NCBI GenBank assembly: GCA_965217895.1 | Contig: CBDCJV010000002.1 | Coordinates: 3,712,001-3,776,000 of the forward strand | Source: Waterburya sp. | GTDB lineage: Bacteria; Cyanobacteriota; Cyanobacteriia; Cyanobacteriales; Xenococcaceae | Length of the DNA stretch: 64,000 bases | Direction of reading: 5' to 3' | In this document: piece by piece, positions 1 through 64,000 of the stretch | Numbering within the stretch: position 1 is the stretch's first letter | Layout of the letters: each line of letters begins with the position of its first letter | Notes under the pieces: model-generated | Database searches by the model: none | What the model was told of the DNA's origin: nothing | What the model saw: only the letters and a program-made list of their open reading frames with translations | Program-made: the position numbers and the translations under genes

Positions 1-123
1 TGCTTGATTAATAACACTAATATAATGGCGACCTCACCTTTTGTTATAGATCATAAATAATAGATCGAATTTATAACAAAGTAGTGTAGATCGCCAGTAA
101 TTCAGGTAAATAGGTCGTCAGTT

Positions 124-1107
124 TTAACTCGCAATATACTCTCGAACGTAGCTTCGACGACGTTTAAGCTGTGCTAAAGCCTGATGCTCTAGTTGACGTA
201 CTCTTTCCCGACTAAGACTCATTCTCTGACCAATTTTAGCTAGGGATAGTTCTTTACCATCTTCTAAACCAAAACGTAAGGTAATGACTTCTTGCTGTTG
301 AGGGGACAAATCCGCCATTAGATTATATAGATCTTGGCGTAAAAGCTGCTGAGTCGCATAGTTATCTGGCGAAGCTCCTTCATCTTCTAGCAACTCTGAT
401 AACTCAGTGTCCTGGTTGTCACCCACACGCACATCCAGAGAAATTGGTTGACGGGCAATACTCAAATACTCGCGAATTTGAGCGGGTTTGAGATCTAGCT
501 CTTTAGCAATTTCTTGGGGTTCGGCACTACGTCCTAATTTTTGAGATAGCTCTCGTTGAGTTTTCTTGATTTTATTAAGTTTTTCGGTTATGTGAATCGG
601 CAAACGAATGGTACGGGCTTGTTGAGCGATCGCTCTGGTGATTGCCTGGCGAATCCACCAGTAGGCATAGGTAGAAAATTTGTATCCTTTGGTAGGATCA
701 AATTTTTCTACTCCTCTTTCTAAGCCAAGACTACCTTCCTGAATCAGATCGAGAAATTCCATATTCCGCTTTTGGTATTTTTTAGCGATCGCTACTACCA
801 AACGCAGGTTAGCCTCAATCATTTTACGCTTTGCTCTTTGACCTTCAGTGATAACCCTGTTAAGTTCAATTTCACTCATTTGGGCTGATTTTGCCCACTC
901 CTTCAGGCTGAGTGTAGTGTCTAACTGTTGCTCTAACTCTTCTTTCTCGGTTAACAGGATCATCATTTTCTGTACTTGCTTACCGTAAACAATTTCTTGT
1001 TCATGGGTCAACAAGCGTACCCGTCCAATTTCATGGAGATAAGTTCTGACCATATCCGCTGAATAGTTACTTCTGGGGTTGGTTTTAGCGATTTTAGCTT
1101 TGGGCAT
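124..1107 (-). CDS. sigB: Group 2 RNA polymerase sigma-70 factor, SigB type
   Basis: Regions 1.2-4 present ([56 protein letters not shown]); no region 1.1; closely resembles cyanobacterial SigB. Confidence 0.85.
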
Positions 1108-1379
1108 CTGTACAGTTATGACTCCTTATAAACTGATTAAAAGTCAGCAATACTTCTTCTTTTTGCGAACTGTCCGACTGAATGTTTAGACGTGGGATTA
1201 GTTACAAAGGTTCAACTAATTTTTTAATAGCTTTAAGCTCTAGGCTGTAAGCTATAAGCATTAGTAATAAAAAATTATTAATCTCCTCCCTACTTATATA
1301 TGATCGACCTAAACGGTTTATGCAATAACAATCTTGATGTATGGATTGCCGAACTATTTAGGATGTAATTTACAACAAC

Positions 1380-1460
1380 AGTTAGACGAGCGACCCCGCG
1401 TCGGCGTAAGACGCAAGGGAATGCGCGAGGAAAGCAGTTAGGACAGTTAGGACAGTTAGG
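1380..1460. repeat. Tandem (GA)CAGTTAG units interrupted by a GC-rich small dispersed repeat
   Basis: cagttag at 1380, then cagttag-gacagttag-gacagttag from about 1435; insert 1396-1417 matches the reverse complement of 50277-50298 at 19/22. Confidence 0.65.
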
Positions 1461-1477
1461 AATGATCGTTCTAATAT

Positions 1478-2545
1478 TTACTGATTAAACAAATTAAGCA
1501 TGGTCATGGCAAACCATAAAGTTAAGCTGATCCCCAGCCAAGTTAGAAAACAGTAGCGAGTTAACGTTAAAGCCCGATCAATTTTACTAACAGAAATTGC
1601 TTCTACAGGATTTCCCAGCAAAGGTTTATTTTTAACTACCCCTTGATAAGTATTTTGACCCCCTAGCTGCACTTTTAAAGTTGCTGCATAAACTGCTTCA
1701 CTCCAGCCTGAGTTGGGGCTAGGATCTTTGATTCCATCTCGGCGACAAATTTCTATTACTTTTAAAGGCTCACCAGAAAACAAGCTCAAAGTCAATACAG
1801 TTAAGCGACAGGGAAGCCAGGTTAAGCGATCTTCTAATTGCGCGCTAAACCAGCCTAGATCGCTATAGGGTTCTCGGCGATAGCCCACCATTGAATCTAG
1901 AGTGCTTGCAGCCTTGTAAGCCAATGCCAACGGTACTGAACCTACACCTGGAATAAAGACTCCTAAAATGGCATAAAAAAGAGGGGCTGTGACTCCATCT
2001 ACCGTATTTTCAGCTATAGTCTCCAGCAATGCCCGCAGTATTTCCGACTCTGATAAATTATCTGTGTCCCGCCCTACATATAGGCTGAGGCGAGAACGAG
2101 CTATGGTTAAATTTTGAGTGTTGAGCGATCGCAAAACATCTTCAACTGCAACTCTCAGACTCTTGCCCGCCAAGCAACTAGCTAGTAATACTATTGCCAC
2201 GGCAGATCCTAATAAAGGATGGATGATACTAAATCCCCAAATAGTTAACCAGCCTACTAAGCCACTGCCAATAATTAGAATTAGTCCTAAAAACACCCCT
2301 GCAAGACGACGTTGCCATCCAGGTTGAAAAAGTTTGACAACTAAGTCTACATAGTTTTTAATTAGCCAGCCCATAACCTGCACTGGATGAAGCCATCCCC
2401 AAGGATCTCCGATTAAGTAATCTTCAATAGCTGCTAGGAGTAAAATTAAGGGTGAAAATTGAACTGAAAAAATAGCAGAAAAGGCAATTTCTAATTGATT
2501 AAGATCTAATTTGTTCAACGTTATCTTCCCAATTTTGCCCATCAA
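1478..2545 (-). CDS. cobD: Adenosylcobinamide-phosphate synthase CbiB/CobD
   Basis: GDP..WLHPV, VGRDT, AENTVDGVTAPLFY, TLDSMVGY, SPNSGW motifs; true start probably downstream of 2545 because this ORF overlaps the upstream gene. Confidence 0.93.
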   Translation of the reverse strand: MMGKIGKITLNKLDLNQLEIAFSAIFSVQFSPLILLLAAIEDYLIGDPWGWLHPVQVMGWLIKNYVDLVVKLFQPGWQRRLAGVFLGLILIIGSGLVGWLTIWGFSIIHPLLGSAVAIVLLASCLAGKSLRVAVEDVLRSLNTQNLTIARSRLSLYVGRDTDNLSESEILRALLETIAENTVDGVTAPLFYAILGVFIPGVGSVPLALAYKAASTLDSMVGYRREPYSDLGWFSAQLEDRLTWLPCRLTVLTLSLFSGEPLKVIEICRRDGIKDPSPNSGWSEAVYAATLKVQLGGQNTYQGVVKNKPLLGNPVEAISVSKIDRALTLTRYCFLTWLGISLTLWFAMTMLNLFNQ

Positions 2546-2891
2546 AAGATCTTATTGTAAATTGTTTCAATAGATCTCCATCTAGACAACGAACGTTAAC
2601 ATCTACCATATCTGGATGAGAGCGAGGACGATAAAAAGAATGGATGCCACAAATTGAACAAAAAGTATGCTGGGCGACTTTTGTGTTAAATGTATAGTCA
2701 GTTAAAAACTCTTTTCCCTCTAATAAGGTAAAGTTTTCTGGGGGAACAATCAAATGCAGGAAACCTTTTTTACGGCAGATAGAACAGTTACAATCGTCTA
2801 CAATAAAGCGATCGACTAATACTTGAAAGCGAACTGTTCCACAATGACAACCGCCTTCACAAATTAAAGAATTTTGAGCTTTATTCATCAA
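2499..2891 (-). CDS. GFA / CENP-V family zinc-binding protein
   Basis: GGCHCG..RF, CNCSICRK, FCSICG, VNVRCL motifs. Confidence 0.9.
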   Translation of the reverse strand: MMNKAQNSLICEGGCHCGTVRFQVLVDRFIVDDCNCSICRKKGFLHLIVPPENFTLLEGKEFLTDYTFNTKVAQHTFCSICGIHSFYRPRSHPDMVDVNVRCLDGDLLKQFTIRSFDGQNWEDNVEQIRS

Positions 2892-2903
2892 AATATTTAA
2901 TAG

Positions 2904-3347
2904 CTAAACAACAAAATTATTCTCTTCCCCTTGAGATGCCTGCCAACTCCTAGCATCATAATATAAATCGGCTAAAGTTATGCTGTGCAGAGCTTCTTTT
3001 AGCTTTTGGTGCAACCTTTTCCAAAGGCTAAATGTTACCCAATCTTCAGCTAAATTATGATCGGGAGAATAATTTGGTAAAGGTTCAATAGTTTCGCCTA
3101 CAGCCTCTAAAATTTTGCCTAAAGAAATTTGCTCTGGCTTATAAGCCAATTGATAACCTCCTTTTGCTCCTCTAACGGATTTAACAATACCAGCGCGACG
3201 CATTTCAATCAATAACTTCTCTAAATAAGGTGCAGGTAAATCTTGTCGTTGAGCGATCATCTTTACTGATGCTGGTCGATATTCTGGCTGTAAACTAAGG
3301 TCTAATAATGCTTTGACACTATAATGACCACGAGTTGTTAATTTCAT
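2904..3347 (-). CDS. Rrf2 family transcriptional regulator (Cys-less, Slr0846-like)
   Basis: MKLTTRGHY, YLEKLL..MRRAG.V.S.RG.KGGY; no Fe-S cysteines. Confidence 0.9.
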   Translation of the reverse strand: MKLTTRGHYSVKALLDLSLQPEYRPASVKMIAQRQDLPAPYLEKLLIEMRRAGIVKSVRGAKGGYQLAYKPEQISLGKILEAVGETIEPLPNYSPDHNLAEDWVTFSLWKRLHQKLKEALHSITLADLYYDARSWQASQGEENNFVV

Positions 3348-3597
3348 TATTGTTTTTTAAATCCTTGGTAAAACTTATTTAAATAATTTGATATTTTTTA
3401 AAAAGTTAGCAATATTAATTTCTGGTAGTGCCAACTATATTAATAAAACCAAAATTTAAATTTTTATTTATTTAATTATGCTCAATAAGTGTAATATAGT
3501 TTTATATGAAGATATCAAAGTAAAATATATAAACTTTGTATAACTTTAGCGAAAAGCAAAATTGTAAACCAAGTAAATTTTTAGTTGTTTCAAGTTA

Positions 3598-3984
3598 ATG
3601 GCAAAAGCAACCCAACCACAACCTTTAGTAGGTGCAACATTAATCGATAAAGTAAAAGAGCTAGGTAATCTCTCTAAAGAGGAAAAAGCTAGAGAATGTG
3701 GCTATTATACAGTCACTAAAAACAACGTAGAACGAGTCAATATGATGAAGTTCCTGAATGCACTAATTGATGCAGAAGGAATCGAGTTAGACAGTACTTC
3801 CAACGGTCAAGGTAGAGGTGGCCGTTCTGCTAGCTATCGTATTAGCGTTCAATCGAATGGCAATCTATTGATTGGCTCTGCCTACACTAAGAAAATGGGA
3901 TTAAAACAAGGTGATGAGTTTGAAATAACTCTGGGAAGAAAACATATCCACCTAAGACAAATTGGGGTTGATGACGAGGAGTAA
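3598..3984 (+). CDS. Cyanobacterial AbrB-like regulator, cyAbrB2 (Sll0822) clade
   Basis: RVNMMKFLNALIDAEG, GRGGRSASYRISVQSNGNLLIGSAYT. Confidence 0.88.
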   Translation: MAKATQPQPLVGATLIDKVKELGNLSKEEKARECGYYTVTKNNVERVNMMKFLNALIDAEGIELDSTSNGQGRGGRSASYRISVQSNGNLLIGSAYTKKMGLKQGDEFEITLGRKHIHLRQIGVDDEE

Positions 3985-4247
3985 TATTAAGTATAGTCTC
4001 AATAGAGTAATTTGAATTAGGCAAAATTTCAAGAGTTTTTTAAACTATCAACAAGCTTATTTGAGGAGTTCGGTTGAACCAAAAATTATCGACCGTTCAT
4101 CCTCATGTTTTATTTCTAATAGTTTTTTTACACTCAATACTACTATACAAATGTTGAATATCAATGTGCATCAAATACAAAACGCTTGATTGCTTAAGCA
4201 GGAAATAAACTATTGCTCTTATTAATCAAATTGAAAATGCAATTTAA

Positions 4248-5879
4248 TTAAAAGTTTTTGATAGCGAGTACCCACTTTAAAGATTTAAATTTGGAGCTTT
4301 TAATGACGATCTGTTGAGAAAGATCTAGTTTTTCTAGAGTGATGGGATCTGTCAGTAAGTAAACAGGATAATTTTGTTGCCAGGTTTGTTTTAGCTGAGT
4401 GAGAGATTGAGGCACGATCTGGCGATCGCTATAAAAGTTTAAGCTAGGTCTTTCTTGAGGCATAGAAGTATAAATTATCGTCTCAGCAGGAGTATGCTCA
4501 CGGATAAGAGTAGCGATGGGTTCAACAGGCTCAGTCGTGTTTATTTCCCAAATCCAATGAGGGGAAATAATCAACAGAAACATCGAGATAAACAGTCCCC
4601 AAAATAGTAGAGGGACAAACTGTTTTTCTCTTTGAGCGATCGCAATCGCCGTGACCGTAAAAGTAATAGCTAATGAACCACAAATAAAGGGTAGGTAAAA
4701 ATCTACATAGTTTCTTATCCCCCAATGTAGTCCTGCAAAAGCAGCCACACCAGCCATCAGCACAAAGCTGTAGATCCAGATACGGGGATAGGCTATGTAG
4801 GTAGGTACATTGCGAACCATATCTAGCTGTCTTCCTGCTGCTAATGCCAAAGCAGGATATAGAGGCAACACTGACCAGTAACCTTGGTTAAAGATTGCGA
4901 TCGCCAGACTTAAAATAGTATAGATGCCGAGCCAAGTAATCAGTAGCTTACCCCATCCCCATTGAAGATTAAGACTAATCAATTTTAGACCCATCGCCAT
5001 TATTACTAACCAAGGCAATAAATATTGCAGACCAGATAATAAATAGTATTCAGGAAATAGCTGCACCTGAATTTCAGCAGCAGAAATATCTCCTAGAAAT
5101 AGCTGGGAAAAATCCCAGGTAGTTTCAAATTCGTGATAGCGAAACCATTGAGCAACATACCAAGCTACAGCGGGTGCAGTTCCTAAAATTATCCCCACCC
5201 AGTAATAGATAGAAGTAAGTAAGCGGGGCGTATCCCAAAGCAAAAAAATGATCGCAATTACTAATATCTGTAAGCTCAAAATTCCTTTAGTTAGAGCCAT
5301 TAGTCCCAAACCAATGCCAGCCAGTAAAGACCATCTAAAATCTCGACGCGATCGCAATATAGCCCAGATAGTCAACAATTCAAAACACAGCAACGGTCCA
5401 TCTAGCATTGCCAATCTGCTCAAACGTAATACAGGCAAGCAGGTCAAATATACCAAAGCCGAAAACAGAGCAGGCAGACGAGACACAAAAATTTCCCGCC
5501 CGATATTGTAGAGTAAAAGAACCGACACTGCTCCTAATAATGCTCCTGGCAAGCGGGTTGTAAACTCACTAACTCCAGCAACTTTATAGGCGATCGCAAT
5601 TAAGTCATGAACCAAGGTTGGCTGCTCTAAATATGGCTCACCCCAGAGAGTCGAAAAAATCCAGTTGTCTCCTAACCAGGATCCTTGATAGATTTCTTTT
5701 GCTACTTGTGCTACAACCCCTTCCTTAAAGTCTATTAAAGGCAGATTTCCTAAATTAACCAAAAATAAAACTAATGCTGCCAAAAATAAGCTAATAAAAC
5801 AAAAGCACTCTAGCCAAATTTCACCTTGGCGCAGTTTGTTAGAAGAGCGTTTCCAAATGGATGTAGGATGGGAGGACAT
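4248..5879 (-). CDS. GT39/ArnT-like glycosyltransferase (PMT family)
   Basis: Multiple TM helices; D..EG..AQVAKE, GEPYLEQP, RLPGALLG, LTKG motifs. Confidence 0.85.
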   Translation of the reverse strand: MSSHPTSIWKRSSNKLRQGEIWLECFCFISLFLAALVLFLVNLGNLPLIDFKEGVVAQVAKEIYQGSWLGDNWIFSTLWGEPYLEQPTLVHDLIAIAYKVAGVSEFTTRLPGALLGAVSVLLLYNIGREIFVSRLPALFSALVYLTCLPVLRLSRLAMLDGPLLCFELLTIWAILRSRRDFRWSLLAGIGLGLMALTKGILSLQILVIAIIFLLWDTPRLLTSIYYWVGIILGTAPAVAWYVAQWFRYHEFETTWDFSQLFLGDISAAEIQVQLFPEYYLLSGLQYLLPWLVIMAMGLKLISLNLQWGWGKLLITWLGIYTILSLAIAIFNQGYWSVLPLYPALALAAGRQLDMVRNVPTYIAYPRIWIYSFVLMAGVAAFAGLHWGIRNYVDFYLPFICGSLAITFTVTAIAIAQREKQFVPLLFWGLFISMFLLIISPHWIWEINTTEPVEPIATLIREHTPAETIIYTSMPQERPSLNFYSDRQIVPQSLTQLKQTWQQNYPVYLLTDPITLEKLDLSQQIVIKSSKFKSLKWVLAIKNF

Positions 5880-6220
5880 AGCTGAAAAATTACAAAAAAT
5901 AAATTAATTGGATTTTTTATTAAGCTGACAAATATATGAATATTTAAATTTAATTTGACTTAATCACATCGATTCTTAAATTTAACTTTTTGACCAGAAA
6001 GATATTCGCTTTCACTAGTTTATCTCTTAATGCTATTACCGAGGCAGCTTTTATTGAAGTACTAAACAATTTAATTTTTTAACCGAGATGTTAAAATATA
6101 ACCCAAGAAAACAGCTACGGCTAAGTTCAACTCATACGTTTGTTTTACCTCAGTTTTCAAGGCATTCGTTATAATTAACGGACTCATAAAAATAAGTTAA
6201 GCATGACTCAAATTATTCAG

Positions 6221-6243
6221 TTGAAGCAAATAATTTGCTTCAA
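6221..6243. promoter_or_regulatory. 23-bp palindrome (11-bp arms) upstream of the antiporter
   Basis: ttgaagcaaat-a-atttgcttcaa; TATAAT at 6170-6175 upstream. Confidence 0.4.
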
Positions 6244-6290
6244 TTATTGAACTGCCAATCTGCCAAAAAAGCCAATTTTTTACTTAGCTT

Positions 6291-8213
6291 ATGGAAGGAT
6301 CTTTTGAAATTACTCTACAAATAGTTATTACTGTTCTTGCAGGAATCAGCGCACAAGTAGTAGCCGAATATTTTCAAGTTCCTAGTATAGTTTTTCTATT
6401 GATTTTCGGCATCCTCTTAGGTTCAGACTCTTTGAACATACTCCATCCTCACGATCTTGGTATTGGCTTGGAAGTTTTAGTTACCCTTTCTGTGGCTATT
6501 ATTTTGTTTGAAGGCGGACTTAACCTAGAATTACGCGACTTGGGCAAAGTTTCAGGTAGCCTGCGTAACCTGGTAACAATTGGCACTTTGATAACCTTAG
6601 TAGGTGGTGGTATGGCGGCACACTGGTTAGCGGAGTTTCCTTGGTCAATTGCTTTTCTTTACGCTTCTTTAGTCGTGGTAACTGGACCGACAGTGATTAG
6701 CCCTTTACTTAAGCAGGTAAAAGTCGATCGTCAGGTGGCAACTCTTTTAGAAGGAGAAGGAGTTTTAATCGATCCTGTCGGTGCGATTTTAGCAGTAGTA
6801 GTTTTAAACACCATCCTTAATACTAATGCTGCCCCTCTAGACATTATGAGTGATTTAGTCTTGCGATTAGGCATTGGAGCGGTTGTAGGTGGATTAGGAG
6901 GCTGGTTGCTGGGGCTATTTCTCAAAAAAGCCAACAGTCTTTCCGAAGAACTAAAAAACCTGGTTGTCCTAGCTGCGGTCTGGGGATTATTTGTGCTGTC
7001 TCAAAGCTTAGGCAGTGAATCAGGATTAATGGCAACTGTTATAGCTGGCATTGTGCTTAAAGCCTCTGCCATTCCTGAAGAAAGACTTTTAAAAAGATTT
7101 AAAGGTCAGTTAACGGTGCTTTGTGTTTCAGTACTATTTATTCTCTTAGCCGCCGATCTTTCTATTGACAGCGTTTTTGCCTTGGGCTGGGGAAGTGTCT
7201 TATCGGTTTTTGTCCTGATGTTAGTTGTTAGACCAATTAGCGTTGCTGTCTGTACTTGGAATAGCACAATGAACTGGCGACAAAAATTATTCCTAGCTTG
7301 GATTGCCCCAAAAGGAATCGTATCAGCTTCTGTAGCTTCTTTGTTTGCTATTTTGTTGACGGAGAGAGGAATTAATGGTGGTGATGCTATTAAAGCTCTA
7401 GTTTTTTTAACCATTCTCATGACCGTATTTTTGCAAGGCTTAACTGCACGATGGGTAGCTGGTTGGTTAAAGATTTCCTCTAGCAATGCTAAGGGAGCAG
7501 TTATTATTGGTTGCAACCCTTTAGGTCGTTTTATGGGACGACTATTTCAACAGCTAGGTGAATCCGTAGTGATGATTGATACCGATCCCGAAGCCTGTAA
7601 AAAAGCTGAAGCGGAGAATTTGCCAGTATTTCAAAGTAGTGCCTTAGATCCCGAAGTTTTAGCCGAAGCAGGAATTGACTCTATGGGGACATTTCTCGCT
7701 TTAACTAATAATGGTGAAGTTAATTTAGTGTTGGCTCAAAGAGCAGTTGAAGAATTTCAGCCACCTAGAGTATTAGCTGCATTTCCCCAAAATGACTCTA
7801 CCGAAACCAGCAGTAAAAAAGTTAACCAAGCTCTAATTCCCCAGCTACAAATCAAAACCTGGAACAGCTATATTGATGATGAACAAATCAAATTAGGCTG
7901 GACGATTTTAAAAGAGCCTGAATTTTCTCTCAAGGTAGCTCATCTACAGGCATTGATTCGTGCAGGAGAAATGTTGCCTCTATTGGTAAAAAGAAGTGGT
8001 AGTTTGCAGGTGGCAGTGGCAGCCGAAGAATGGCAGGTCGAAGACGAGATCTATTATCTAATACACGATCCCCGACCAAAATTATTAAAGCGTCTGTCGG
8101 GTGGAAATCAATCTTCTCGCCTGTTGTTAGAAAAACTGCCTGAAGTAGAGGAGATTCCTTTAGCTGCCCCCATATCTCAAGCGTCTCCCAAAGTAATTGA
8201 AGAAACAATTTAA
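6291..8213 (+). CDS. CPA1 cation:proton antiporter (NhaP type) with TrkA-N/RCK domain
   Basis: ILFEGG, TGPTVI, EGEGVLIDP, IAPKGIVSAS; C-terminal AVIIGC...VMIDTD Rossmann-like domain. Confidence 0.9.
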   Translation: MEGSFEITLQIVITVLAGISAQVVAEYFQVPSIVFLLIFGILLGSDSLNILHPHDLGIGLEVLVTLSVAIILFEGGLNLELRDLGKVSGSLRNLVTIGTLITLVGGGMAAHWLAEFPWSIAFLYASLVVVTGPTVISPLLKQVKVDRQVATLLEGEGVLIDPVGAILAVVVLNTILNTNAAPLDIMSDLVLRLGIGAVVGGLGGWLLGLFLKKANSLSEELKNLVVLAAVWGLFVLSQSLGSESGLMATVIAGIVLKASAIPEERLLKRFKGQLTVLCVSVLFILLAADLSIDSVFALGWGSVLSVFVLMLVVRPISVAVCTWNSTMNWRQKLFLAWIAPKGIVSASVASLFAILLTERGINGGDAIKALVFLTILMTVFLQGLTARWVAGWLKISSSNAKGAVIIGCNPLGRFMGRLFQQLGESVVMIDTDPEACKKAEAENLPVFQSSALDPEVLAEAGIDSMGTFLALTNNGEVNLVLAQRAVEEFQPPRVLAAFPQNDSTETSSKKVNQALIPQLQIKTWNSYIDDEQIKLGWTILKEPEFSLKVAHLQALIRAGEMLPLLVKRSGSLQVAVAAEEWQVEDEIYYLIHDPRPKLLKRLSGGNQSSRLLLEKLPEVEEIPLAAPISQASPKVIEETI

Positions 8214-8371
8214 AATATGAGTTCAGGCAGAAAAATAAGTAACCTGGTAAGGTGGGCAATAATAAAATTCAAACACATAACAGATTTTGAAAATACTCTT
8301 GCCCACCCTACTATTATTGGTATTTTTTTTAATGATAATGACCTAAACCCAATAAACTCCTGCTGTCTAGA

Positions 8372-9520
8372 TCATGATTTAAGCACTTTTTCCAAAGCAT
8401 CTAAGAGTAGTAAAACGTTCTCAGGACGGCTATTGTAGCCCATTAAGCCAATACGCCAGACTTTTCCGCCTAATTCCCCCAAACCGCCTGCAATTTCAAT
8501 ATTATACTCAGTTAGCAGACGTTTGGCGATCGCTTTTCCATCTACGCCATCTGGAATTTTGACGGTGGTTAGGGTAGGCAAACGAAACTCTGGTTCTACA
8601 TGACAGCTTAAGCCTATTTCCCCTAAACCATTCCAGAGCATTTCGGCATTTTGTTGATGGCGTTTCCAGCGTTGCTCTAGTCCTTCTTCGGCTACTAAGC
8701 GTAAAGACTCCCGCAAACCATAGTTAGTATTAATAGGTGCAGTATGATGATACACTCGCTGTTCGCCCCAATATTTAGCCAATAGTGACATATCTAAATA
8801 CCAGTTAGGTACAGGTTTGGCACGATTATTTAGCTTGGCTACTGCACGTTGACTCATAGTAAAAGGAGAAGCACCAGGAGGACAGCCTAACCCTTTTTGG
8901 CTACAGCTATATGCCAGATCGATACCCCATTCATCGATGTATAAAGGAACTCCACCCAAGCTAGTTACCGTATCAACCAAAAGCAGACAATTGTGTTGGC
9001 GACACAGTTCGGCTACTCCTTCTAATGGTTGACGCGCTCCCGTTGAAGTTTCGGCATGAACTAAAGCCAAAACTGCGGGCTTGTGTGTTTGAAGATTAGT
9101 TTTAATCTCTTCTAAGCTAAATACTTGTCCCCAAGGCTTGGTCATGGTGCGGACATCTCCACCATAACGCCCCGCCATATCTACCAAACGAGCGCCAAAA
9201 TAGCCTTTGACCCCTACTAAAACTACATCTCCAGGTTCGACTACATTAGCTAAAGTCGCCTCCATTGCTGCTGTACCTGTACCAGCAACAGAGATTGTCA
9301 GTTCGTTTTCCGTTTGCCAAGCGTAGCGTAAAAGATCTCTAATCTCATCCATCAATGCCAAATAGGTTGGATCGAGATGTCCTACAGGACTAATGCCCAT
9401 AGCAGCAAGAACTCTGGGGTTAACGTTGGCAGGGCCAGGGCCTAATAGCAGGCGCGGAGGCATATCAAGCTGTTTAGTTTGCAGACGATAGCGATCGCTA
9501 ATTCCTGTAGTTGCAACCAT
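8372..9520 (-). CDS. Alanine-glyoxylate / serine-pyruvate aminotransferase (class V PLP)
   Basis: LLLGPGP, HAETSTG, DTVTSLGG, SCSQKGL, YHHTAP, WRIGLMG. Confidence 0.93.
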   Translation of the reverse strand: MVATTGISDRYRLQTKQLDMPPRLLLGPGPANVNPRVLAAMGISPVGHLDPTYLALMDEIRDLLRYAWQTENELTISVAGTGTAAMEATLANVVEPGDVVLVGVKGYFGARLVDMAGRYGGDVRTMTKPWGQVFSLEEIKTNLQTHKPAVLALVHAETSTGARQPLEGVAELCRQHNCLLLVDTVTSLGGVPLYIDEWGIDLAYSCSQKGLGCPPGASPFTMSQRAVAKLNNRAKPVPNWYLDMSLLAKYWGEQRVYHHTAPINTNYGLRESLRLVAEEGLEQRWKRHQQNAEMLWNGLGEIGLSCHVEPEFRLPTLTTVKIPDGVDGKAIAKRLLTEYNIEIAGGLGELGGKVWRIGLMGYNSRPENVLLLLDALEKVLKS

Positions 9521-9817
9521 ATTTTTAGTTTCTAAATTGTTTATTGCTTTATGCTTTTCTTTGCTTAGTTTACTTGATGAGATTGGGAGAAAACATTGTC
9601 AAACTGAAGCTAGAAATGAAACAAAACATCTAGCGGTGTTCGGTATACCCTCAAGAAACGGTAGTTGGATTTAATTGTGCTGTGTCAAGATAAAATATAT
9701 TGAATCATGAGACTATAAACATAATTGATATATGTATATGGAGAAACAAACAAATGTCAATAATTTGTTACCATTCCCTTTAGTCGATCATTTACAGCAT
9801 TTATAGAGCTAGAATTA

Positions 9818-10576
9818 ATGACCTGTGCCACAGTTAAATTAGATACTCTCAATTTATCTCAAGCCAATCAGAAATTAGAAGATGCGAAAGCATCGTCAGT
9901 GGTTGAATGGAGTTGCAAAACTTTTGGCGATGGCTTGGTAATGACTACCAGCTTTGGTATTCAGGCAGCGGTAATGTTACATCTTGTAACTGAAATAATT
10001 CCCAAGATTCCTGTAATTTGGATCGATACAGGCTATCTCCCTGCTGAAACTTATCAATTTGCCGAACAGCTAACTAAAAAACTCAATCTTAATCTTCACG
10101 TTTATCAGTCTCCTATTTCCCCAGCGCGAATGGAAGCTTTATATGGAAAACTATGGGAACAAAATGATGTAGAAGCCTTTAATCTCTACGATAAAATCCG
10201 TAAAGTCGAACCAATGCAGCGCGCCCTAGACGAGCTTAATGTCACTGCTTGGCTAGCGGGGCTACGTAAAGACCAAACGGAACATCGTCAAAATTTAACT
10301 AGGATAGAACAACAAGATAAGCTATATAAGATTTACCCTATTTTAAATTGGAATGCACGAGATATTTATCAGTATTTGACTGCTCACGATCTTCCTTATC
10401 ATCCTTTTTTCGATCTAGGCTATGTTTCTGTGGGTGATTGGCATTCTAGTCGCCCTTTAACCGCTGATGACACTAATGGTAGAGATACTCGTTTTAATGG
10501 TTTAAAACAAGAATGTGGCTTACATTTACCGCAAACTTCAGGGGAAGAAGAAAGTCTCAATTCTAGCAGCTTATAA
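9818..10576 (+). CDS. cysH: Phosphoadenylyl-sulfate (PAPS) reductase
   Basis: [29 protein letters not shown]; no CC..CxxC Fe-S motif. Confidence 0.95.
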
Positions 10577-10641
10577 TATTGGGTTGGGATGAACAGTTAA
10601 ATGTTTTAATCTGGGGACTTAGGGAATTACTTTATCAAAGA

Positions 10642-10706
10642 GTTTGTAGTTCGTAGTCGGATATAAACTACCTATTACCTACCAATTACTAACTACTAAC
10701 TACTAA
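10642..10706. repeat. Short heptamer tandem repeats (STRR-like)
   Basis: gttcgtagtcggat shared with about 13917-13931; (ACTAACT)n at about 10687-10706. Confidence 0.55.
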
Positions 10707-10721
10707 TTTTTTTACAGAGAC

Positions 10722-12482
10722 TTACTTTGACTGAGAGGCTTGATATTTAGCTGCTTTTGCTAGTAAAGATTCAGCAAAGGCGATCGCGTCTTCCGCCGAA
10801 TGTCCTCCCGTAATTTGTGCTATTTCTTCGGCACGCATATTATGATCCTTGAGGGATTTTATCCTGACAACTGTACGTATGTCAGCTATACCAGAGTTTT
10901 CGTTTTCCTGCTTAGATTTAGCAGTTTCTTCAATAATGGTTTTCTCAACTTTAAAATGCCCATTTGCCATCGCTGCGATTAATGGTTGGTGGGTAACGCA
11001 TAATACCTGGTGCTGTTTACCTAGCTGGTGCAGCTTCTCGGCGATCGCCTGAGCGACTTTGCCCGAAACCCCTGCATCAATTTCATCAAAGATCAGGGTA
11101 TGAGAACTTGATTCTGCATCACTAAAGCAAGCTTTCAGGGCGAGCAAAAACCGACTCATTTCACCTCCAGAAGCAATTACCGATAATGGCTGTACCGCCT
11201 CTCCTGCATTGGGACTAAAATAAAACACTACCTTGTCTGCACCCATCGCCGTTGGGTTACATTCTATGAGGCGACATTCAAATACTACTTTATCCATCGC
11301 CAGAGGCTTTAACTCTTTGACCAGCTGCTTTTCTAGCTTAACAGCAGCCTTTTGCCTTAGCTGAGTTAGCTTTTGACATTCTACTGTCAAATTAGCTGTT
11401 GCCGACTCATATTCTTGCTGTAAGACTTCAATTGATTGCCCCGCCCCATTCATTTCAGCTAGTTCTTGCTGAAGCTGTTCATAAAGAGCAATCACATCGG
11501 CTAAATCTGGACCATATTTACGGCAAATATTTTTTAGCTGTCTGATTCTCGATTCGATCTCCTCTAAACGCTCTGGATCGGCTTCTAAACCCTCGCTATA
11601 GCTGTTGATTTGCTGTCCTGCTTCGACTATTTGCGCCAAACCAGACTGCACCATTTCTAAAACAGGAGCAAGTTCGGTATCGTATTCCACCATTTCCATC
11701 AGACAAGATTCAGCTTTACCCAAAAGATCTGCCCCCGCAGGTGCATCATAATCTCCCTCATAAAGCATTTGATAGGTTTGGTTGCCTAACTGCTGTAACT
11801 CCACCACATGAGACAGGCGATCGCGTTCTTGCTCCAGTTCGTCTAGTTCATCAGCATCAGTTAGTTCAGCCTCTTTTAAATCCTTAAGCTGAAACTTTAA
11901 CAAGTCTTGACGTTGCAATAGTTCTTGTTCGGACTGAATCCTTTTGTCTAGGGCTTTTCTTGCCTGTTGAGCAGTTTCATAAGCCTGAGTTACTATAGCT
12001 AACTGTTGAGCAATCGACTTGCCACCATAGGCATCTAACAAGTTTCTTTGCCGATCGGAGATTAATAAATTTACGGTTTGTCCTTGGGCTGTAATCTCTA
12101 CCAAGCGCGATCGCAATTCGCTCATCAACTGACGATTAACCAACACGCCGTTTACTCGACTGCGAGATCTAAGGTTAGCCTTGCCATTGACTATTTCACG
12201 GCTACAGATCAGAGTATCTTCTTCTAGGGGATCGATTTCTTGTGCTTCTAGCCATTCATTGAGTCGAGCATTAGTCTGAAAAGTCGCTTCCACTATAGAG
12301 CGATCGCTGCCACTGCGAATCATGCGGATATTGGCTTTCCCGCCCAAAACAATATCAATTGCATCAAGAATAATTGATTTACCTGCCCCAGTTTCTCCTG
12401 TTAAGACGCTTAAACCGTTTTGCAGATTAAGTTCTAAGGAATCAACTAAAGCAAAATTATTAATTTTTAGATTAACGAGCAT
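10722..12482 (-). CDS. recN: DNA repair protein RecN
   Basis: LTGETGAGKS Walker A, coiled coil, ASGGEMSR, FDEIDAGVSG, CVTHQP. Confidence 0.97.
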   Translation of the reverse strand: MLVNLKINNFALVDSLELNLQNGLSVLTGETGAGKSIILDAIDIVLGGKANIRMIRSGSDRSIVEATFQTNARLNEWLEAQEIDPLEEDTLICSREIVNGKANLRSRSRVNGVLVNRQLMSELRSRLVEITAQGQTVNLLISDRQRNLLDAYGGKSIAQQLAIVTQAYETAQQARKALDKRIQSEQELLQRQDLLKFQLKDLKEAELTDADELDELEQERDRLSHVVELQQLGNQTYQMLYEGDYDAPAGADLLGKAESCLMEMVEYDTELAPVLEMVQSGLAQIVEAGQQINSYSEGLEADPERLEEIESRIRQLKNICRKYGPDLADVIALYEQLQQELAEMNGAGQSIEVLQQEYESATANLTVECQKLTQLRQKAAVKLEKQLVKELKPLAMDKVVFECRLIECNPTAMGADKVVFYFSPNAGEAVQPLSVIASGGEMSRFLLALKACFSDAESSSHTLIFDEIDAGVSGKVAQAIAEKLHQLGKQHQVLCVTHQPLIAAMANGHFKVEKTIIEETAKSKQENENSGIADIRTVVRIKSLKDHNMRAEEIAQITGGHSAEDAIAFAESLLAKAAKYQASQSK

Positions 12483-12633
12483 CTAGATAAAATTAGGCTG
12501 GCTTGAACCAAAATAATAAATAATTAAATCTGCACTATCAGCAGTTTAGCTGAAGTCACTAAAGATTATTAGTGTTTTTTTATTAAAGTTCGGCTAAAGA
12601 TATACTTAAAAGCTGATTTACCAAACCTAATTT

Positions 12634-13869
12634 ATGAAAAGCGATCGCTGGCGTGAAAAATTTGATTTGCCCCCGTTATTTTGGCTGATAGCTTTAATTG
12701 CTTTCATCAACTCCATCAGTTTTACGATAATTATCCCCCTCATTTATCCCTATGCCAAACAGTTTGGCTTAAGCGACTTACAGGCTAGTTTACTAACTAC
12801 AGCTTTCGCCTTGTCACAGTTTTTTGGTACTCCCATACTAGGAAAACTGTCAGATCGCTTGGGACGCAAATATATATTAGTTTTTAGTTTAGCGGGAACA
12901 GTGGTGGCGAATTTAATTGCCAGTGTGGCTGGGGTTGCCTGGCTGCTGTATGCTGCGCGAGTCTTAGATGGTTTGACTGGAGGGAATACCTCGGTTGCCA
13001 GTGCGGTAATTAGCGATATTACTACTCCCCAGCAACGTCCAAAAGCCTTTGGTATTTTTGGGGCTACCTTTCGCTTGGGGTTTGTCATTGGTCCAGTCTT
13101 AAGCTATTTGGCGCAGCAGTTACCAACTTTTCCTGGGGTTTCCTCTCTGGGAATGAGTTTTTTAGTTAGTGCAGCGATCGCCGCTTTTGCTTCTTTGTTA
13201 ACTTTATTTTTTCTCCCTGAAACCACTTCTCAATCAGGAGAATTTAAATTAAGCTGGGGCGATTTTGCCTTTGGTAAGATTGTCAAATCTGCTACTAGAC
13301 CAAAGTTGGGTAAATTGTTTGTCCTCACTTTTTTAAGCGGTAGTACCTTTACTATCTTTACCTTTGCTTTTCAGCCGTTTTTCTTGTTTGTCTTAAACCA
13401 AGATGCTAAAGGACTGGCAATTATGTTTGCTTTAGTAGGGATACTGGGCTTTATTTCTCAGGTATTTGCCCTTGAACCTTTGAGTAAAAAATTTAATCTA
13501 ATTAATATTATTGGCGTTTCTTTGGTTTTACGGGGGATAACTTTCTTATTGATGCCGACTTTCCCTACCTATGGCGCATTTGTGATTATTTTGATCTTGT
13601 TTGGTTTAGTTAATTCTTTTCCAATGCCTTTGATCGACACAGTGTTATCTCTTAATACAAACAACAAAGAACAAGGAGAAGTGTTGGGGATCAACTCTTC
13701 TTTCTTAAGTATGGCTAATGCGATCGGGCCTGTCATTTCGGGCTTGTTGGTTAGCATAAATTACACCACACCCTTGTGGATCACAGGAGTATTAACTATT
13801 TTAGTTGCTGGATTTGCCTTCAATCTCAAGCCTCAGTTTAAATGTACTAAATCAACGGTTAATAGCTAA
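12634..13869 (+). CDS. MFS transporter (DHA1/TetA-like)
   Basis: GKLSDRLGRK motif A, R.LDGLTGG, 12 TM helices. Confidence 0.9.
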   Translation: MKSDRWREKFDLPPLFWLIALIAFINSISFTIIIPLIYPYAKQFGLSDLQASLLTTAFALSQFFGTPILGKLSDRLGRKYILVFSLAGTVVANLIASVAGVAWLLYAARVLDGLTGGNTSVASAVISDITTPQQRPKAFGIFGATFRLGFVIGPVLSYLAQQLPTFPGVSSLGMSFLVSAAIAAFASLLTLFFLPETTSQSGEFKLSWGDFAFGKIVKSATRPKLGKLFVLTFLSGSTFTIFTFAFQPFFLFVLNQDAKGLAIMFALVGILGFISQVFALEPLSKKFNLINIIGVSLVLRGITFLLMPTFPTYGAFVIILILFGLVNSFPMPLIDTVLSLNTNNKEQGEVLGINSSFLSMANAIGPVISGLLVSINYTTPLWITGVLTILVAGFAFNLKPQFKCTKSTVNS

Positions 13870-14022
13870 CATTTTGGCGATCGCTACTATCAAAAAGTTT
13901 GTAGTAGGTAGTTCGTCGTTCGTAGTCGGATTTAAATTGGTAACTTGGTGGCAAAGGCATAACTGAGAATAATTGCTTAAACTAAAGGAGATTACGTATA
14001 GTAAATTTTATTTTCGGCTAAT

Positions 14023-14841
14023 ATGGCTACTGGACAAGATACCCTGTGGGAAAAATTTATCCAACCGTTGTTTGGGTTTTTAATCGATCGCGAAGCGTTA
14101 AAAGAACTACACGACAGTATTGACTGGGAAACAGAGGGCGATCGCCTGAGTAATCCTAATTTGATCTATCCTGAATACTATAAATCTCAGAGTTTTCACG
14201 GCATTAAAGGGGGTTATCTTAACTCTAGCGCAGCCGTAACTTACGATCCTGTTACCAAACACGCCTTACCTCCCAATGAAGATTGGAATCGAGAGGCAGT
14301 AATCAAAGCAGTCAAGGGTAATCCTCTTAAAATCATCGATCTTGGCTGTGGAACAGGTTCAACCACGATTATGCTCAAACGGGCTTTTTTTAATGCTGAA
14401 GTTATCGGCTTAGATCTATCTCCGCAAATGCTGGTTATGGCGGAATACAAAGCGCAGCAAGAAAGATTAAATATTCAATGGCTACATGGCTTGGCTGAAA
14501 CAACTAGCTTTGATGACGGCGAATTTGATCTAGTTACCGCCTCATTACTATTTCATGAAACTCCTACTGCAATTTCTCAAGCTGTACTTAAAGAGGGATT
14601 TCGGTTGCTGAAACCAGGAGGACAGGTCATAATTCTGGATGGTCATCAGAAGACTCTGCGTAACACCACATGGCTTACAGACATATTTGAAGAACCTTAT
14701 ATGGAAGAATATGCTAAAGGTAGCGTGGATGCTTGGTTAGGTAAAGCAGGATTTGCTCAGGTATTAACCGAGGATGTTTGGTGGACAAACCAACTAAGTA
14801 CGGGAGTAAAATCGATTAGCAATTTGCAATTGGATAGTTGA
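14023..14841 (+). CDS. Class I SAM-dependent methyltransferase
   Basis: IIDLGCGTG, GLDLSPQML, FDLV, LKPGG. Confidence 0.9.
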   Translation: MATGQDTLWEKFIQPLFGFLIDREALKELHDSIDWETEGDRLSNPNLIYPEYYKSQSFHGIKGGYLNSSAAVTYDPVTKHALPPNEDWNREAVIKAVKGNPLKIIDLGCGTGSTTIMLKRAFFNAEVIGLDLSPQMLVMAEYKAQQERLNIQWLHGLAETTSFDDGEFDLVTASLLFHETPTAISQAVLKEGFRLLKPGGQVIILDGHQKTLRNTTWLTDIFEEPYMEEYAKGSVDAWLGKAGFAQVLTEDVWWTNQLSTGVKSISNLQLDS

Positions 14842-14852
14842 TCAATAAATAT

Positions 14853-15533
14853 ATGGGTTTGAAAGCGGTTTTATTAGATTTTAGCGGTGTAATTATCGAT
14901 GACGAAGAGATAAACCAAGCATTAGTTGCAGAAATAATGCTAAGTGAAAATTTACGAGCTGATGAGTCTGAATATGCTCAATATTGTCGAGGTAGAAGCG
15001 ATCGCGCTTGCTTAAAAGATATCTTAGCTAATCGCGGTCGCATTTTACCTGATGAATATCTTAATAAGCTAATTAAAACTAAATCCAATGGTTACCGACA
15101 GCAAATTGATCGATTAGATGAACTGCCTTTATCTCCTAACTTGGCTGAATTTTTGGTGCAGTTAAAGGAACAAGGTATTGCTATTGGCTTAGTAACTGGT
15201 GCAATTCGTTCTGAAGTTGAGTATATTCTGCAAAAGGCTGAACTAGCAGAATACTTTGATGTCATTGTTGCAGGAGATGACCTCGAACAAAGCAAGCCTG
15301 AACCTGAACCCTATTTGCTGGCTTTGAAAAACCTCAGCTTACAGTCATCAGAGTGTTTAGCAATTGAAGACAACCCTGTAGGTATCGAAGCAGCAAAACA
15401 AGCCAAGATCCAGGTAGTAGGTATTTCTTCTATTTATCCTCTGCATATGTTGCAAAGACAAGCTAACTGGACGGTAGATAATTTTTTAGAAATTGAGCTA
15501 GACAGAGTAGACGAAGTATTGTCCCAAGCTTAA
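14853..15533 (+). CDS. HAD family phosphatase/hydrolase
   Basis: LLDFSGVII motif I variant, VTG, KPEPEPY, IEDNPVGI; ATG at 14853 preferred. Confidence 0.88.
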   Translation: MGLKAVLLDFSGVIIDDEEINQALVAEIMLSENLRADESEYAQYCRGRSDRACLKDILANRGRILPDEYLNKLIKTKSNGYRQQIDRLDELPLSPNLAEFLVQLKEQGIAIGLVTGAIRSEVEYILQKAELAEYFDVIVAGDDLEQSKPEPEPYLLALKNLSLQSSECLAIEDNPVGIEAAKQAKIQVVGISSIYPLHMLQRQANWTVDNFLEIELDRVDEVLSQA

Positions 15534-15604
15534 TTGAAGCTATTTACAATCAATAGTAGGAAAATATAGCTTTTGATATTTAGTGATGAAATAACCGTTT
15601 TAGG

Positions 15605-15647
15605 AGTGATTTTAATCACATGACATTTTATTAGGTAACTTTATACT
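15605..15647 (+). promoter_or_regulatory. CRP-family class II promoter of peptide gene 1
   Basis: AGTGA-ttttaa-TCACA (9/10 to TGTGA-N6-TCACA) at 15605-15620; TATACT at 15642-15647. Confidence 0.65.
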
Positions 15648-15704
15648 GGCTTTACAGGAAGAGATAAAACTTTAACAACTTTTTGAATTTGGTCAGTATA
15701 AATC

Positions 15705-15890
15705 ATGAAAAAACAACTATCTTTTGCCCTACTAACTGTTAGTATTTTTAGTCTTAATATTCTTCCAGCAAAAGCTGTTGATACTAACAACATAGAAATT
15801 ACTGATGTACAGGCTGAATCTAAAGTAATCAGCGATGGTCAATGGTGTGTGGAACTCCCTTTCATGGGCTTGTTCTGTTGGGATCTTTAA
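15705..15890 (+). CDS. 61-aa secreted prepropeptide, copy 1 (signal peptide, acidic spacer, QWC-x9-CWDL core)
   Basis: Sec signal MKKQ...PAKA; paralog of 16125-16310 with synonymous and conservative changes. Confidence 0.85.
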   Translation: MKKQLSFALLTVSIFSLNILPAKAVDTNNIEITDVQAESKVISDGQWCVELPFMGLFCWDL

Positions 15891-15943
15891 AAATTTCTAT
15901 TATTGCTGTTGTTGAAAAATTGTTTTAATCAAATATTTATATT

Positions 15944-15978
15944 AAAAGCACGACTTAAATAGTAAGTCGTGCTTTTTT
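15944..15978 (+). terminator. Intrinsic terminator after peptide gene 1
   Basis: aaaagcacgactta-aatag-taagtcgtgctttt followed by T-run. Confidence 0.85.
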
Positions 15979-16025
15979 GATTGATCGACAATCATTTTAA
16001 TGAGTGATTAAGTAACCGTTTAAGT

Positions 16026-16068
16026 AGTGATCTTAGTCATATAATATCTTATTTAGCAACTTTATACT
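16026..16068 (+). promoter_or_regulatory. CRP-family class II promoter of peptide gene 2
   Basis: AGTGA-tcttag-TCATA (8/10) at 16026-16041; TATACT at 16063-16068, same spacing as copy 1. Confidence 0.6.
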
Positions 16069-16124
16069 GGCTTTATAGAAAAGAAAAAACTTTAACAACT
16101 TTTTGAATTTAGCCAGTATAAATC

Positions 16125-16310
16125 ATGAAAAAACAACTATCTTTTGCCCTATTAAGTGTTAGTATTTTTAGTCTTAATATTCTTCCAGCAAAAGCTATTG
16201 ATACTAACGATTTAGAGATTTCTAATGTTCAAGCTGAATCTAATGCGATCGCTAATGCTCAATGGTGTGTAGAAATTCCTTACATGGGTGTATTTTGTTG
16301 GGATCTTTAA
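16125..16310 (+). CDS. 61-aa secreted prepropeptide, copy 2
   Basis: 47/61 aa identical to copy 1; both Cys and both Trp retained. Confidence 0.85.
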   Translation: MKKQLSFALLSVSIFSLNILPAKAIDTNDLEISNVQAESNAIANAQWCVEIPYMGVFCWDL

Positions 16311-16323
16311 AAACTTCTATTAT

Positions 16324-16576
16324 ACGTCTGGTGTGAATTAAAACTTGCTTTTAGGATAGATTTGGTTATGGAAATATTAGCTTTTTCGAGTTGCAGGAGA
16401 ATAAACACGCCTCCTAAGCTATAAAAAGTGATGAATTTTCACGTAGTTTTCTAAAGCTAATAGCAGGCTTTGGAAAGCCTCGCCTGCACAAAGTGCAGTC
16501 GGCGAACTCCAGTTCGCGCTGATAGCTAATAGCTAAAAACTAGTAAATTAGAGCGAAGCTAATTCACACTAAGCGT
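16324..16576. mobile_element. MITE with 5'-AC ends (IS982-like), 5-bp target duplication ATTAT
   Basis: TIRs acgtctggtgtgaatta / taattcacactaagcgt; ATTAT at 16319-16323 and 16577-16581; the empty site is visible in the paralogous 3' UTR of copy 1. Confidence 0.85.
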
Positions 16577-16608
16577 ATTATTGCTATTATTAGAAAATTA
16601 TTTTAATT

Positions 16609-16641
16609 AAAAACGCGACTTACTGTTTAAGTCGCGTTTTT
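16609..16641. terminator. Intrinsic, possibly bidirectional, terminator between peptide gene 2 and hemA
   Basis: aaaaacgcgactta-ctgtt-taagtcgcgttttt. Confidence 0.85.
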
Positions 16642-16742
16642 GCACTATTGAAAATAATATATAGCCATAGTTTTAATAACATAATCAATCTATGGCTATC
16701 TGAATTTTTTATCCTCAAGATCGGCTGATTCGCTCTTAAGCA

Positions 16743-18029
16743 CTATCCATACTGTTCTTCTGTATCCAAATCAAATAGCATTTGTAAAGAACGTAAACAA
16801 TGACGGCGCGCTTCGATGTCTTGCTGCGCTCTCAACTGCACCATCGGTTCATGAAGAATTTTATTCACAATTCCTCTGGTTAATGCTTCAATTACTTCTT
16901 GGTGCTTTTCTCCAAACTCTGAACCTAAGCGAGATAAAGCTTTTTCCATTTCTTGTTCGCGAATGCTTTCTACTTTACTACGCAAACAGCTAATTGTCGG
17001 AACTGTTTCGAGCGATCGCCACCACAAAATATAATTATTAACTTCTTCTTCGATAATGCCTTCTGCCTCTAGGGCTATCTTACGTCGGCTTTCCTGATTT
17101 GCTGCTACCACTGCTTTAAGATCGTCAACATTATAAGCGTTAACATATTTAATTTCGTTTACGTCGGCTGCAACATTACGGGGAACCGAAATATCAACTA
17201 ACATCAAGGATCTATCCAAAGTTAGTTCAGTTTCTAATTTGGTTCTATTGAGTATCGGTTCAGTAGCTCCAGTACTGGTAAAAACAAGATCCGATGTAGC
17301 AACTGCTTTCATCATCTCGCTAATCGGATAAATAGTAATATTGGCTTGAGCAAACTGTTCGCAGAGTTTTTGCGCCCGTCTGTGGGAACGATTGACGATC
17401 GCAATATCTGTTACGCCTTTAGACAGCAAATGCTTGACTAGCAAGCAAGCCATCTTACCTGCACCAATAATAGCAATGCTATTGGCAGTCAGATTATCAA
17501 CTTTGGTATAGACCAATTCTACAGCAGCCGAACTAATCGAAACTGCACCTGTTCCAATACTAGTTTCGCTACGAACTCTTTTGCCTGTAGAAATAGCTTG
17601 TTTGAATAGGCGATCAAGCAATCTGCCTAGACCTTGATATTTTTGTCCTAGCTTATGGGTATTTTTTACCTGAGCTAGTATCTGTCCCTCTCCTAGAACT
17701 AAACTTTCCAAACCTGCCGACACACGCATCAAATGGCGCAAAGCATCTTCTCTTAAGAGGGTAAACAGGTTAGGGCGAAGTTCCCGCAAGGAAATTTTGG
17801 CTTTCTCGGCTAAGAACTGACTAATTTCTTTAACACCCTGCTCTATATCTAAAGCTACACCATATATTTCTAAACGATTACAGGTGCTAATAATGGCTAT
17901 TTCCTCAATGTGAGGATAACCTTTGAGCGTTGCGATCGCATTTTCTATCTGAGCTTCGGAAATACTTAATTTTTCCCGCACTTCAACTAAGGCAGTTTTG
18001 TGACTTAAACCAACAACTACAATATTCAT
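16743..18029 (-). CDS. hemA: Glutamyl-tRNA reductase
   Basis: [49 protein letters not shown] at 18029 preferred. Confidence 0.97.
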
Positions 18030-18325
18030 TATTTTTGGCAAATTTTGCTCTAATTTAATGTTTATAGCTAGTACCGTATAAAGACTGAGCAATCTATGAC
18101 TAAATGCTCAACATAAATATTAAAGCTAAAGATTTTCTAAATTATAAAGTTACGTATCAATCAATTTTTTTTATTCAAGTTTGAGATGGAAAGAGATCAC
18201 AGCAGAAAATCCTTTTTCTGGCTGTAGATCTTTATCTTCAATCGTTTATACAGTTTTACTGTAGCTGTTTGCGTGTCCACTCAATCAAGATTTACATAAC
18301 TTCAAAGGTGAACACGACTACTCCT

Positions 18326-19366
18326 TTATCTTAACTGTAAAGACTTAGGCTGATCGAACATATGAACTGTATCTACAAAACGTGCAGTTTTAGACTGAGA
18401 AGAAATAACTAGGCTTTGAGTTCTAGCACCACCTTTAAAAAAGCGAACGCCATTCATCAACGTGCCAGGTGTAATACCGCAAGCAGCAAACAAAACTGTT
18501 TCGCCATTAGCAAGCTCTTCAGCGGTGTATACTTTATCAGGATCGTTGATGCCCATTTTAGACAATCTAGCTAGATTGCTTTCTTTGCTTTCGCCGATCA
18601 AACCAGTTTTGACTATCGCCGGATCGTAAATTAACTGTCCCTGGAAGTGTCCACCTAAGCAGCGCATTGCAGCAGCCGAAATAACACCTTCAGGAGCAGC
18701 ACCAATACCCATCAAAGCATGAATATTTGAACCAGAGAAGGCACAAGAAATAGCAGCAGATACATCACCATCGGCAATTAACCTTACCCTAGCTCCTGCA
18801 CCACGAATTTCTTTGATCAAATCTTCATGACGAGAACGATCCATGACTACTACTACCAATTCTTCAATGGAGCGACTAAGACAATCAGCCAAGATCTTCA
18901 GATTTTCGGTAGGAGTTTTGTTAATATCTACATGACCTTTGGCTAAAGGAGGTGCTGCTAATTTTCTCATATAGAAATCTGGTGCAGCGAATAATCCACC
19001 TTTCTCGGAAATTGCTAAAACAGCCATAGAGCCATTTTGACCATATGCTACTAGGTTAGTTCCCTCACAGGGGTCAACAGCAATGTCAATCTCGATCAGC
19101 TCATCTGGATTGCAAAAATCCTTAGCATCTTCGCGAGTACAAATACCTACTTCTTCACCAATATAAAGCATGGGAGCATCGTCTCTTTCTCCCTCGCCAA
19201 TTACAATACGACCACGCATATTGATTTTGTTCATGCGTTCACGCATTGCCTCTACTGCTACTTCATCGGCAGTATCCTTTTCCCCTTTGCCCATCCACTT
19301 AGCAGAAGCGACGGCAGCTTGTTCTACTACCTCAATAATTTCTAAACCGAGGGTTGTTTCCAGCAA
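18326..19366 (-). CDS. glpX: Class II fructose-1,6-/sedoheptulose-1,7-bisphosphatase
   Basis: [40 protein letters not shown]; start is TTG 19366 or CTG 19363 after a GGAG. Confidence 0.96.
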
Positions 19367-19408
19367 GGTTTTTCTCCCTAATTTGCTTGTATTTAAATTT
19401 CTTTTCAA

Positions 19409-19583
19409 AAGCGATGAAGTTTGGTCTTTGCGAGAAGTAAGGCTTGAGCCGTAACTGATGTCCTCAGTTAAAAGGCTGTCTTGGTTCAGTTCTTCAACGG
19501 GGGAAGCCCCGCAACAGACCCAAGCGCAATTCCACTCTCGCGGTGGGGATTTCTCCCCTGAACAACTTCATCAAGAAGCGATG
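19409..19583. repeat. Nested small dispersed repeat cluster upstream of glpX
   Basis: Flanking AAGCGATG direct repeat; gatgaagtt/aacttcatc inverted repeat; modules shared with 36236-36290 and 58712-58742. Confidence 0.7.
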
Positions 19584-20034
19584 CTCACTCAAGTCACAGA
19601 TTACCAGAGAGATGTAGCCCTCTAATATTTATTAAGTTTTAATAAGCTCTGACATACAGCGCAGCGTTTATTTAATTATCTTATTATTTTGTAATTAACA
19701 GTTATTAAGATTAACTACTTTTGAAAAGGTAATGAGCTTTTCGCTACTAAGTAGGTATTTTATTATATTTTGGGGCAACTTCTGATTGTGTTTTTAAGCT
19801 TTATGAAGCTTGCTTAAAATGTATCGGGGAGCGATTCTATCCACAATTTTGCTTTGGATGTAGACTCTAAAGTATAAAAAGAAGGCGATCGCGAAGCTAG
19901 TGACCAGCATCGCTTTTATTAATAAAATGTTTAGTTTGCTTACTCAATTGAATATTAAAGGTTACTCTAAAACTATATGCTAACGACTCAAGGCATAGTA
20001 TTTACTTTAGACTAAGCGAAATTTATAGAAGCCG

Positions 20035-20130
20035 ATGACCTCACACGAATTAATGACATTATTCCTTTTACTTAGCCCTGGCATGGCATTATCTGTTTTG
20101 ATCATGTTGACTTTTGCCAAAGGTGGTTAA
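20035..20130 (+). CDS. 31-aa single-TM microprotein (Norf4-like)
   Basis: MTSHELMTLFLLLSPGMALSVLIMLTFAKGG*; below the ORF-track cutoff; resemblance to Synechocystis Norf4 is from memory. Confidence 0.65.
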   Translation: MTSHELMTLFLLLSPGMALSVLIMLTFAKGG

Positions 20131-20409
20131 ACTGCTTACAGGACAAAATGGCGGTCAACTAGTATTTAAAGCTGACTCTATTTGACTCTATTATTTACAA
20201 TTTTTTCTTTAAACAGTGAAGAAGCGATCGCAGCTAGTAGATGTGGGCTTAAATAAAGTAGTCATTTATCTAGCTTGAAACTAGTAGCCAAATCTAACTC
20301 GTTACTCGTTACTCGCTACTTAGGCGAAGCAGTACTAGATACCTGCTCTTGTTGAGCATTACCGCTTAGAAAACGCAGAATTCGCAGTATTAAGCAATTG
20401 CGGAGTAAT

Positions 20410-20766
20410 CTAAAGCTCAGGGGGTTCTTTTGTCAAAGAATGGTTAGAAATAGAAGAATCAGATAAGTTTTCTTCCAAATCCATCCTTTTCTCCATCTGG
20501 CACAGAAAATAGCCCGTCATCATTGCCGAAGCTAGCAGGTGCGCCAAATTTTCTCTATCCGTAGTTACCTTAACGTTAAAGTCTCCTGCGGGCAGCACTC
20601 CTACAAGTCCCTGAACATTTTGCGAGATAATCTGTTTGACTTCAGGACTGGCAGATTGGGCAATCTGCGCTAAAACATCAGGATGTTGCTGACGCAAATA
20701 CTGCATCAAGGTATTGTAGTGTTGCTCTTGTGTTTCAGAGTTTAAAAAATCAAAGTTAAATATCAT
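20410..20766 (-). CDS. DUF760 family protein
   Basis: NTLMQYL, QNVQGLVG.LP, RENLAHLLASAMMTGYFL. Confidence 0.85.
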   Translation of the reverse strand: MIFNFDFLNSETQEQHYNTLMQYLRQQHPDVLAQIAQSASPEVKQIISQNVQGLVGVLPAGDFNVKVTTDRENLAHLLASAMMTGYFLCQMEKRMDLEENLSDSSISNHSLTKEPPEL

Positions 20767-20850
20767 TCGTTACCCAAAATGGATTTATCTTGACTCTACT
20801 TTGACACAATTTTGGATGATGTCGCTAGTAAAAAATACGGGAAAAGACAG

Positions 20851-21378
20851 TTAAGATATAGCCATGTCATTGATTTCAAAGTATTGATGGAATTTATTTG
20901 TCACCTCTAACCAGTAGGAGCGACCATCAGCCTGTTCCCTTTTGCGGATAAATCCCAGCCTGACCAATTCCCCCACTTGTTGATAGGCACTGCTGCCCCG
21001 CAAATCGATTAGTTCGGTTTGCAAAATTGGGTTTCTCAAAGCCACCGCTGCTAAAGTTCGCAATGCTCCTTTACCCAATTCTGCTGGCACTAGTTCCTGG
21101 AGCAGATTTTCATATTCTGCTTTTAGCTGTAGACTATAGCCTGCTTCTGTTTCTACAATTTCCAAGGCACTATGGCGATGAGCATAGTCATTCATAAGCT
21201 CAATCAAAGCATCTTCAACCAACTCATGATTAACTGACTTAGATGGTTCTAATCCTTCCTCTGGGGATATGTTATTTGACTTAGGGGCTAAAGGAATCAG
21301 ACAGGTGACTATTTCCTCAATTGAAAGTGGTCTACCTTTGATATAAAAAATTGCTTCAATTTTGGTAGCTAGTTTCAT
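20851..21378 (-). CDS. scpB: SMC-Scp complex subunit ScpB
   Basis: KIEAIFY, ALRTLAAVA..PI.Q..L...RGS.AY. Confidence 0.9.
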   Translation of the reverse strand: MKLATKIEAIFYIKGRPLSIEEIVTCLIPLAPKSNNISPEEGLEPSKSVNHELVEDALIELMNDYAHRHSALEIVETEAGYSLQLKAEYENLLQELVPAELGKGALRTLAAVALRNPILQTELIDLRGSSAYQQVGELVRLGFIRKREQADGRSYWLEVTNKFHQYFEINDMAIS

Positions 21379-21405
21379 CGCCAAAGATTGTTATTAAAGA
21401 AGTTT

Positions 21406-22263
21406 TTAGGATGAGCGCGAGGGATGATCTCGGCTAGAGAGCATATCCAATCTCGGTGTTGATTTAAGTTTTGTTAAAGGAAAAAAATGACCTACAGGGC
21501 CATTGCCAGCACCGATATCTAGGGAATATTCCAAAGCAGTTGTAACGTATTGTTTTGCATCAACCACCGCCGACCACAAATCTTGACCCAAAGCTAAATT
21601 GGCACAAATTGCTGCTGAAAGCGTACAGCCTGTGCCGTGAGTGTTATTAGTTTCAATAATTTTTGTTGATAAAGTTTTAAGTTCCTGTCCGTCGTACCAA
21701 ACATCTTTTCCTCGATCGCTGCCCGAAAGCCCTCCACCTTTAGCCAGAACTACTTTTGTTCCCAGACGCTCATAAACGGCGATCGCCGCCTCTTTTAGTT
21801 CGTCTAAAGTATTGACCGTTAGACCGCTTAAGATTTCGGCTTCATAGCGATTAGGTGTAACAATTACAGCTTGAGGTATCAGCAGGTCTTGTAAAGAGGC
21901 GATCGCGCTATCGTCAATCAACTGTACTCCTGTCCGAGAAACCATTACGGGATCGACTACTAGCTGCTGCAAATCTAATCTTTTAACCTGTTGAGCTACC
22001 GCAGCGATAATGTCACGGTTTAACAACATTCCTGTTTTAACCGCATCAACTTTTAAATCTGTAGCTACAGCCTCAATTTGGGCGACAACCATAGCAGGAT
22101 TAATAGCCTCAACCTGAGCCACATCAACCGTATTTTGAGCAGTAACGCAGGTAAGCGCACTAGCACCATGAACACAGTACATGGCAAAAGTCCGTAAATC
22201 TGCCTGAATCCCTGCTCCGCCACTGCTGTCAGAACCAGCAATAGTTAAAGCCGTTTGGATCAT
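21406..22263 (-). CDS. thiD: Hydroxymethylpyrimidine/phosphomethylpyrimidine kinase
   Basis: TIAGSDSSGGAGIQADL, KTGML, DPVMV, HGTGCTLS. Confidence 0.95.
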   Translation of the reverse strand: MIQTALTIAGSDSSGGAGIQADLRTFAMYCVHGASALTCVTAQNTVDVAQVEAINPAMVVAQIEAVATDLKVDAVKTGMLLNRDIIAAVAQQVKRLDLQQLVVDPVMVSRTGVQLIDDSAIASLQDLLIPQAVIVTPNRYEAEILSGLTVNTLDELKEAAIAVYERLGTKVVLAKGGGLSGSDRGKDVWYDGQELKTLSTKIIETNNTHGTGCTLSAAICANLALGQDLWSAVVDAKQYVTTALEYSLDIGAGNGPVGHFFPLTKLKSTPRLDMLSSRDHPSRSS

Positions 22264-22279
22264 CTGTTTACCCTATAGT

Positions 22280-23548
22280 TTAATTCTTGGGATAACGTCG
22301 GCGCTGGAGAAAATCAGGAATTTCAATTCGCGAGCGATCGCTTTGCTCGGGTCTATTTCTCTCTGGCTGAGGTGCAGCAGGCATTGTCGGGAAAACACTT
22401 CTTTGTTCTTCTTGAGCCTCTTCTAGGTCTAGATCTTCTCCCGTATCTCCATCAAAACCCGTAGCAATCACGGTAATTCTGACTTCTCCATCCATAGTTT
22501 CATCAATTACCGCACCAAAAATAATGTTGGCATCTTCATCAACCACTTCATAAATGCTATCGGCTGCTGCATTTACTTCATGGAGAGTCAAATCGCAGCC
22601 TCCAGTAATATTGATGACCACACCTTTAGCACCATGAATAGATGCCTCTAATAAAGGCGAAGAAACTGCTGCGATCGCCGCCTCTCTGGCGCGAGATTTA
22701 CCTGAACCCATACCAATTCCCATCAGTGCCGAACCAGCATCAGCCATAATTGCTCTGACATCGGCAAAGTCAACGTTAATCAAACCAGGAATGGTAATAA
22801 TGTCAGAAATACCTTGAACACCTTGTCGCAATACATCATCAGCTACTCCAAAAGCTTCCTGAACTGGAGTCTCTGGAGAAATTACGGACAATAGCTGATT
22901 ATTAGGAATAACAATTAGAGTATCGACTCGACTGCGGAAAGCTTCGATACCTTTTTCCGCCTGTTTAGTGCGTCTTCTGCCTTCAAAAGTAAATGGTCGA
23001 GTTACCACACCTACAGTCAAACAGCCCATTTCTTTAGCTACTTCGGCTGCAATTGGGGCTGCTCCTGTTCCTGTACCGCCTCCCATCCCAGCGGTGATAA
23101 ACACCAAATCTGTGTTTTCTAAAGCATGAGCTAATTCATCTCGCGATTCTTCTGCTGCTTTTTGCCCAATAGCAGGATTTCCTCCCGCACCTAACCCCCT
23201 AGTAATTTTTTGTCCGATTTGCAGTTTCTGAGGAGCTTGAGCGTGGTCTAAAGCCTGAGCATCAGTATTAATTGCCCAAAACTCAATACCCGTAACTTGG
23301 CTGTCAATCATGCGGTTGACAGCATTACAGCCGCCGCCACCTACTCCCATTACTTTAATTTTGGCGACATTGCTAGGCACTATTTTATTACTCCTACTCT
23401 CTTCTCTAGGAATTTGAGAATTATGATTATTTTTAAAAGGTATCCCCATTGGGTGACTCAAAGAATTATTTCCTAAAGCTAAGGGTAACTCAGAATTATA
23501 GTTATTTTCGTTATTGAAGGTACGGACAGTTTTTTTCTCTAAAGACAT
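22280..23548 (-). CDS. ftsZ: Cell division protein FtsZ
   Basis: [18 protein letters not shown] tubulin signature, NVDFAD, C-terminal EIPDFL. Confidence 0.98.
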
Positions 23549-23778
23549 GGGCGTAAATCAAAGTTTCCGAGCTTGGTTTTCTTAGTACTTAACTTAACTC
23601 TGCAATTTGGCTCAGTTTATTATCATCTAAAGTAATTTAAACTGCAAAAAATATTAAAGTTTTTGTAATTATTAAACACATAAATTCAATTATCCTCCAA
23701 ATATTTGCTGAATAAGTAATTAAATCAACCAATTGTCTCAGGGAAAATACTTAGTTATCTCCCCAAATATACATAAGA

Positions 23779-24549
23779 CTAGTACCTTTGAATTAAGTCT
23801 AAATTAGGATTACTTAAGTCAATATAGGCGATTTTGCTATTTTCAATATAGTCAGGTAAATTTTGCAGTTTAAGCATTGTTTTGAATTGCCTTTTTAATT
23901 GCGATAAATCAGAACCTAAAAATACTTTTCCTATTTTGGTATGCAAAAGTAAATTTCCTGATTGACTCCACTGTAGCTCTGTAATTTCTAATTCTGGATA
24001 TAGAGATACTAGTTGATATATATTAATCCATTCTTGCTGATACTGAACTTGATAATTTAATACTTTGAGTTTTGGCAAAGCAAAATCTGCACTTATATTG
24101 TCATAAAATTTTTGATCTATCCAGAGACCATTTGTATCCAGAAAACCTACTTTCCCCTGAAATGTAGCTAAAGCTATTGGTACTTTTTCCTGAAGCGAAA
24201 TTATTAATTTGGGCGGTATAATTATTCTATTAATTCTTGCTCCTGCAATTGAAGGGATGGATTCTATTTGTTTAGCTAAATTCAACCCATTGATTTTCCA
24301 AATAAATTGAGGATAAGAAAATTTTAAAGCATTATAAATAAAGCTTCTACTAATTAGCTTCTCTCCATTGATCTCAATTTGGGATTGGTGTTTAATTTGC
24401 CAGTAAGGTAAAGTTGTTAGCAAAAAAATGCTCACAGCACAAAATACTATCAAGCAAGAACGCCAAAGACTCAGACGAGATAGACGAAGCTCCTGAGCTT
24501 TAACCAAAGCTAGCTTATATTTGATTTGTGGTGGAGGAAATGAACTCAT
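23779..24549 (-). CDS. ftsQ: Cell division protein FtsQ/DivIB
   Basis: N-terminal TM helix, POTRA-like region, C-terminal YIDL..P; directly upstream of ftsZ. Confidence 0.85.
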   Translation of the reverse strand: MSSFPPPQIKYKLALVKAQELRLSRLSLWRSCLIVFCAVSIFLLTTLPYWQIKHQSQIEINGEKLISRSFIYNALKFSYPQFIWKINGLNLAKQIESIPSIAGARINRIIIPPKLIISLQEKVPIALATFQGKVGFLDTNGLWIDQKFYDNISADFALPKLKVLNYQVQYQQEWINIYQLVSLYPELEITELQWSQSGNLLLHTKIGKVFLGSDLSQLKRQFKTMLKLQNLPDYIENSKIAYIDLSNPNLDLIQRY

Positions 24550-24577
24550 GATCTCAAACTTGATTCAAAAGGGTAAC

Positions 24578-24707
24578 TATAGCGTTTCTCTTATTTACAA
24601 GATGCACCTTGGTTGTGTCTGGTTAAGGGGAAAGGTAAAAGGGGAAAGGTTTTGCGCTTTTTTCCAGAACTTAGCTAATGTACCTCATTGATTTGAGAAT
24701 TGCTATA
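24578..24707. mobile_element. MITE with TATAG ends
   Basis: tatagcgtttctc / gagaattgctata (11/13 inverted); purine-rich ggggaaagg repeats inside. Confidence 0.7.
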
Positions 24708-24808
24708 TTATTTCCTGGTTTAAGAAAGTTTCTATGTAACTCACGTTATATTAACCATGGTGTCTAAAATCTGCTAGTAATGACTCAGTTTTATATTTTA
24801 GTCTGATA

Positions 24809-24979
24809 TTTATCTATAAGAGAAGAAATAACTTGCAAAGCTTCTTTGTGCTGTTACGATTGCGATCGCCAATATAAATTCCGACAATCTCCTTGGTTTC
24901 TATATCTAAAGATAGCCAGACCCAATTGCTTGTTACTGTTGCCTACAAATGACCATATTTGGTTGCACTGAATGACTAA
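24809..24979 (-). pseudogene. IS1-family transposase (InsB) fragment
   Basis: LVIQCNQIWSFVGN, frameshift, then WVWLSLDIETKEIVGIYIGDR; matches the IS1 DE(M)WSFVG..W.W.A.D..T.EIVG.Y.GDR pattern. Confidence 0.8.
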
Positions 24980-25117
24980 TTTTTCTTGATAGGATTACCA
25001 AATAAAAATGATTGGCGATCGGGGTTCTTTTTCTTCGCTCAACTTTTAACCAATCCAAATCTTCAGAATCCGTTAGCGGTTCAACAAGTCCACGCTAATT
25101 TGGTAAGTATGCTGATG

Positions 25118-25537
25118 TTAAAAATACCAGACTTTTGAGTGACCCCGACGACGACCCATAATTGAGCCAGCATTCAGCTCATTTTCCTTTTCTGTAACCA
25201 ACAAAAGGTATTTACCTTGTTGAAACAACTTCTGGCAAAAACGTCGAGCAATTTGATCTGAGTCAAACAACTTTTCATTAAAATAGCTATAAATAGTTAA
25301 ATCTCCCAACCAATGATGATGCCAGGCATTACGAGCAACTAAAGTAATTTCATTCAGAGAAACTCCTGCTTCTTGTAGTTCTTCAATTGCTACTTTGGCA
25401 TCTCGATGATGGGCGAACACTCCTACTTCATGAGCTATGCCAGCATTATTATTGGTGGGAGAGAAATCATCACTATTGCAAACTTCTCTTTTAACAATGT
25501 TTGAGAATAATACTCTTGGATGTATTAAGGTTTTCAT
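25118..25537 (-). CDS. Hypothetical protein with general-stress-protein (YflT/17M)-like domain
   Basis: VGVF..RDAKVAIEELQEAG...EITLVA pattern. Confidence 0.55.
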   Translation of the reverse strand: MKTLIHPRVLFSNIVKREVCNSDDFSPTNNNAGIAHEVGVFAHHRDAKVAIEELQEAGVSLNEITLVARNAWHHHWLGDLTIYSYFNEKLFDSDQIARRFCQKLFQQGKYLLLVTEKENELNAGSIMGRRRGHSKVWYF

Positions 25538-25627
25538 AATCTTATCTATCTAAGTCCAAACAAAAGCTTTAATACGTTTAGGTTAATAATTTGCTGTGTC
25601 GTTGTCGTGACGCACTTATGACAATTT

Positions 25628-28261
25628 CTAGGTTTTAGTCGTTTGACGATTCCATCGCTGCTTCAATTCATACCATCCCAACAATAAAATTGAAGCACCC
25701 AAAGGCAGAAAATAGTAAATACCCCGATATGCCAAAAGAGATCCTAATAATTGATTAGAAGGAATTGGCGGAGAAAGTAACAAAATTAGAATAGTTTCAA
25801 ATACTCCTAGTCCTCCAGGAACATTACTAATAATTCCGGCAATTTGACCCAAAAGATAAATGCCAAAAAAGCCAAAGAACGAAAAATGTTTAGGTACTGG
25901 CAGTAAAACATAAAGCACCGCAGCAGCAAACATCCAATCTAGTGAAGTTAAGGCTATCTGTGCCAAAGAAAGCTCAAAGGGAAGATGAGGAAATGTCCAA
26001 TTTCTAATTTTTAAAGGCTTTTGGCTTAATCCACTCCAAAATAAGTAGACAATAATAATTGCCAGGAAAACAAACCCAAGAGGACGCACCGACAGAAACG
26101 GTAGATTAAGCTGTTTCGGTATTTCTAAAGGCGTAAGAGCAAACATAGTACCGCCGACGGCAAATAACCCTAGCCAAAAACTAAGGTTACAGAAAGTTAT
26201 TATCTGAGCAATCTTAGCAGCAGAATATCCCCACGCAGAGTAAAATTTATAGCGGATAGCACTACCGCTGAGAAGGGCAAAACCAACGCTATTACTAATT
26301 CCATAGCTAATAACCGCCACCAAAGCAGTTCGTTTATATGCCAGAGATTGATTGATACACTTTACTGCCAGAGTATCGTATCCTGTCAGCAAAAGATAAT
26401 TGACCGTGGTTAAAGCGATCGCCAGTAACAAATACTGATTGGGAATAGCGTTTAGACTATTGAAGACATCCTTTAAACTATACTTGCGTAACTCGGTCGC
26501 GATCGCCCAAAGGGAAAGACCAAAAAGCAAAACGCTAAAAAATATAGGTGCAATGCGACTCAAACTTTTAGAAACACTAGTAACGGAGGTACTTAAAAAC
26601 TGCGTTCCTAAATAGTCCTGGAGGCGATCGCCTGAATCCGCTCTGACCAGTGCCACCACGATTTCTGGCAGTGCTGCAAACTGAGGATAAACTAAATAGC
26701 GCGATTCCCACTGGGGATGAAATTTATCTTTGTATGCCCTTAATCCCTGAAAGTTATAAAATTGATTTAGATGTTGGTAAAGATAGCGCATTCCTCTTTC
26801 CATACGCGAAGAGTGGGCTGTTTCTCCTACTCCCGAAAGTGCGGCTAGACCTAAATTAAAGCTATTGTTACCTTTTTGCTTGAAGTGTTCAAACAGCGAA
26901 ATAAACAAAAAATCCATCGTTCCGTTTTCTATCTCTGGCAAGTGACGCATTAGGTCAATGGTAATTTCGTTACGCTGATACTCAGGTACGATATTAGCGA
27001 AGGCGATCGCATTTCCTTGGAAATCATTAACTACGGCAATTTCGCAGTCTTGGAGATAATTATCGTTAAACCAGCCAACGGAAAACTTTTTCTCTGAACC
27101 CGCCATGTGTGCCAGCCACTCATTGCTAATGACTCTTAACTCTTGCAACAAATCATTAGTAATCGGTGGAGCATAAAATTGAATTGAATAACCTAGCTTT
27201 TTAAACTTGTTAATTGCTGGACGGAGGCTTCTGCCTGCCTTTCCTTGAAGAGTAAAAGTTTTAAGATCGACTGTTGCCTCTTCCCCAATTTTGAGAGTTT
27301 TAAAACCAAGAGACTGATATAGTTCCAAGTCGTCGGCTAAAGTCTGATAGAAAGAGGGTTGCCAGTCATTTTGGGCGCAGAATTGCTTAAAACTGGCGAT
27401 CGCCTCACTGCGGTCTTCTCTTGCACCTATGGGATCTCCCAAAGCGATCGCGCCTCTGCCTTTTGGCACATAGGCAATAACGCTCTGACCTGAAGGACTA
27501 AAGTAATAAGATTTATCATCTAGTAAGGCAAATCGCGCCAGAGATGAACAACCATATTTGGCGACAATTACTTGAGCTTCTTGTCTTTCCCGTGATGTTG
27601 CCTCGTTGTGGAGTAGTACTGGACGCAGCAGCATCCAGAGAGCATAAAGCATCGTTACTGCACCAATAATGTAAATTGAATTAACAAAAAAACGTCCAAA
27701 GCGTGAAGTGGCTTGCAGTCCTAAATTGTCATTGGTAAAGAATATTGCTAGAGTTTGCCTTATAGCTTCACCCAAGCGAAAAGTAGTCGAGTAATGACGA
27801 TCCAACCAGAAAAAGCCCAAAATACCGTAGACCATGGTAAATAATAAAGCAAAGACCAGTACGCGAATCCCCTGAATAATTGAAGGACGATCCGAACGGG
27901 CGGTGAAAACTCGCCCCATCCATAAAAGTTGTCCCAATAATAAAGTAGAGAACAGGCTTTCTTCATAATCCCAACCTTTGATTAAATTACTGATAATCGA
28001 GACAACCAGCAAACCAATTGTCAGCAGCCAGGCCAGGCGTTTACGGCGTAATAAATTAGCTGCCAGAACCAAGAGAAAAAAACCACTAAGAGCTGCGAAT
28101 AGATGCGCTCCTGCCCTAACTTCAAAGGGAAAGATTTGTTCTAACCAGTCTACTCGTTCGGGTAAGCTTGGGGTTACTGCCGAGAGCAAGTTTACTATTC
28201 CCACTGCACCTGTCAGTAAGGCAGTTACCCACAGTCCAATTCGCGTTCTTTGCCTCAGCAT
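25628..28261 (-). CDS. mprF: MprF-like aminoacyl-phosphatidylglycerol synthase/flippase with reversed domain order
   Basis: N-terminal TM block, central DUF2156 synthase (DDKSYYFS, ALGDPIG, IDLMRH, YNFQGLRAYKDKFHPQWE), C-terminal flippase (PGGLGVFE, YRGIYY). Confidence 0.85.
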   Translation of the reverse strand: MLRQRTRIGLWVTALLTGAVGIVNLLSAVTPSLPERVDWLEQIFPFEVRAGAHLFAALSGFFLLVLAANLLRRKRLAWLLTIGLLVVSIISNLIKGWDYEESLFSTLLLGQLLWMGRVFTARSDRPSIIQGIRVLVFALLFTMVYGILGFFWLDRHYSTTFRLGEAIRQTLAIFFTNDNLGLQATSRFGRFFVNSIYIIGAVTMLYALWMLLRPVLLHNEATSRERQEAQVIVAKYGCSSLARFALLDDKSYYFSPSGQSVIAYVPKGRGAIALGDPIGAREDRSEAIASFKQFCAQNDWQPSFYQTLADDLELYQSLGFKTLKIGEEATVDLKTFTLQGKAGRSLRPAINKFKKLGYSIQFYAPPITNDLLQELRVISNEWLAHMAGSEKKFSVGWFNDNYLQDCEIAVVNDFQGNAIAFANIVPEYQRNEITIDLMRHLPEIENGTMDFLFISLFEHFKQKGNNSFNLGLAALSGVGETAHSSRMERGMRYLYQHLNQFYNFQGLRAYKDKFHPQWESRYLVYPQFAALPEIVVALVRADSGDRLQDYLGTQFLSTSVTSVSKSLSRIAPIFFSVLLFGLSLWAIATELRKYSLKDVFNSLNAIPNQYLLLAIALTTVNYLLLTGYDTLAVKCINQSLAYKRTALVAVISYGISNSVGFALLSGSAIRYKFYSAWGYSAAKIAQIITFCNLSFWLGLFAVGGTMFALTPLEIPKQLNLPFLSVRPLGFVFLAIIIVYLFWSGLSQKPLKIRNWTFPHLPFELSLAQIALTSLDWMFAAAVLYVLLPVPKHFSFFGFFGIYLLGQIAGIISNVPGGLGVFETILILLLSPPIPSNQLLGSLLAYRGIYYFLPLGASILLLGWYELKQRWNRQTTKT

Positions 28262-28466
28262 ATATGATTATTTAATTCAATACTGTATAGGTTACTATTT
28301 ATGTCTAGGTTTGACCATTTCTAGTTAATTGGCAACATTTAGCTAAATGTCGCAAAAATTCAATATGAGGAGAGAACATGATAAATTATCGTCCCGAAAA
28401 ATTAGCAAAATATGTTTTGGGATAATAATTGTTTTTATCAATAAAACTATCAGATAAATCTTATAT

Positions 28467-29003
28467 ATGTCCGCTTATAAACCAAGTAAAATATCTCAGT
28501 CATCTCGGCGATCGCAAATTACGCCCGAAGAATATCAGCTTATTCAAGACCTGCGCGATCGCTCTCCTGCTCAAAACATTCCTAAGCTATCTCCAACTTT
28601 AGGCGAAAGAGTTGCCGATCGCGTGGCGGCAATAATGGGATCTTGGACGTTTATTATTATACAATCAGTATTATTAGCAGTCTGGGTAACGCTAAATATT
28701 GCTGGCTATATCAAGCATTGAGATCCTTATCCCTTTATTCTCCTGAACCTGATGCTATCATTTCAAGCTGCTTATGCTGCCCCTGTAGTGATGATGAGTC
28801 AAAACCGCCAATCAGCGATCGACCGTCGAGATGCCAAACACGATTACGAAATCAATCTCAAATCAGAGCTAGAAATAGAGCTACTACAGGATAAAATAAA
28901 TCTGCTAAGAGAGTCAGAAATTATTGCTCTCAAAGACATGCTTACACTTCAGCAACAACAATTAGAACGAATTGAAAAATTATTGTCTCAAGAGCGACTT
29001 TAG
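28467..29003 (+). pseudogene. DUF1003 membrane protein with in-frame stop
   Basis: GERVADRVAAIMGSW...KH*DPYPFILLNLMLSFQAAYAAPVVMMSQNRQ in a single frame; TGA at 28719-28721. Confidence 0.85.
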
Positions 29004-29005
29004 TA

Positions 29006-29063
29006 ACCTAAGTTCGGGTTAAGAGGATTGAGGTAAAAGTCAGTCAAGATGAAGACTTGGCTT
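29006..29063 (-). mobile_element. Right-end remnant of an IS982-family element
   Basis: Minus strand reads KPSLHLD*LLPQSS* followed by cccgaacttaggt, typical of the cyanobacterial IS982 transposase C-terminus and end. Confidence 0.65.
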
Positions 29064-29243
29064 TAAATAGTTCAGACAGATAGGTCTGCGCCAAGAAATT
29101 TCACGGATTGTTTTGAGCCACTTAGCGTGTTGATTGAACATCAAATCAATAATATGAATAAACGCTTCATAGCAGGAGAAGAAGCCATGACGACTTGTCA
29201 AAAAAGAAATTTTTCTTTAGACAGTTTATAAAGATAGAAAAGG

Positions 29244-29951
29244 TTATTCCGTTAGAGCCTTGTTATTCCACATATATTTACCAGGGACGGTGCGCTCTAA
29301 AATACCTTTTCTGAATTGTAAGCTGAGGACGCTGCTAAAAGATTTGGAAACTTTCTTTTGTTGAGTTTGACTTAAACCATCAGGATAGAAATAAGCTACT
29401 ACGTCTGGTGAACTAATAACTCCTTCTTGCTTTTTAACAAAGTCTAAAACTCCAGCAGTGATGTTCTCATAATTATCTAGTCTGAGGGAAGGAGGTAGTG
29501 TACTATCAAGTTTGTTCCTAGATTTCTTCTGATCTTGTGATTCGACCTTCGCTTTTGGTGATTTAGTTTTAGCTTGACTTTTTTTGGCTGGTGTTTTCTG
29601 CTTCGATTTATCTGCCTTAGATGAGACTGCTGGTAGTTCTAATCGAGCAGTCTCCTCCGCTTCAGTCGGATGATATCCATTACTCTTATTCTCTTCGTCT
29701 ATTATGTTTGCAGCTAATTGTTGAGTCTTACTGAGACTATTAATAATATTGCGACACGCTTCTAACTCAGTTTGGGTAGTTGTCGCCTCAGCTTCTAATA
29801 TTTTCAAAGATTGAGCATGATAGGCGATCGCCTCTTGCTGATAACTAGCATTTTGTTCCAAGTCCGCTAACATTTGACTGTAAATAGCAAGCTTTTTTTC
29901 ACTGTCGAACAAATTTTGAGGTGGTTTAGGAGGTGCGGGAATATTAGTCAC
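29244..29951 (-). CDS. Hypothetical protein: coiled coil, Lys-rich linker, probable C-terminal winged helix
   Basis: 235-aa ORF; heptad-rich N-terminus; C-terminal helices ending GILERTVPGKY. Confidence 0.6.
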   Translation of the reverse strand: MTNIPAPPKPPQNLFDSEKKLAIYSQMLADLEQNASYQQEAIAYHAQSLKILEAEATTTQTELEACRNIINSLSKTQQLAANIIDEENKSNGYHPTEAEETARLELPAVSSKADKSKQKTPAKKSQAKTKSPKAKVESQDQKKSRNKLDSTLPPSLRLDNYENITAGVLDFVKKQEGVISSPDVVAYFYPDGLSQTQQKKVSKSFSSVLSLQFRKGILERTVPGKYMWNNKALTE

Positions 29952-30223
29952 TTTAATGTTTCATCTAATAGCTATCAATCTAATTCTAGCCTGTTAGAAG
30001 CTCAATTAAATATTGTTCATTATTAAATAATATTTATTTTATTTTTTCTAAATTCCAGGTCTAAGAAGAATCCAATTTTCAAAGACTCCGCGTTGGCGAC
30101 GCGGGCAGATGCAAGAAAGGACTTGTCCGCATCTAGTACCCCTTTCTCGAATCTACTCGTTACTCTCAACTATCTTCTAATTAATTTGTTCTACCTACCT
30201 ATAGCCTTTGAGATTAAATCTAT

Positions 30224-30324
30224 TAGACTTCTTGCACGAATCATAATCGACTACTTGAAAAAGAGGGAAAGGGGGAAAGGTTAAGGGGAAAAATGATTAA
30301 TCTTTTATTCATGCAAGAGGTCTA
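30224..30324. mobile_element. MITE with 18-bp TIR
   Basis: tagacttcttgcacgaat / attcatgcaagaggtcta (16/18 inverted); ggggaaagg repeats inside. Confidence 0.8.
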
Positions 30325-30776
30325 GTTAATAATACCAATATATATTTATGAAGTTAAGATAAGCTTGAAAAAGCTAGGTTTAAAAGTTTTCTCTATATTA
30401 TTTAGACAGTATCAAAAACTTTATGAACAAAACATATAGCCCGCAAGCTTTGTTAGAAAATAGGCAGGAATATTTTTGGATAAAAACTAGGTTGTTTTAG
30501 CTTGAGAAAAGACTGTTTTACGCCACTTGAATCAACGGTTTTAATAGCTTTTCTGGAATTGACTTTTTAATATTTTGATAAAGAAAAAAAAAGAATTAGT
30601 TATTTTCAACTATACTTGTCTATAATGATAAGTAATAAAAAGAGTAATTTTACTAGGCTATTTAGCCAAGATTATAGTTAGGCTGTATAGAAACATTGGT
30701 GTTTTGGTGTTTCAGCTATTTTATAAATAATCAGTAAATTATAAATATTGTGTTTTTTGTGGTGTCCTTCTTATGT

Positions 30777-30811
30777 ATCCCACTCCTTGTTTTTCAAGGG
30801 TGGGATTTTTT
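30777..30811 (+). terminator. Plus-strand intrinsic terminator with no adjacent plus-strand gene
   Basis: atcccac(t)ccttg-ttttt-caagggtgggat-ttttt. Confidence 0.6.
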
Positions 30812-30899
30812 ATATTTATTGTTGCTAAGCCTGAAACTTTTACTGTGATATAAGATCGAGAAAATATCAGCTAATAAAAGTATATCCAACTCTGTAAAA

Positions 30900-32390
30900 T
30901 CAACCTTGCAGTTTTTTGACTAACATTTGATTTGTCAATTTAGGATCGGCGCGTCCACTAGTTTTCTTCATTACTTGCCCCACGAAAAAACCTTTGAGCT
31001 TAGTTTTACCATTACGAAATTGCTCTAACTCTTGAGGATGGGCAGCAATCACTTCATCAATGATTTTTTCAATTTCGCCCGTATCAGAGATTTGAATTAA
31101 ACCTTTTTTCTCTACTAAAGCTTTTGCCGAACCACCTTTAGTTAATAAGTCTGGCAAAATTTCCTTGCCAATTTTGCCACTAATTGTTCCTGCCGTAATT
31201 AAACTGACAAGTTCTGCTAAAATCTCAGGCTTTAATTCAGTTTCGGTAATCTTAAGATTATTGCTGTTCACATAAGCTGCAATATCTCCCATTACCCAGT
31301 TAGCAACCTGTTTAGTGTCTCCGCCAGCAGCGATCGCCGCTTCAAAATATTCCGCTACGGCGCGATCGTCTGTCAGAACTCTAGTATCGTAAGCTGACAA
31401 GCCCAATTCTGACTCATAACGATGACGTTTAGCCACAGGAAGTTCTGGTAATTCTGCTTTCCAAGTTTCTAATTGTTCAGTAGATACTTCAATGGGAGGC
31501 AAATCTGGTTCGGGGAAATAACGATAGTCGCTGCTTCCTTCCTTGAGGCGCATACTCTTAGTTCGTTGTGAACCTTCTTCCCAAAGACGAGTTTCTTGAT
31601 AGATTGGTTCGCCATTTTCTACAGCTGCAATTTGCCTGTCGATTTCGTAATCGATCGCCTTTTGAATCGCGCTAAAGGAATTCATGTTCTTAATTTCTAC
31701 TTTAGTGCCAAATTCTTTTTGACCCACAGGACGCACAGAAATGTTTACATCACAGCGCAAAGAGCCTTCCTGCATCTTGCCATCACTAATGCCAAGATAG
31801 AGCATAATACGGCGTATTTCTTGGGCGTATTCGGCTGCTTCTTTGCCAGTACGCAGATCTGGTTCGGAAACGATTTCTACTAAAGGTATACCAGCACGGT
31901 TAAAGTCTACCAGGGAATAAGTAGAACCATCAAGGCGATCGCTGCCACCGTGAGTTAGTTTCCCTGCATCTTCTTCCATATGCAGACGAGTAATGCCAAT
32001 TTTTTTTCTGATCGGTTCAGTATTGGGTTTTTCGACAATCTCAATTTCAATCCAGCCATGTTCGGCGATGGGAAGATCGAATTGAGAAATTTGATAATTT
32101 TTGGGTAAGTCAGGATAAAAATATTGCTTGCGATCGAATTTACTATAGGGAGCAATTTGACAGTTAAGAGCCAATCCAGCTTTAACAGCGTATTCCAGCA
32201 CTTTTTCATTTAGTACAGGAAGTACTCCTGGATATCCTAAACAGATAGGAGAAATATTGGTGTTGGGGTTATCGCCATCAAATTTAGTAGATTCGCGACT
32301 AAATATTTTAGTTTTGGTACTGAGTTGACAATGAGTTTCTAAGCCAATTATTGCTTCGTACTCTGTCTTAGGGAGTGCAGCGTTAGTCAT
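30900..32390 (-). CDS. gatB: Asp/Glu-tRNA amidotransferase subunit B
   Basis: IGLETHCQL, FDRKQYFYPDLPK, HMEEDAGK, YRYFPEPDL. Confidence 0.98.
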   Translation of the reverse strand: MTNAALPKTEYEAIIGLETHCQLSTKTKIFSRESTKFDGDNPNTNISPICLGYPGVLPVLNEKVLEYAVKAGLALNCQIAPYSKFDRKQYFYPDLPKNYQISQFDLPIAEHGWIEIEIVEKPNTEPIRKKIGITRLHMEEDAGKLTHGGSDRLDGSTYSLVDFNRAGIPLVEIVSEPDLRTGKEAAEYAQEIRRIMLYLGISDGKMQEGSLRCDVNISVRPVGQKEFGTKVEIKNMNSFSAIQKAIDYEIDRQIAAVENGEPIYQETRLWEEGSQRTKSMRLKEGSSDYRYFPEPDLPPIEVSTEQLETWKAELPELPVAKRHRYESELGLSAYDTRVLTDDRAVAEYFEAAIAAGGDTKQVANWVMGDIAAYVNSNNLKITETELKPEILAELVSLITAGTISGKIGKEILPDLLTKGGSAKALVEKKGLIQISDTGEIEKIIDEVIAAHPQELEQFRNGKTKLKGFFVGQVMKKTSGRADPKLTNQMLVKKLQG

Positions 32391-32597
32391 AAATCTTTAA
32401 CTTGATAAGAAGTAGTTTTCTTATTTTATCTGTTTTACTTCCTTTCAAAACAGGACATCATGTCTTGTTTGAGAATAGATTGATCTAAAAAATATCGTAT
32501 ATTCAATCACTATACTAATGTTACCTAATGTAGGATAATTTAACTGTTTAAGAATTAGAGTTTTAGATAAGTTTATAGCTTATAACATTTAGTTTTT

Positions 32598-33356
32598 ATG
32601 ATTCGTATCTTAATAGTTGACGATCAAAATCTGGTACGTGAAGGCGTAAAAGTTTTACTGGCAAATACTGAAGGAATTACAATTATAGGGGATGCTAAAG
32701 ATGGCGCAAGTGCTTTACAGCAAATTGCAGAACTACAGCCCGATATCGTACTTCTAGACATAGAAATGCCTGGCATCAATGGATTAGCTGTAGCAGGTAA
32801 AATTCGTTCTCAGTTTCCTCAAGTAAAGGTAATTATACTAAGCACTAGGGAAGATAAAGCCTCTGTGCAGAAAGCAACTGTCCAAGGTGCAAAAGGATAT
32901 CTTCTCAAAACAGCATCTTCAGATGAGCTTGAATGGACAATTAAATTAGTAGAGCAGGGATATTCAGCAATGAAATCAGAATTAATGGGAGAACAATTAT
33001 TCCCAAACACTACAAACTCTGTCAGTCAATCTAATAAATCTAATTCTGTTTCTCGCCCTGCTCAAAACTATTCAAAAATGAATGGAGATGCAGCTACTGC
33101 TCAAAAACGCGATTTGGTTTCAGCATCTGTAATAGCGCAAAATAATAAGACAGATTTAAACAAGCTAGAAATCTTACTGGCAAATAATCCAGTTCAGCGC
33201 AAACGTCCAACTCATTTCAAACCCCAAAAAGCTCAGCGATTTCATAATGTAAGACTATTAAAATTTAGAAAGACCTTAGCAAGCTTTGAATTTAAACTCT
33301 TAATTTGCATTGTTTTGTTTTCCTTGGGATTTTTAATCTTTATTGCGTTAGCCTAA
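32598..33356 (+). CDS. Response regulator: NarL-type receiver, linker, C-terminal TM helix
   Basis: ILIVDD, LLDIEMP, GYLLK; no LuxR HTH; tail LLICIVLFSLGFLIFIALA. Confidence 0.85.
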   Translation: MIRILIVDDQNLVREGVKVLLANTEGITIIGDAKDGASALQQIAELQPDIVLLDIEMPGINGLAVAGKIRSQFPQVKVIILSTREDKASVQKATVQGAKGYLLKTASSDELEWTIKLVEQGYSAMKSELMGEQLFPNTTNSVSQSNKSNSVSRPAQNYSKMNGDAATAQKRDLVSASVIAQNNKTDLNKLEILLANNPVQRKRPTHFKPQKAQRFHNVRLLKFRKTLASFEFKLLICIVLFSLGFLIFIALA

Positions 33357-33474
33357 ACTGCCAATTATTATTTCCCTAAATTAAATAATTCAAAGTAAAA
33401 ATAGTAAAAATTATATTTTATTAAATTATCTTCAATAAGTTTTAAAGGTGATTGCGATCGCGATTTAGATGATT

Positions 33475-34047
33475 TTAGCCATTGTTCACATTTTGAGTAG
33501 AAACTCTAGGTAAAGCAATAGTTTCGTTCCCTGGAGGTAAATCAGAACGAAGCTTAGTTGAGCTATTGCCTCCTAGCTGCTGCATTAAACTAGCCATCTC
33601 TAAAGCATTTAAGGCATAGTTCCAACCCAAATTACTTTTGATACCTGCACGCTCTAGGGCTTGTTGCATAGTATCGACAGTTAGCACCCCAAAAATAACG
33701 GGAATACCTGTCTGAAAACTTGCTGCTGCCACACCTTTAGCAGCTTCAGACGACACATAGTCGAAGTGAGGAGTCTGTCCACGAATTACTGCACCGAGGC
33801 AGATAATGGCATTATAGCCACCAGAAAGGGCTAGCTGTCGGGCTACCATAGCAATTTCGTAGCTACCTGGAACCCATACATAGTCTATCTGACCATGATC
33901 GGGGTCAATGTTGATGCCGTGACGTTTTAGACAGTCTTGGCAGCCTGAAATAAGTTTTTCGGTAACCAGATCATTAAAACGACCAATGACGATCGCCATG
34001 CGCCAGCTGGAGATATCCCCTGTAAAAGTTCCTTCAAAAACGGTCAT
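33475..34047 (-). CDS. ribH: 6,7-dimethyl-8-ribityllumazine synthase
   Basis: [32 protein letters not shown]. Confidence 0.96.
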
Positions 34048-34142
34048 GAGCTAATGTTCAATAAGTATAGTAATTTTATGTGTCTGACGTTAATTAGGAA
34101 ATCGCTTTGCTAGCAAGGCGATCTCCTTGATAAATTTATTCC

Positions 34143-34331
34143 TTAAATAACAAAAAAGTTTAAGACAGCAACTGCTATCACTAAAACAGTCCAAATTCCC
34201 GAACCAACGTAGATCAAGGATTTGGATTGTTCCCAGTTCTGTGGGGAAGCATAGGCAACTGGCACGCCAATTACCATGACAAATGAAAATAGAACTAAAA
34301 CAGCTAATGCCAACTGAAATAAAATAGTCAT
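34143..34331 (-). CDS. psbZ: Photosystem II protein PsbZ
   Basis: 62 aa, FQLALA...[15 protein letters not shown]; upstream of ribH. Confidence 0.95.
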
Positions 34332-34586
34332 TGTTTGATTCTCCTAAATGTAAGATAGCCAAGGTCAACTGGCAAATCTTTAAATAATGTTTTAATTTGG
34401 TTTTTTTTCCTAATATATTACGCTACCAAAAATTGACTACATCTGAGAAGGGATCTTTGACACTGTGCTAGATAACTTTACTCAAACCTTTGTAAACTTT
34501 GTAAAATAAAACAATCTTGAATTTACCAGAAAATTTTAGTTTCCTGGTAAATTTGGGTAAAAATTACTAAAATTTCCTGATCATAA

Positions 34587-36098
34587 ATGTTAGATTTTCG
34601 AGCTAGCGGTGTTCTACTTCATCCAACTTCTCTGCCTAGCCGTTTTGGCATCGGCGATTTGGGACAGAACGCATATCAATTTATCGACTTTTTAGCCAAC
34701 AGCGACCAACAAATATGGCAAATTTTGCCAATTGGACCGACTGGTTACGGAAACTCACCATATCTATCTTATTCTGCTTTGGCAGGAAATCCGCTATTAA
34801 TTAGCCCTGAAATTTTACAAGGTCAAGGATTATTGACCACGGAAGAATTAGACAGACTACCTGAGTTCCCTATAGATCATGTTGATTTTGGCTCTGTAAT
34901 TGCTAGTAAAATGCCTTTGTTGCGTCTGGCAAGCGATCGCTTTAAAGAACAGGTCTCAGAAGCAGATAAAGAAGAATTTCAACGTTTTTGTAACGGTCAA
35001 AATGACTGGTTGAGTGACTATGCTCTGTTTATGTCCCTCAAAAAAGTTCATAATCATGCCAGTTGGAATCAATGGTCACAAGATATTGCCTATCGACAGC
35101 CTCAAGCCATGGTCAAGTGGGCAAATGAGTTAGCCGACGAGATATTCTTTCACAAATTTGTCCAGTATCAGTTTTTCTCTCAGTGGAAAAACCTCAAGCA
35201 CTATGCTAATCAAAAAGGAGTAAAAATCTTTGGCGATATCCCTATCTATGTAGCGCACGATAGCGTTGATGTTTGGGCGCACAACAAAATCTTTCGTTTA
35301 GATGAAAAAACAGGAGAAGCAGCTTTAATGGCGGGTGTTCCTCCAGATTACTTTAGTGCCACTGGTCAACTTTGGGGTAATCCTGTTTATAATTGGGAAG
35401 AACTAACCAAAACAGACTTTAAGTGGTGGATTAGGAGAGTTGAAGGCATCCTCGAATATGTAGACATTATTCGTATCGATCATTTTCGAGGGCTTCAAGC
35501 ATATTGGGCAGTGCCTCAAGGATCGGATACGGCAATGGACGGTACATGGCTTGACGCTCCTGGAGACGAATTTTTCCAACAGTTAGAAAAACAACTGGGT
35601 AAGCTACCAATTGTGGCGGAGGATTTGGGAGTAATTACGCCAGAGGTAGAGGCGTTGCGGGACAAATTTGGTTTTCCAGGCATGAAAATCATTCAGTTTG
35701 CCTTTGATTCTGACCGTGACAATGGTTTTCTACCCTACAACTATACAGATCGCAACTGTATTGTTTACACTGGTTCCCACGATAACAATACTACCGTCGG
35801 CTGGTATGAACAGCGATCGCCTGAAGACAAAGCGAAGGTCATAGACTATTTAGGCTGTATTGGTCAAGATGGTATTCACTGGGCATTAATTCGCATGGCA
35901 CTGGCTTCTGTGGGAAATACGGTGGTGTTGCCGTTTCAAGATATTCTAGGCTTAGGTACAGATGCTAAAATGAACACTCCTGCTCAACCTACAGGAAACT
36001 GGTCTTGGCGTTGTCGTGCAGAGGCTTTTAATGATGAGTTGAGCGGTCGCTTGCGACACCTTACTTATCTTTATGGGCGCACGCCAGTTCAAAGTTAA
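34587..36098 (+). CDS. malQ: 4-alpha-glucanotransferase (GH77)
   Basis: RASGVLLHPTSLP, GDIPIYV, GVPPDYFS.TGQLWGNP, RIDHFRG, AEDLG. Confidence 0.97.
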   Translation: MLDFRASGVLLHPTSLPSRFGIGDLGQNAYQFIDFLANSDQQIWQILPIGPTGYGNSPYLSYSALAGNPLLISPEILQGQGLLTTEELDRLPEFPIDHVDFGSVIASKMPLLRLASDRFKEQVSEADKEEFQRFCNGQNDWLSDYALFMSLKKVHNHASWNQWSQDIAYRQPQAMVKWANELADEIFFHKFVQYQFFSQWKNLKHYANQKGVKIFGDIPIYVAHDSVDVWAHNKIFRLDEKTGEAALMAGVPPDYFSATGQLWGNPVYNWEELTKTDFKWWIRRVEGILEYVDIIRIDHFRGLQAYWAVPQGSDTAMDGTWLDAPGDEFFQQLEKQLGKLPIVAEDLGVITPEVEALRDKFGFPGMKIIQFAFDSDRDNGFLPYNYTDRNCIVYTGSHDNNTTVGWYEQRSPEDKAKVIDYLGCIGQDGIHWALIRMALASVGNTVVLPFQDILGLGTDAKMNTPAQPTGNWSWRCRAEAFNDELSGRLRHLTYLYGRTPVQS

Positions 36099-36315
36099 GG
36101 GCGAACGGCCCTAAAGGGTTCGTTAGTCGCTCTTTGTACGGCGCGTTTTTTGTATGAGTATTCACACACGGCGCGTTTTGGGACAGAATCTTCTGACCCA
36201 AAAGCCGCCTTAAAAAAGCCGCCTTTGGAAACCAACACCGCGAGAGTGGAATATGCCCTTTAACTCAGGGCATTTCCTCTCGCAAAGACCGCGCTAACTC
36301 ACTGTTCGCCCGTAC
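36099..36315. repeat. REP-like palindrome expanded by nested repeats
   Basis: Outer gggcgaac / gttcgccc; inner acggcgcgtttt x2, aaaagccgcctt x2 and a module shared with 19423-19545. Confidence 0.7.
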
Positions 36316-36360
36316 GGTTAGTAGTTTGATAAACTGGTAGCAAATTTTAATTGAAGTAGC

Positions 36361-37035
36361 ATGAGTTGGATTATTTTCAATATTGTCGAAAAGATTAGAC
36401 TTTACTCCCAAAGACAAGAGTTAAGACTAGCTAAGGCAGTGGCAGCTAATGATGTTGCTGCTGTCGAAAAGCTATTGCAGCAGGGAGTAGATCCCAATAC
36501 AAAAATAGTAGGGCAAGCATCTGAATCACTAATATTTTTGGTGTTTGAGAAAGTTTGGTTTACCTTGCCTCAGGAGTTGATTAGCGATCGCTTAAGAACC
36601 AGTTATTATATTACAGCCAAAGAGAAATGTCTGCGGTTGCTATTAGAATACGGAGCAAATTCAAATGTCAGAAATAGTTTGGGGCGTAGTGTTCTAGAAG
36701 TAGCTATTCTCTGGTGTATGCCTCAGATTGTTAAGCTATTATTGCTTCATGGAGCAGATCCTAATTTTAGAGATCAAAATGGCATTACCCCTCTGATGAA
36801 AACGGCTATTTTAGGTATTCAAGATGCCAGAGCAATCGAGGACAAGTTACAAATAATTATGCACCTAATTGAAAGTGGTGCAGAAATCGATGCTCAAACG
36901 CCAAATGGTAAGACGGCTTTGATGTATGCTACTGGCAATGCCAGAATGGAAATAGTTGAGCTGTTGGTTAGTAGCGGAGCATCTTTATCAGTTACAAATA
37001 GTCAAGGAAATCAGGCCAGGGACATAATTGGTTGA
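36361..37035 (+). CDS. Ankyrin repeat protein
   Basis: LLEYGA, LLLHGADPN...GITPL, GAEIDA...GKTALM repeats. Confidence 0.88.
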   Translation: MSWIIFNIVEKIRLYSQRQELRLAKAVAANDVAAVEKLLQQGVDPNTKIVGQASESLIFLVFEKVWFTLPQELISDRLRTSYYITAKEKCLRLLLEYGANSNVRNSLGRSVLEVAILWCMPQIVKLLLLHGADPNFRDQNGITPLMKTAILGIQDARAIEDKLQIIMHLIESGAEIDAQTPNGKTALMYATGNARMEIVELLVSSGASLSVTNSQGNQARDIIG

Positions 37036-37359
37036 GAAGTTAGCCAAGAATAAAGAATCCCCTAATTTTTAGTTAGATAGAAACCCCACAGGAATTAATT
37101 AGGTGTTATTCGGTCAATGCTTTACAATCTATACGCTATATAGTATCTGCTAATCTTAAGCCTTACATCGATAGACCTGAATTAATCAATTAACTCTATC
37201 GTATGGAAACTATGTTTGAAGCTAGCTGGAACGATAATGTTAGCGTTGGCTCGTTAAACAAAAATCAAGTTAAACGCAAGTTTGGTAAGTTAATAATTGG
37301 AAAAACAACTGGCTACACGGCTCGTTGGCTTTACAGATTGCTAAAAAAATATTGTGTTA

Positions 37360-37653
37360 ATGATGAACAGTGAAAGTTTATTTGCTATTTCTTTGTTTCC
37401 CTATCTCGGTTTTTTATGGTTCATGACTCGCTCAGGAAAAACGCCACGTTTAGCTTTAATTGGCTTTTATGTCCTGCTAATTTTTGTGATAGTTACTATT
37501 CCTGCGGGCATTTATGCTCAAGCTCATTATGGAAAAGAATTAGCTAATGTCGATTGGCTACATGGCAGTGCAGAATTGTTTTTAACTCTTTCTAATATTT
37601 TAGTGGTTTTAGGTTTTCGTCAGGCAATTATCAAACTGAAAAAAACTGAATAA
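37360..37653 (+). CDS. DUF3593 membrane protein
   Basis: LFAISLFPYLGFL, LANVDWLHGSAE.FLTLSN. Confidence 0.8.
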   Translation: MMNSESLFAISLFPYLGFLWFMTRSGKTPRLALIGFYVLLIFVIVTIPAGIYAQAHYGKELANVDWLHGSAELFLTLSNILVVLGFRQAIIKLKKTE

Positions 37654-37654
37654 T

Positions 37655-37692
37655 ATTGAACCCAGACAAATTTTACTTTATCTGGGTTCAAT
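37655..37692. terminator. Hairpin between convergent genes
   Basis: attgaacccaga / tctgggttcaat, 12-bp stem. Confidence 0.65.
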
Positions 37693-37793
37693 TGCTTATA
37701 TGCTGACCTTATATATTGGTTGGTCAGCGTTATTTATATCTCATAGTCTAAGCTGCTTGCCTGGCTCTAGACTGTGATCTAAATCAAGCTCAT

Positions 37794-38555
37794 TCATACT
37801 TTTGAAGCCAGAGGAGTGGAAAATGCTGCTGCTGGCTGTCTAATTTCCACAGGTGCGTCGTCTTTGACCAGAGAACGAGAATTATCTTCAGCCGTAAACA
37901 TATTGCCAACCATGGCAAACATGGCATCAATTTTGCGTTTGCGCCATTCGGTAACTAGAGCATCTACCTGTGTATTCGATAATCTTCGCTGCATTGCTTC
38001 ATAAAGATAGGCTGCGTGTCTGGTTTCGTCTTCGGCGACGCTGAGGATACTCTGCTGTAGATTACGGCTTTTGGGTTCGTGTTCGGGTAAGGCTCTTGCC
38101 ATCCGTGCAAAATCTTTGCTGGCATCTAGCTCTAGAATATAGGTACTAGCCATAAACACCTGCCAATCTATTTTGTCAGCTTTGAGTGATGCTGGATCAT
38201 AATCACGATAATACTTACCAAAGAAAGGACTAGGCTTTTCGGTTTTTTTGCTTTGCTGTTTTCTTTCCTCAAAGGTCATTACCTGTTTTCCCAGCTGCTT
38301 AAGCCCATGAGCAAAGATTTGACCATGGCGTTTTTCATCAGCAGCATGGATCGTTAGCTTCTCGGCTAGCCAGGTATCTCCTTCTGTAGCTGCTCTTGCT
38401 GCGAGATTACTCAAAAAAGGTACTGCTCCAGATTCGGCTAGTTGAAAACCTGCTAGGGTGTTGGGGCGAGTTTGCGGATCTCGTAATTTATTTGCCAAAA
38501 TGTATGCCGTAGCACCTGAACCAATAACGTTGAGAATGTTGGTAAAAAAGTCCAT
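37794..38555 (-). CDS. Ferritin-like diiron domain protein
   Basis: Two ExxH motifs (DEKRHG, DETRHA) with upstream Glu ligands. Confidence 0.8.
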   Translation of the reverse strand: MDFFTNILNVIGSGATAYILANKLRDPQTRPNTLAGFQLAESGAVPFLSNLAARAATEGDTWLAEKLTIHAADEKRHGQIFAHGLKQLGKQVMTFEERKQQSKKTEKPSPFFGKYYRDYDPASLKADKIDWQVFMASTYILELDASKDFARMARALPEHEPKSRNLQQSILSVAEDETRHAAYLYEAMQRRLSNTQVDALVTEWRKRKIDAMFAMVGNMFTAEDNSRSLVKDDAPVEIRQPAAAFSTPLASKV

Positions 38556-38646
38556 TGCGATTTAATTATTTGTGTGGGGTTAGTTCTATTGTATTCAAGA
38601 TAATTATTTAAATCTAAATTTCGGTGATGGATTCAACATAAATCGA

Positions 38647-39297
38647 TTAAACTTGCTGTTGCTCCCAAAGTCTCAGTCTGATTAGAAACTGCTGCCAGTA
38701 TTCACTGAGAGCTTCTGCATTGAGGCGAAAGATTTGCGCGGGTCGATCTTCTAGGGCGATCGCAATAATTGCCCGATCTATTTGCACATCATAGAGATGA
38801 TTAATCGCTGCGGTATAGGCAGTTAACTGTAAACAATAATCAGCGATCCATTCACTCTGTTTGGGTTTAGAGGCTGTTTTCCAATCAAAAACACAAAGTT
38901 CACTTTCCCATGCCCCCAAACAGTCAAAACGTCCTGCATACTTGTATTCTGTATGATATACTGCCGATTCAATCAAATGAACCTCGCCAACCGATTCTAA
39001 AACTGGTTCAATAGACTGCCAGTAAGGATTGTTTGGCACATCATCAGGTAAATCTTGACCAGCCAAAAAATAATTGATTGCTGTATGAATAGAAGTACCT
39101 CGACGGCAAGCATCGGTACTAATTTTTTGTGCTTGTTTGACTCCAACTCGTTTACGCCATCTGTGTAAAGCCTGACGGTCTTTTTCGGGTTTAGTGGCAG
39201 CTAAAATTGTGCTAACAGAAGGATAAGCCTGTCCGTTAAAACTTAATCTACGTTTGCGATCGACAGTTACGTACTTGACTGGAATGTAAGTGAACAT
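38647..39297 (-). CDS. PD-(D/E)XK exonuclease (MGME1/phage-exonuclease-like)
   Basis: YPSVSTIL, RGTSIH, YAGRFD, DWKT, QLTAY. Confidence 0.85.
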   Translation of the reverse strand: MFTYIPVKYVTVDRKRRLSFNGQAYPSVSTILAATKPEKDRQALHRWRKRVGVKQAQKISTDACRRGTSIHTAINYFLAGQDLPDDVPNNPYWQSIEPVLESVGEVHLIESAVYHTEYKYAGRFDCLGAWESELCVFDWKTASKPKQSEWIADYCLQLTAYTAAINHLYDVQIDRAIIAIALEDRPAQIFRLNAEALSEYWQQFLIRLRLWEQQQV

Positions 39298-39797
39298 TAA
39301 GTATTGCTGACTAAAAATATGTTTATATTAATCGAAAAGTATGATTTTATACATTTTTTTGGGCAATATTCAGCTGATTGTTTCTATGGATGGATTTAAT
39401 TTTGCATAGCTACTTACAATAGTTATTTCTGTCTACGTGCCTAGTATCGCTACAGGGAAGTAAAAAGTAAAAAGCATTTAACTGTAAGGCTTTGACAATT
39501 TATGCCAGCGTCTACTAGATAATATACTTCTACTCTAAACATTTACTATCTTATTAGAAAAAAACTATCCTTCAATTTCATTGAAAAACAAACTTCTTAC
39601 GCTTTATACTTTGTAAAAATAGAGTAACAAAATGATCTAAAATTTATCTTATTCTGTGATATTTAATCTAGAAAAGCATCTTTGTAGCAAACTAGTTTTT
39701 AAGTTTTCAAAAATATTGACAATATTCCTCAAGAATGATTTAAAAAAATTCTTTAGAGAATAAAACTACTATTATGAAAGCTTAATTTAAATATATA

Positions 39798-40997
39798 ATG
39801 ATTCGTATTTTATTGGTAGACGATCAAAACCTAGTGCAACAGGGAATAAAATCGCTGTTGGATCGAGATCGAGAATTGAAAGTGATTGGAACGGTAAAAG
39901 ATGGTCGAAGTGCAATTAAGCAGATCAATCTCTTACGCCCTGACATTGTATTGCTTGACATTGAAATGCCAGGCATGAATGGCATTTCTGTCACAAAATA
40001 TATTACTCATTTTCTTCCCCAAACAAAAGTTATTATTCTCAGTAGTCACGAAGACAAAAAATATTTAGTTCAAGCATTAGTGGCTGGAGCAAAAGCATAC
40101 ATACTAAAAAGTAGCCTAATGAAGGATTTGAAACAGGCTATTTTGGCTGTTGATAATGGATACTTCCAAATGGAGTCTAGGCTACTTGCAAAAGTGCTTT
40201 ATTCTAGTAAGATAAAGCCTCCTATTGCTAAACACAGTTCTCTTAAAGTACAGAGCGTTAGTAATGACGATATAAATGAGCGGAAATTTATAGACACAAA
40301 AAAAACTAATCAAATAAAGTTAGAAAATAATAATAGATTGCAAGAGACTTCCACAAAACTTGAAGATACAGATTCTACTGATTTGGTAGTACCAGAACAA
40401 AAGCTTTCTCAAACCAACATTCTGAATTCACTTGAGGTAAATCAAGAAAACTCCTCCCAAACACCCGATCATGCAACACCAGAACAAATAACTAAAATTC
40501 AAGCTGCTAATATAGAAGAAAAAGCGAAGCTACCTGAAGTTAATCATGCCGAATCGACGATTTCTGCCAATAAAACTGCCCAAACTGCTGAATCTACTTT
40601 AAATCAGCTTGACCATCACGAGTCCTTAAGCGATCGCGCTTCTAGCCCGATAAATGTAACCGCTGTGAGTCAAAATGCTTTGGTTCGAGTTGCAAAACCA
40701 TCTTTGACTCAACAGCAAATACTGCTAAATTCTCACCAAAATAGAAAAGAGTTGGGCAGAACCTCTGGAATTAAAAATTACTGGTGGCGGTTGAGCAATC
40801 GACCAGAAATACGTTCATACAAATCTAAGATTTTGGCATATTCTCAACCGATAGTAGCTAAATATAAGCCCGTATTTGAAAAATATAAGTCACAATTGTT
40901 GTTGTTCATTAATCAAAAAAAAATGCGAAAATGGTTGTCGAACATAGGACTAATATTTTTGGGAGCAGCTATAGTTTTGATTTTGCATAGCTTATAA
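39798..40997 (+). CDS. Response regulator: NarL-type receiver, long linker, C-terminal TM helix
   Basis: ILLVDD, LLDIEMP, AYILK; no LuxR HTH; tail IGLIFLGAAIVLIL. Confidence 0.85.
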   Translation: MIRILLVDDQNLVQQGIKSLLDRDRELKVIGTVKDGRSAIKQINLLRPDIVLLDIEMPGMNGISVTKYITHFLPQTKVIILSSHEDKKYLVQALVAGAKAYILKSSLMKDLKQAILAVDNGYFQMESRLLAKVLYSSKIKPPIAKHSSLKVQSVSNDDINERKFIDTKKTNQIKLENNNRLQETSTKLEDTDSTDLVVPEQKLSQTNILNSLEVNQENSSQTPDHATPEQITKIQAANIEEKAKLPEVNHAESTISANKTAQTAESTLNQLDHHESLSDRASSPINVTAVSQNALVRVAKPSLTQQQILLNSHQNRKELGRTSGIKNYWWRLSNRPEIRSYKSKILAYSQPIVAKYKPVFEKYKSQLLLFINQKKMRKWLSNIGLIFLGAAIVLILHSL

Positions 40998-41016
40998 TTA
41001 AAAATTGATTTTAAAT

Positions 41017-41045
41017 TGAACCAACATTAGCTATCTTCAGTCTAA
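41017..41045 (+). promoter_or_regulatory. ECF-type promoter upstream of the ECF sigma gene
   Basis: TGAACC-N17-GTCTAA, 29 nt before the ATG. Confidence 0.6.
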
Positions 41046-41074
41046 AAAGAAGTACTGAAAATTATTTCTGGAAA

Positions 41075-41740
41075 ATGAGCGAAATATTGGCTAGTCAGAG
41101 AATAATATTTGCTCTGAGTGACGACGGTGAAAAAGCAAGTACAGCAGATGCAAAATCAGAGAACCGAGTGCAGACAGAACAAGAATTGATATGGCTATGT
41201 CAAAAAGGCGATCGCCAGAGTTTTCGGCTGCTTTACCAACGCTATCAGCAGCGGGTGCGTTCAACTCTTTATCAGCTTTGCGGAACTCCTCTACTAGATG
41301 ATTTAGTGCAGGAAGTTTTTTTGAAAGCCTGGAAAGGATTACCCAAGTTAAAAACAGCAAAACATTTTTCTACTTGGCTTTATCGCATTAGCTGGAACGT
41401 GGCAACGGATCAAAGACGAAAACTAGCCAAAGGTCGCGAAAAAATAGATTCCCATGAGAAATCTTGGGAAAAGGAACAGCTAAACCATAGTAAAGATCTT
41501 TCTAGCCTTCAAGATACGCCAGATTTAATGCACCTGCACTATCAAGATCTAGTACAAAGAGGTTTAGATAGTCTAAGCTACGAACATCGTACAGTCTTAG
41601 TTCTTCATGACTTAGAAGACCTACCTCAAAAACAAGTAGCTGAAATTTTAGATATACCAGTGGGAACGGTAAAATCTCGCCTATTTCATGCCAGAAATTT
41701 ATTAAAAAACTTTTTAGATCAACAAGGAATATCTTTTTAA
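41075..41740 (+). CDS. sigH: ECF sigma factor (SigH-like)
   Basis: DDLVQEVFLKAW, FSTWLYRI, GTVKSRLFHAR; followed by anti-sigma-like and Spy-like genes as in the cyanobacterial sigH locus. Confidence 0.75.
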   Translation: MSEILASQRIIFALSDDGEKASTADAKSENRVQTEQELIWLCQKGDRQSFRLLYQRYQQRVRSTLYQLCGTPLLDDLVQEVFLKAWKGLPKLKTAKHFSTWLYRISWNVATDQRRKLAKGREKIDSHEKSWEKEQLNHSKDLSSLQDTPDLMHLHYQDLVQRGLDSLSYEHRTVLVLHDLEDLPQKQVAEILDIPVGTVKSRLFHARNLLKNFLDQQGISF

Positions 41741-41756
41741 TTTAAGATTACTCATC

Positions 41757-42143
41757 ATGAATAAGTTTCATAACAATAACCGAAATAATCTTGTCAGTTT
41801 TTTGCGGCACAATAAGTCAACTCCTCCAAACGCACATTCTGATTTGGAACAAAGAATTATTGATTCTTTAGAACCGCGAGTCAAAGAACGAAAACGATAT
41901 TTAAAAGCTACCTGGACTATTCCTAGTGCGATCGCGACAGGCTTTTTATTTACCTCTGTTAGTTTTGGTTTAAAAACTTCTCGTATTGCTATTGAACCGA
42001 AAGATTTAGAGAACTTTATGGTCAAAAATTGGCAGGACACTTTTAATTCTGCTGATTATGCCGTTGCTGAAGAAACGGAAGCATATTGGTTATTGCCAGA
42101 TATTATTGAACCTCAGCCAGCTTTATCAGTCTCTGCTCAATAA
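41757..42143 (+). CDS. Putative membrane anti-sigma factor
   Basis: Follows the ECF sigma; LVSFLR..P....DLEQRI, one TM helix, LENFM..W. Confidence 0.65.
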   Translation: MNKFHNNNRNNLVSFLRHNKSTPPNAHSDLEQRIIDSLEPRVKERKRYLKATWTIPSAIATGFLFTSVSFGLKTSRIAIEPKDLENFMVKNWQDTFNSADYAVAEETEAYWLLPDIIEPQPALSVSAQ

Positions 42144-42215
42144 TAAACAATAATAAAGATTAGTTTTTGCATCACAACTTGGATTTATTTTTTAATTTTA
42201 TTACCAATTTTTGAT

Positions 42216-42701
42216 ATGTCAATTATTCAGTGGCAATGCTTGTTATTTTTGGCTGCCATATCAATTTTTATAGCCAATAGTCGTTTTGGATTAGCCGTTT
42301 CCTCATTGTCTTTTTTACCTAATAATCAACATTCTTCTACAGCAAAAAGTACTATTGCTGATAATCATCTGACGGTAACTAAACAACAGCCTCAAAGTCT
42401 TATACAGCAATTAAATTTGACTGATGAACAAAAGCAAAAAATCAAACAGATACATTATCGATATAAGCAGCAAATACTCAAGAAAAAAAACAATCTTGCA
42501 GTGTTACAGCAACAATTATCCGACATGATGATCGGCACAGAATCAGTTGAATTAATTAGAGCTAAAAACCAACAGCTAGTAACCTTGCGTCAGGAAATAG
42601 GAGCATTACATTTTGAAAGTATGCTGGCCACCAGAGAAATACTTACTCCCCAACAGCGTCAGAAATTTAAAAAAATATTAGAATCTCGACTTTCTCGCTA
42701 A
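42216..42701 (+). CDS. Spy/CpxP family periplasmic chaperone
   Basis: Signal sequence; LNLTDEQ and ILTPQQ (LTxxQ) motifs. Confidence 0.85.
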   Translation: MSIIQWQCLLFLAAISIFIANSRFGLAVSSLSFLPNNQHSSTAKSTIADNHLTVTKQQPQSLIQQLNLTDEQKQKIKQIHYRYKQQILKKKNNLAVLQQQLSDMMIGTESVELIRAKNQQLVTLRQEIGALHFESMLATREILTPQQRQKFKKILESRLSR

Positions 42702-42752
42702 CTTGAAAAACAATTTAGTCGAATATATGATAAATTAGTTATTGCTTATTAT

Positions 42753-42834
42753 GCGGATGTGGTGGAATTGGTAGACACGCACGCTTGAGGGGCGTGTGGC
42801 TAACGCCTTGCGAGTTCGAGTCTCGCCATCCGCA
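42753..42834 (+). tRNA. trnL: tRNA-Leu (anticodon GAG)
   Basis: Acceptor gcggatg/catccgc, D-loop ggaattggtagac, anticodon arm cacgc-ttGAGgg-gcgtg, long variable arm, gttcga T-loop; CCA not encoded. Confidence 0.97.
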
Positions 42835-43072
42835 TTGCTTGCTCTTCAAGGAGCAGCGCGACTTTTTTATTAAGGGTGCAAGTCACACACCTGTTTTTTT
42901 GCTCAAATCTTGCTCAGAAGTAACTGTAATAATCGCTTTGGACTCCACAAGTCAAAAGAATTGCGGATATTTGGGCTTTTAGGCGGAAAATACTGTTAAT
43001 TTCTGCAACGCTGGTTTCGCGATCGCCATAATTTTATTGTGATTGTGTATCAGGGCGACGCTTGAATAACCA

Positions 43073-43288
43073 TTAGGCTATTCGCGCTTTAACTGTAGCA
43101 ATCATAGAAGTATCGGCATTGAAATTAGGTGAGGTGGTTTTAGTTTGAGATGCTTTACAGGCAGTAAATAGCAGAATAAAAGAGAATAATAAAACTGACA
43201 AAGATAATACGTTGATCGCTCTATCTTGTTGAAGGAAACTAAAATTATTCCGATCAATCTTATCAATGCGTTTTTGATTATTTTTCAT
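43073..43288 (-). CDS. Small hypothetical membrane/secreted protein
   Basis: 71-aa ORF with one hydrophobic segment ending LFTAC; may be a gene remnant. Confidence 0.45.
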   Translation of the reverse strand: MKNNQKRIDKIDRNNFSFLQQDRAINVLSLSVLLFSFILLFTACKASQTKTTSPNFNADTSMIATVKARIA

Positions 43289-43629
43289 AATCTACTTATT
43301 TTTAAATACTTTTATTTGTTTGAATTTAAATATTAAATAAGATATTTCGTTGGTAAATCTGCCTTAAGTTTGGTTTTGTTTCTCTAGCTTAAAATATTAA
43401 AATATGTTTCTTGTTAAGGTCTTGTGTTTGAAAGCGTACATATCTTTTTTCTTCTTTGCTATCAAAAGCTTTAAACATATTTTTAAGTCTATATCTCTAG
43501 TAAGATTAAAAGTAAAAAATGGGTTTATAAGATGAGATTGAAGAGCCAGCATTGACAAAATGTTTGAGGAAATAGTTGATGCTGAAAGTTTTTTCCAGAA
43601 TCAAATATCAAATTATATCCTTAAAAATT

Positions 43630-44040
43630 ATGTCTTCAAAAAATCAGTCAATTTTTCCCGAACCAAGCTTTCGCCGACAACAAGTTAACAACTTTCTTAA
43701 TAATCTCTTAGACTTAGGGATTGATAGTGAAAATCAGTCTGCTTTTATTCCAGCCACAGAACTAAAAGAAACTGATAAAGCTTTTTATCTTAAGTTAGAA
43801 ATTCCTGGAATTGTCAAACACCAAATATATCTAGAACTAAATTCCAAATTAGTAATAGTTCGAGGAGAACGAAATTCAATAAAAGATGCTGAAGATGCAC
43901 AACAAATATACAGCAACTTTCGCTATGGTAAATGGCAAAGTATTGTTCCTTTACCCACTGCGATTATTATTTGTGGAGCAAGTGCTGAATATACCGATGG
44001 CATCTTTGAATTGGTTTTATACAAACAGTTCACTATATAG
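43630..44040 (+). CDS. Hsp20/alpha-crystallin small heat shock protein (divergent)
   Basis: FIPATELKETD..Y.LKLEIPG, RGER, FRYGK....PLP, AEYTDG. Confidence 0.8.
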   Translation: MSSKNQSIFPEPSFRRQQVNNFLNNLLDLGIDSENQSAFIPATELKETDKAFYLKLEIPGIVKHQIYLELNSKLVIVRGERNSIKDAEDAQQIYSNFRYGKWQSIVPLPTAIIICGASAEYTDGIFELVLYKQFTI

Positions 44041-44174
44041 CAGATAGTCATGAAATTTAAAAAGAGTAGTAAATTTGTTGCCTGAATATATAGCAAAATT
44101 GGTAGTTTCTGTATTGTAAAGTAAGCGCGATCGCTCATCAAAAAAAACAGTTTCTAATTAAATAATTTGAATCA

Positions 44175-44438
44175 ATGAGTATGACCTATAAGATAGCCGA
44201 GCTACTCGATTTGTTGGTTTTTCATTCACCTAAGCCTCCTTATTGGATAGAAATTAAAACCAAAAATCCTACCTGCACATATTATTTTGGTCATTTCGAG
44301 CATCCACTGGCAGCAAAACTTATGCAGCAGGGTTATATCCAGGATTTGATTGATGAAAGAGCAATAGTAGTTAGTGTAAAAACTAAACGATGCCAACCCG
44401 ATCGCTTAACTATTGTTGAAACTGAGAAAAATAGTTAG
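44175..44438 (+). CDS. DUF1816 family protein
   Basis: WIEIKT..P.CTYYFG.F...GYIQDL..E.A. Confidence 0.8.
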   Translation: MSMTYKIAELLDLLVFHSPKPPYWIEIKTKNPTCTYYFGHFEHPLAAKLMQQGYIQDLIDERAIVVSVKTKRCQPDRLTIVETEKNS

Positions 44439-44477
44439 TTAACTTTAGATGAGTCTTTATGTTTTTTTAGATATAAC

Positions 44478-44676
44478 ATTGATTGCATTGATCGTGATGT
44501 TCCCTTTAATTCCCTTAACCCAGACTGTATTGACAGGGTAATTACTCCAGATGTTGATTTTCGTATTCCTTTAGATTGGCAGAAATTTCGCGATCGCCTG
44601 ATAGCTACTTTCCCAGAAGAAACAAGGGGTATTAATCTTTACTGTGACCAGATTAAACAACTGCATCAAGAAATAA
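44478..44676 (+). pseudogene. Internal fragment of a FAD-dependent oxidoreductase (phytoene-desaturase/RetSat-like)
   Basis: No start codon; IDRDVPFNSLNPDCIDRVITPDVDFRIPLDWQKFRDRLIATFPEE...YCDQIKQLHQEI, cut by a MITE. Confidence 0.55.
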
Positions 44677-44807
44677 TACTAAATCCTGTTTGGATACACC
44701 ATTTAAAAGTTGTGTAAAGGCAGAGAGCATAAGGCAGATGACAGATGGGTTTAAGCTCGTTTGAGACTCTCAGTTTCAAAGTAGGGTTTGTAAATCGGAT
44801 TTAGTAT
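44676..44807. mobile_element. MITE with 11-bp TIR
   Basis: atactaaatcc / ggatttagtat; aggcaga heptamers inside. Confidence 0.7.
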
Positions 44808-44880
44808 AAGACAGTTATTTCAGCAGGTGAATTGGTACGATATAGATTGGTCAGATTGGCTTTCCTTACATTATTACTTG

Positions 44881-44907
44881 TAAGAGCGAACGGGCCGTTC
44901 GCCCTTA
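44881..44907. repeat. REP-like palindrome
   Basis: taagagcgaacgg-g-ccgttcgccctta. Confidence 0.65.
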
Positions 44908-45019
44908 TAAGATATCTGCCGATTCGTCTGAGCAAGAAGCAGTCTAAGTTATTCGTGACTATTACAGCGCGATCGCTTATTCTCAGATTACATAAGAAAA
45001 AAAGTATAGAGTACCAATC

Positions 45020-45364
45020 ATGTTCAAGCTATCGGTCAAATTCTCTGTCGTACTAGTTATTATTACGGCATTAGCAATGGTATGTTTGCAGTCGTTTGAG
45101 TCAAAGCCCGTTTTATCGGCAACTTCAGATATTCACTTTCTTGAGCCGACAATTGTTGCAACTGCTACCGCACCACCAAAACTTTTATCTGCCGTGCTGG
45201 GAGGTAAACCCGTTTATGTTCTGTACGTTACCCAATCTGAAGATACTGTCTTGGTACGTTGTTACCCTGGCTATGAGCCAATGATAACGGTTCGAGCGAT
45301 GGGCAGCAATGTTAATGCCAACACACAGAAAGAAGGGGTCATGACCTGCCGTTCTTCTACATAG
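45020..45364 (+). CDS. Hypothetical secreted protein
   Basis: Signal-like N-terminus; mature part has two Cys (RCYPG, MTCR). Confidence 0.6.
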   Translation: MFKLSVKFSVVLVIITALAMVCLQSFESKPVLSATSDIHFLEPTIVATATAPPKLLSAVLGGKPVYVLYVTQSEDTVLVRCYPGYEPMITVRAMGSNVNANTQKEGVMTCRSST

Positions 45365-45643
45365 AATCTATGCTGCGCGATCGAGCTTATATGATCACAA
45401 TCAATGATGCTATCTCTTCTTGTTTGTAGATGGCTCATTTAAATGCTTTTTCAAGTTTTGTCCTATACCAAGGTCTTTACTCATAGTAATCATTATGATT
45501 TGCTATTGGAATATCGACAAATCAACAAGCAGAGTGGGATAATTGCCCATGACTGTTTATAAACAAAACATTAAAATATTTTACAAGTTCGCTTTTTATA
45601 GTGTAAGCAGTTCTAAGTACACAAAAATATATAGCTTTAATAA

Positions 45644-46564
45644 ATGACAAAGACAGCATGGGTATTTCCAGGACAAGGTTCTCAGTCAGTAGGAATGGGC
45701 GCAGATTTTCAAGATCTTCCAGGTGCAAAATATAAGTTCAAGATTGCAGAAAAAATATTAGGTTGGTCTGTATTAGATATTTGTCAGGGAGACGAATCTA
45801 CCCTGGCTAAGACTCTTTATACTCAGCCATGCCTATACGTTGTTGAATCAATTTTAGTAGATCTATTAGTGAAAAAAACTGGTCTGCCTCAATTAGTTGC
45901 AGGTCACAGCCTTGGTGAATATGTGGCTTTATATGCAGCCAAGGTGTTTGATTTTGAATCAGGATTAAGATTAGTAAAAAAAAGAGCGGAATTGATGGAC
46001 AATGCTGCTGGTGGAAAAATGGCTGCATTAATGAAGTTCGATCGTTCGGAATTAAATGCTGCTTTGGCTGAAACTGATAATGTTGTCCTGGCTAACGATA
46101 ACAGCAAAGAACAGGTAGTCATATCTGGTACACCAGAAGCAGTGAAAAAGATTGTGGACAAAGTTAAAGCAAAACGGATAATGTCTTTAAATGTTTCTGG
46201 TGCTTTTCACTCTCCTTTAATGCAGGATGCTTCAGCACAGTTTCTCACAGTATTAAATTCAGTCAGCTTCAACAATGCAGAGGTTCCTGTAATATCAAAC
46301 GTAGAACCCACTCCTGCTTCTGGCAAAGAAGAATTAAAACAAAGATTAGCGCAACAAATGACTGGTTCAGTTCGCTGGCGAGAAATTATGCTGCAATTTA
46401 CTCAAGCAGAAATTACCCATATTATTGAAGTTGGTCCAGGAAAAGCTTTACGAGGTTTGCTCAAGAGAACCTGTCGTGAAATAAATTTAAGAGGAGTTGA
46501 TACATTAGAACAGCTAAATACATTGGAACAATTTTATTCTAAAGGATTAGTTTTAAGTTCTTGA
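45644..46564 (+). CDS. fabD: Malonyl-CoA:ACP transacylase
   Basis: FPGQGSQ, TQPCL, GHSLGEY, VSGAFHS, EVGPG. Confidence 0.96.
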   Translation: MTKTAWVFPGQGSQSVGMGADFQDLPGAKYKFKIAEKILGWSVLDICQGDESTLAKTLYTQPCLYVVESILVDLLVKKTGLPQLVAGHSLGEYVALYAAKVFDFESGLRLVKKRAELMDNAAGGKMAALMKFDRSELNAALAETDNVVLANDNSKEQVVISGTPEAVKKIVDKVKAKRIMSLNVSGAFHSPLMQDASAQFLTVLNSVSFNNAEVPVISNVEPTPASGKEELKQRLAQQMTGSVRWREIMLQFTQAEITHIIEVGPGKALRGLLKRTCREINLRGVDTLEQLNTLEQFYSKGLVLSS

Positions 46565-46631
46565 GAAAAACTTTTTAATTTTCAGCTTGATGATCTTTCA
46601 GTAATAAATAGCTACTATTAGCTATTTATTA

Positions 46632-47219
46632 CTAAACCTTGTTTTCTCGACTCCATATTGCTAAACCGCCACCTTTTCCTCTGGCAGCAATTATATTTTG
46701 TTCAATTAAAAAATAGTGAAAAAATGCCTGTTGGGAAATCTTCTGATGATAAAATTCTGCTTCTTTTGTCGCTCCATTTCTGATATAGCCGTCATAAAGT
46801 TTCCAGCCAAAGATGGAAAAGGTCATAGTGGTAAAATCAAAGGCTAAGATATTATTTTTAATAAACTTCATCGGACCTGTTAAAGATAAATTGAAAAAAG
46901 CTAAACTAACAGAGTTGCGCACTCTTCCCGTATTTAAAGTTTCTCGATCGCCCTGGTATTCAATTTTTATTTTAACTAGCTGAGGAATGTATTTTCCTGC
47001 GCCTAAGACAATACCAGCTTTTGTTCTTGTTTTCTTTGTTCCAGTGACAAAGCGTAAATTCCACTCTCCAGTTAAATCAGCTAAAGAATAGTTTTTTTCG
47101 CCTTTTTTCACTTTTTCAGCTTCTAACAAACTTTTTACTACTAACGATGGTGTAGGTAGATCTGAACTTTCATTTGTTACATTGGCTGCGCGATGAAGTA
47201 CTGATTTATTATTGAACAT
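46632..47219 (-). CDS. Conserved hypothetical protein (PAP/fibrillin-like beta fold)
   Basis: L.GEW.LRF.TG, AFF.YF....IAARGKGGGLAIW. Confidence 0.6.
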   Translation of the reverse strand: MFNNKSVLHRAANVTNESSDLPTPSLVVKSLLEAEKVKKGEKNYSLADLTGEWNLRFVTGTKKTRTKAGIVLGAGKYIPQLVKIKIEYQGDRETLNTGRVRNSVSLAFFNLSLTGPMKFIKNNILAFDFTTMTFSIFGWKLYDGYIRNGATKEAEFYHQKISQQAFFHYFLIEQNIIAARGKGGGLAIWSRENKV

Positions 47220-47515
47220 AGTTGTCCTTTTTCTTGAAAACAAAGTCTAATCTTTAATAAAGTATTTCTATCCAAACTCTTGCTATTCTTTTTAAAATAC
47301 ATTTATCTAATATTGAATTTACGTATCTCTTACATTTATTTAAGTAGGTATCGATTGTAAATATACAATTTATTAATGTTTGTATTCGCTAAAAAACATA
47401 TATACTTAAGCAACTTTGGGCTAATATGTAATTATTTTAAACTGATAACAAAAAATCTTAATTGTCCCTATAATACATTTATTTGTAAAATCTATAAGAA
47501 AAACACAGTTCACTT

Positions 47516-47776
47516 ATGTCTTTTGCTACAAAATTGTTCGACATACTTGGTTTAAAAAAAGAAAATAAACTTCCTTACTGGCTGCAAATAAGTACCAAAG
47601 TACCAAAGTGCGTTTACTATTTTGGTCCTTTCGATAGCCCTATAGAAGCAAAAGCATTGCAAGTTGGCTATATTGAGGATTTAATGGCAGAAAATGCTCA
47701 AGGAATACATATAGAACTTAAACAATGTCTACAACCCTCAGAATTAACTATTTGTGAAAACGAAGAGATTTTTTAG
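47516..47776 (+). CDS. DUF1816 family protein
   Basis: WLQIST..PKCVYYFGPF...GYIEDL..ENA. Confidence 0.8.
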   Translation: MSFATKLFDILGLKKENKLPYWLQISTKVPKCVYYFGPFDSPIEAKALQVGYIEDLMAENAQGIHIELKQCLQPSELTICENEEIF

Positions 47777-47921
47777 GCTGATAATTATCTTAAGTAACGC
47801 CAGTTCGGATTCAATACTTCTCGGTTAAGTCATCTTTATTAATTGGCTATGTTTGGGTAAGCCCTTCGGGCAGGGTAAGGGGCAAGGGGGAAAGGAATAA
47901 TTATCTTAATTTAAACTGAAT

Positions 47922-48731
47922 TCAAAACAGTATAAATTTACCGTCAATTAGCCATAAAGCCCAGCCTGTAACAGCCAAACACAAAACACCTGCAACCCCT
48001 GCTAATGGTTGCTGATTAATTCCTGTCAGCCAGTGGTTTTTATAACTGTAAGTTAATAGTTGCGCTGAGTCTATGCAGGTTAAACCCCAAATCCAACCTG
48101 CATGAAGCCCAACGGCAAGATGAATGTTATTGTTATCAATTAGTCTTGCTCCGACTAAAATCATTCCCATCAACCACAAGCCAGGAATTTGAGGTACTGT
48201 TGCTTTCCTTTCCCAAAGCAGATGTAATAAGGCAAAAATAAGACTGGAAAATGTGGCTGCTAACCAATATGAGCCATTAGTTGATAGAGTACTGTAGATA
48301 TATCCACGGAAAACTAATTCTTCACTCAAACTAATCAGCAAACTTAGAATAAGAATAGGCAGCAGCAAAGGCAATAAGCTTTTGATGTTTTTTCTATGCC
48401 AACTGACAAGTTTGAAAGCCGACTCGAAGCTAAATACAATAGCCAAACTGATAACGCTTAAAATCAAGCCTAATAATATAGAAGCTAATATATGAGAATT
48501 TAAACTCAAGCCAAGATCGGCTAATAACAAATTTTCTGCTTTAATTTTCCAGCCTAAAACGAGAGGAACAAAAGCATAAAGAGATAGTAGCAAGATGATT
48601 TTTTGTCTTGGTATTAAAGGTTGATTTGGCTGCCAGTTGATTAATCGAGATATCACAAAAGCGATCGGCAGCCAGAGAGTTGCCCACGCTCCAAAAAAAG
48701 TTACTACGTTAAACCATGATGTATCAAACAT
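47922..48731 (-). CDS. CPBP (Abi/CAAX) intramembrane glutamic protease
   Basis: EELVFRG, FALLH, GLHAGW motifs. Confidence 0.88.
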   Translation of the reverse strand: MFDTSWFNVVTFFGAWATLWLPIAFVISRLINWQPNQPLIPRQKIILLLSLYAFVPLVLGWKIKAENLLLADLGLSLNSHILASILLGLILSVISLAIVFSFESAFKLVSWHRKNIKSLLPLLLPILILSLLISLSEELVFRGYIYSTLSTNGSYWLAATFSSLIFALLHLLWERKATVPQIPGLWLMGMILVGARLIDNNNIHLAVGLHAGWIWGLTCIDSAQLLTYSYKNHWLTGINQQPLAGVAGVLCLAVTGWALWLIDGKFILF

Positions 48732-48805
48732 CTTGCATATCCTAAATAGGAGTTAATCGCCCTCATTCACGAAGGCGATTATGATCGCTAAATTCGCTAA
48801 AGAAA

Positions 48806-49198
48806 TTAGTTATCTAATGCTCCATTTTCTTCACCATCAATCTGCTTGAGATGAATATGTTTATAACCTAATTTTATTTCAAACTTGTCTCCTTCCTTTA
48901 ATCCCATGGCCTGAGTATAAGTAGATCCAATGACAATTTGACCGTTTTTGTGAACACTTACTCGATAAGTAGGCTCTCTTCCACGACCATCTTTTGCTCC
49001 TTCTGGATCTAGAGGAACTCCCTTAGCAGCAAGCACTGCATCATAAAAATCTGTAAGGTTTACGCGCGTTTGTTTCTCTTTTGTAGTGGTAAAATATCCA
49101 CATTTTTTAGCTGTTTCACGTCTTGGTAAATGGGATAGCTCTTTTACTTTTTGAAGTAAGGCTTTTCCTGTTAGCGGGGCGGTTGCCATTTCACTCAT
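48806..49198 (-). CDS. Cyanobacterial AbrB-like regulator, cyAbrB1 (Sll0359) clade
   Basis: HLPRRETAK, RVNLTDFYDAVLAAKG, GREPTYRVSVHKNGQIVIG. Confidence 0.88.
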   Translation of the reverse strand: MSEMATAPLTGKALLQKVKELSHLPRRETAKKCGYFTTTKEKQTRVNLTDFYDAVLAAKGVPLDPEGAKDGRGREPTYRVSVHKNGQIVIGSTYTQAMGLKEGDKFEIKLGYKHIHLKQIDGEENGALDN

Positions 49199-49543
49199 AA
49201 TTAATTTGGGTTCTCTCTAACTCTAGTCAAATTTAAATTGTTTCTTTTAAGTCATATTTGACATTATAAGAAATATACCGTTAATTTACTCTCTTGTCAC
49301 AACTTTTTTTTGATAATAATTTTTTTTCGATAATGTTCTGCAATTAATCTTCAGTTATTTAGTCTGATATTACAAATCATTGATTTTACTACAAATTATA
49401 TTATTGCTAAGTCTCCCTTTAAATATTAGTTATCAGTTATTTTAAATAACAAATACGAATTAAAATAGCCAGGCACTAATCTTGACTTTCGCTACTTAAA
49501 AATGTTATCAGCAAATCATAACGTCTTCAAATATTAATTATTA

Positions 49544-50113
49544 ATGAATTGTCACGAGTTAGATCTGAAAAAAACTATTTTAGTTACTGGTGCATCTAGC
49601 TCAGGAAAAAGCGAATTTGCCGAAATGCTAGCAATTAAAACTAACAAATCTGTTATTTATCTGGCTACAGCAAAAGTCGATCCAAACGATCGCGAATGGC
49701 AGGCCAAAATAATTAAGCATCAGCAGCGAAGACCTCAAGATTGGCAAACATTAGCAGCGTGTGAAGAATTGTCATTATGTATTGAACAGGCTGCGGAATC
49801 TGAATGTTTGCTGATAGATTCTCTAGGTACTTGGATCGCTAATTTTTTGGAACTGGAGCAAATAGACTGGAAGAAAAGGTGCGATCGCCTTTTGAACAGC
49901 ATCCAAAATACTCAAGCACACATCATCTTGGTAGGAGAAGAAACAGGATGGGGTGTTGTTCCTGCTTATCCTCTGGGCAGGCTTTTTCGCGATCGCTTGG
50001 GACATTTATCTCGGCAAGTGGGGAATGTGACAGACACTACCTATCTTGTTGCAGGGGGTCATGTGCTTAATTTAAGCGTGCTGGGAGAACCTTTAAGCAA
50101 TTATAAAATCTAG
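49544..50113 (+). CDS. cobU: Adenosylcobinamide kinase / guanylyltransferase
   Basis: LVTG..SGKS.FAE, YLATA, H..RRP..W, EETGWGVVP, FRD.LG. Confidence 0.93.
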   Translation: MNCHELDLKKTILVTGASSSGKSEFAEMLAIKTNKSVIYLATAKVDPNDREWQAKIIKHQQRRPQDWQTLAACEELSLCIEQAAESECLLIDSLGTWIANFLELEQIDWKKRCDRLLNSIQNTQAHIILVGEETGWGVVPAYPLGRLFRDRLGHLSRQVGNVTDTTYLVAGGHVLNLSVLGEPLSNYKI

Positions 50114-50116
50114 TTT

Positions 50117-50593
50117 ACGTTTAGTGTGAATTAAAAGGGTTCGATTTTCTCTTTTTATCGGAAATTTAACTTTGAAAACCAGAATATAATACTGGGGGAA
50201 CTTTCCCCCAGACCCCAATCTCGCGCGTTCCCAAGTCCGCGTGGCTTCCCGTTTAGGGATGCCCTCGTGTCGGACGCTTGCGCCTGACGGCGACGCGGTG
50301 AAGCAGTTGCGGTGGACAGGTTCCCTGGCATAAGCAAACTGCTGAACCCTTTAGGGGGTCGCTCGCCTGTTGGGGACGTTACGACCCTCCCCAAAGCCGA
50401 GGCAACGTGGGGCGAATGTATTCGCCCCTTTAAGTGCCGTCTTCCGTAAACATTAACCCTAACTTCTACCTTGCCAAATAATCTCTAATCATCTAGATAA
50501 ATAATCGAATTTGCTTTTTGCAAAATCTTGTTACTCTTTGAAATATTAGTCTTTTATAAGCTGATCATAAGAAAGCTAATTCACATCAGACGT
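50117..50593. mobile_element. MITE with 5'-AC ends (same family as 16324-16576), 5-bp target duplication AGTTT
   Basis: TIRs acgtttagtgtgaatta / taattcacatcagacgt; AGTTT at 50112-50116 and 50594-50598; GC-rich nested hairpins inside. Confidence 0.85.
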
Positions 50594-50825
50594 AGTTTAT
50601 AAATTTTGGCCGTTATTTTGTTTACTCTCTCGCCTGTCCGCTAAATCAGCAACGCCTTTTGTTGATTAGCTTTTGTCACATAAAGATAGCTAAGGTATAC
50701 TATTTAAACTTTCTATAGATGTAATTATTGACTGCTAGCATTTATCATTACTAGCGTAAGTTTATTAAATTTGCTTATATCGACTGACTATCGTTGCAAT
50801 TCTATATTTATATATTTAGTATTAT

Positions 50826-52151
50826 ATGCAAACTTTTTTTATAATTTGGATTGGTCAAGTTATCTCATTACTAGGTTCTAAATTAACCGAGTTCGCTTTA
50901 GCATTTTGGATTCTTGATCGAACATATCAAGATACAGGAACAATCACCAAATTCGCCCTAACTATATTTTTTATGTATCTTCCCAAGGTGATTATTTCTC
51001 CCTTGGCGGGGGTTTTAATCGACCGATGGAATCGTCGTTACGTTATGCTCATGAGTGACCTGGGAACGGGAATAGTAACCTTGGGGGTACTTTTGTTAGT
51101 TTGGTCAAATTCCTTAGCGGTTTGGCAGATCTATCTTGTTCTGATAATTTCTTCTAGTCTAGGTGCTTTCCAGCAGCCTGCCTATACAGCCTCAATTACC
51201 CAGCTAGTACCAGCTAAGAATTTGAGTCGTGCCAATGGTATGGTGCAGGCATCTTTTGCGATCGCCAAAATTGCCGCTCCTGCGATCGCTGGTTTGCTGA
51301 TGAAGTTTTTTGGTCTAAAAACAATTTTGTCTATAGACATCGCTACATTTATAGTTGCCATTATCACTCTGGTTAGCGTTAAATTTCCTGAATTCAAACG
51401 ACGCACCAAGGCTAAAAGAAAAGTTGTCCATCAAGTGATTTCCGATGCCTTAGCTGGCTGGAACTATATCGTTCTTAGACCTGGTTTAATTCGTTTGGTT
51501 AGTTTTATTTCCATTAGCTACTTTAGTATGGGGATCTTAGAAGTTGTTCTCTGGCCTTTGCTCTACCAACCAAATTCTACTGATGAATTGGGACTTGTGC
51601 TTTCTATTGGGGGTTGCGGGATGCTTTTGGGCAGTGTGTTAATGAGCGTTTGGTCTGGTCCTAAAAACCGTGTTAGAGCAATTATTTGTTTTGCGGGATT
51701 ACAAAGCGTAATTATTTTAATTGGGGGCATGAAAATATCGCCTTTTGTCCTGGCAATTGGCATTTTTGGCTATTTATTCTCTCAGCCAATTATCGTTAGC
51801 TGTAATCAGGCAATTTGGCAGAGTAAAGTTCCCAGTCGTTTGCAGGGCAGGGTATTTGCTTTACAGCAGACTTTAGAAAGATCCCTGGCTATTTGTGCCT
51901 ATTTATTGGCAGGACCTTTAGTAGATAATGTTTTCAATCCGTTGATGGCTGAAGACGGAGTTTTTGCCCAAATGCTTGGCAAATTTGTCAACACAGGTAT
52001 GGGTCAAGGAGTAACGTTATTATTGGTTTTGTTAGGAATTGTAAATGTGCTGGTAGTTGCGATCGCCTATCGTCAACCCCGTCTACGACATCTAGAAACA
52101 GAATTACCCGACCGTAATCGATTTGCGAATACAAAAACTACAGCAGCGTAG
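50826..52151 (+). CDS. MFS transporter (DHA3/macrolide-efflux-like)
   Basis: F.IIWIGQ.IS.LGS, AGVLIDRWNRR, RANG, QGRVF. Confidence 0.88.
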   Translation: MQTFFIIWIGQVISLLGSKLTEFALAFWILDRTYQDTGTITKFALTIFFMYLPKVIISPLAGVLIDRWNRRYVMLMSDLGTGIVTLGVLLLVWSNSLAVWQIYLVLIISSSLGAFQQPAYTASITQLVPAKNLSRANGMVQASFAIAKIAAPAIAGLLMKFFGLKTILSIDIATFIVAIITLVSVKFPEFKRRTKAKRKVVHQVISDALAGWNYIVLRPGLIRLVSFISISYFSMGILEVVLWPLLYQPNSTDELGLVLSIGGCGMLLGSVLMSVWSGPKNRVRAIICFAGLQSVIILIGGMKISPFVLAIGIFGYLFSQPIIVSCNQAIWQSKVPSRLQGRVFALQQTLERSLAICAYLLAGPLVDNVFNPLMAEDGVFAQMLGKFVNTGMGQGVTLLLVLLGIVNVLVVAIAYRQPRLRHLETELPDRNRFANTKTTAA

Positions 52152-52425
52152 CTACTATCGATAAAGCTAGTAGCTATTGGCTATAAACAGGCATTTGTGG
52201 TTTAACAAAAAGTAAAATCAGGCTAATCACGGCGATCGCCATCACCATAAACTCAGTCATAATTGCGTTGAACTTATCTTTCTAACTTAACCCTCTAAGG
52301 TATAAAGATAGCGACAAAGATGCTTTGATTAGAATATTATTTAAAGCAACCAGGCTTTTGTATTGCGAATTAATTGAAGAACTGGTTAGATAAAATATTG
52401 CCTGTCTTTTAAAGTAAGAGCAATT

Positions 52426-53967
52426 ATGAGCCGTTTAGCACTTTTAAGCGTTTGGGATAAAACTGGTCTTGTTGAGTTAGCTCAACAGCTAGTAGAAACA
52501 TTTGGGTTTGAGATTATCAGTAGTGGTGGCACAGCCAAGGCTCTACAGGATTCTGGCATCAGCGTAACTAAGGTTAGTGACTACACAGGTTCACCAGAGA
52601 TACTAGGAGGCCGAGTCAAAACCTTACATCCTCGTATTCACGGAGGAATCTTAGCCCGTAGAGATTTGGCAGAGGATCGGCAGGATTTGGAGGCTAATAA
52701 TATTCGCCCTCTGGATTTAGTTGTGGTGAATCTATATCCATTTGAGCAAACAATAGCCCAACCTAATGTCACCATACCAGAAGCGATCGAAAAGATCGAC
52801 ATCGGCGGACCAACTTTGATTCGCGCAGCAGCAAAGAATTTTAAGTACCTAACTGTTTTATGTAGCCCTAGTCAGTACGACCGATACCTAGCCGAATACC
52901 AGCAGTCTCAGGGACAGGTCTCGTTAGCTTTTCGTCAACAAATGGCTGGTCAGGCTTTTGCCCATACAAATAGTTACGATCGCGCGATCGCTGATTATTT
53001 TGCCAAGCTTAATTCCTCAGAGGATATGGAAGACAGCTACAGAATTAAGGGAAATAAGGTTCAGTCTCTGCGTTATGGCGAAAACCCCCATCAACCCGCT
53101 GCTTGGTATCAAAGTACAGCAGCATCAGGCTGGGCAGCAGCAAGCAAATTACAGGGAAAAGAACTAAGCTACAATAATTTAGTCGATTTAGAAGCAGCAA
53201 GAAGAATTATTACCGAATTTGAGCCTTCAGAACCCGCAGCAGCAGTTTTAAAACACACTAATCCCTGTGGTGCAGCCATGGGCAATACTTTGGCAGAAGC
53301 TTACGAAAAAGCCTTTAATGCTGATTCAGTGTCGGCTTTTGGGGGAATTGTGGCGTTAAATCAGCCTATCGATGCAGCAACGGCACAGGCTTTGACGAAA
53401 ACCTTTTTAGAATGTGTGGTTGCTCCTGGTTGCGATCGCGAAGCTCAAGCTATTTTGCAAGCTAAGTCTAAACTAAGAATTTTAATTCTGCCAGATTTAG
53501 CAACAGGACAAAAAGAAACTATCAAAGCGATCGCTGGAGGATTTTTAGTCCAGGCTAGCGATGACAAAATTGAAAACCCAGATGATTGGCAAATGGTGAC
53601 GGAGAAAAAGCCTACCCCTGAACAAATAGAGGAAATGCTCTTTGCCCAAAAGCTAGTCAAGCACGTTAAATCAAACGCTGTTTTAATTAGTCGCGATCGC
53701 GCTACCATTGGTATTGGTGCAGGACAAATGAATCGTGTCGGTTCAGTCAAAATTGCTCTAGAGCAAGCGGGAGATAAAGCTCAAGGAGGAGTGATGGCTA
53801 GTGACGGCTTTTTTCCCTTTGACGACTCTGTACGGACTGCTGCTGCTGCGGGAATTAGTGCCATTATCCAGCCTGGAGGTTCAATTCGCGATCGAGAATC
53901 TATTGCTGCTGCTAATGAGTTAGGCATAGTCATGGTTTTAAGCGGGACTCGTCATTTCTTACATTAA
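52426..53967 (+). CDS. purH: Bifunctional AICAR transformylase / IMP cyclohydrolase
   Basis: GGRVKTLHP, IDIGGP, LRYGENPHQ, KHTNPCG, SDGFFPF, RHFLH. Confidence 0.98.
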   Translation: MSRLALLSVWDKTGLVELAQQLVETFGFEIISSGGTAKALQDSGISVTKVSDYTGSPEILGGRVKTLHPRIHGGILARRDLAEDRQDLEANNIRPLDLVVVNLYPFEQTIAQPNVTIPEAIEKIDIGGPTLIRAAAKNFKYLTVLCSPSQYDRYLAEYQQSQGQVSLAFRQQMAGQAFAHTNSYDRAIADYFAKLNSSEDMEDSYRIKGNKVQSLRYGENPHQPAAWYQSTAASGWAAASKLQGKELSYNNLVDLEAARRIITEFEPSEPAAAVLKHTNPCGAAMGNTLAEAYEKAFNADSVSAFGGIVALNQPIDAATAQALTKTFLECVVAPGCDREAQAILQAKSKLRILILPDLATGQKETIKAIAGGFLVQASDDKIENPDDWQMVTEKKPTPEQIEEMLFAQKLVKHVKSNAVLISRDRATIGIGAGQMNRVGSVKIALEQAGDKAQGGVMASDGFFPFDDSVRTAAAAGISAIIQPGGSIRDRESIAAANELGIVMVLSGTRHFLH

Positions 53968-54028
53968 GAACTAATATTACGCACTTATTAATCTGTGAAG
54001 AAAGGGAAAAAGAAAAGTGGATAAATCA

Positions 54029-54982
54029 ATGAAAAAAATATCTTTGCTGTGGGAAATTCCCTTGGCTTTGTTATCTTTTGTCTTTTACAAAGTCATGAAA
54101 TTGGTTATCGGCAATTTATTTACTATTTACCTGACGCTCAATCAAAAGAAAGCTTCACAGTGGCGCGTATTATCAAAAAAAACGATTAATGCGCCGTTAA
54201 TCCTGCCAGTTTTAATGACTAAAGGGCCTCGTTGGAATACTCATGCAGTGATTGGAACTTTAGGACCATTTGCCGTCAAAGAATTAATTGCAATCAACAT
54301 CAAAACTGCTAATAATTCTGCCCGTTCTTGGATTGCAGTAATATATAGCTTTCCTGGTTATAAAACGGTTACTAGCATAGAGTCCGATAAAATTAACCAA
54401 GATAATGATTGGCACACAGTCAAATTATCGCCTGGTAAATATTCTCTTGCCGTTCGTTACTATAATCGTTCTGAAGCTATTAATTATCCCGCTATTAAAG
54501 TAGATGATAGTTTATTTGTAGATTATTATAGTGTTCCTAGCAACATTAATGATTATTACTACGATTTAATTAAAGCTAAAAACTGGTTCTACTCCAGTCT
54601 GCACTACTATATTTTTACTATTCTTAAGCTGCGAGATTATTTACCAGAATCTTTTGTCCGTAGAGAATATTTACCCGTCGGCGCGCCAGATACTCACTTT
54701 GCCTATAATTATTTAGATTCACAACAGGCTTTACAAATAGTTATCGAGCCTGAAATTATTGAGCAATTTGATATTTATTTTACTCTTTACGATCGCTCTA
54801 GTTTGCCTTTAACTTGGTGCATAATTACTGAACCTCAATATTTACTATCATCTCAAGATAATAAAGGTTACTTTCTGCTGAGAATTCGCCCCAAACCCGA
54901 ACATTGTGATACTACTATTAAAGTAGAGTCTGAATTATTAAACGTTGATAGTTCAATTCAGCGTTGGCAAGTTAGTAGGTAG
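54029..54982 (+). CDS. Conserved cyanobacterial hypothetical protein (DUF6208-like)
   Basis: Long intact ORF; MTKGPRWNTHA.IG and EYLPVG motifs recalled for this family. Confidence 0.55.
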   Translation: MKKISLLWEIPLALLSFVFYKVMKLVIGNLFTIYLTLNQKKASQWRVLSKKTINAPLILPVLMTKGPRWNTHAVIGTLGPFAVKELIAINIKTANNSARSWIAVIYSFPGYKTVTSIESDKINQDNDWHTVKLSPGKYSLAVRYYNRSEAINYPAIKVDDSLFVDYYSVPSNINDYYYDLIKAKNWFYSSLHYYIFTILKLRDYLPESFVRREYLPVGAPDTHFAYNYLDSQQALQIVIEPEIIEQFDIYFTLYDRSSLPLTWCIITEPQYLLSSQDNKGYFLLRIRPKPEHCDTTIKVESELLNVDSSIQRWQVSR

Positions 54983-55056
54983 TAGGTAGTAGGTAGACAA
55001 CAGTAAGCCTTTGGAACTTTTATTATAGATAAACCAGTGGAAATGAATTGGAATGA

Positions 55057-55509
55057 CTATACCTTTTTCTTCTCAATATATTCGCGCCAGTAAGTAATTT
55101 TGCCGTCATCCCGTAGTTCAAAAATGATGGCATCTTCTGCTGCTGATGGCTTTCCTGTTTTTTTATGGCGATCGCTCCAGTCCCATTCTACTGCCCCCTG
55201 GCGGTCTTTGAAGATTGTTCGTTTGATTTTTACTTTAGTATCGGTAAATTGCCGAAAGTAATCTGATGCTGCCTTCTCAATTGCGTCTACTCCTTTAAAG
55301 GTAAAGCCTCCAGCTATAAAAATAGCATCGGGAGCAAAATCTCCAATCAGGCTTGATACATCCTGTGTTTCCCAAGCAGTTGCTTGTCTTTCAACCATAG
55401 CCGAAGTAGCTGTTTCTGAATTCATTGGTTTGGCAAAAATTAATAAAATCGATAGGGAAATAATAAAGGCAAAAACCTGATTCATAGTACGCATTAAATC
55501 ATTGAACAT
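55057..55509 (-). CDS. NTF2/SnoaL-like protein with signal peptide
   Basis: AW...D.....F.PDA.F, GAVEW.W, DGKITYWREY. Confidence 0.8.
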   Translation of the reverse strand: MFNDLMRTMNQVFAFIISLSILLIFAKPMNSETATSAMVERQATAWETQDVSSLIGDFAPDAIFIAGGFTFKGVDAIEKAASDYFRQFTDTKVKIKRTIFKDRQGAVEWDWSDRHKKTGKPSAAEDAIIFELRDDGKITYWREYIEKKKV

Positions 55510-55759
55510 TGAACATTAAACATTGACTCGTTCAAATGGGGAATTAAACCAAGAGTGAACGAATAAAACCGTGATTAGGATGGGAATTAAACCCCAGGTA
55601 TTGAAAAACGCGCAGGATCTTAATGTTAAATATTAACTGTTTAGCTCACGGCTCTTATTTTTTGAGGCAAAGTATAGTAATTAACCCAATCTTCGTCTCT
55701 CTGGGAAATTTAATGTCAAAATATTAATAATTAAGTAAATATATTTAAGAATAACCCTG

Positions 55760-57154
55760 ATGAGTACAGCAACAGCAGCTACAGCAACAACAGAACAAAT
55801 AAAAAGCGCGATCGCAACTTATAAAAACCAAATAGATTATTTAGAGATTAGAGTTGAGCAAAGCGAGTCTACAGGGCTTTCTTTCCGTGGTGAAAAGCTA
55901 GACTCTGTAGATCGTAGCTTTTCTCTTGGTGGTGGAATACGCGCCTGTCATGATGGTGGCTGGAGTTTTGTTACTTTTAATGGCTTGAAAGAGCTGCATG
56001 AGCGAATTGAAGAAGCTATTTCTCAAGCGAAACTTGTGGGTAAAGATAAAACTCAGCTAGCAACTGCTGAACCAATTGAAGATTTTGTTTCCGAAAAGAT
56101 TAAGCGAGATCCTCGTAGTGTATCTTTGCAAGATAAACGCAAGTTGTTAGAGGCTTATAATCAAATTCTGTTGAATTTTGACCCTCGCATCCAAACTACC
56201 ATGGCGAGTATCAGCGATCGCTTTGCGACTAAAACTTTTGTTAATTCTACTGGTAGCTGTATTGTCCAGGAAAGACTAGACGTTAACGGGCGGTTTGCAG
56301 CGATCGCCAAAGGGGAAGACGGTGTTGTACGTCAAGGCTTTGAGTCTGTCCATTCCCGCAATGATTTTAATGTTTTAGTAGGCATTGAAGACAGAGTTAG
56401 AGGGGCAGCAGAACGTGCGGTTAGACAATTAGAAGCGAAATCGGTTAAGGGTGGTCAATATACGGTAATTCTCGATCCTTATCTAGCTGGGGTGTTTATT
56501 CACGAAGCTTTTGGGCATCTTTCAGAAGCAGATTTTGTCTACGAAAATCCTAAAATGCAGGAATTGCTTACTTTAGGCAAACCTATGGGCATTGAACAGC
56601 TAAATGTTGTTGATGATGCAACTATGGAAAACCTTCCAGGTTCGATGAAGTACGATGATGAAGGCGTGCCAGGACAACGTAAGTATTTGATCAAAAACGG
56701 TGTTTTGACAGAGCGTCTCCACTCTCGCGAGACAGCAGGAAAAATGCAGGAAAAACCAACGGGTAACGCTAGAGCAATTCGCGCTAACTATCCCCCTATT
56801 GTGCGGATGACTAATACGGCTATTGAACCTGGAGATACTCCCTTAGAAGAAATGTTTGAGGGTATAGAAGAAGGAGTGTATGCCGTCAGAATGCTAGGTG
56901 GACAAACTAACGGCGAAATGTTTACTTTTGCAGCAGCAGAAGGCTATATGATTCGCGATGGTAAAGTTGCCGAGCCTGTTAGCGATGTAACCTTATCAGG
57001 AAATGTTTTTCAAACTCTGCAAGATATAGATGCAATTAGCAGCGATACCCTCTATACCAATGGAGGATGCGGAAAAGGAGGACAAATGCCTTTGCCTGTA
57101 AGCGTTGGTGGTCCTCATATTCGCATCAAAAACGTAGTTGTTGGCGGAAGATAG
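55760..57154 (+). CDS. tldD: TldD metalloprotease subunit
   Basis: HEAFGHLSEAD, DDEG, RMTNT, GGCGKGGQ.P.PV..GGP. Confidence 0.92.
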   Translation: MSTATAATATTEQIKSAIATYKNQIDYLEIRVEQSESTGLSFRGEKLDSVDRSFSLGGGIRACHDGGWSFVTFNGLKELHERIEEAISQAKLVGKDKTQLATAEPIEDFVSEKIKRDPRSVSLQDKRKLLEAYNQILLNFDPRIQTTMASISDRFATKTFVNSTGSCIVQERLDVNGRFAAIAKGEDGVVRQGFESVHSRNDFNVLVGIEDRVRGAAERAVRQLEAKSVKGGQYTVILDPYLAGVFIHEAFGHLSEADFVYENPKMQELLTLGKPMGIEQLNVVDDATMENLPGSMKYDDEGVPGQRKYLIKNGVLTERLHSRETAGKMQEKPTGNARAIRANYPPIVRMTNTAIEPGDTPLEEMFEGIEEGVYAVRMLGGQTNGEMFTFAAAEGYMIRDGKVAEPVSDVTLSGNVFQTLQDIDAISSDTLYTNGGCGKGGQMPLPVSVGGPHIRIKNVVVGGR

Positions 57155-57228
57155 GTACAATGCGATATTTCTACAATTTCTATACTTACATCAAAGTACT
57201 AACTAACTGTGCTTAGGACAATATGAAT

Positions 57229-57258
57229 TGTCAGGGCGAATCGCGATTCGCCCTGACA
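57229..57258. repeat. Perfect 30-bp REP-like palindrome
   Basis: tgtcagggcgaatcg|cgattcgccctgaca. Confidence 0.8.
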
Positions 57259-57312
57259 CAAACTTGATTCTATAATCTAAAAACGTATAAATATATATTG
57301 ATACTCTTTGTT

Positions 57313-57675
57313 TTAAACTTCAGAGTTCTTTTGACGTTTACGAGCCTGATTTATAGTGTTGATATTCTCCACAACAATTACGATATTAGCAATAGTTCCT
57401 ACTCCCTGACCTGTTTGAAAAGCTTCCTCCTCAGATTCAGATGATAATACTGCAAATGTCATCGCAATAAAGAAAGCATAACCAAGAATCTTTAAAGGAT
57501 TTAACCCCCTATTCAAATAAATCATTGCTGCTGGTAAAAAAAAGAAAGTAAGAATACCAGTAATTAAAGAATTTTTTTTGGCTAGTTGTTCTGTTCTTTC
57601 TATATCTCTTGGAGTGGGTAAAAAAGGATTCCAAGGATTAGACTCTTTAGATTCTTTGGATTGTAAGTTAGTCAT
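57313..57675 (-). CDS. Hypothetical membrane protein
   Basis: 120-aa ORF with 2-3 hydrophobic segments. Confidence 0.6.
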   Translation of the reverse strand: MTNLQSKESKESNPWNPFLPTPRDIERTEQLAKKNSLITGILTFFFLPAAMIYLNRGLNPLKILGYAFFIAMTFAVLSSESEEEAFQTGQGVGTIANIVIVVENINTINQARKRQKNSEV

Positions 57676-57841
57676 AGTTTTTTAGAATTTAATGATACTA
57701 ACTAAGCTTAAAAAATCTGTTACCTTATCTACGTGATCTCTATCTATATCAAGAAGTGATGTCTTGCAAAAAAGGTATAGATTGGATTAGGCGAATATTT
57801 TTAATAAATTTATCTATATACATTCACATTAAACATATTTT

Positions 57842-58447
57842 ATGGAAATTATTGTTGCCCTCTGTCTGGGCATAACTCTTAGTGCAGCCTGTGGTCTTCG
57901 GGTTTTTTTACCACCTTTAGTTATGAGTTTGGGGGCTATGTATGGTCATATTCCCCTCTCATCAGGGTTTGAATGGCTGGGAACTACTGAGGCGGCGATC
58001 GCTTTCGCCATTGCTACTGTTCTAGAAGTTTTGGCTTATTATGTTCCCGTAGTCGATAACCTATTAGATACGGTTCAAGTGCCAATTGCTGTAGGTATCG
58101 GCACGGTCTTAACTGCTGCCACTTTGGGGCATACCGATCCTGTCCTGCAATGGACGCTAGCTGCGATCGCAGGAGGTGGAACAGCAGGATTGATAGGAAC
58201 TTTTGCTAGTTTTACTAGATTAGCTTCTACAGGCGTTACTGCTGGATTAGGTAACTTTATTGTGGCAACTATCGAACTGGTTGGCTCAATTTCTTTATCG
58301 ATTTTGGGCATTACTTTTCCGCTTTGGACTGCTGCGATCGTTTTGGTTGTAATTATTGTGGCGGTGATTAGAATAATTTCTAATCCTCCAGGTTGGCTAC
58401 AGAAAGACCAATTGCAAGACCGAAAGATCGAGACAAACAAAAATTGA
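57842..58447 (+). CDS. DUF4126 membrane protein
   Basis: GITLSAACGLRVFLP, EVLAYYVPVVDNLLD, R.ASTG.TAG.GN. Confidence 0.8.
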   Translation: MEIIVALCLGITLSAACGLRVFLPPLVMSLGAMYGHIPLSSGFEWLGTTEAAIAFAIATVLEVLAYYVPVVDNLLDTVQVPIAVGIGTVLTAATLGHTDPVLQWTLAAIAGGGTAGLIGTFASFTRLASTGVTAGLGNFIVATIELVGSISLSILGITFPLWTAAIVLVVIIVAVIRIISNPPGWLQKDQLQDRKIETNKN

Positions 58448-58613
58448 ATTATTCGGGAAAGAAAAAACGCCAGATGAGAAAACACAATGAATAGCTTGAC
58501 TGCTATTTTCACCGTCTTACGCCAACAGTTAAATGTGAATTTAAAGATTCATACAATTTCTTACCCGTGACGACCATTAACTGCCTTAACTTTTTAATAA
58601 AATAAGAGGAAGA

Positions 58614-58978
58614 TATAGTCATTTCACCCTCGCCAGTCGCTTTAATGGGTTATAGACCATGGGGCTTATAAATCCCGCAGCAAAGCTAAAGCGCGTTTTG
58701 CGAGACAGTTCGTTGCGCGGGCTTCCCGCGTTGAAGGAACTGTCGAGGTTGAGTAAGAATACTCTTACTCAACAGGCGCAAGGGAATGCTGACCTTCGCT
58801 CCGTCCGTTTAGAAGTCCCCGTGCTGTTCCTAAACGGAACAGCTTTATGCGGGACGTGGCGGAGTAATCTGTCACTCGCAAATAGAAACCATACGAAAAA
58901 GGGAAAATTTTGTAAGTACCTCAAATTCTTCTGGCTTCTGACCAGCCAATCATGAGAAACTTAATTGGAATGACTATA
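58614..58978. mobile_element. MITE with TATAG ends packed with nested repeats
   Basis: tatagtcatttca / tggaatgactata (12/13 inverted); internal modules shared with 1412-1424 and 19487-19515. Confidence 0.7.
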
Positions 58979-59000
58979 ATTGTCAACAGCAGGTCAAAAT

Positions 59001-59537
59001 TTACACTCGCTTTTCTAAATATTGACCAATAGTAATTTCTTGTCCTGCGCGGGAGATAATAGTTTGTCTGGTGCGATACTTACTACCAACTAGCTTAATT
59101 TCTTCTTCAAAGACGTTGGAATTGTATTCGGTACGCAGACTCATTGTGTCTGGGTTGCTAAAAGAACAGATCGCGATAATAGGTTTGGGAGTGGCAAAAC
59201 CGCGATCGCGATATAGTATATTACCTTTAATCCCAAATACAGTAGAACCAGTAACAGGTTTGCGGTTTTCGTTGGTGTAGTTACTTTCCCAAGTAACTTT
59301 TGTTCCACAAACCAATGCTTTTAAGTTCTCTAGCTCATGACTTTGAGCTAATTCGACTAGTTCTGGTGCGCCCTGTTCTAAGAAGGAAATATTAAGCAAA
59401 CTTTCTACTTCTTGAGGCTCTACATCTTTTTTTAAGCTGTAATAGCGTCTTTGAGAATTCCAGCTACCTGCCGACTTGCGGAAAAAATCTACTGCTAATG
59501 ACTGTAAGGCAATGTTTGCTGTTTGCGCTAAAACCAT
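59001..59537 (-). CDS. CpcS/CpeS-family phycobiliprotein lyase
   Basis: FF..SAG.W.SQR, LYRDRGF, EEIKL...RTR, QYLEKR. Confidence 0.85.
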   Translation of the reverse strand: MVLAQTANIALQSLAVDFFRKSAGSWNSQRRYYSLKKDVEPQEVESLLNISFLEQGAPELVELAQSHELENLKALVCGTKVTWESNYTNENRKPVTGSTVFGIKGNILYRDRGFATPKPIIAICSFSNPDTMSLRTEYNSNVFEEEIKLVGSKYRTRQTIISRAGQEITIGQYLEKRV

Positions 59538-59707
59538 CAAAATTAAACCTCTTTGTTTTATTCAAAAGATTTACACAAAAGCCATTCTGTCAATTAAAAA
59601 AGCTTTTACGTAATATTTCTTAATCTATCACAAACTTTATAATTGAGTCACTCTTTCATTGGGTAGATCTCTGTTAATTTATCTGTATATTGTGCGTAAT
59701 CTTTAGT

Positions 59708-60244
59708 ATGTCTAATTATCAAAATTTTATTGTCAAGCTAGTTACAAGTTTGGCGATGTCTGCTAGCGGGCGGAAACGGCGAACTTGTTTCGCCATTTCC
59801 GCCCGCTCTAGCTTCGCGATCACAGTTATTATTAGCTTGTGCTTCATATCCCCTGCAACTGCCGTCACCCAAAAACTACAGCTTAATAGCGCAGCGGGTT
59901 ACATAGTCGAAACGACGTTTAGCTACGATGAAAACCAAACTCCGAACGTGATTAAGGAACAAGGAGTAGGCAAAACTAATGCCATAGATTCAATGAAAGT
60001 CAGTTTCTATAAGCCATCTGGTGAACTAATTGCCAGCTACGACAATATTGTTAATGGGGTTTCTCAGGGCAGCTATTTTGAATTCAATTTTGATCCTCAA
60101 ACCCAACAATTGTCAGGAAATATAGATCTGGGTGGAGAGTCAATAGGGGAAATGTACTTAAAAGGCGAAATTGAGCAGGGATTATCCTTAATTGAAGTAG
60201 AGACAACAGGAGAAGAGAAGATAATCGATCGAGTTTATCGATAA
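59708..60244 (+). CDS. Hypothetical secreted protein with a repeat inserted in its signal peptide
   Basis: Signal ends SPATA; beta-rich mature region; 57-bp insert at 59758-59814. Confidence 0.65.
   Translation: MSNYQNFIVKLVTSLAMSASGRKRRTCFAISARSSFAITVIISLCFISPATAVTQKLQLNSAAGYIVETTFSYDENQTPNVIKEQGVGKTNAIDSMKVSFYKPSGELIASYDNIVNGVSQGSYFEFNFDPQTQQLSGNIDLGGESIGEMYLKGEIEQGLSLIEVETTGEEKIIDRVYR
59753..59817. mobile_element. HIP1-inserted small dispersed repeat (SDR5-like) with nested hairpin
   Basis: GCGAT-[57 bp]-CGC; 12-bp stem agcgggcggaaa/tttccgcccgct. Confidence 0.75.
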
Positions 60245-60300
60245 ACTGTGAATATTACCGTGTCTCAAAAGTTTTAGCAGCATTAGTGGTTATCTAAACT

Positions 60301-61281
60301 ATGGAGCGACGTTATTTACTTAAATGGCTAGGAGGTTTGACAGCAGGAATTTTACTGGCATCAAAAACCAATGCTCAAGGACAGAATAGCGATCGCCTGG
60401 GTAAACTGCTGCCTCTAAGAACTCTAGGACGCACTCAAGAGGCTGTGACGATGCTTGGCTTAGGTGGATGGCATTTGGGAAGTCTCAGCGAAAGAGATGC
60501 CCAAGCAACTATTGAATTGGCATTACGAGGTGGAGTACGTTTTTTTGACACAGCCGAAATGTATCAGTCTGGCGGTAGCGAAGCCCGTATAGGTAAATTG
60601 CTCACTCCCAAATATCGAGATGTTATTTACCTGATGAGTAAAACAACGGCGCGGAATGCTCAAGATGCACGTAGTCGTTTGGAAGAATCTTTGCGTCGCT
60701 TAAATACCAGTTATCTAGATTTATGGCAGGTTCACGCTATAGAAAACCCTGATGATGTTGACGGGCGAATTACCAACGGCGTTTTTGAGGTGATGCAGCA
60801 GGCAAAAGCATCAGGCAAAGTACGCCATCTAGGCTTTACTGGACATACACAGCCAAATGCACATCTTCAAGTTTTAGAACAGTCAAATATTTTTGATACT
60901 TGCCAAATGCCCGTCAACATTGCCGATCCTAATTATTCCAGCTTTGTTCAACAGGTGATGCCAAAATTAGTTGAACGAAACATAGGCATTTTAGCGATGA
61001 AATCGCTAGCCAATGGCGGATTTTTTGGTGGCTCTTTCCATGGACAGCACGGAGACAACCCCAAAATTGTGCCAGATCGAGTGAGTGTTGCCGAAGCTAT
61101 AAACTTTGCTTGGTCTTTGCCTATTAGCGTTTTGATTACGGGCTTCAATAATCCTGAGCAAATGCAGGAAAAAATTAATTTAGCAAATTCCTTTGTGGCG
61201 ATGAATGATGCACAGCGACAAAATCTGATAGATAAGGTTGCCGATTTAGCAGGTAGAAAAGTTGAATTTTACAAGGCGTAA
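60301..61281 (+). CDS. Aldo/keto reductase with Tat signal
   Basis: MERRYLLK twin-arginine signal; FFDTAEMY, SL.RL.T.YLDLWQVH, G.VRHLG. Confidence 0.88.
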   Translation: MERRYLLKWLGGLTAGILLASKTNAQGQNSDRLGKLLPLRTLGRTQEAVTMLGLGGWHLGSLSERDAQATIELALRGGVRFFDTAEMYQSGGSEARIGKLLTPKYRDVIYLMSKTTARNAQDARSRLEESLRRLNTSYLDLWQVHAIENPDDVDGRITNGVFEVMQQAKASGKVRHLGFTGHTQPNAHLQVLEQSNIFDTCQMPVNIADPNYSSFVQQVMPKLVERNIGILAMKSLANGGFFGGSFHGQHGDNPKIVPDRVSVAEAINFAWSLPISVLITGFNNPEQMQEKINLANSFVAMNDAQRQNLIDKVADLAGRKVEFYKA

Positions 61282-61348
61282 TAAAGTTACAGCCTCTAAA
61301 AATCAACAAGCGATCGCACTTGAGTTGGTTTTAAATAAAAATGGTGGC

Positions 61349-61393
61349 AAGCTCGGATACAAATAGGAATTATTCTCATTTGTATCCGAGCTT
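61349..61393. terminator. 16-bp stem hairpin between convergent genes
   Basis: aagctcggatacaaat / atttgtatccgagctt. Confidence 0.7.
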
Positions 61394-61438
61394 TGTTCAT
61401 TAAATAGCTGGTCGTCGGGTTTGGTATTAAATTCTGAT

Positions 61439-63598
61439 TCAACTCAGGGAGATTCCTGCGGACTGGAGTGCCATTTCCATAAAGGTGTCGTGAGTGCTGC
61501 GTGTTTCTTCGTCTTTTTTCGGTTTTCTTTGCACAAAGCTACCGTCTGGCTGTAATTCCCAGGCTTTGCGGTTGTCTGCTAACATCACTCCCAAAATTTC
61601 CTGTAGGTCTTTAAAAATTTCAGGAGATTCAATCGGCGTTACCGCTTCTACTCGACGACTCAAATTTCGAGTCATCCAGTCAGCACTACCAATATAAATC
61701 TCTTCCTTACCATTATTATGAAAATAGAAAATACGAGAATGTTCTAAAAAACGCCCAATTATACTAATTACGCGAATATTATCGCTTATTTCTGGTTTGC
61801 CAGGACACAAACAACAAATACCTCTGACAATTAAGTCTATTTCTACCCCTGCTTGAGAAGCTTTATAAAGAGCTTGGATTACCTGCTGATCGACTAGTGA
61901 GTTCATTTTAGCCACGATGCGCCCAGTTTTTCCCTGACGGCAATTTTCGGCTTCACGGTCAATCATTTCTATCATCCGTCCCCGTAAGCTAACGGGTGCA
62001 ACTAGTAACTTGCGATAAGATTTTTGCCGTGAATAACCAGTCAAGAAGTTAAATAAATCTGTTAAGTCTGCCCCCAATTCTTCTCGACAGCTTAAAAGAC
62101 CAAGATCGGTATAAATTTTTGCCGTTTTAGGATTGTAGTTTCCTGTGCCGATATGAACATAGCGACGTATTTTTTCTTTTTCTTGACGTACCACTAAGGT
62201 AATTTTGGTATGAGTTTTGAGTCCTGTTACCCCATAAACCACATGAACTCCAGACTTTTCTAATTTTCTTGCCCAAAGAATATTGTTCTCTTCATCAAAA
62301 CGTGCCTTAAGCTCAACTAAAACTACCACCTGTTTGTTATTTTGTGCCGCTGCAATTAAAGCCTTAAGAATTGGCGAGTCTCCAGAAGTACGATACAGGG
62401 TCATCTTGATCGCTAAAACGTCAGGATCGGAGGCAGCTTCAGTTATAAAACGCAAAACTGTATTGCTAAAGGAATGATAAGGATGATGAACAAAAAGATC
62501 TCCATGGCGGATGACGTTAAAAAAGTTTTGTCCATCACCGCTTTCTTCTTCTTCATTTTCTTTCAACCAGCTAAGACGGGGAGGAAGTACGGAATTCCAG
62601 GGTTCATCTTTTAGTTCAGGCAAAGGCAGTCCTAGAAAAGACATTAGATCTCCTAAACTTAGTAAACCATCGATATCATAAACATCGCTTTCTTCTAAAC
62701 CTAATTCGTGAATAATTGTCGAGCGAAGTTCAGCAGGAATAGAAGCTTCAATTTCTAACCGTACTGAAGAACCGCCAATGCGCCGTTTTTGTAGTTCTTT
62801 TTCAATCGCCAGCAGCAAATCATCTGCTTCATCTTCTTCTACAGCTAAATCGGCATTGCGAGTAACCCGAAAAGCATAAGACTCTAAAATATTCATGCCT
62901 GGAAACAAATACTCTAAATTATGGGTAACAACCTGTTCGATTGGCACCCCAGTCCAAATTCCATCTTTGCCTCGATGTTTTTGGCTTAATTCTGCGGGGA
63001 AAGTTACAAAACGGGGCAATACCTGGGGAATTTTGACTCTAGCAAACAATTCTTGCTCTAAGGAAGGATCTTTTAAGACTACAGCTAAATTTAAGCTGAG
63101 ATTAGAGATATAAGGAAAAGGATGAGAGGGATCGACCGCCAAGGGAGTTAAAACAGGAAAAATATAGTCTTCAAAAAATTGATTTATATAGGTTCTTTGT
63201 TCTTGATTTAGATCTACATAGTTAAGCAGATACACCCCAGACTTAGTTAGTTCTTTTTTTAAGACTTTTTCAAAATGCTGATGCTGTTGCTCAATCATGG
63301 GGGTAAGAGTTTCGGCGATCGCTTCTAACTGTTGTTGAGGATTGCGTCCGTCCATAGACAGCTTAGTTACTCCTGCTGCCACCTGTTTTTTTAGTGCTGC
63401 CACCCGAACCATAAAAAACTCGTCTAGGTTAGAGCTAAAAATTGCCATAAACTTAAGACGTTCAAGCAACGGTGTTCTTTTATCTAATCCTTCCGCTAAA
63501 ACCCTGCGGTTAAACTCTAGCCAGCTTAATTCTCGATTGAAATAATATTTGGGGTCGTCAAGATTAATTGCTTTATCAGCGGATTTGGTATTGGTCAT
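61439..63598 (-). CDS. ppk1: Polyphosphate kinase 1
   Basis: YFNRELSWLEFN, SNLDEFFMVRVA, HHPY, ELKARFDEE, KTHTK, RFLEHSR. Confidence 0.98.
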   Translation of the reverse strand: MTNTKSADKAINLDDPKYYFNRELSWLEFNRRVLAEGLDKRTPLLERLKFMAIFSSNLDEFFMVRVAALKKQVAAGVTKLSMDGRNPQQQLEAIAETLTPMIEQQHQHFEKVLKKELTKSGVYLLNYVDLNQEQRTYINQFFEDYIFPVLTPLAVDPSHPFPYISNLSLNLAVVLKDPSLEQELFARVKIPQVLPRFVTFPAELSQKHRGKDGIWTGVPIEQVVTHNLEYLFPGMNILESYAFRVTRNADLAVEEDEADDLLLAIEKELQKRRIGGSSVRLEIEASIPAELRSTIIHELGLEESDVYDIDGLLSLGDLMSFLGLPLPELKDEPWNSVLPPRLSWLKENEEEESGDGQNFFNVIRHGDLFVHHPYHSFSNTVLRFITEAASDPDVLAIKMTLYRTSGDSPILKALIAAAQNNKQVVVLVELKARFDEENNILWARKLEKSGVHVVYGVTGLKTHTKITLVVRQEKEKIRRYVHIGTGNYNPKTAKIYTDLGLLSCREELGADLTDLFNFLTGYSRQKSYRKLLVAPVSLRGRMIEMIDREAENCRQGKTGRIVAKMNSLVDQQVIQALYKASQAGVEIDLIVRGICCLCPGKPEISDNIRVISIIGRFLEHSRIFYFHNNGKEEIYIGSADWMTRNLSRRVEAVTPIESPEIFKDLQEILGVMLADNRKAWELQPDGSFVQRKPKKDEETRSTHDTFMEMALQSAGISLS

Positions 63599-64000
63599 TG
63601 CTCAGTGCCTTAAGAGTTTGCCAGTGTAGTCTTAAAATATTTTATACAATCTATCTTTAAAATATTGCTCAGATATAATTGCTTTATCCCTCTATAGTAA
63701 GACTTAACTTTTTAAGCTTTAGTTTAAACTTTGGTTTAAGTGGCACTAACAGTTTAGTTGGTTAACCAAAATATTTATGAGTCGGGCAAAACTTTGAAGA
63801 GGATCGATCAAGAATCTCAGACAAATATACAATATCACTAAGCTATCTATCATAGTTAATTTAACGCAATACTAGTTAATTATTTTTCCTAAAGAAAGCA
63901 GATATTTAATAACCGTAAAGCTTAATATTTATGGCAGGCATTATAATAATGAAAAAAACAATTTATATTTAAAAATTTTAACTTTTCTTATCTTATTTTT

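Follow-up and report, generated by a model that had tools for sequence, protein, structure and literature searches.

In the two-partner secretion (TPS) field, a small gene is known to accompany a TpsA in the case of cdiI, whose product is cytoplasmic, is encoded downstream and binds the C-terminal toxin. Short peptides stapled by disulfides into a beta-hairpin are also known, such as polyphemusin and thanatin, and in the peptide / LRR-receptor pairs of plants, a small secreted peptide lies along a solenoid repeat protein. In cyanobacterial genomes, dozens of FHA-like TPS genes have been filed as adhesins without evidence, and according to the accessible text of one study, a single Waterburya genome contains 23 FHA-like TPS genes (PMC8580901). 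The nearest described circuit is that of Sinorhizobium meliloti (NsrA, the CHASE2 cyclases CyaK and CyaD1-2, and Clr), in which, in the available portions of the reports, a protein-type signal at the outer membrane leads to a CHASE2 nucleotide cyclase with the involvement of a CRP-family regulator, with a plant ribosomal protein serving as the signal and a beta-barrel as its receptor (PMC7529298; PMC13001267). Among cyanobacteria, Dgc2 of Leptolyngbya boryana (CHASE2-PAS-GGDEF) is a CHASE2 diguanylate cyclase devoid of EAL which suppresses motility and biofilm and whose ligand is stated to be unknown, the accessible part of this paper mentioning neither a peptide nor a TPS partner (PMC10581220). 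Regarding promoters, the published excerpts on cyanobacterial CRP sites place a TAN3T box about 22 bp downstream (PMC2633013), give the SyCRP1 site as TGTGA-N6-TCACA and assign SyCRP1 a motility role (PMC10187061). In the SyCRP1 regulon of Synechocystis (cccS/cccP, pilA9-12, ssr2848), as far as the same sources extend, GTGA-N6-TCAC stands about 22 bp before TAN3T in a surface and motility context (PMC2633013; PMC10187061; 10.64898/2026.03.27.713163), the targets including pilin and surface genes (PMC2633013; 10.64898/2026.03.27.713163), and pilin genes are connected with cAMP and c-di-GMP through SyCRP1 (10.64898/2026.03.27.713163).

The locus described here lies in a window of 64,000 nucleotides, the whole stretch analyzed, from Waterburya sp. 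(assembly GCA_965217895.1, contig CBDCJV010000002.1, positions 3,712,001 to 3,776,000); the genome of the window is designated G000, with C1 and C2 as its contigs, and other G numbers are the genomes compared. It encodes a peptide which is real, conserved and undescribed, the duplication of its gene being ordinary, and the finding is the putative partnership of this peptide with a TPS protein. The candidate partner, TPS750 (C1:54405-56669 in G000), is a TpsA-like beta-helix protein of about 750 aa which, like FHA, HMW1, EtpA and CdiA, combines PF05860/TIGR01901 with a beta-helix, and a ShlB-type TpsB gene stands beside the TPS gene in G046 and in genomes of another family (f9). Compared with the NsrA circuit, the candidate signal would be self-made, the candidate receptor a TpsA-like beta-helix and the output a GGDEF-EAL protein. 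In contrast to CdiI, the peptide is encoded upstream, has a Sec signal and is predicted to form a disulfide hairpin, which the model places on the stalk of the helix; the upstream gene and the Sec signal, together with TPS partners showing only PF05860 and no recognised toxin domain, led us to reject a CdiI-type immunity protein. The peptide resembles polyphemusin, thanatin and the ligands of plant LRR pairs by analogy only, with no significant sequence or fold match, and as far as searched it is homologous to no SyCRP1 target in the accessible text of the papers cited above. Among the papers listed by the literature searches, which covered few subscription journals, none describing the gene cluster or a peptide-TpsA pair was found, nor any TpsA beta-helix binding a self-made peptide.

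The features of the tandem locus are collected in Table 1, the repeat unit starting at about 15577 (unit 1) and 15998 (unit 2). The initial annotation of this DNA had reported two 61-aa ORFs with 47 of 61 residues identical, a signal part differing at one of its 24 positions (23 identical), a concentration of 10 of the 14 differences within aa 25-45, and core differences restricted to L/I, F/Y and L/V exchanges plus three synonymous codons. All these figures were reproduced, as was the inclusion of upstream DNA in the duplicated unit and the preserved pairing of the terminator stems: both terminators form a perfect 14-bp stem with a 5-nt loop (z about -6), in which substitutions are compensated. 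A strict terminator scan of the locus returned none, probably because the T run was counted into the stem. Between the cores of the two copies, pN is 0.075 versus a pS of 0.625, a comparison based on only 8 synonymous sites. A search of G000 for a third peptide copy found none, and an Rfam search gave two chance matches and nothing else.

Table 1. Coordinates of the tandem peptide locus (positions within the window)
Feature	Position	Strand	Remarks
GTGA half-site, upstream, unit 1	15583..15586	+	about -70; GTGA kept in 22-25/29 aligned copies at same offset
CRP-type palindrome GTGA-N6-TCAC, unit 1	15606..15619	+	centre -41.5; layout matches that in the accessible text of PMC2633013
-10 element TATACT, unit 1	15642..15647	+	putative transcript start near 15654; that of unit 2 near 16075
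Peptide copy 1, 61 aa	15705..15890	+	Sec signal 15705-15776, linker 15777-15839, C-x9-C core 15840-15887
Terminator-like stem-loop, unit 1	15944..15976	+	still present in relatives with copy 1 deleted
GTGA half-site, upstream, unit 2	16004..16007	+	
CRP-type palindrome GTGA-N6-TCAT, unit 2	16027..16040	+	
-10 element TATACT, unit 2	16063..16068	+	
Peptide copy 2, 61 aa	16125..16310	+	core 16260-16307; orthologue of closest relatives' single intact copy
MITE-like repeat	16324..16575	.	downstream of ORF2, ahead of terminator 2; flanked by TATTAT on each side; terminal inverted repeats imperfect
Terminator-like stem-loop, unit 2	16609..16641	+	common to unit 2 and convergent hemA
Flank: HAD-family hydrolase	14838..15533	+	neighbour conserved no further than closest clade
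Flank: hemA (glutamyl-tRNA reductase)	16743..18092	-	convergent; marks old peptide-gene position in genus and in G363

Several smaller elements accompany the two units. The upstream GTGA half-site, around -70, is by its sequence a possible second CRP-family site. The 252-bp MITE-like repeat has 48 blastn matches in G000 and is missing from the same site in G023; it contains a nested shorter repeat, and one full-length copy is found at C2:1150721. Just before the start codon stands an inverted copy of the -10 region (15640-15651/15691-15702 and 16061-16072/16111-16122), which amounts to a minus-strand TATACT restricted to the closest clade and could be an antisense promoter. A 5'-UTR hairpin formed by this inverted repeat was rejected, since the repeat overlaps the -10 box and the putative leader folds no better than shuffles (z +1.0 and +1.6).

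The tandem pair as such, on which the initial annotation had centered, proved incidental. The gene of G023, G020 and G019 is identical to copy 2 at 47-50 of 61 positions and to copy 1 at 40-43, and the duplication is older than the split of G000, G023, G020, G019 and G017. Copy 1 is a broken pseudogene in G023, has been deleted down to its tail and terminator in G020 and G019, and is deleted in G017, where the start of the promoter is fused to the terminator. Lost or broken in four of the five genomes of this clade, copy 1 is dispensable; it may still be used in G000, where it is intact and its core pN is below pS. The tandem copy would be a decaying duplication, at most raising the dose. Independent duplications are found in G010, G035, G358 and G277, the peptide of the latter standing in tandem upstream of the TPS gene. 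The G013 copy (L086:1980-2185) is frameshifted in the linker, and G035 and G367 carry extra partial copies with intact promoters (L084, L317).

Regarding the peptide itself, M1, P21, A24, C48, G55 and C58 are invariant in 31 aligned rows and W47 is present in at least 90% of them. Pooled over 435 pairs, which are non-independent, pN/pS is 0.32 in the core and 0.42 in the signal; gene conversion in the signal region was discarded as unneeded, this region being slow in all pairs (2-6/72 nt). Core sequences vary by lineage. The linker measures 12-28 aa without a residue common to all, and it is almost absent from the 43-aa orthologue of G012. AlphaFold predicts a signal helix, a disordered linker and hairpin strands at 46-51 and 55-60 (pLDDT 67-78). 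With orthologues genus-wide and both Cys invariant, the earlier view of a genuine, conserved and, judging from its signal, secreted peptide that would fold into a disulfide-closed hairpin is upheld. Other traits ascribed to it do not extend beyond the window: the 'acidic spacer' has a charge of -6 to +8 and the supposedly 'not cationic' mature peptide one of -8 to +9 across 30 copies (-6 for both window copies), and cleavage before Gln46 is not borne out by a position which orthologues fill with Q, E, N, K, A, I or R. As positive net charge is not conserved over this range, the cationic beta-hairpin antimicrobial class was rejected.

A single-query search found the gene in 31 of 36 genus genomes and in none of 24 genomes of other families, and a 31-row profile in 33 of 38 genus genomes, normally as a single copy (the match in G354 and one in G024 covering the signal peptide only). 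With the profile run on the full library, 42 proteins were retrieved, nearly all of them peptides of the same build with 48-106 aa; the named homologues are 'hypothetical protein' entries of Pleurocapsa, Waterburya, Chondrocystis, Myxosarcina, Xenococcus and Stanieria, all of them baeocyte-forming cyanobacteria. Judged by sequence score, 300 genomes of the phylum and 400 of the order yielded none outside the family, the profile matches there being dismissed as hitting only the signal peptide of long ORFs. In agreement with the initial statement that no family was recognised, both copies are without Pfam match at E up to 10, NCBIfam gives nothing above cut-off (the divergent peptides of other genera likewise have no Pfam or NCBIfam family), and a PDB sequence search gives nothing below E 0.07; the WGxxGxxG family NF041742 was rejected, with 12.8 bits against a curated cut-off of 35 and a match limited to the signal peptide. 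Foldseek with the peptide model returned nothing below E 5, and the best ESM Atlas scores (0.84 and 0.83) were under the lead level. None of 7999 candidates is a longer fused form, which, within the limits of this search, is weak evidence against the peptide being a remnant of some larger protein.

Within 1.5 kb of 30 loci, the neighbours vary (hemA, dihydroorotase and others), none being common and none a modifier; no transporter or immunity gene is conserved beside the peptide at these loci. The lack of an adjacent modifying enzyme seen in the window therefore holds at all 30 loci, and as no such enzyme is conserved beside the gene, the peptide is not considered a RiPP. The 'RiPP-like' label is further weakened by the linker, since no leader/core cleavage motif (e.g., double-Gly) was found and the Sec signal is followed by a stretch without shared residue. 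P0040 is a 579-aa protein with eight C-x3-P-x2-G-x2-C-W-D hairpin repeats much like the core, separated by Lys/Asp-rich linkers, and is treated as convergent. Peptides of the same kind are mis-annotated as 'protochlorophyllide oxidoreductase' at L310:6314-6475 and L312:10574-10732; at L309, the peptide gene adjoins a divergent ORF whose start presumably resembles a short-chain oxidoreductase.

The gene had also been called self-contained, a description that no longer fits, as a conserved activator site and a conserved partner gene accompany it. All 30 parsed copies, which leave out locus L006 (its genome has the pattern), show GTGA-N6-TC[AG][CT], exactly 22 nt and TA[CT]ACT. This spacing centers the palindrome at -41.5, and the class II CRP layout (box at -41.5, 22 nt before the -10 hexamer) is thus common to the 30 copies. 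Of the 38 genus genomes, 32 contain the exact pattern, with 45 matches, 38 of them preceding a peptide gene or a piece of one, a count that is partly circular as the pattern was derived from these same loci; the reversed control pattern gave 2 matches in 61 genomes. The exact pattern is absent from G034 and G006, two complete genomes also without the peptide gene, and the divergent peptides of other genera mostly have the same layout with a spacing of 22 or 23. Genome-wide in G000, the combination of box, 22 nt and -10 is not enriched (11 intergenic sites vs 2-9 at other spacings). A CRP with a cAMP pocket and a CAP-like R-E-x-x-x-R recognition helix is encoded at C2:4951785-4952492, one of 12 CRP-family genes with strong scores in this genome; an SyCRP1-like CRP is the candidate factor for the peptide promoter. 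A third match of box, 22 nt and TATACT lies outside the window at G000:C2:677761, before a small ORF and a pentapeptide-repeat gene, and is kept in G019 and G020.

The candidate partner gene was recognised from other lineages. In 18 genomes of eight genera or lineages, a gene of one TPS clade is immediately preceded by a peptide of this build; of these genomes, 12 are family genomes from 6 other genera (G348, G349, G353, G355, G356, G358, G362, G364-366, G369 and G370) and 6 belong to 2 other families (G046; and G277, G122, G633, G221 and G627 of f9). The other-genus peptides that gave weak profile matches have a shorter core and stand about 80-440 nt upstream of a gene for a TPS-domain protein of 660-780 aa. 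The profiles missed the peptides of G348/G349, G046 and the five f9 genomes, which came to light only when the DNA preceding the TPS gene was inspected; the f9 and G046 peptides are taken as homologous from their build and position and not from a sequence score. In a predictive check, a peptide preceded 3 of 20 further family TPS loci, G348 and G349 (both with C-x9-C) being from a genus that the profiles had missed; among 20 TPS loci of other families, the one with a peptide was G046, the best out-of-family match to TPS750, and when the G046 protein served as query, a peptide was present at 5 of 27 loci, these being all five rows of family f9. The TPS750 of G000 is 47% identical to the G366 protein and has a full-length orthologue in most genus genomes, where it is unlinked, with a peptide upstream at 0 of 23 loci. 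In a FastTree analysis of 62 TPS rows, which leaves out G353, G356 and several peptide-less loci as too short, 33 of the 36 peptide-less rows form a clade (support 99) containing none of the 15 peptide-linked and 11 unlinked TPS750 rows; the latter 11 fall inside an 18-row clade (99) with 7 peptide-linked rows. Linked states occur in both deep groups outside the genus in a quick, unrooted recN tree without outgroup, which favors linkage as the older state without proving it.

The order DUF928 / divergent CHASE2-GGDEF-EAL / peptide / TPS / ShlB-type TpsB is found in G046, G122 and G221, the G046 cluster being additionally followed by TPR-CHAT, and in G355, G356 and G353 a ShlB orthologue lies at most 4 kb from the peptide-TPS pair. 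G000 has best matches of all cluster genes, scattered and with 40-56% identity: DUF928 and CHASE2-GGDEF-EAL are still divergent (C2:2012958-2016505), and ShlB (C2:1739955) and TPR-CHAT (C2:107565) are orphans. ShlB and CHASE2 orthologues persist in the peptide-less G034 and G006 and thus do not track with the peptide. Furthermore, seven genus genomes (G011, G021, G029, G026, G028, G005 and G368) keep the peptide without a TPS750 orthologue, their best TPS matches having E values of 1e-22 to 1e-37 versus 1e-86 for a true orthologue, and hence the partnership is not obligate; each of them holds 12-21 other TPS paralogue matches, which could substitute for TPS750. Core erosion following TPS750 loss was rejected: the seven cores score lower (p 0.03), but so do the signal peptides (p 0.013), which points to relatedness. 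In some genera, hairpin terminators stand between peptide and TPS gene, so that their co-transcription is not assured.

Other small ORFs were observed near TPS genes. At L301 and L302 (G231, G560), short ORFs with double-glycine-type leaders stand directly before other TPS genes, and at L285 (G468) a 130-aa secreted protein with a Cys pair precedes one; peptides of other types may thus be paired with other TPS clades. In G359 (L324:8128-8604), CHASE2-GGDEF-EAL and a TPS gene are separated by a 158-aa ORF rich in Ser, Trp and Asp, which repeats a 13-residue unit and is devoid of a signal peptide. As to contig C1 of G000 (87 kb), housekeeping-type genes surround TPS750; G019, G020 and G023 carry the orthologue of TPS750 on the main contig, and C1 is probably an unplaced piece of the chromosome.

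Structure prediction supports, at the level of a model, the binding of the peptide to TPS750. The complex was predicted for one pair (aa 25-61 of copy 1 and aa 33-751 of the G000 protein) and scored 0.85 (0.84, 0.87 and 0.85), with 0.00 for the best of three controls, which included no paralogous TPS; 116 of 157 solved pairs attain the score mark, as do 2 of 215 mismatched ones, counts which are only rough for our own alignments. The runs share at least 63% of contacts, with a partner pLDDT of at least 57. In the model, contacts from the peptide involve only aa 45 and 47-61, i.e., the conserved core and not the linker, and they face one side of the TPS750 beta-helix (aa 260-464), where positions 314, 348 and 382 meet core residues 49, 51 and 57. 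These ladder positions, chosen after the model was seen, carry a hydrophobic residue in 21, 23 and 27 of the 27 orthologues, versus 0-1 of 27 for six equivalent rungs; all three are hydrophobic in 9 of 11 unlinked TPS750, 3 of 15 peptide-linked and 0 of 36 peptide-less rows. Conservation of the modelled interface is not above that of the rest of the helix (0.61 vs 0.65; 0.74 vs 0.71 within the genus). Searches of the PDB by sequence or fold found no like complex, making recall from a solved pair unlikely.

On these grounds, we consider it probable that the peptide is a CRP-controlled, Sec-exported, disulfide-stapled hairpin with TPS750 as its binding partner, in the periplasm or on the surface. 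A cAMP-bound SyCRP1-like activator would switch the gene on from a class II promoter, the factor being deduced and the site and its spacing resting on conservation. Sec export and a signal-peptidase cut after AKA, as read from the sequence, would release a 37-aa peptide, the two Cys of which would be oxidised outside the cytoplasm and staple the C-terminal beta-hairpin of the model, with the linker as a passive tether. The hairpin would rest against one side of the TPS750 beta-helix, where exposed hydrophobic residues form a ladder, and its binding would alter the action of TPS750 at the envelope. More tentatively, TPS750 may be the input of a TpsB / TPR-CHAT / DUF928 / CHASE2-GGDEF-EAL chain setting c-di-GMP and hence motility versus adhesion, a relay deduced from the ancestral gene order alone. 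For a peptide pheromone or quorum-sensing system, gene order and the model thus offer TPS750 as a candidate receptor. Taken to its full extent, this would be a self-signalling system with a hairpin ligand, a TpsB-displayed TpsA-like receptor, a TPR-CHAT/DUF928 relay and a CHASE2-GGDEF-EAL output, in which a CRP-cAMP loop times baeocyte motility and settling, a proposal we regard as possible rather than probable.

The same gene-order and model evidence would also suit a structural or housekeeping partner of TPS750 without signalling, either a periplasmic cap or chaperone over the hydrophobic stripe during TpsB export or a switch masking the sticky face of an adhesin. Both proteins pass through the periplasm, the CHASE2 and ShlB genes do not follow the peptide, and the nearest folds of TPS750 are the adhesins EtpA and HMW1 (weak matches, E 0.01-0.03). 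A chaperone should, however, stay co-regulated with its client, whereas the peptide has its own CRP-type promoter and terminator, the CRP pattern stands upstream of 0 of 23 unlinked TPS750 genes, and the cores differ between lineages, as with specific ligands; we hold this alternative, which has the binding step in common with the preferred reading and differs in the absence of signalling, to be somewhat unlikely. If the TPS link were merely historical, the peptide would be a CRP-regulated secreted factor with another target, such as a membrane-sensor pheromone, a pilus or surface component or a narrow-spectrum inhibitor. The seven genomes devoid of TPS750, the unlinked state of all genus loci examined and the pilin and surface genes among the SyCRP1 targets in the accessible texts favor this explanation, but peptide and TPS genes are still neighbours in three families, the modelled contacts fall on the core and not on the linker with clean controls, and the paralogues of those seven genomes could substitute, which makes it unlikely.

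A beta-hairpin antimicrobial peptide or a RiPP precursor would account for a disulfide hairpin rich in aromatics, for a weak polyphemusin-1 match (E 0.77) and for the cationic orthologues. Net charge is, however, not conserved and is negative in the window copies, no modifying enzyme, transporter or immunity gene is conserved, and the gene, present mostly as a single copy, has been passed down within the genus instead of showing a patchy distribution, so that this possibility is very improbable. The initial preference for a ligand over a classic antimicrobial is thus supported.

With a 16-residue synthesizable core, a named partner and a binding face, the questions of CHASE2 ligands and of FHA-like TPS function become directly testable. 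Even on the weaker reading, two-partner secretion would gain a new class of accessory component, and its gene would be a clean CRP target throughout the lineage. The peptide may be a self-made signal, as yet undescribed, which governs the change between motility and adhesion and, if this is true, the large, unexplained cyanobacterial families of FHA-like, CHAT, DUF928 and CHASE2 genes would be receptor modules for diverse peptides, akin to plant LRR receptors.
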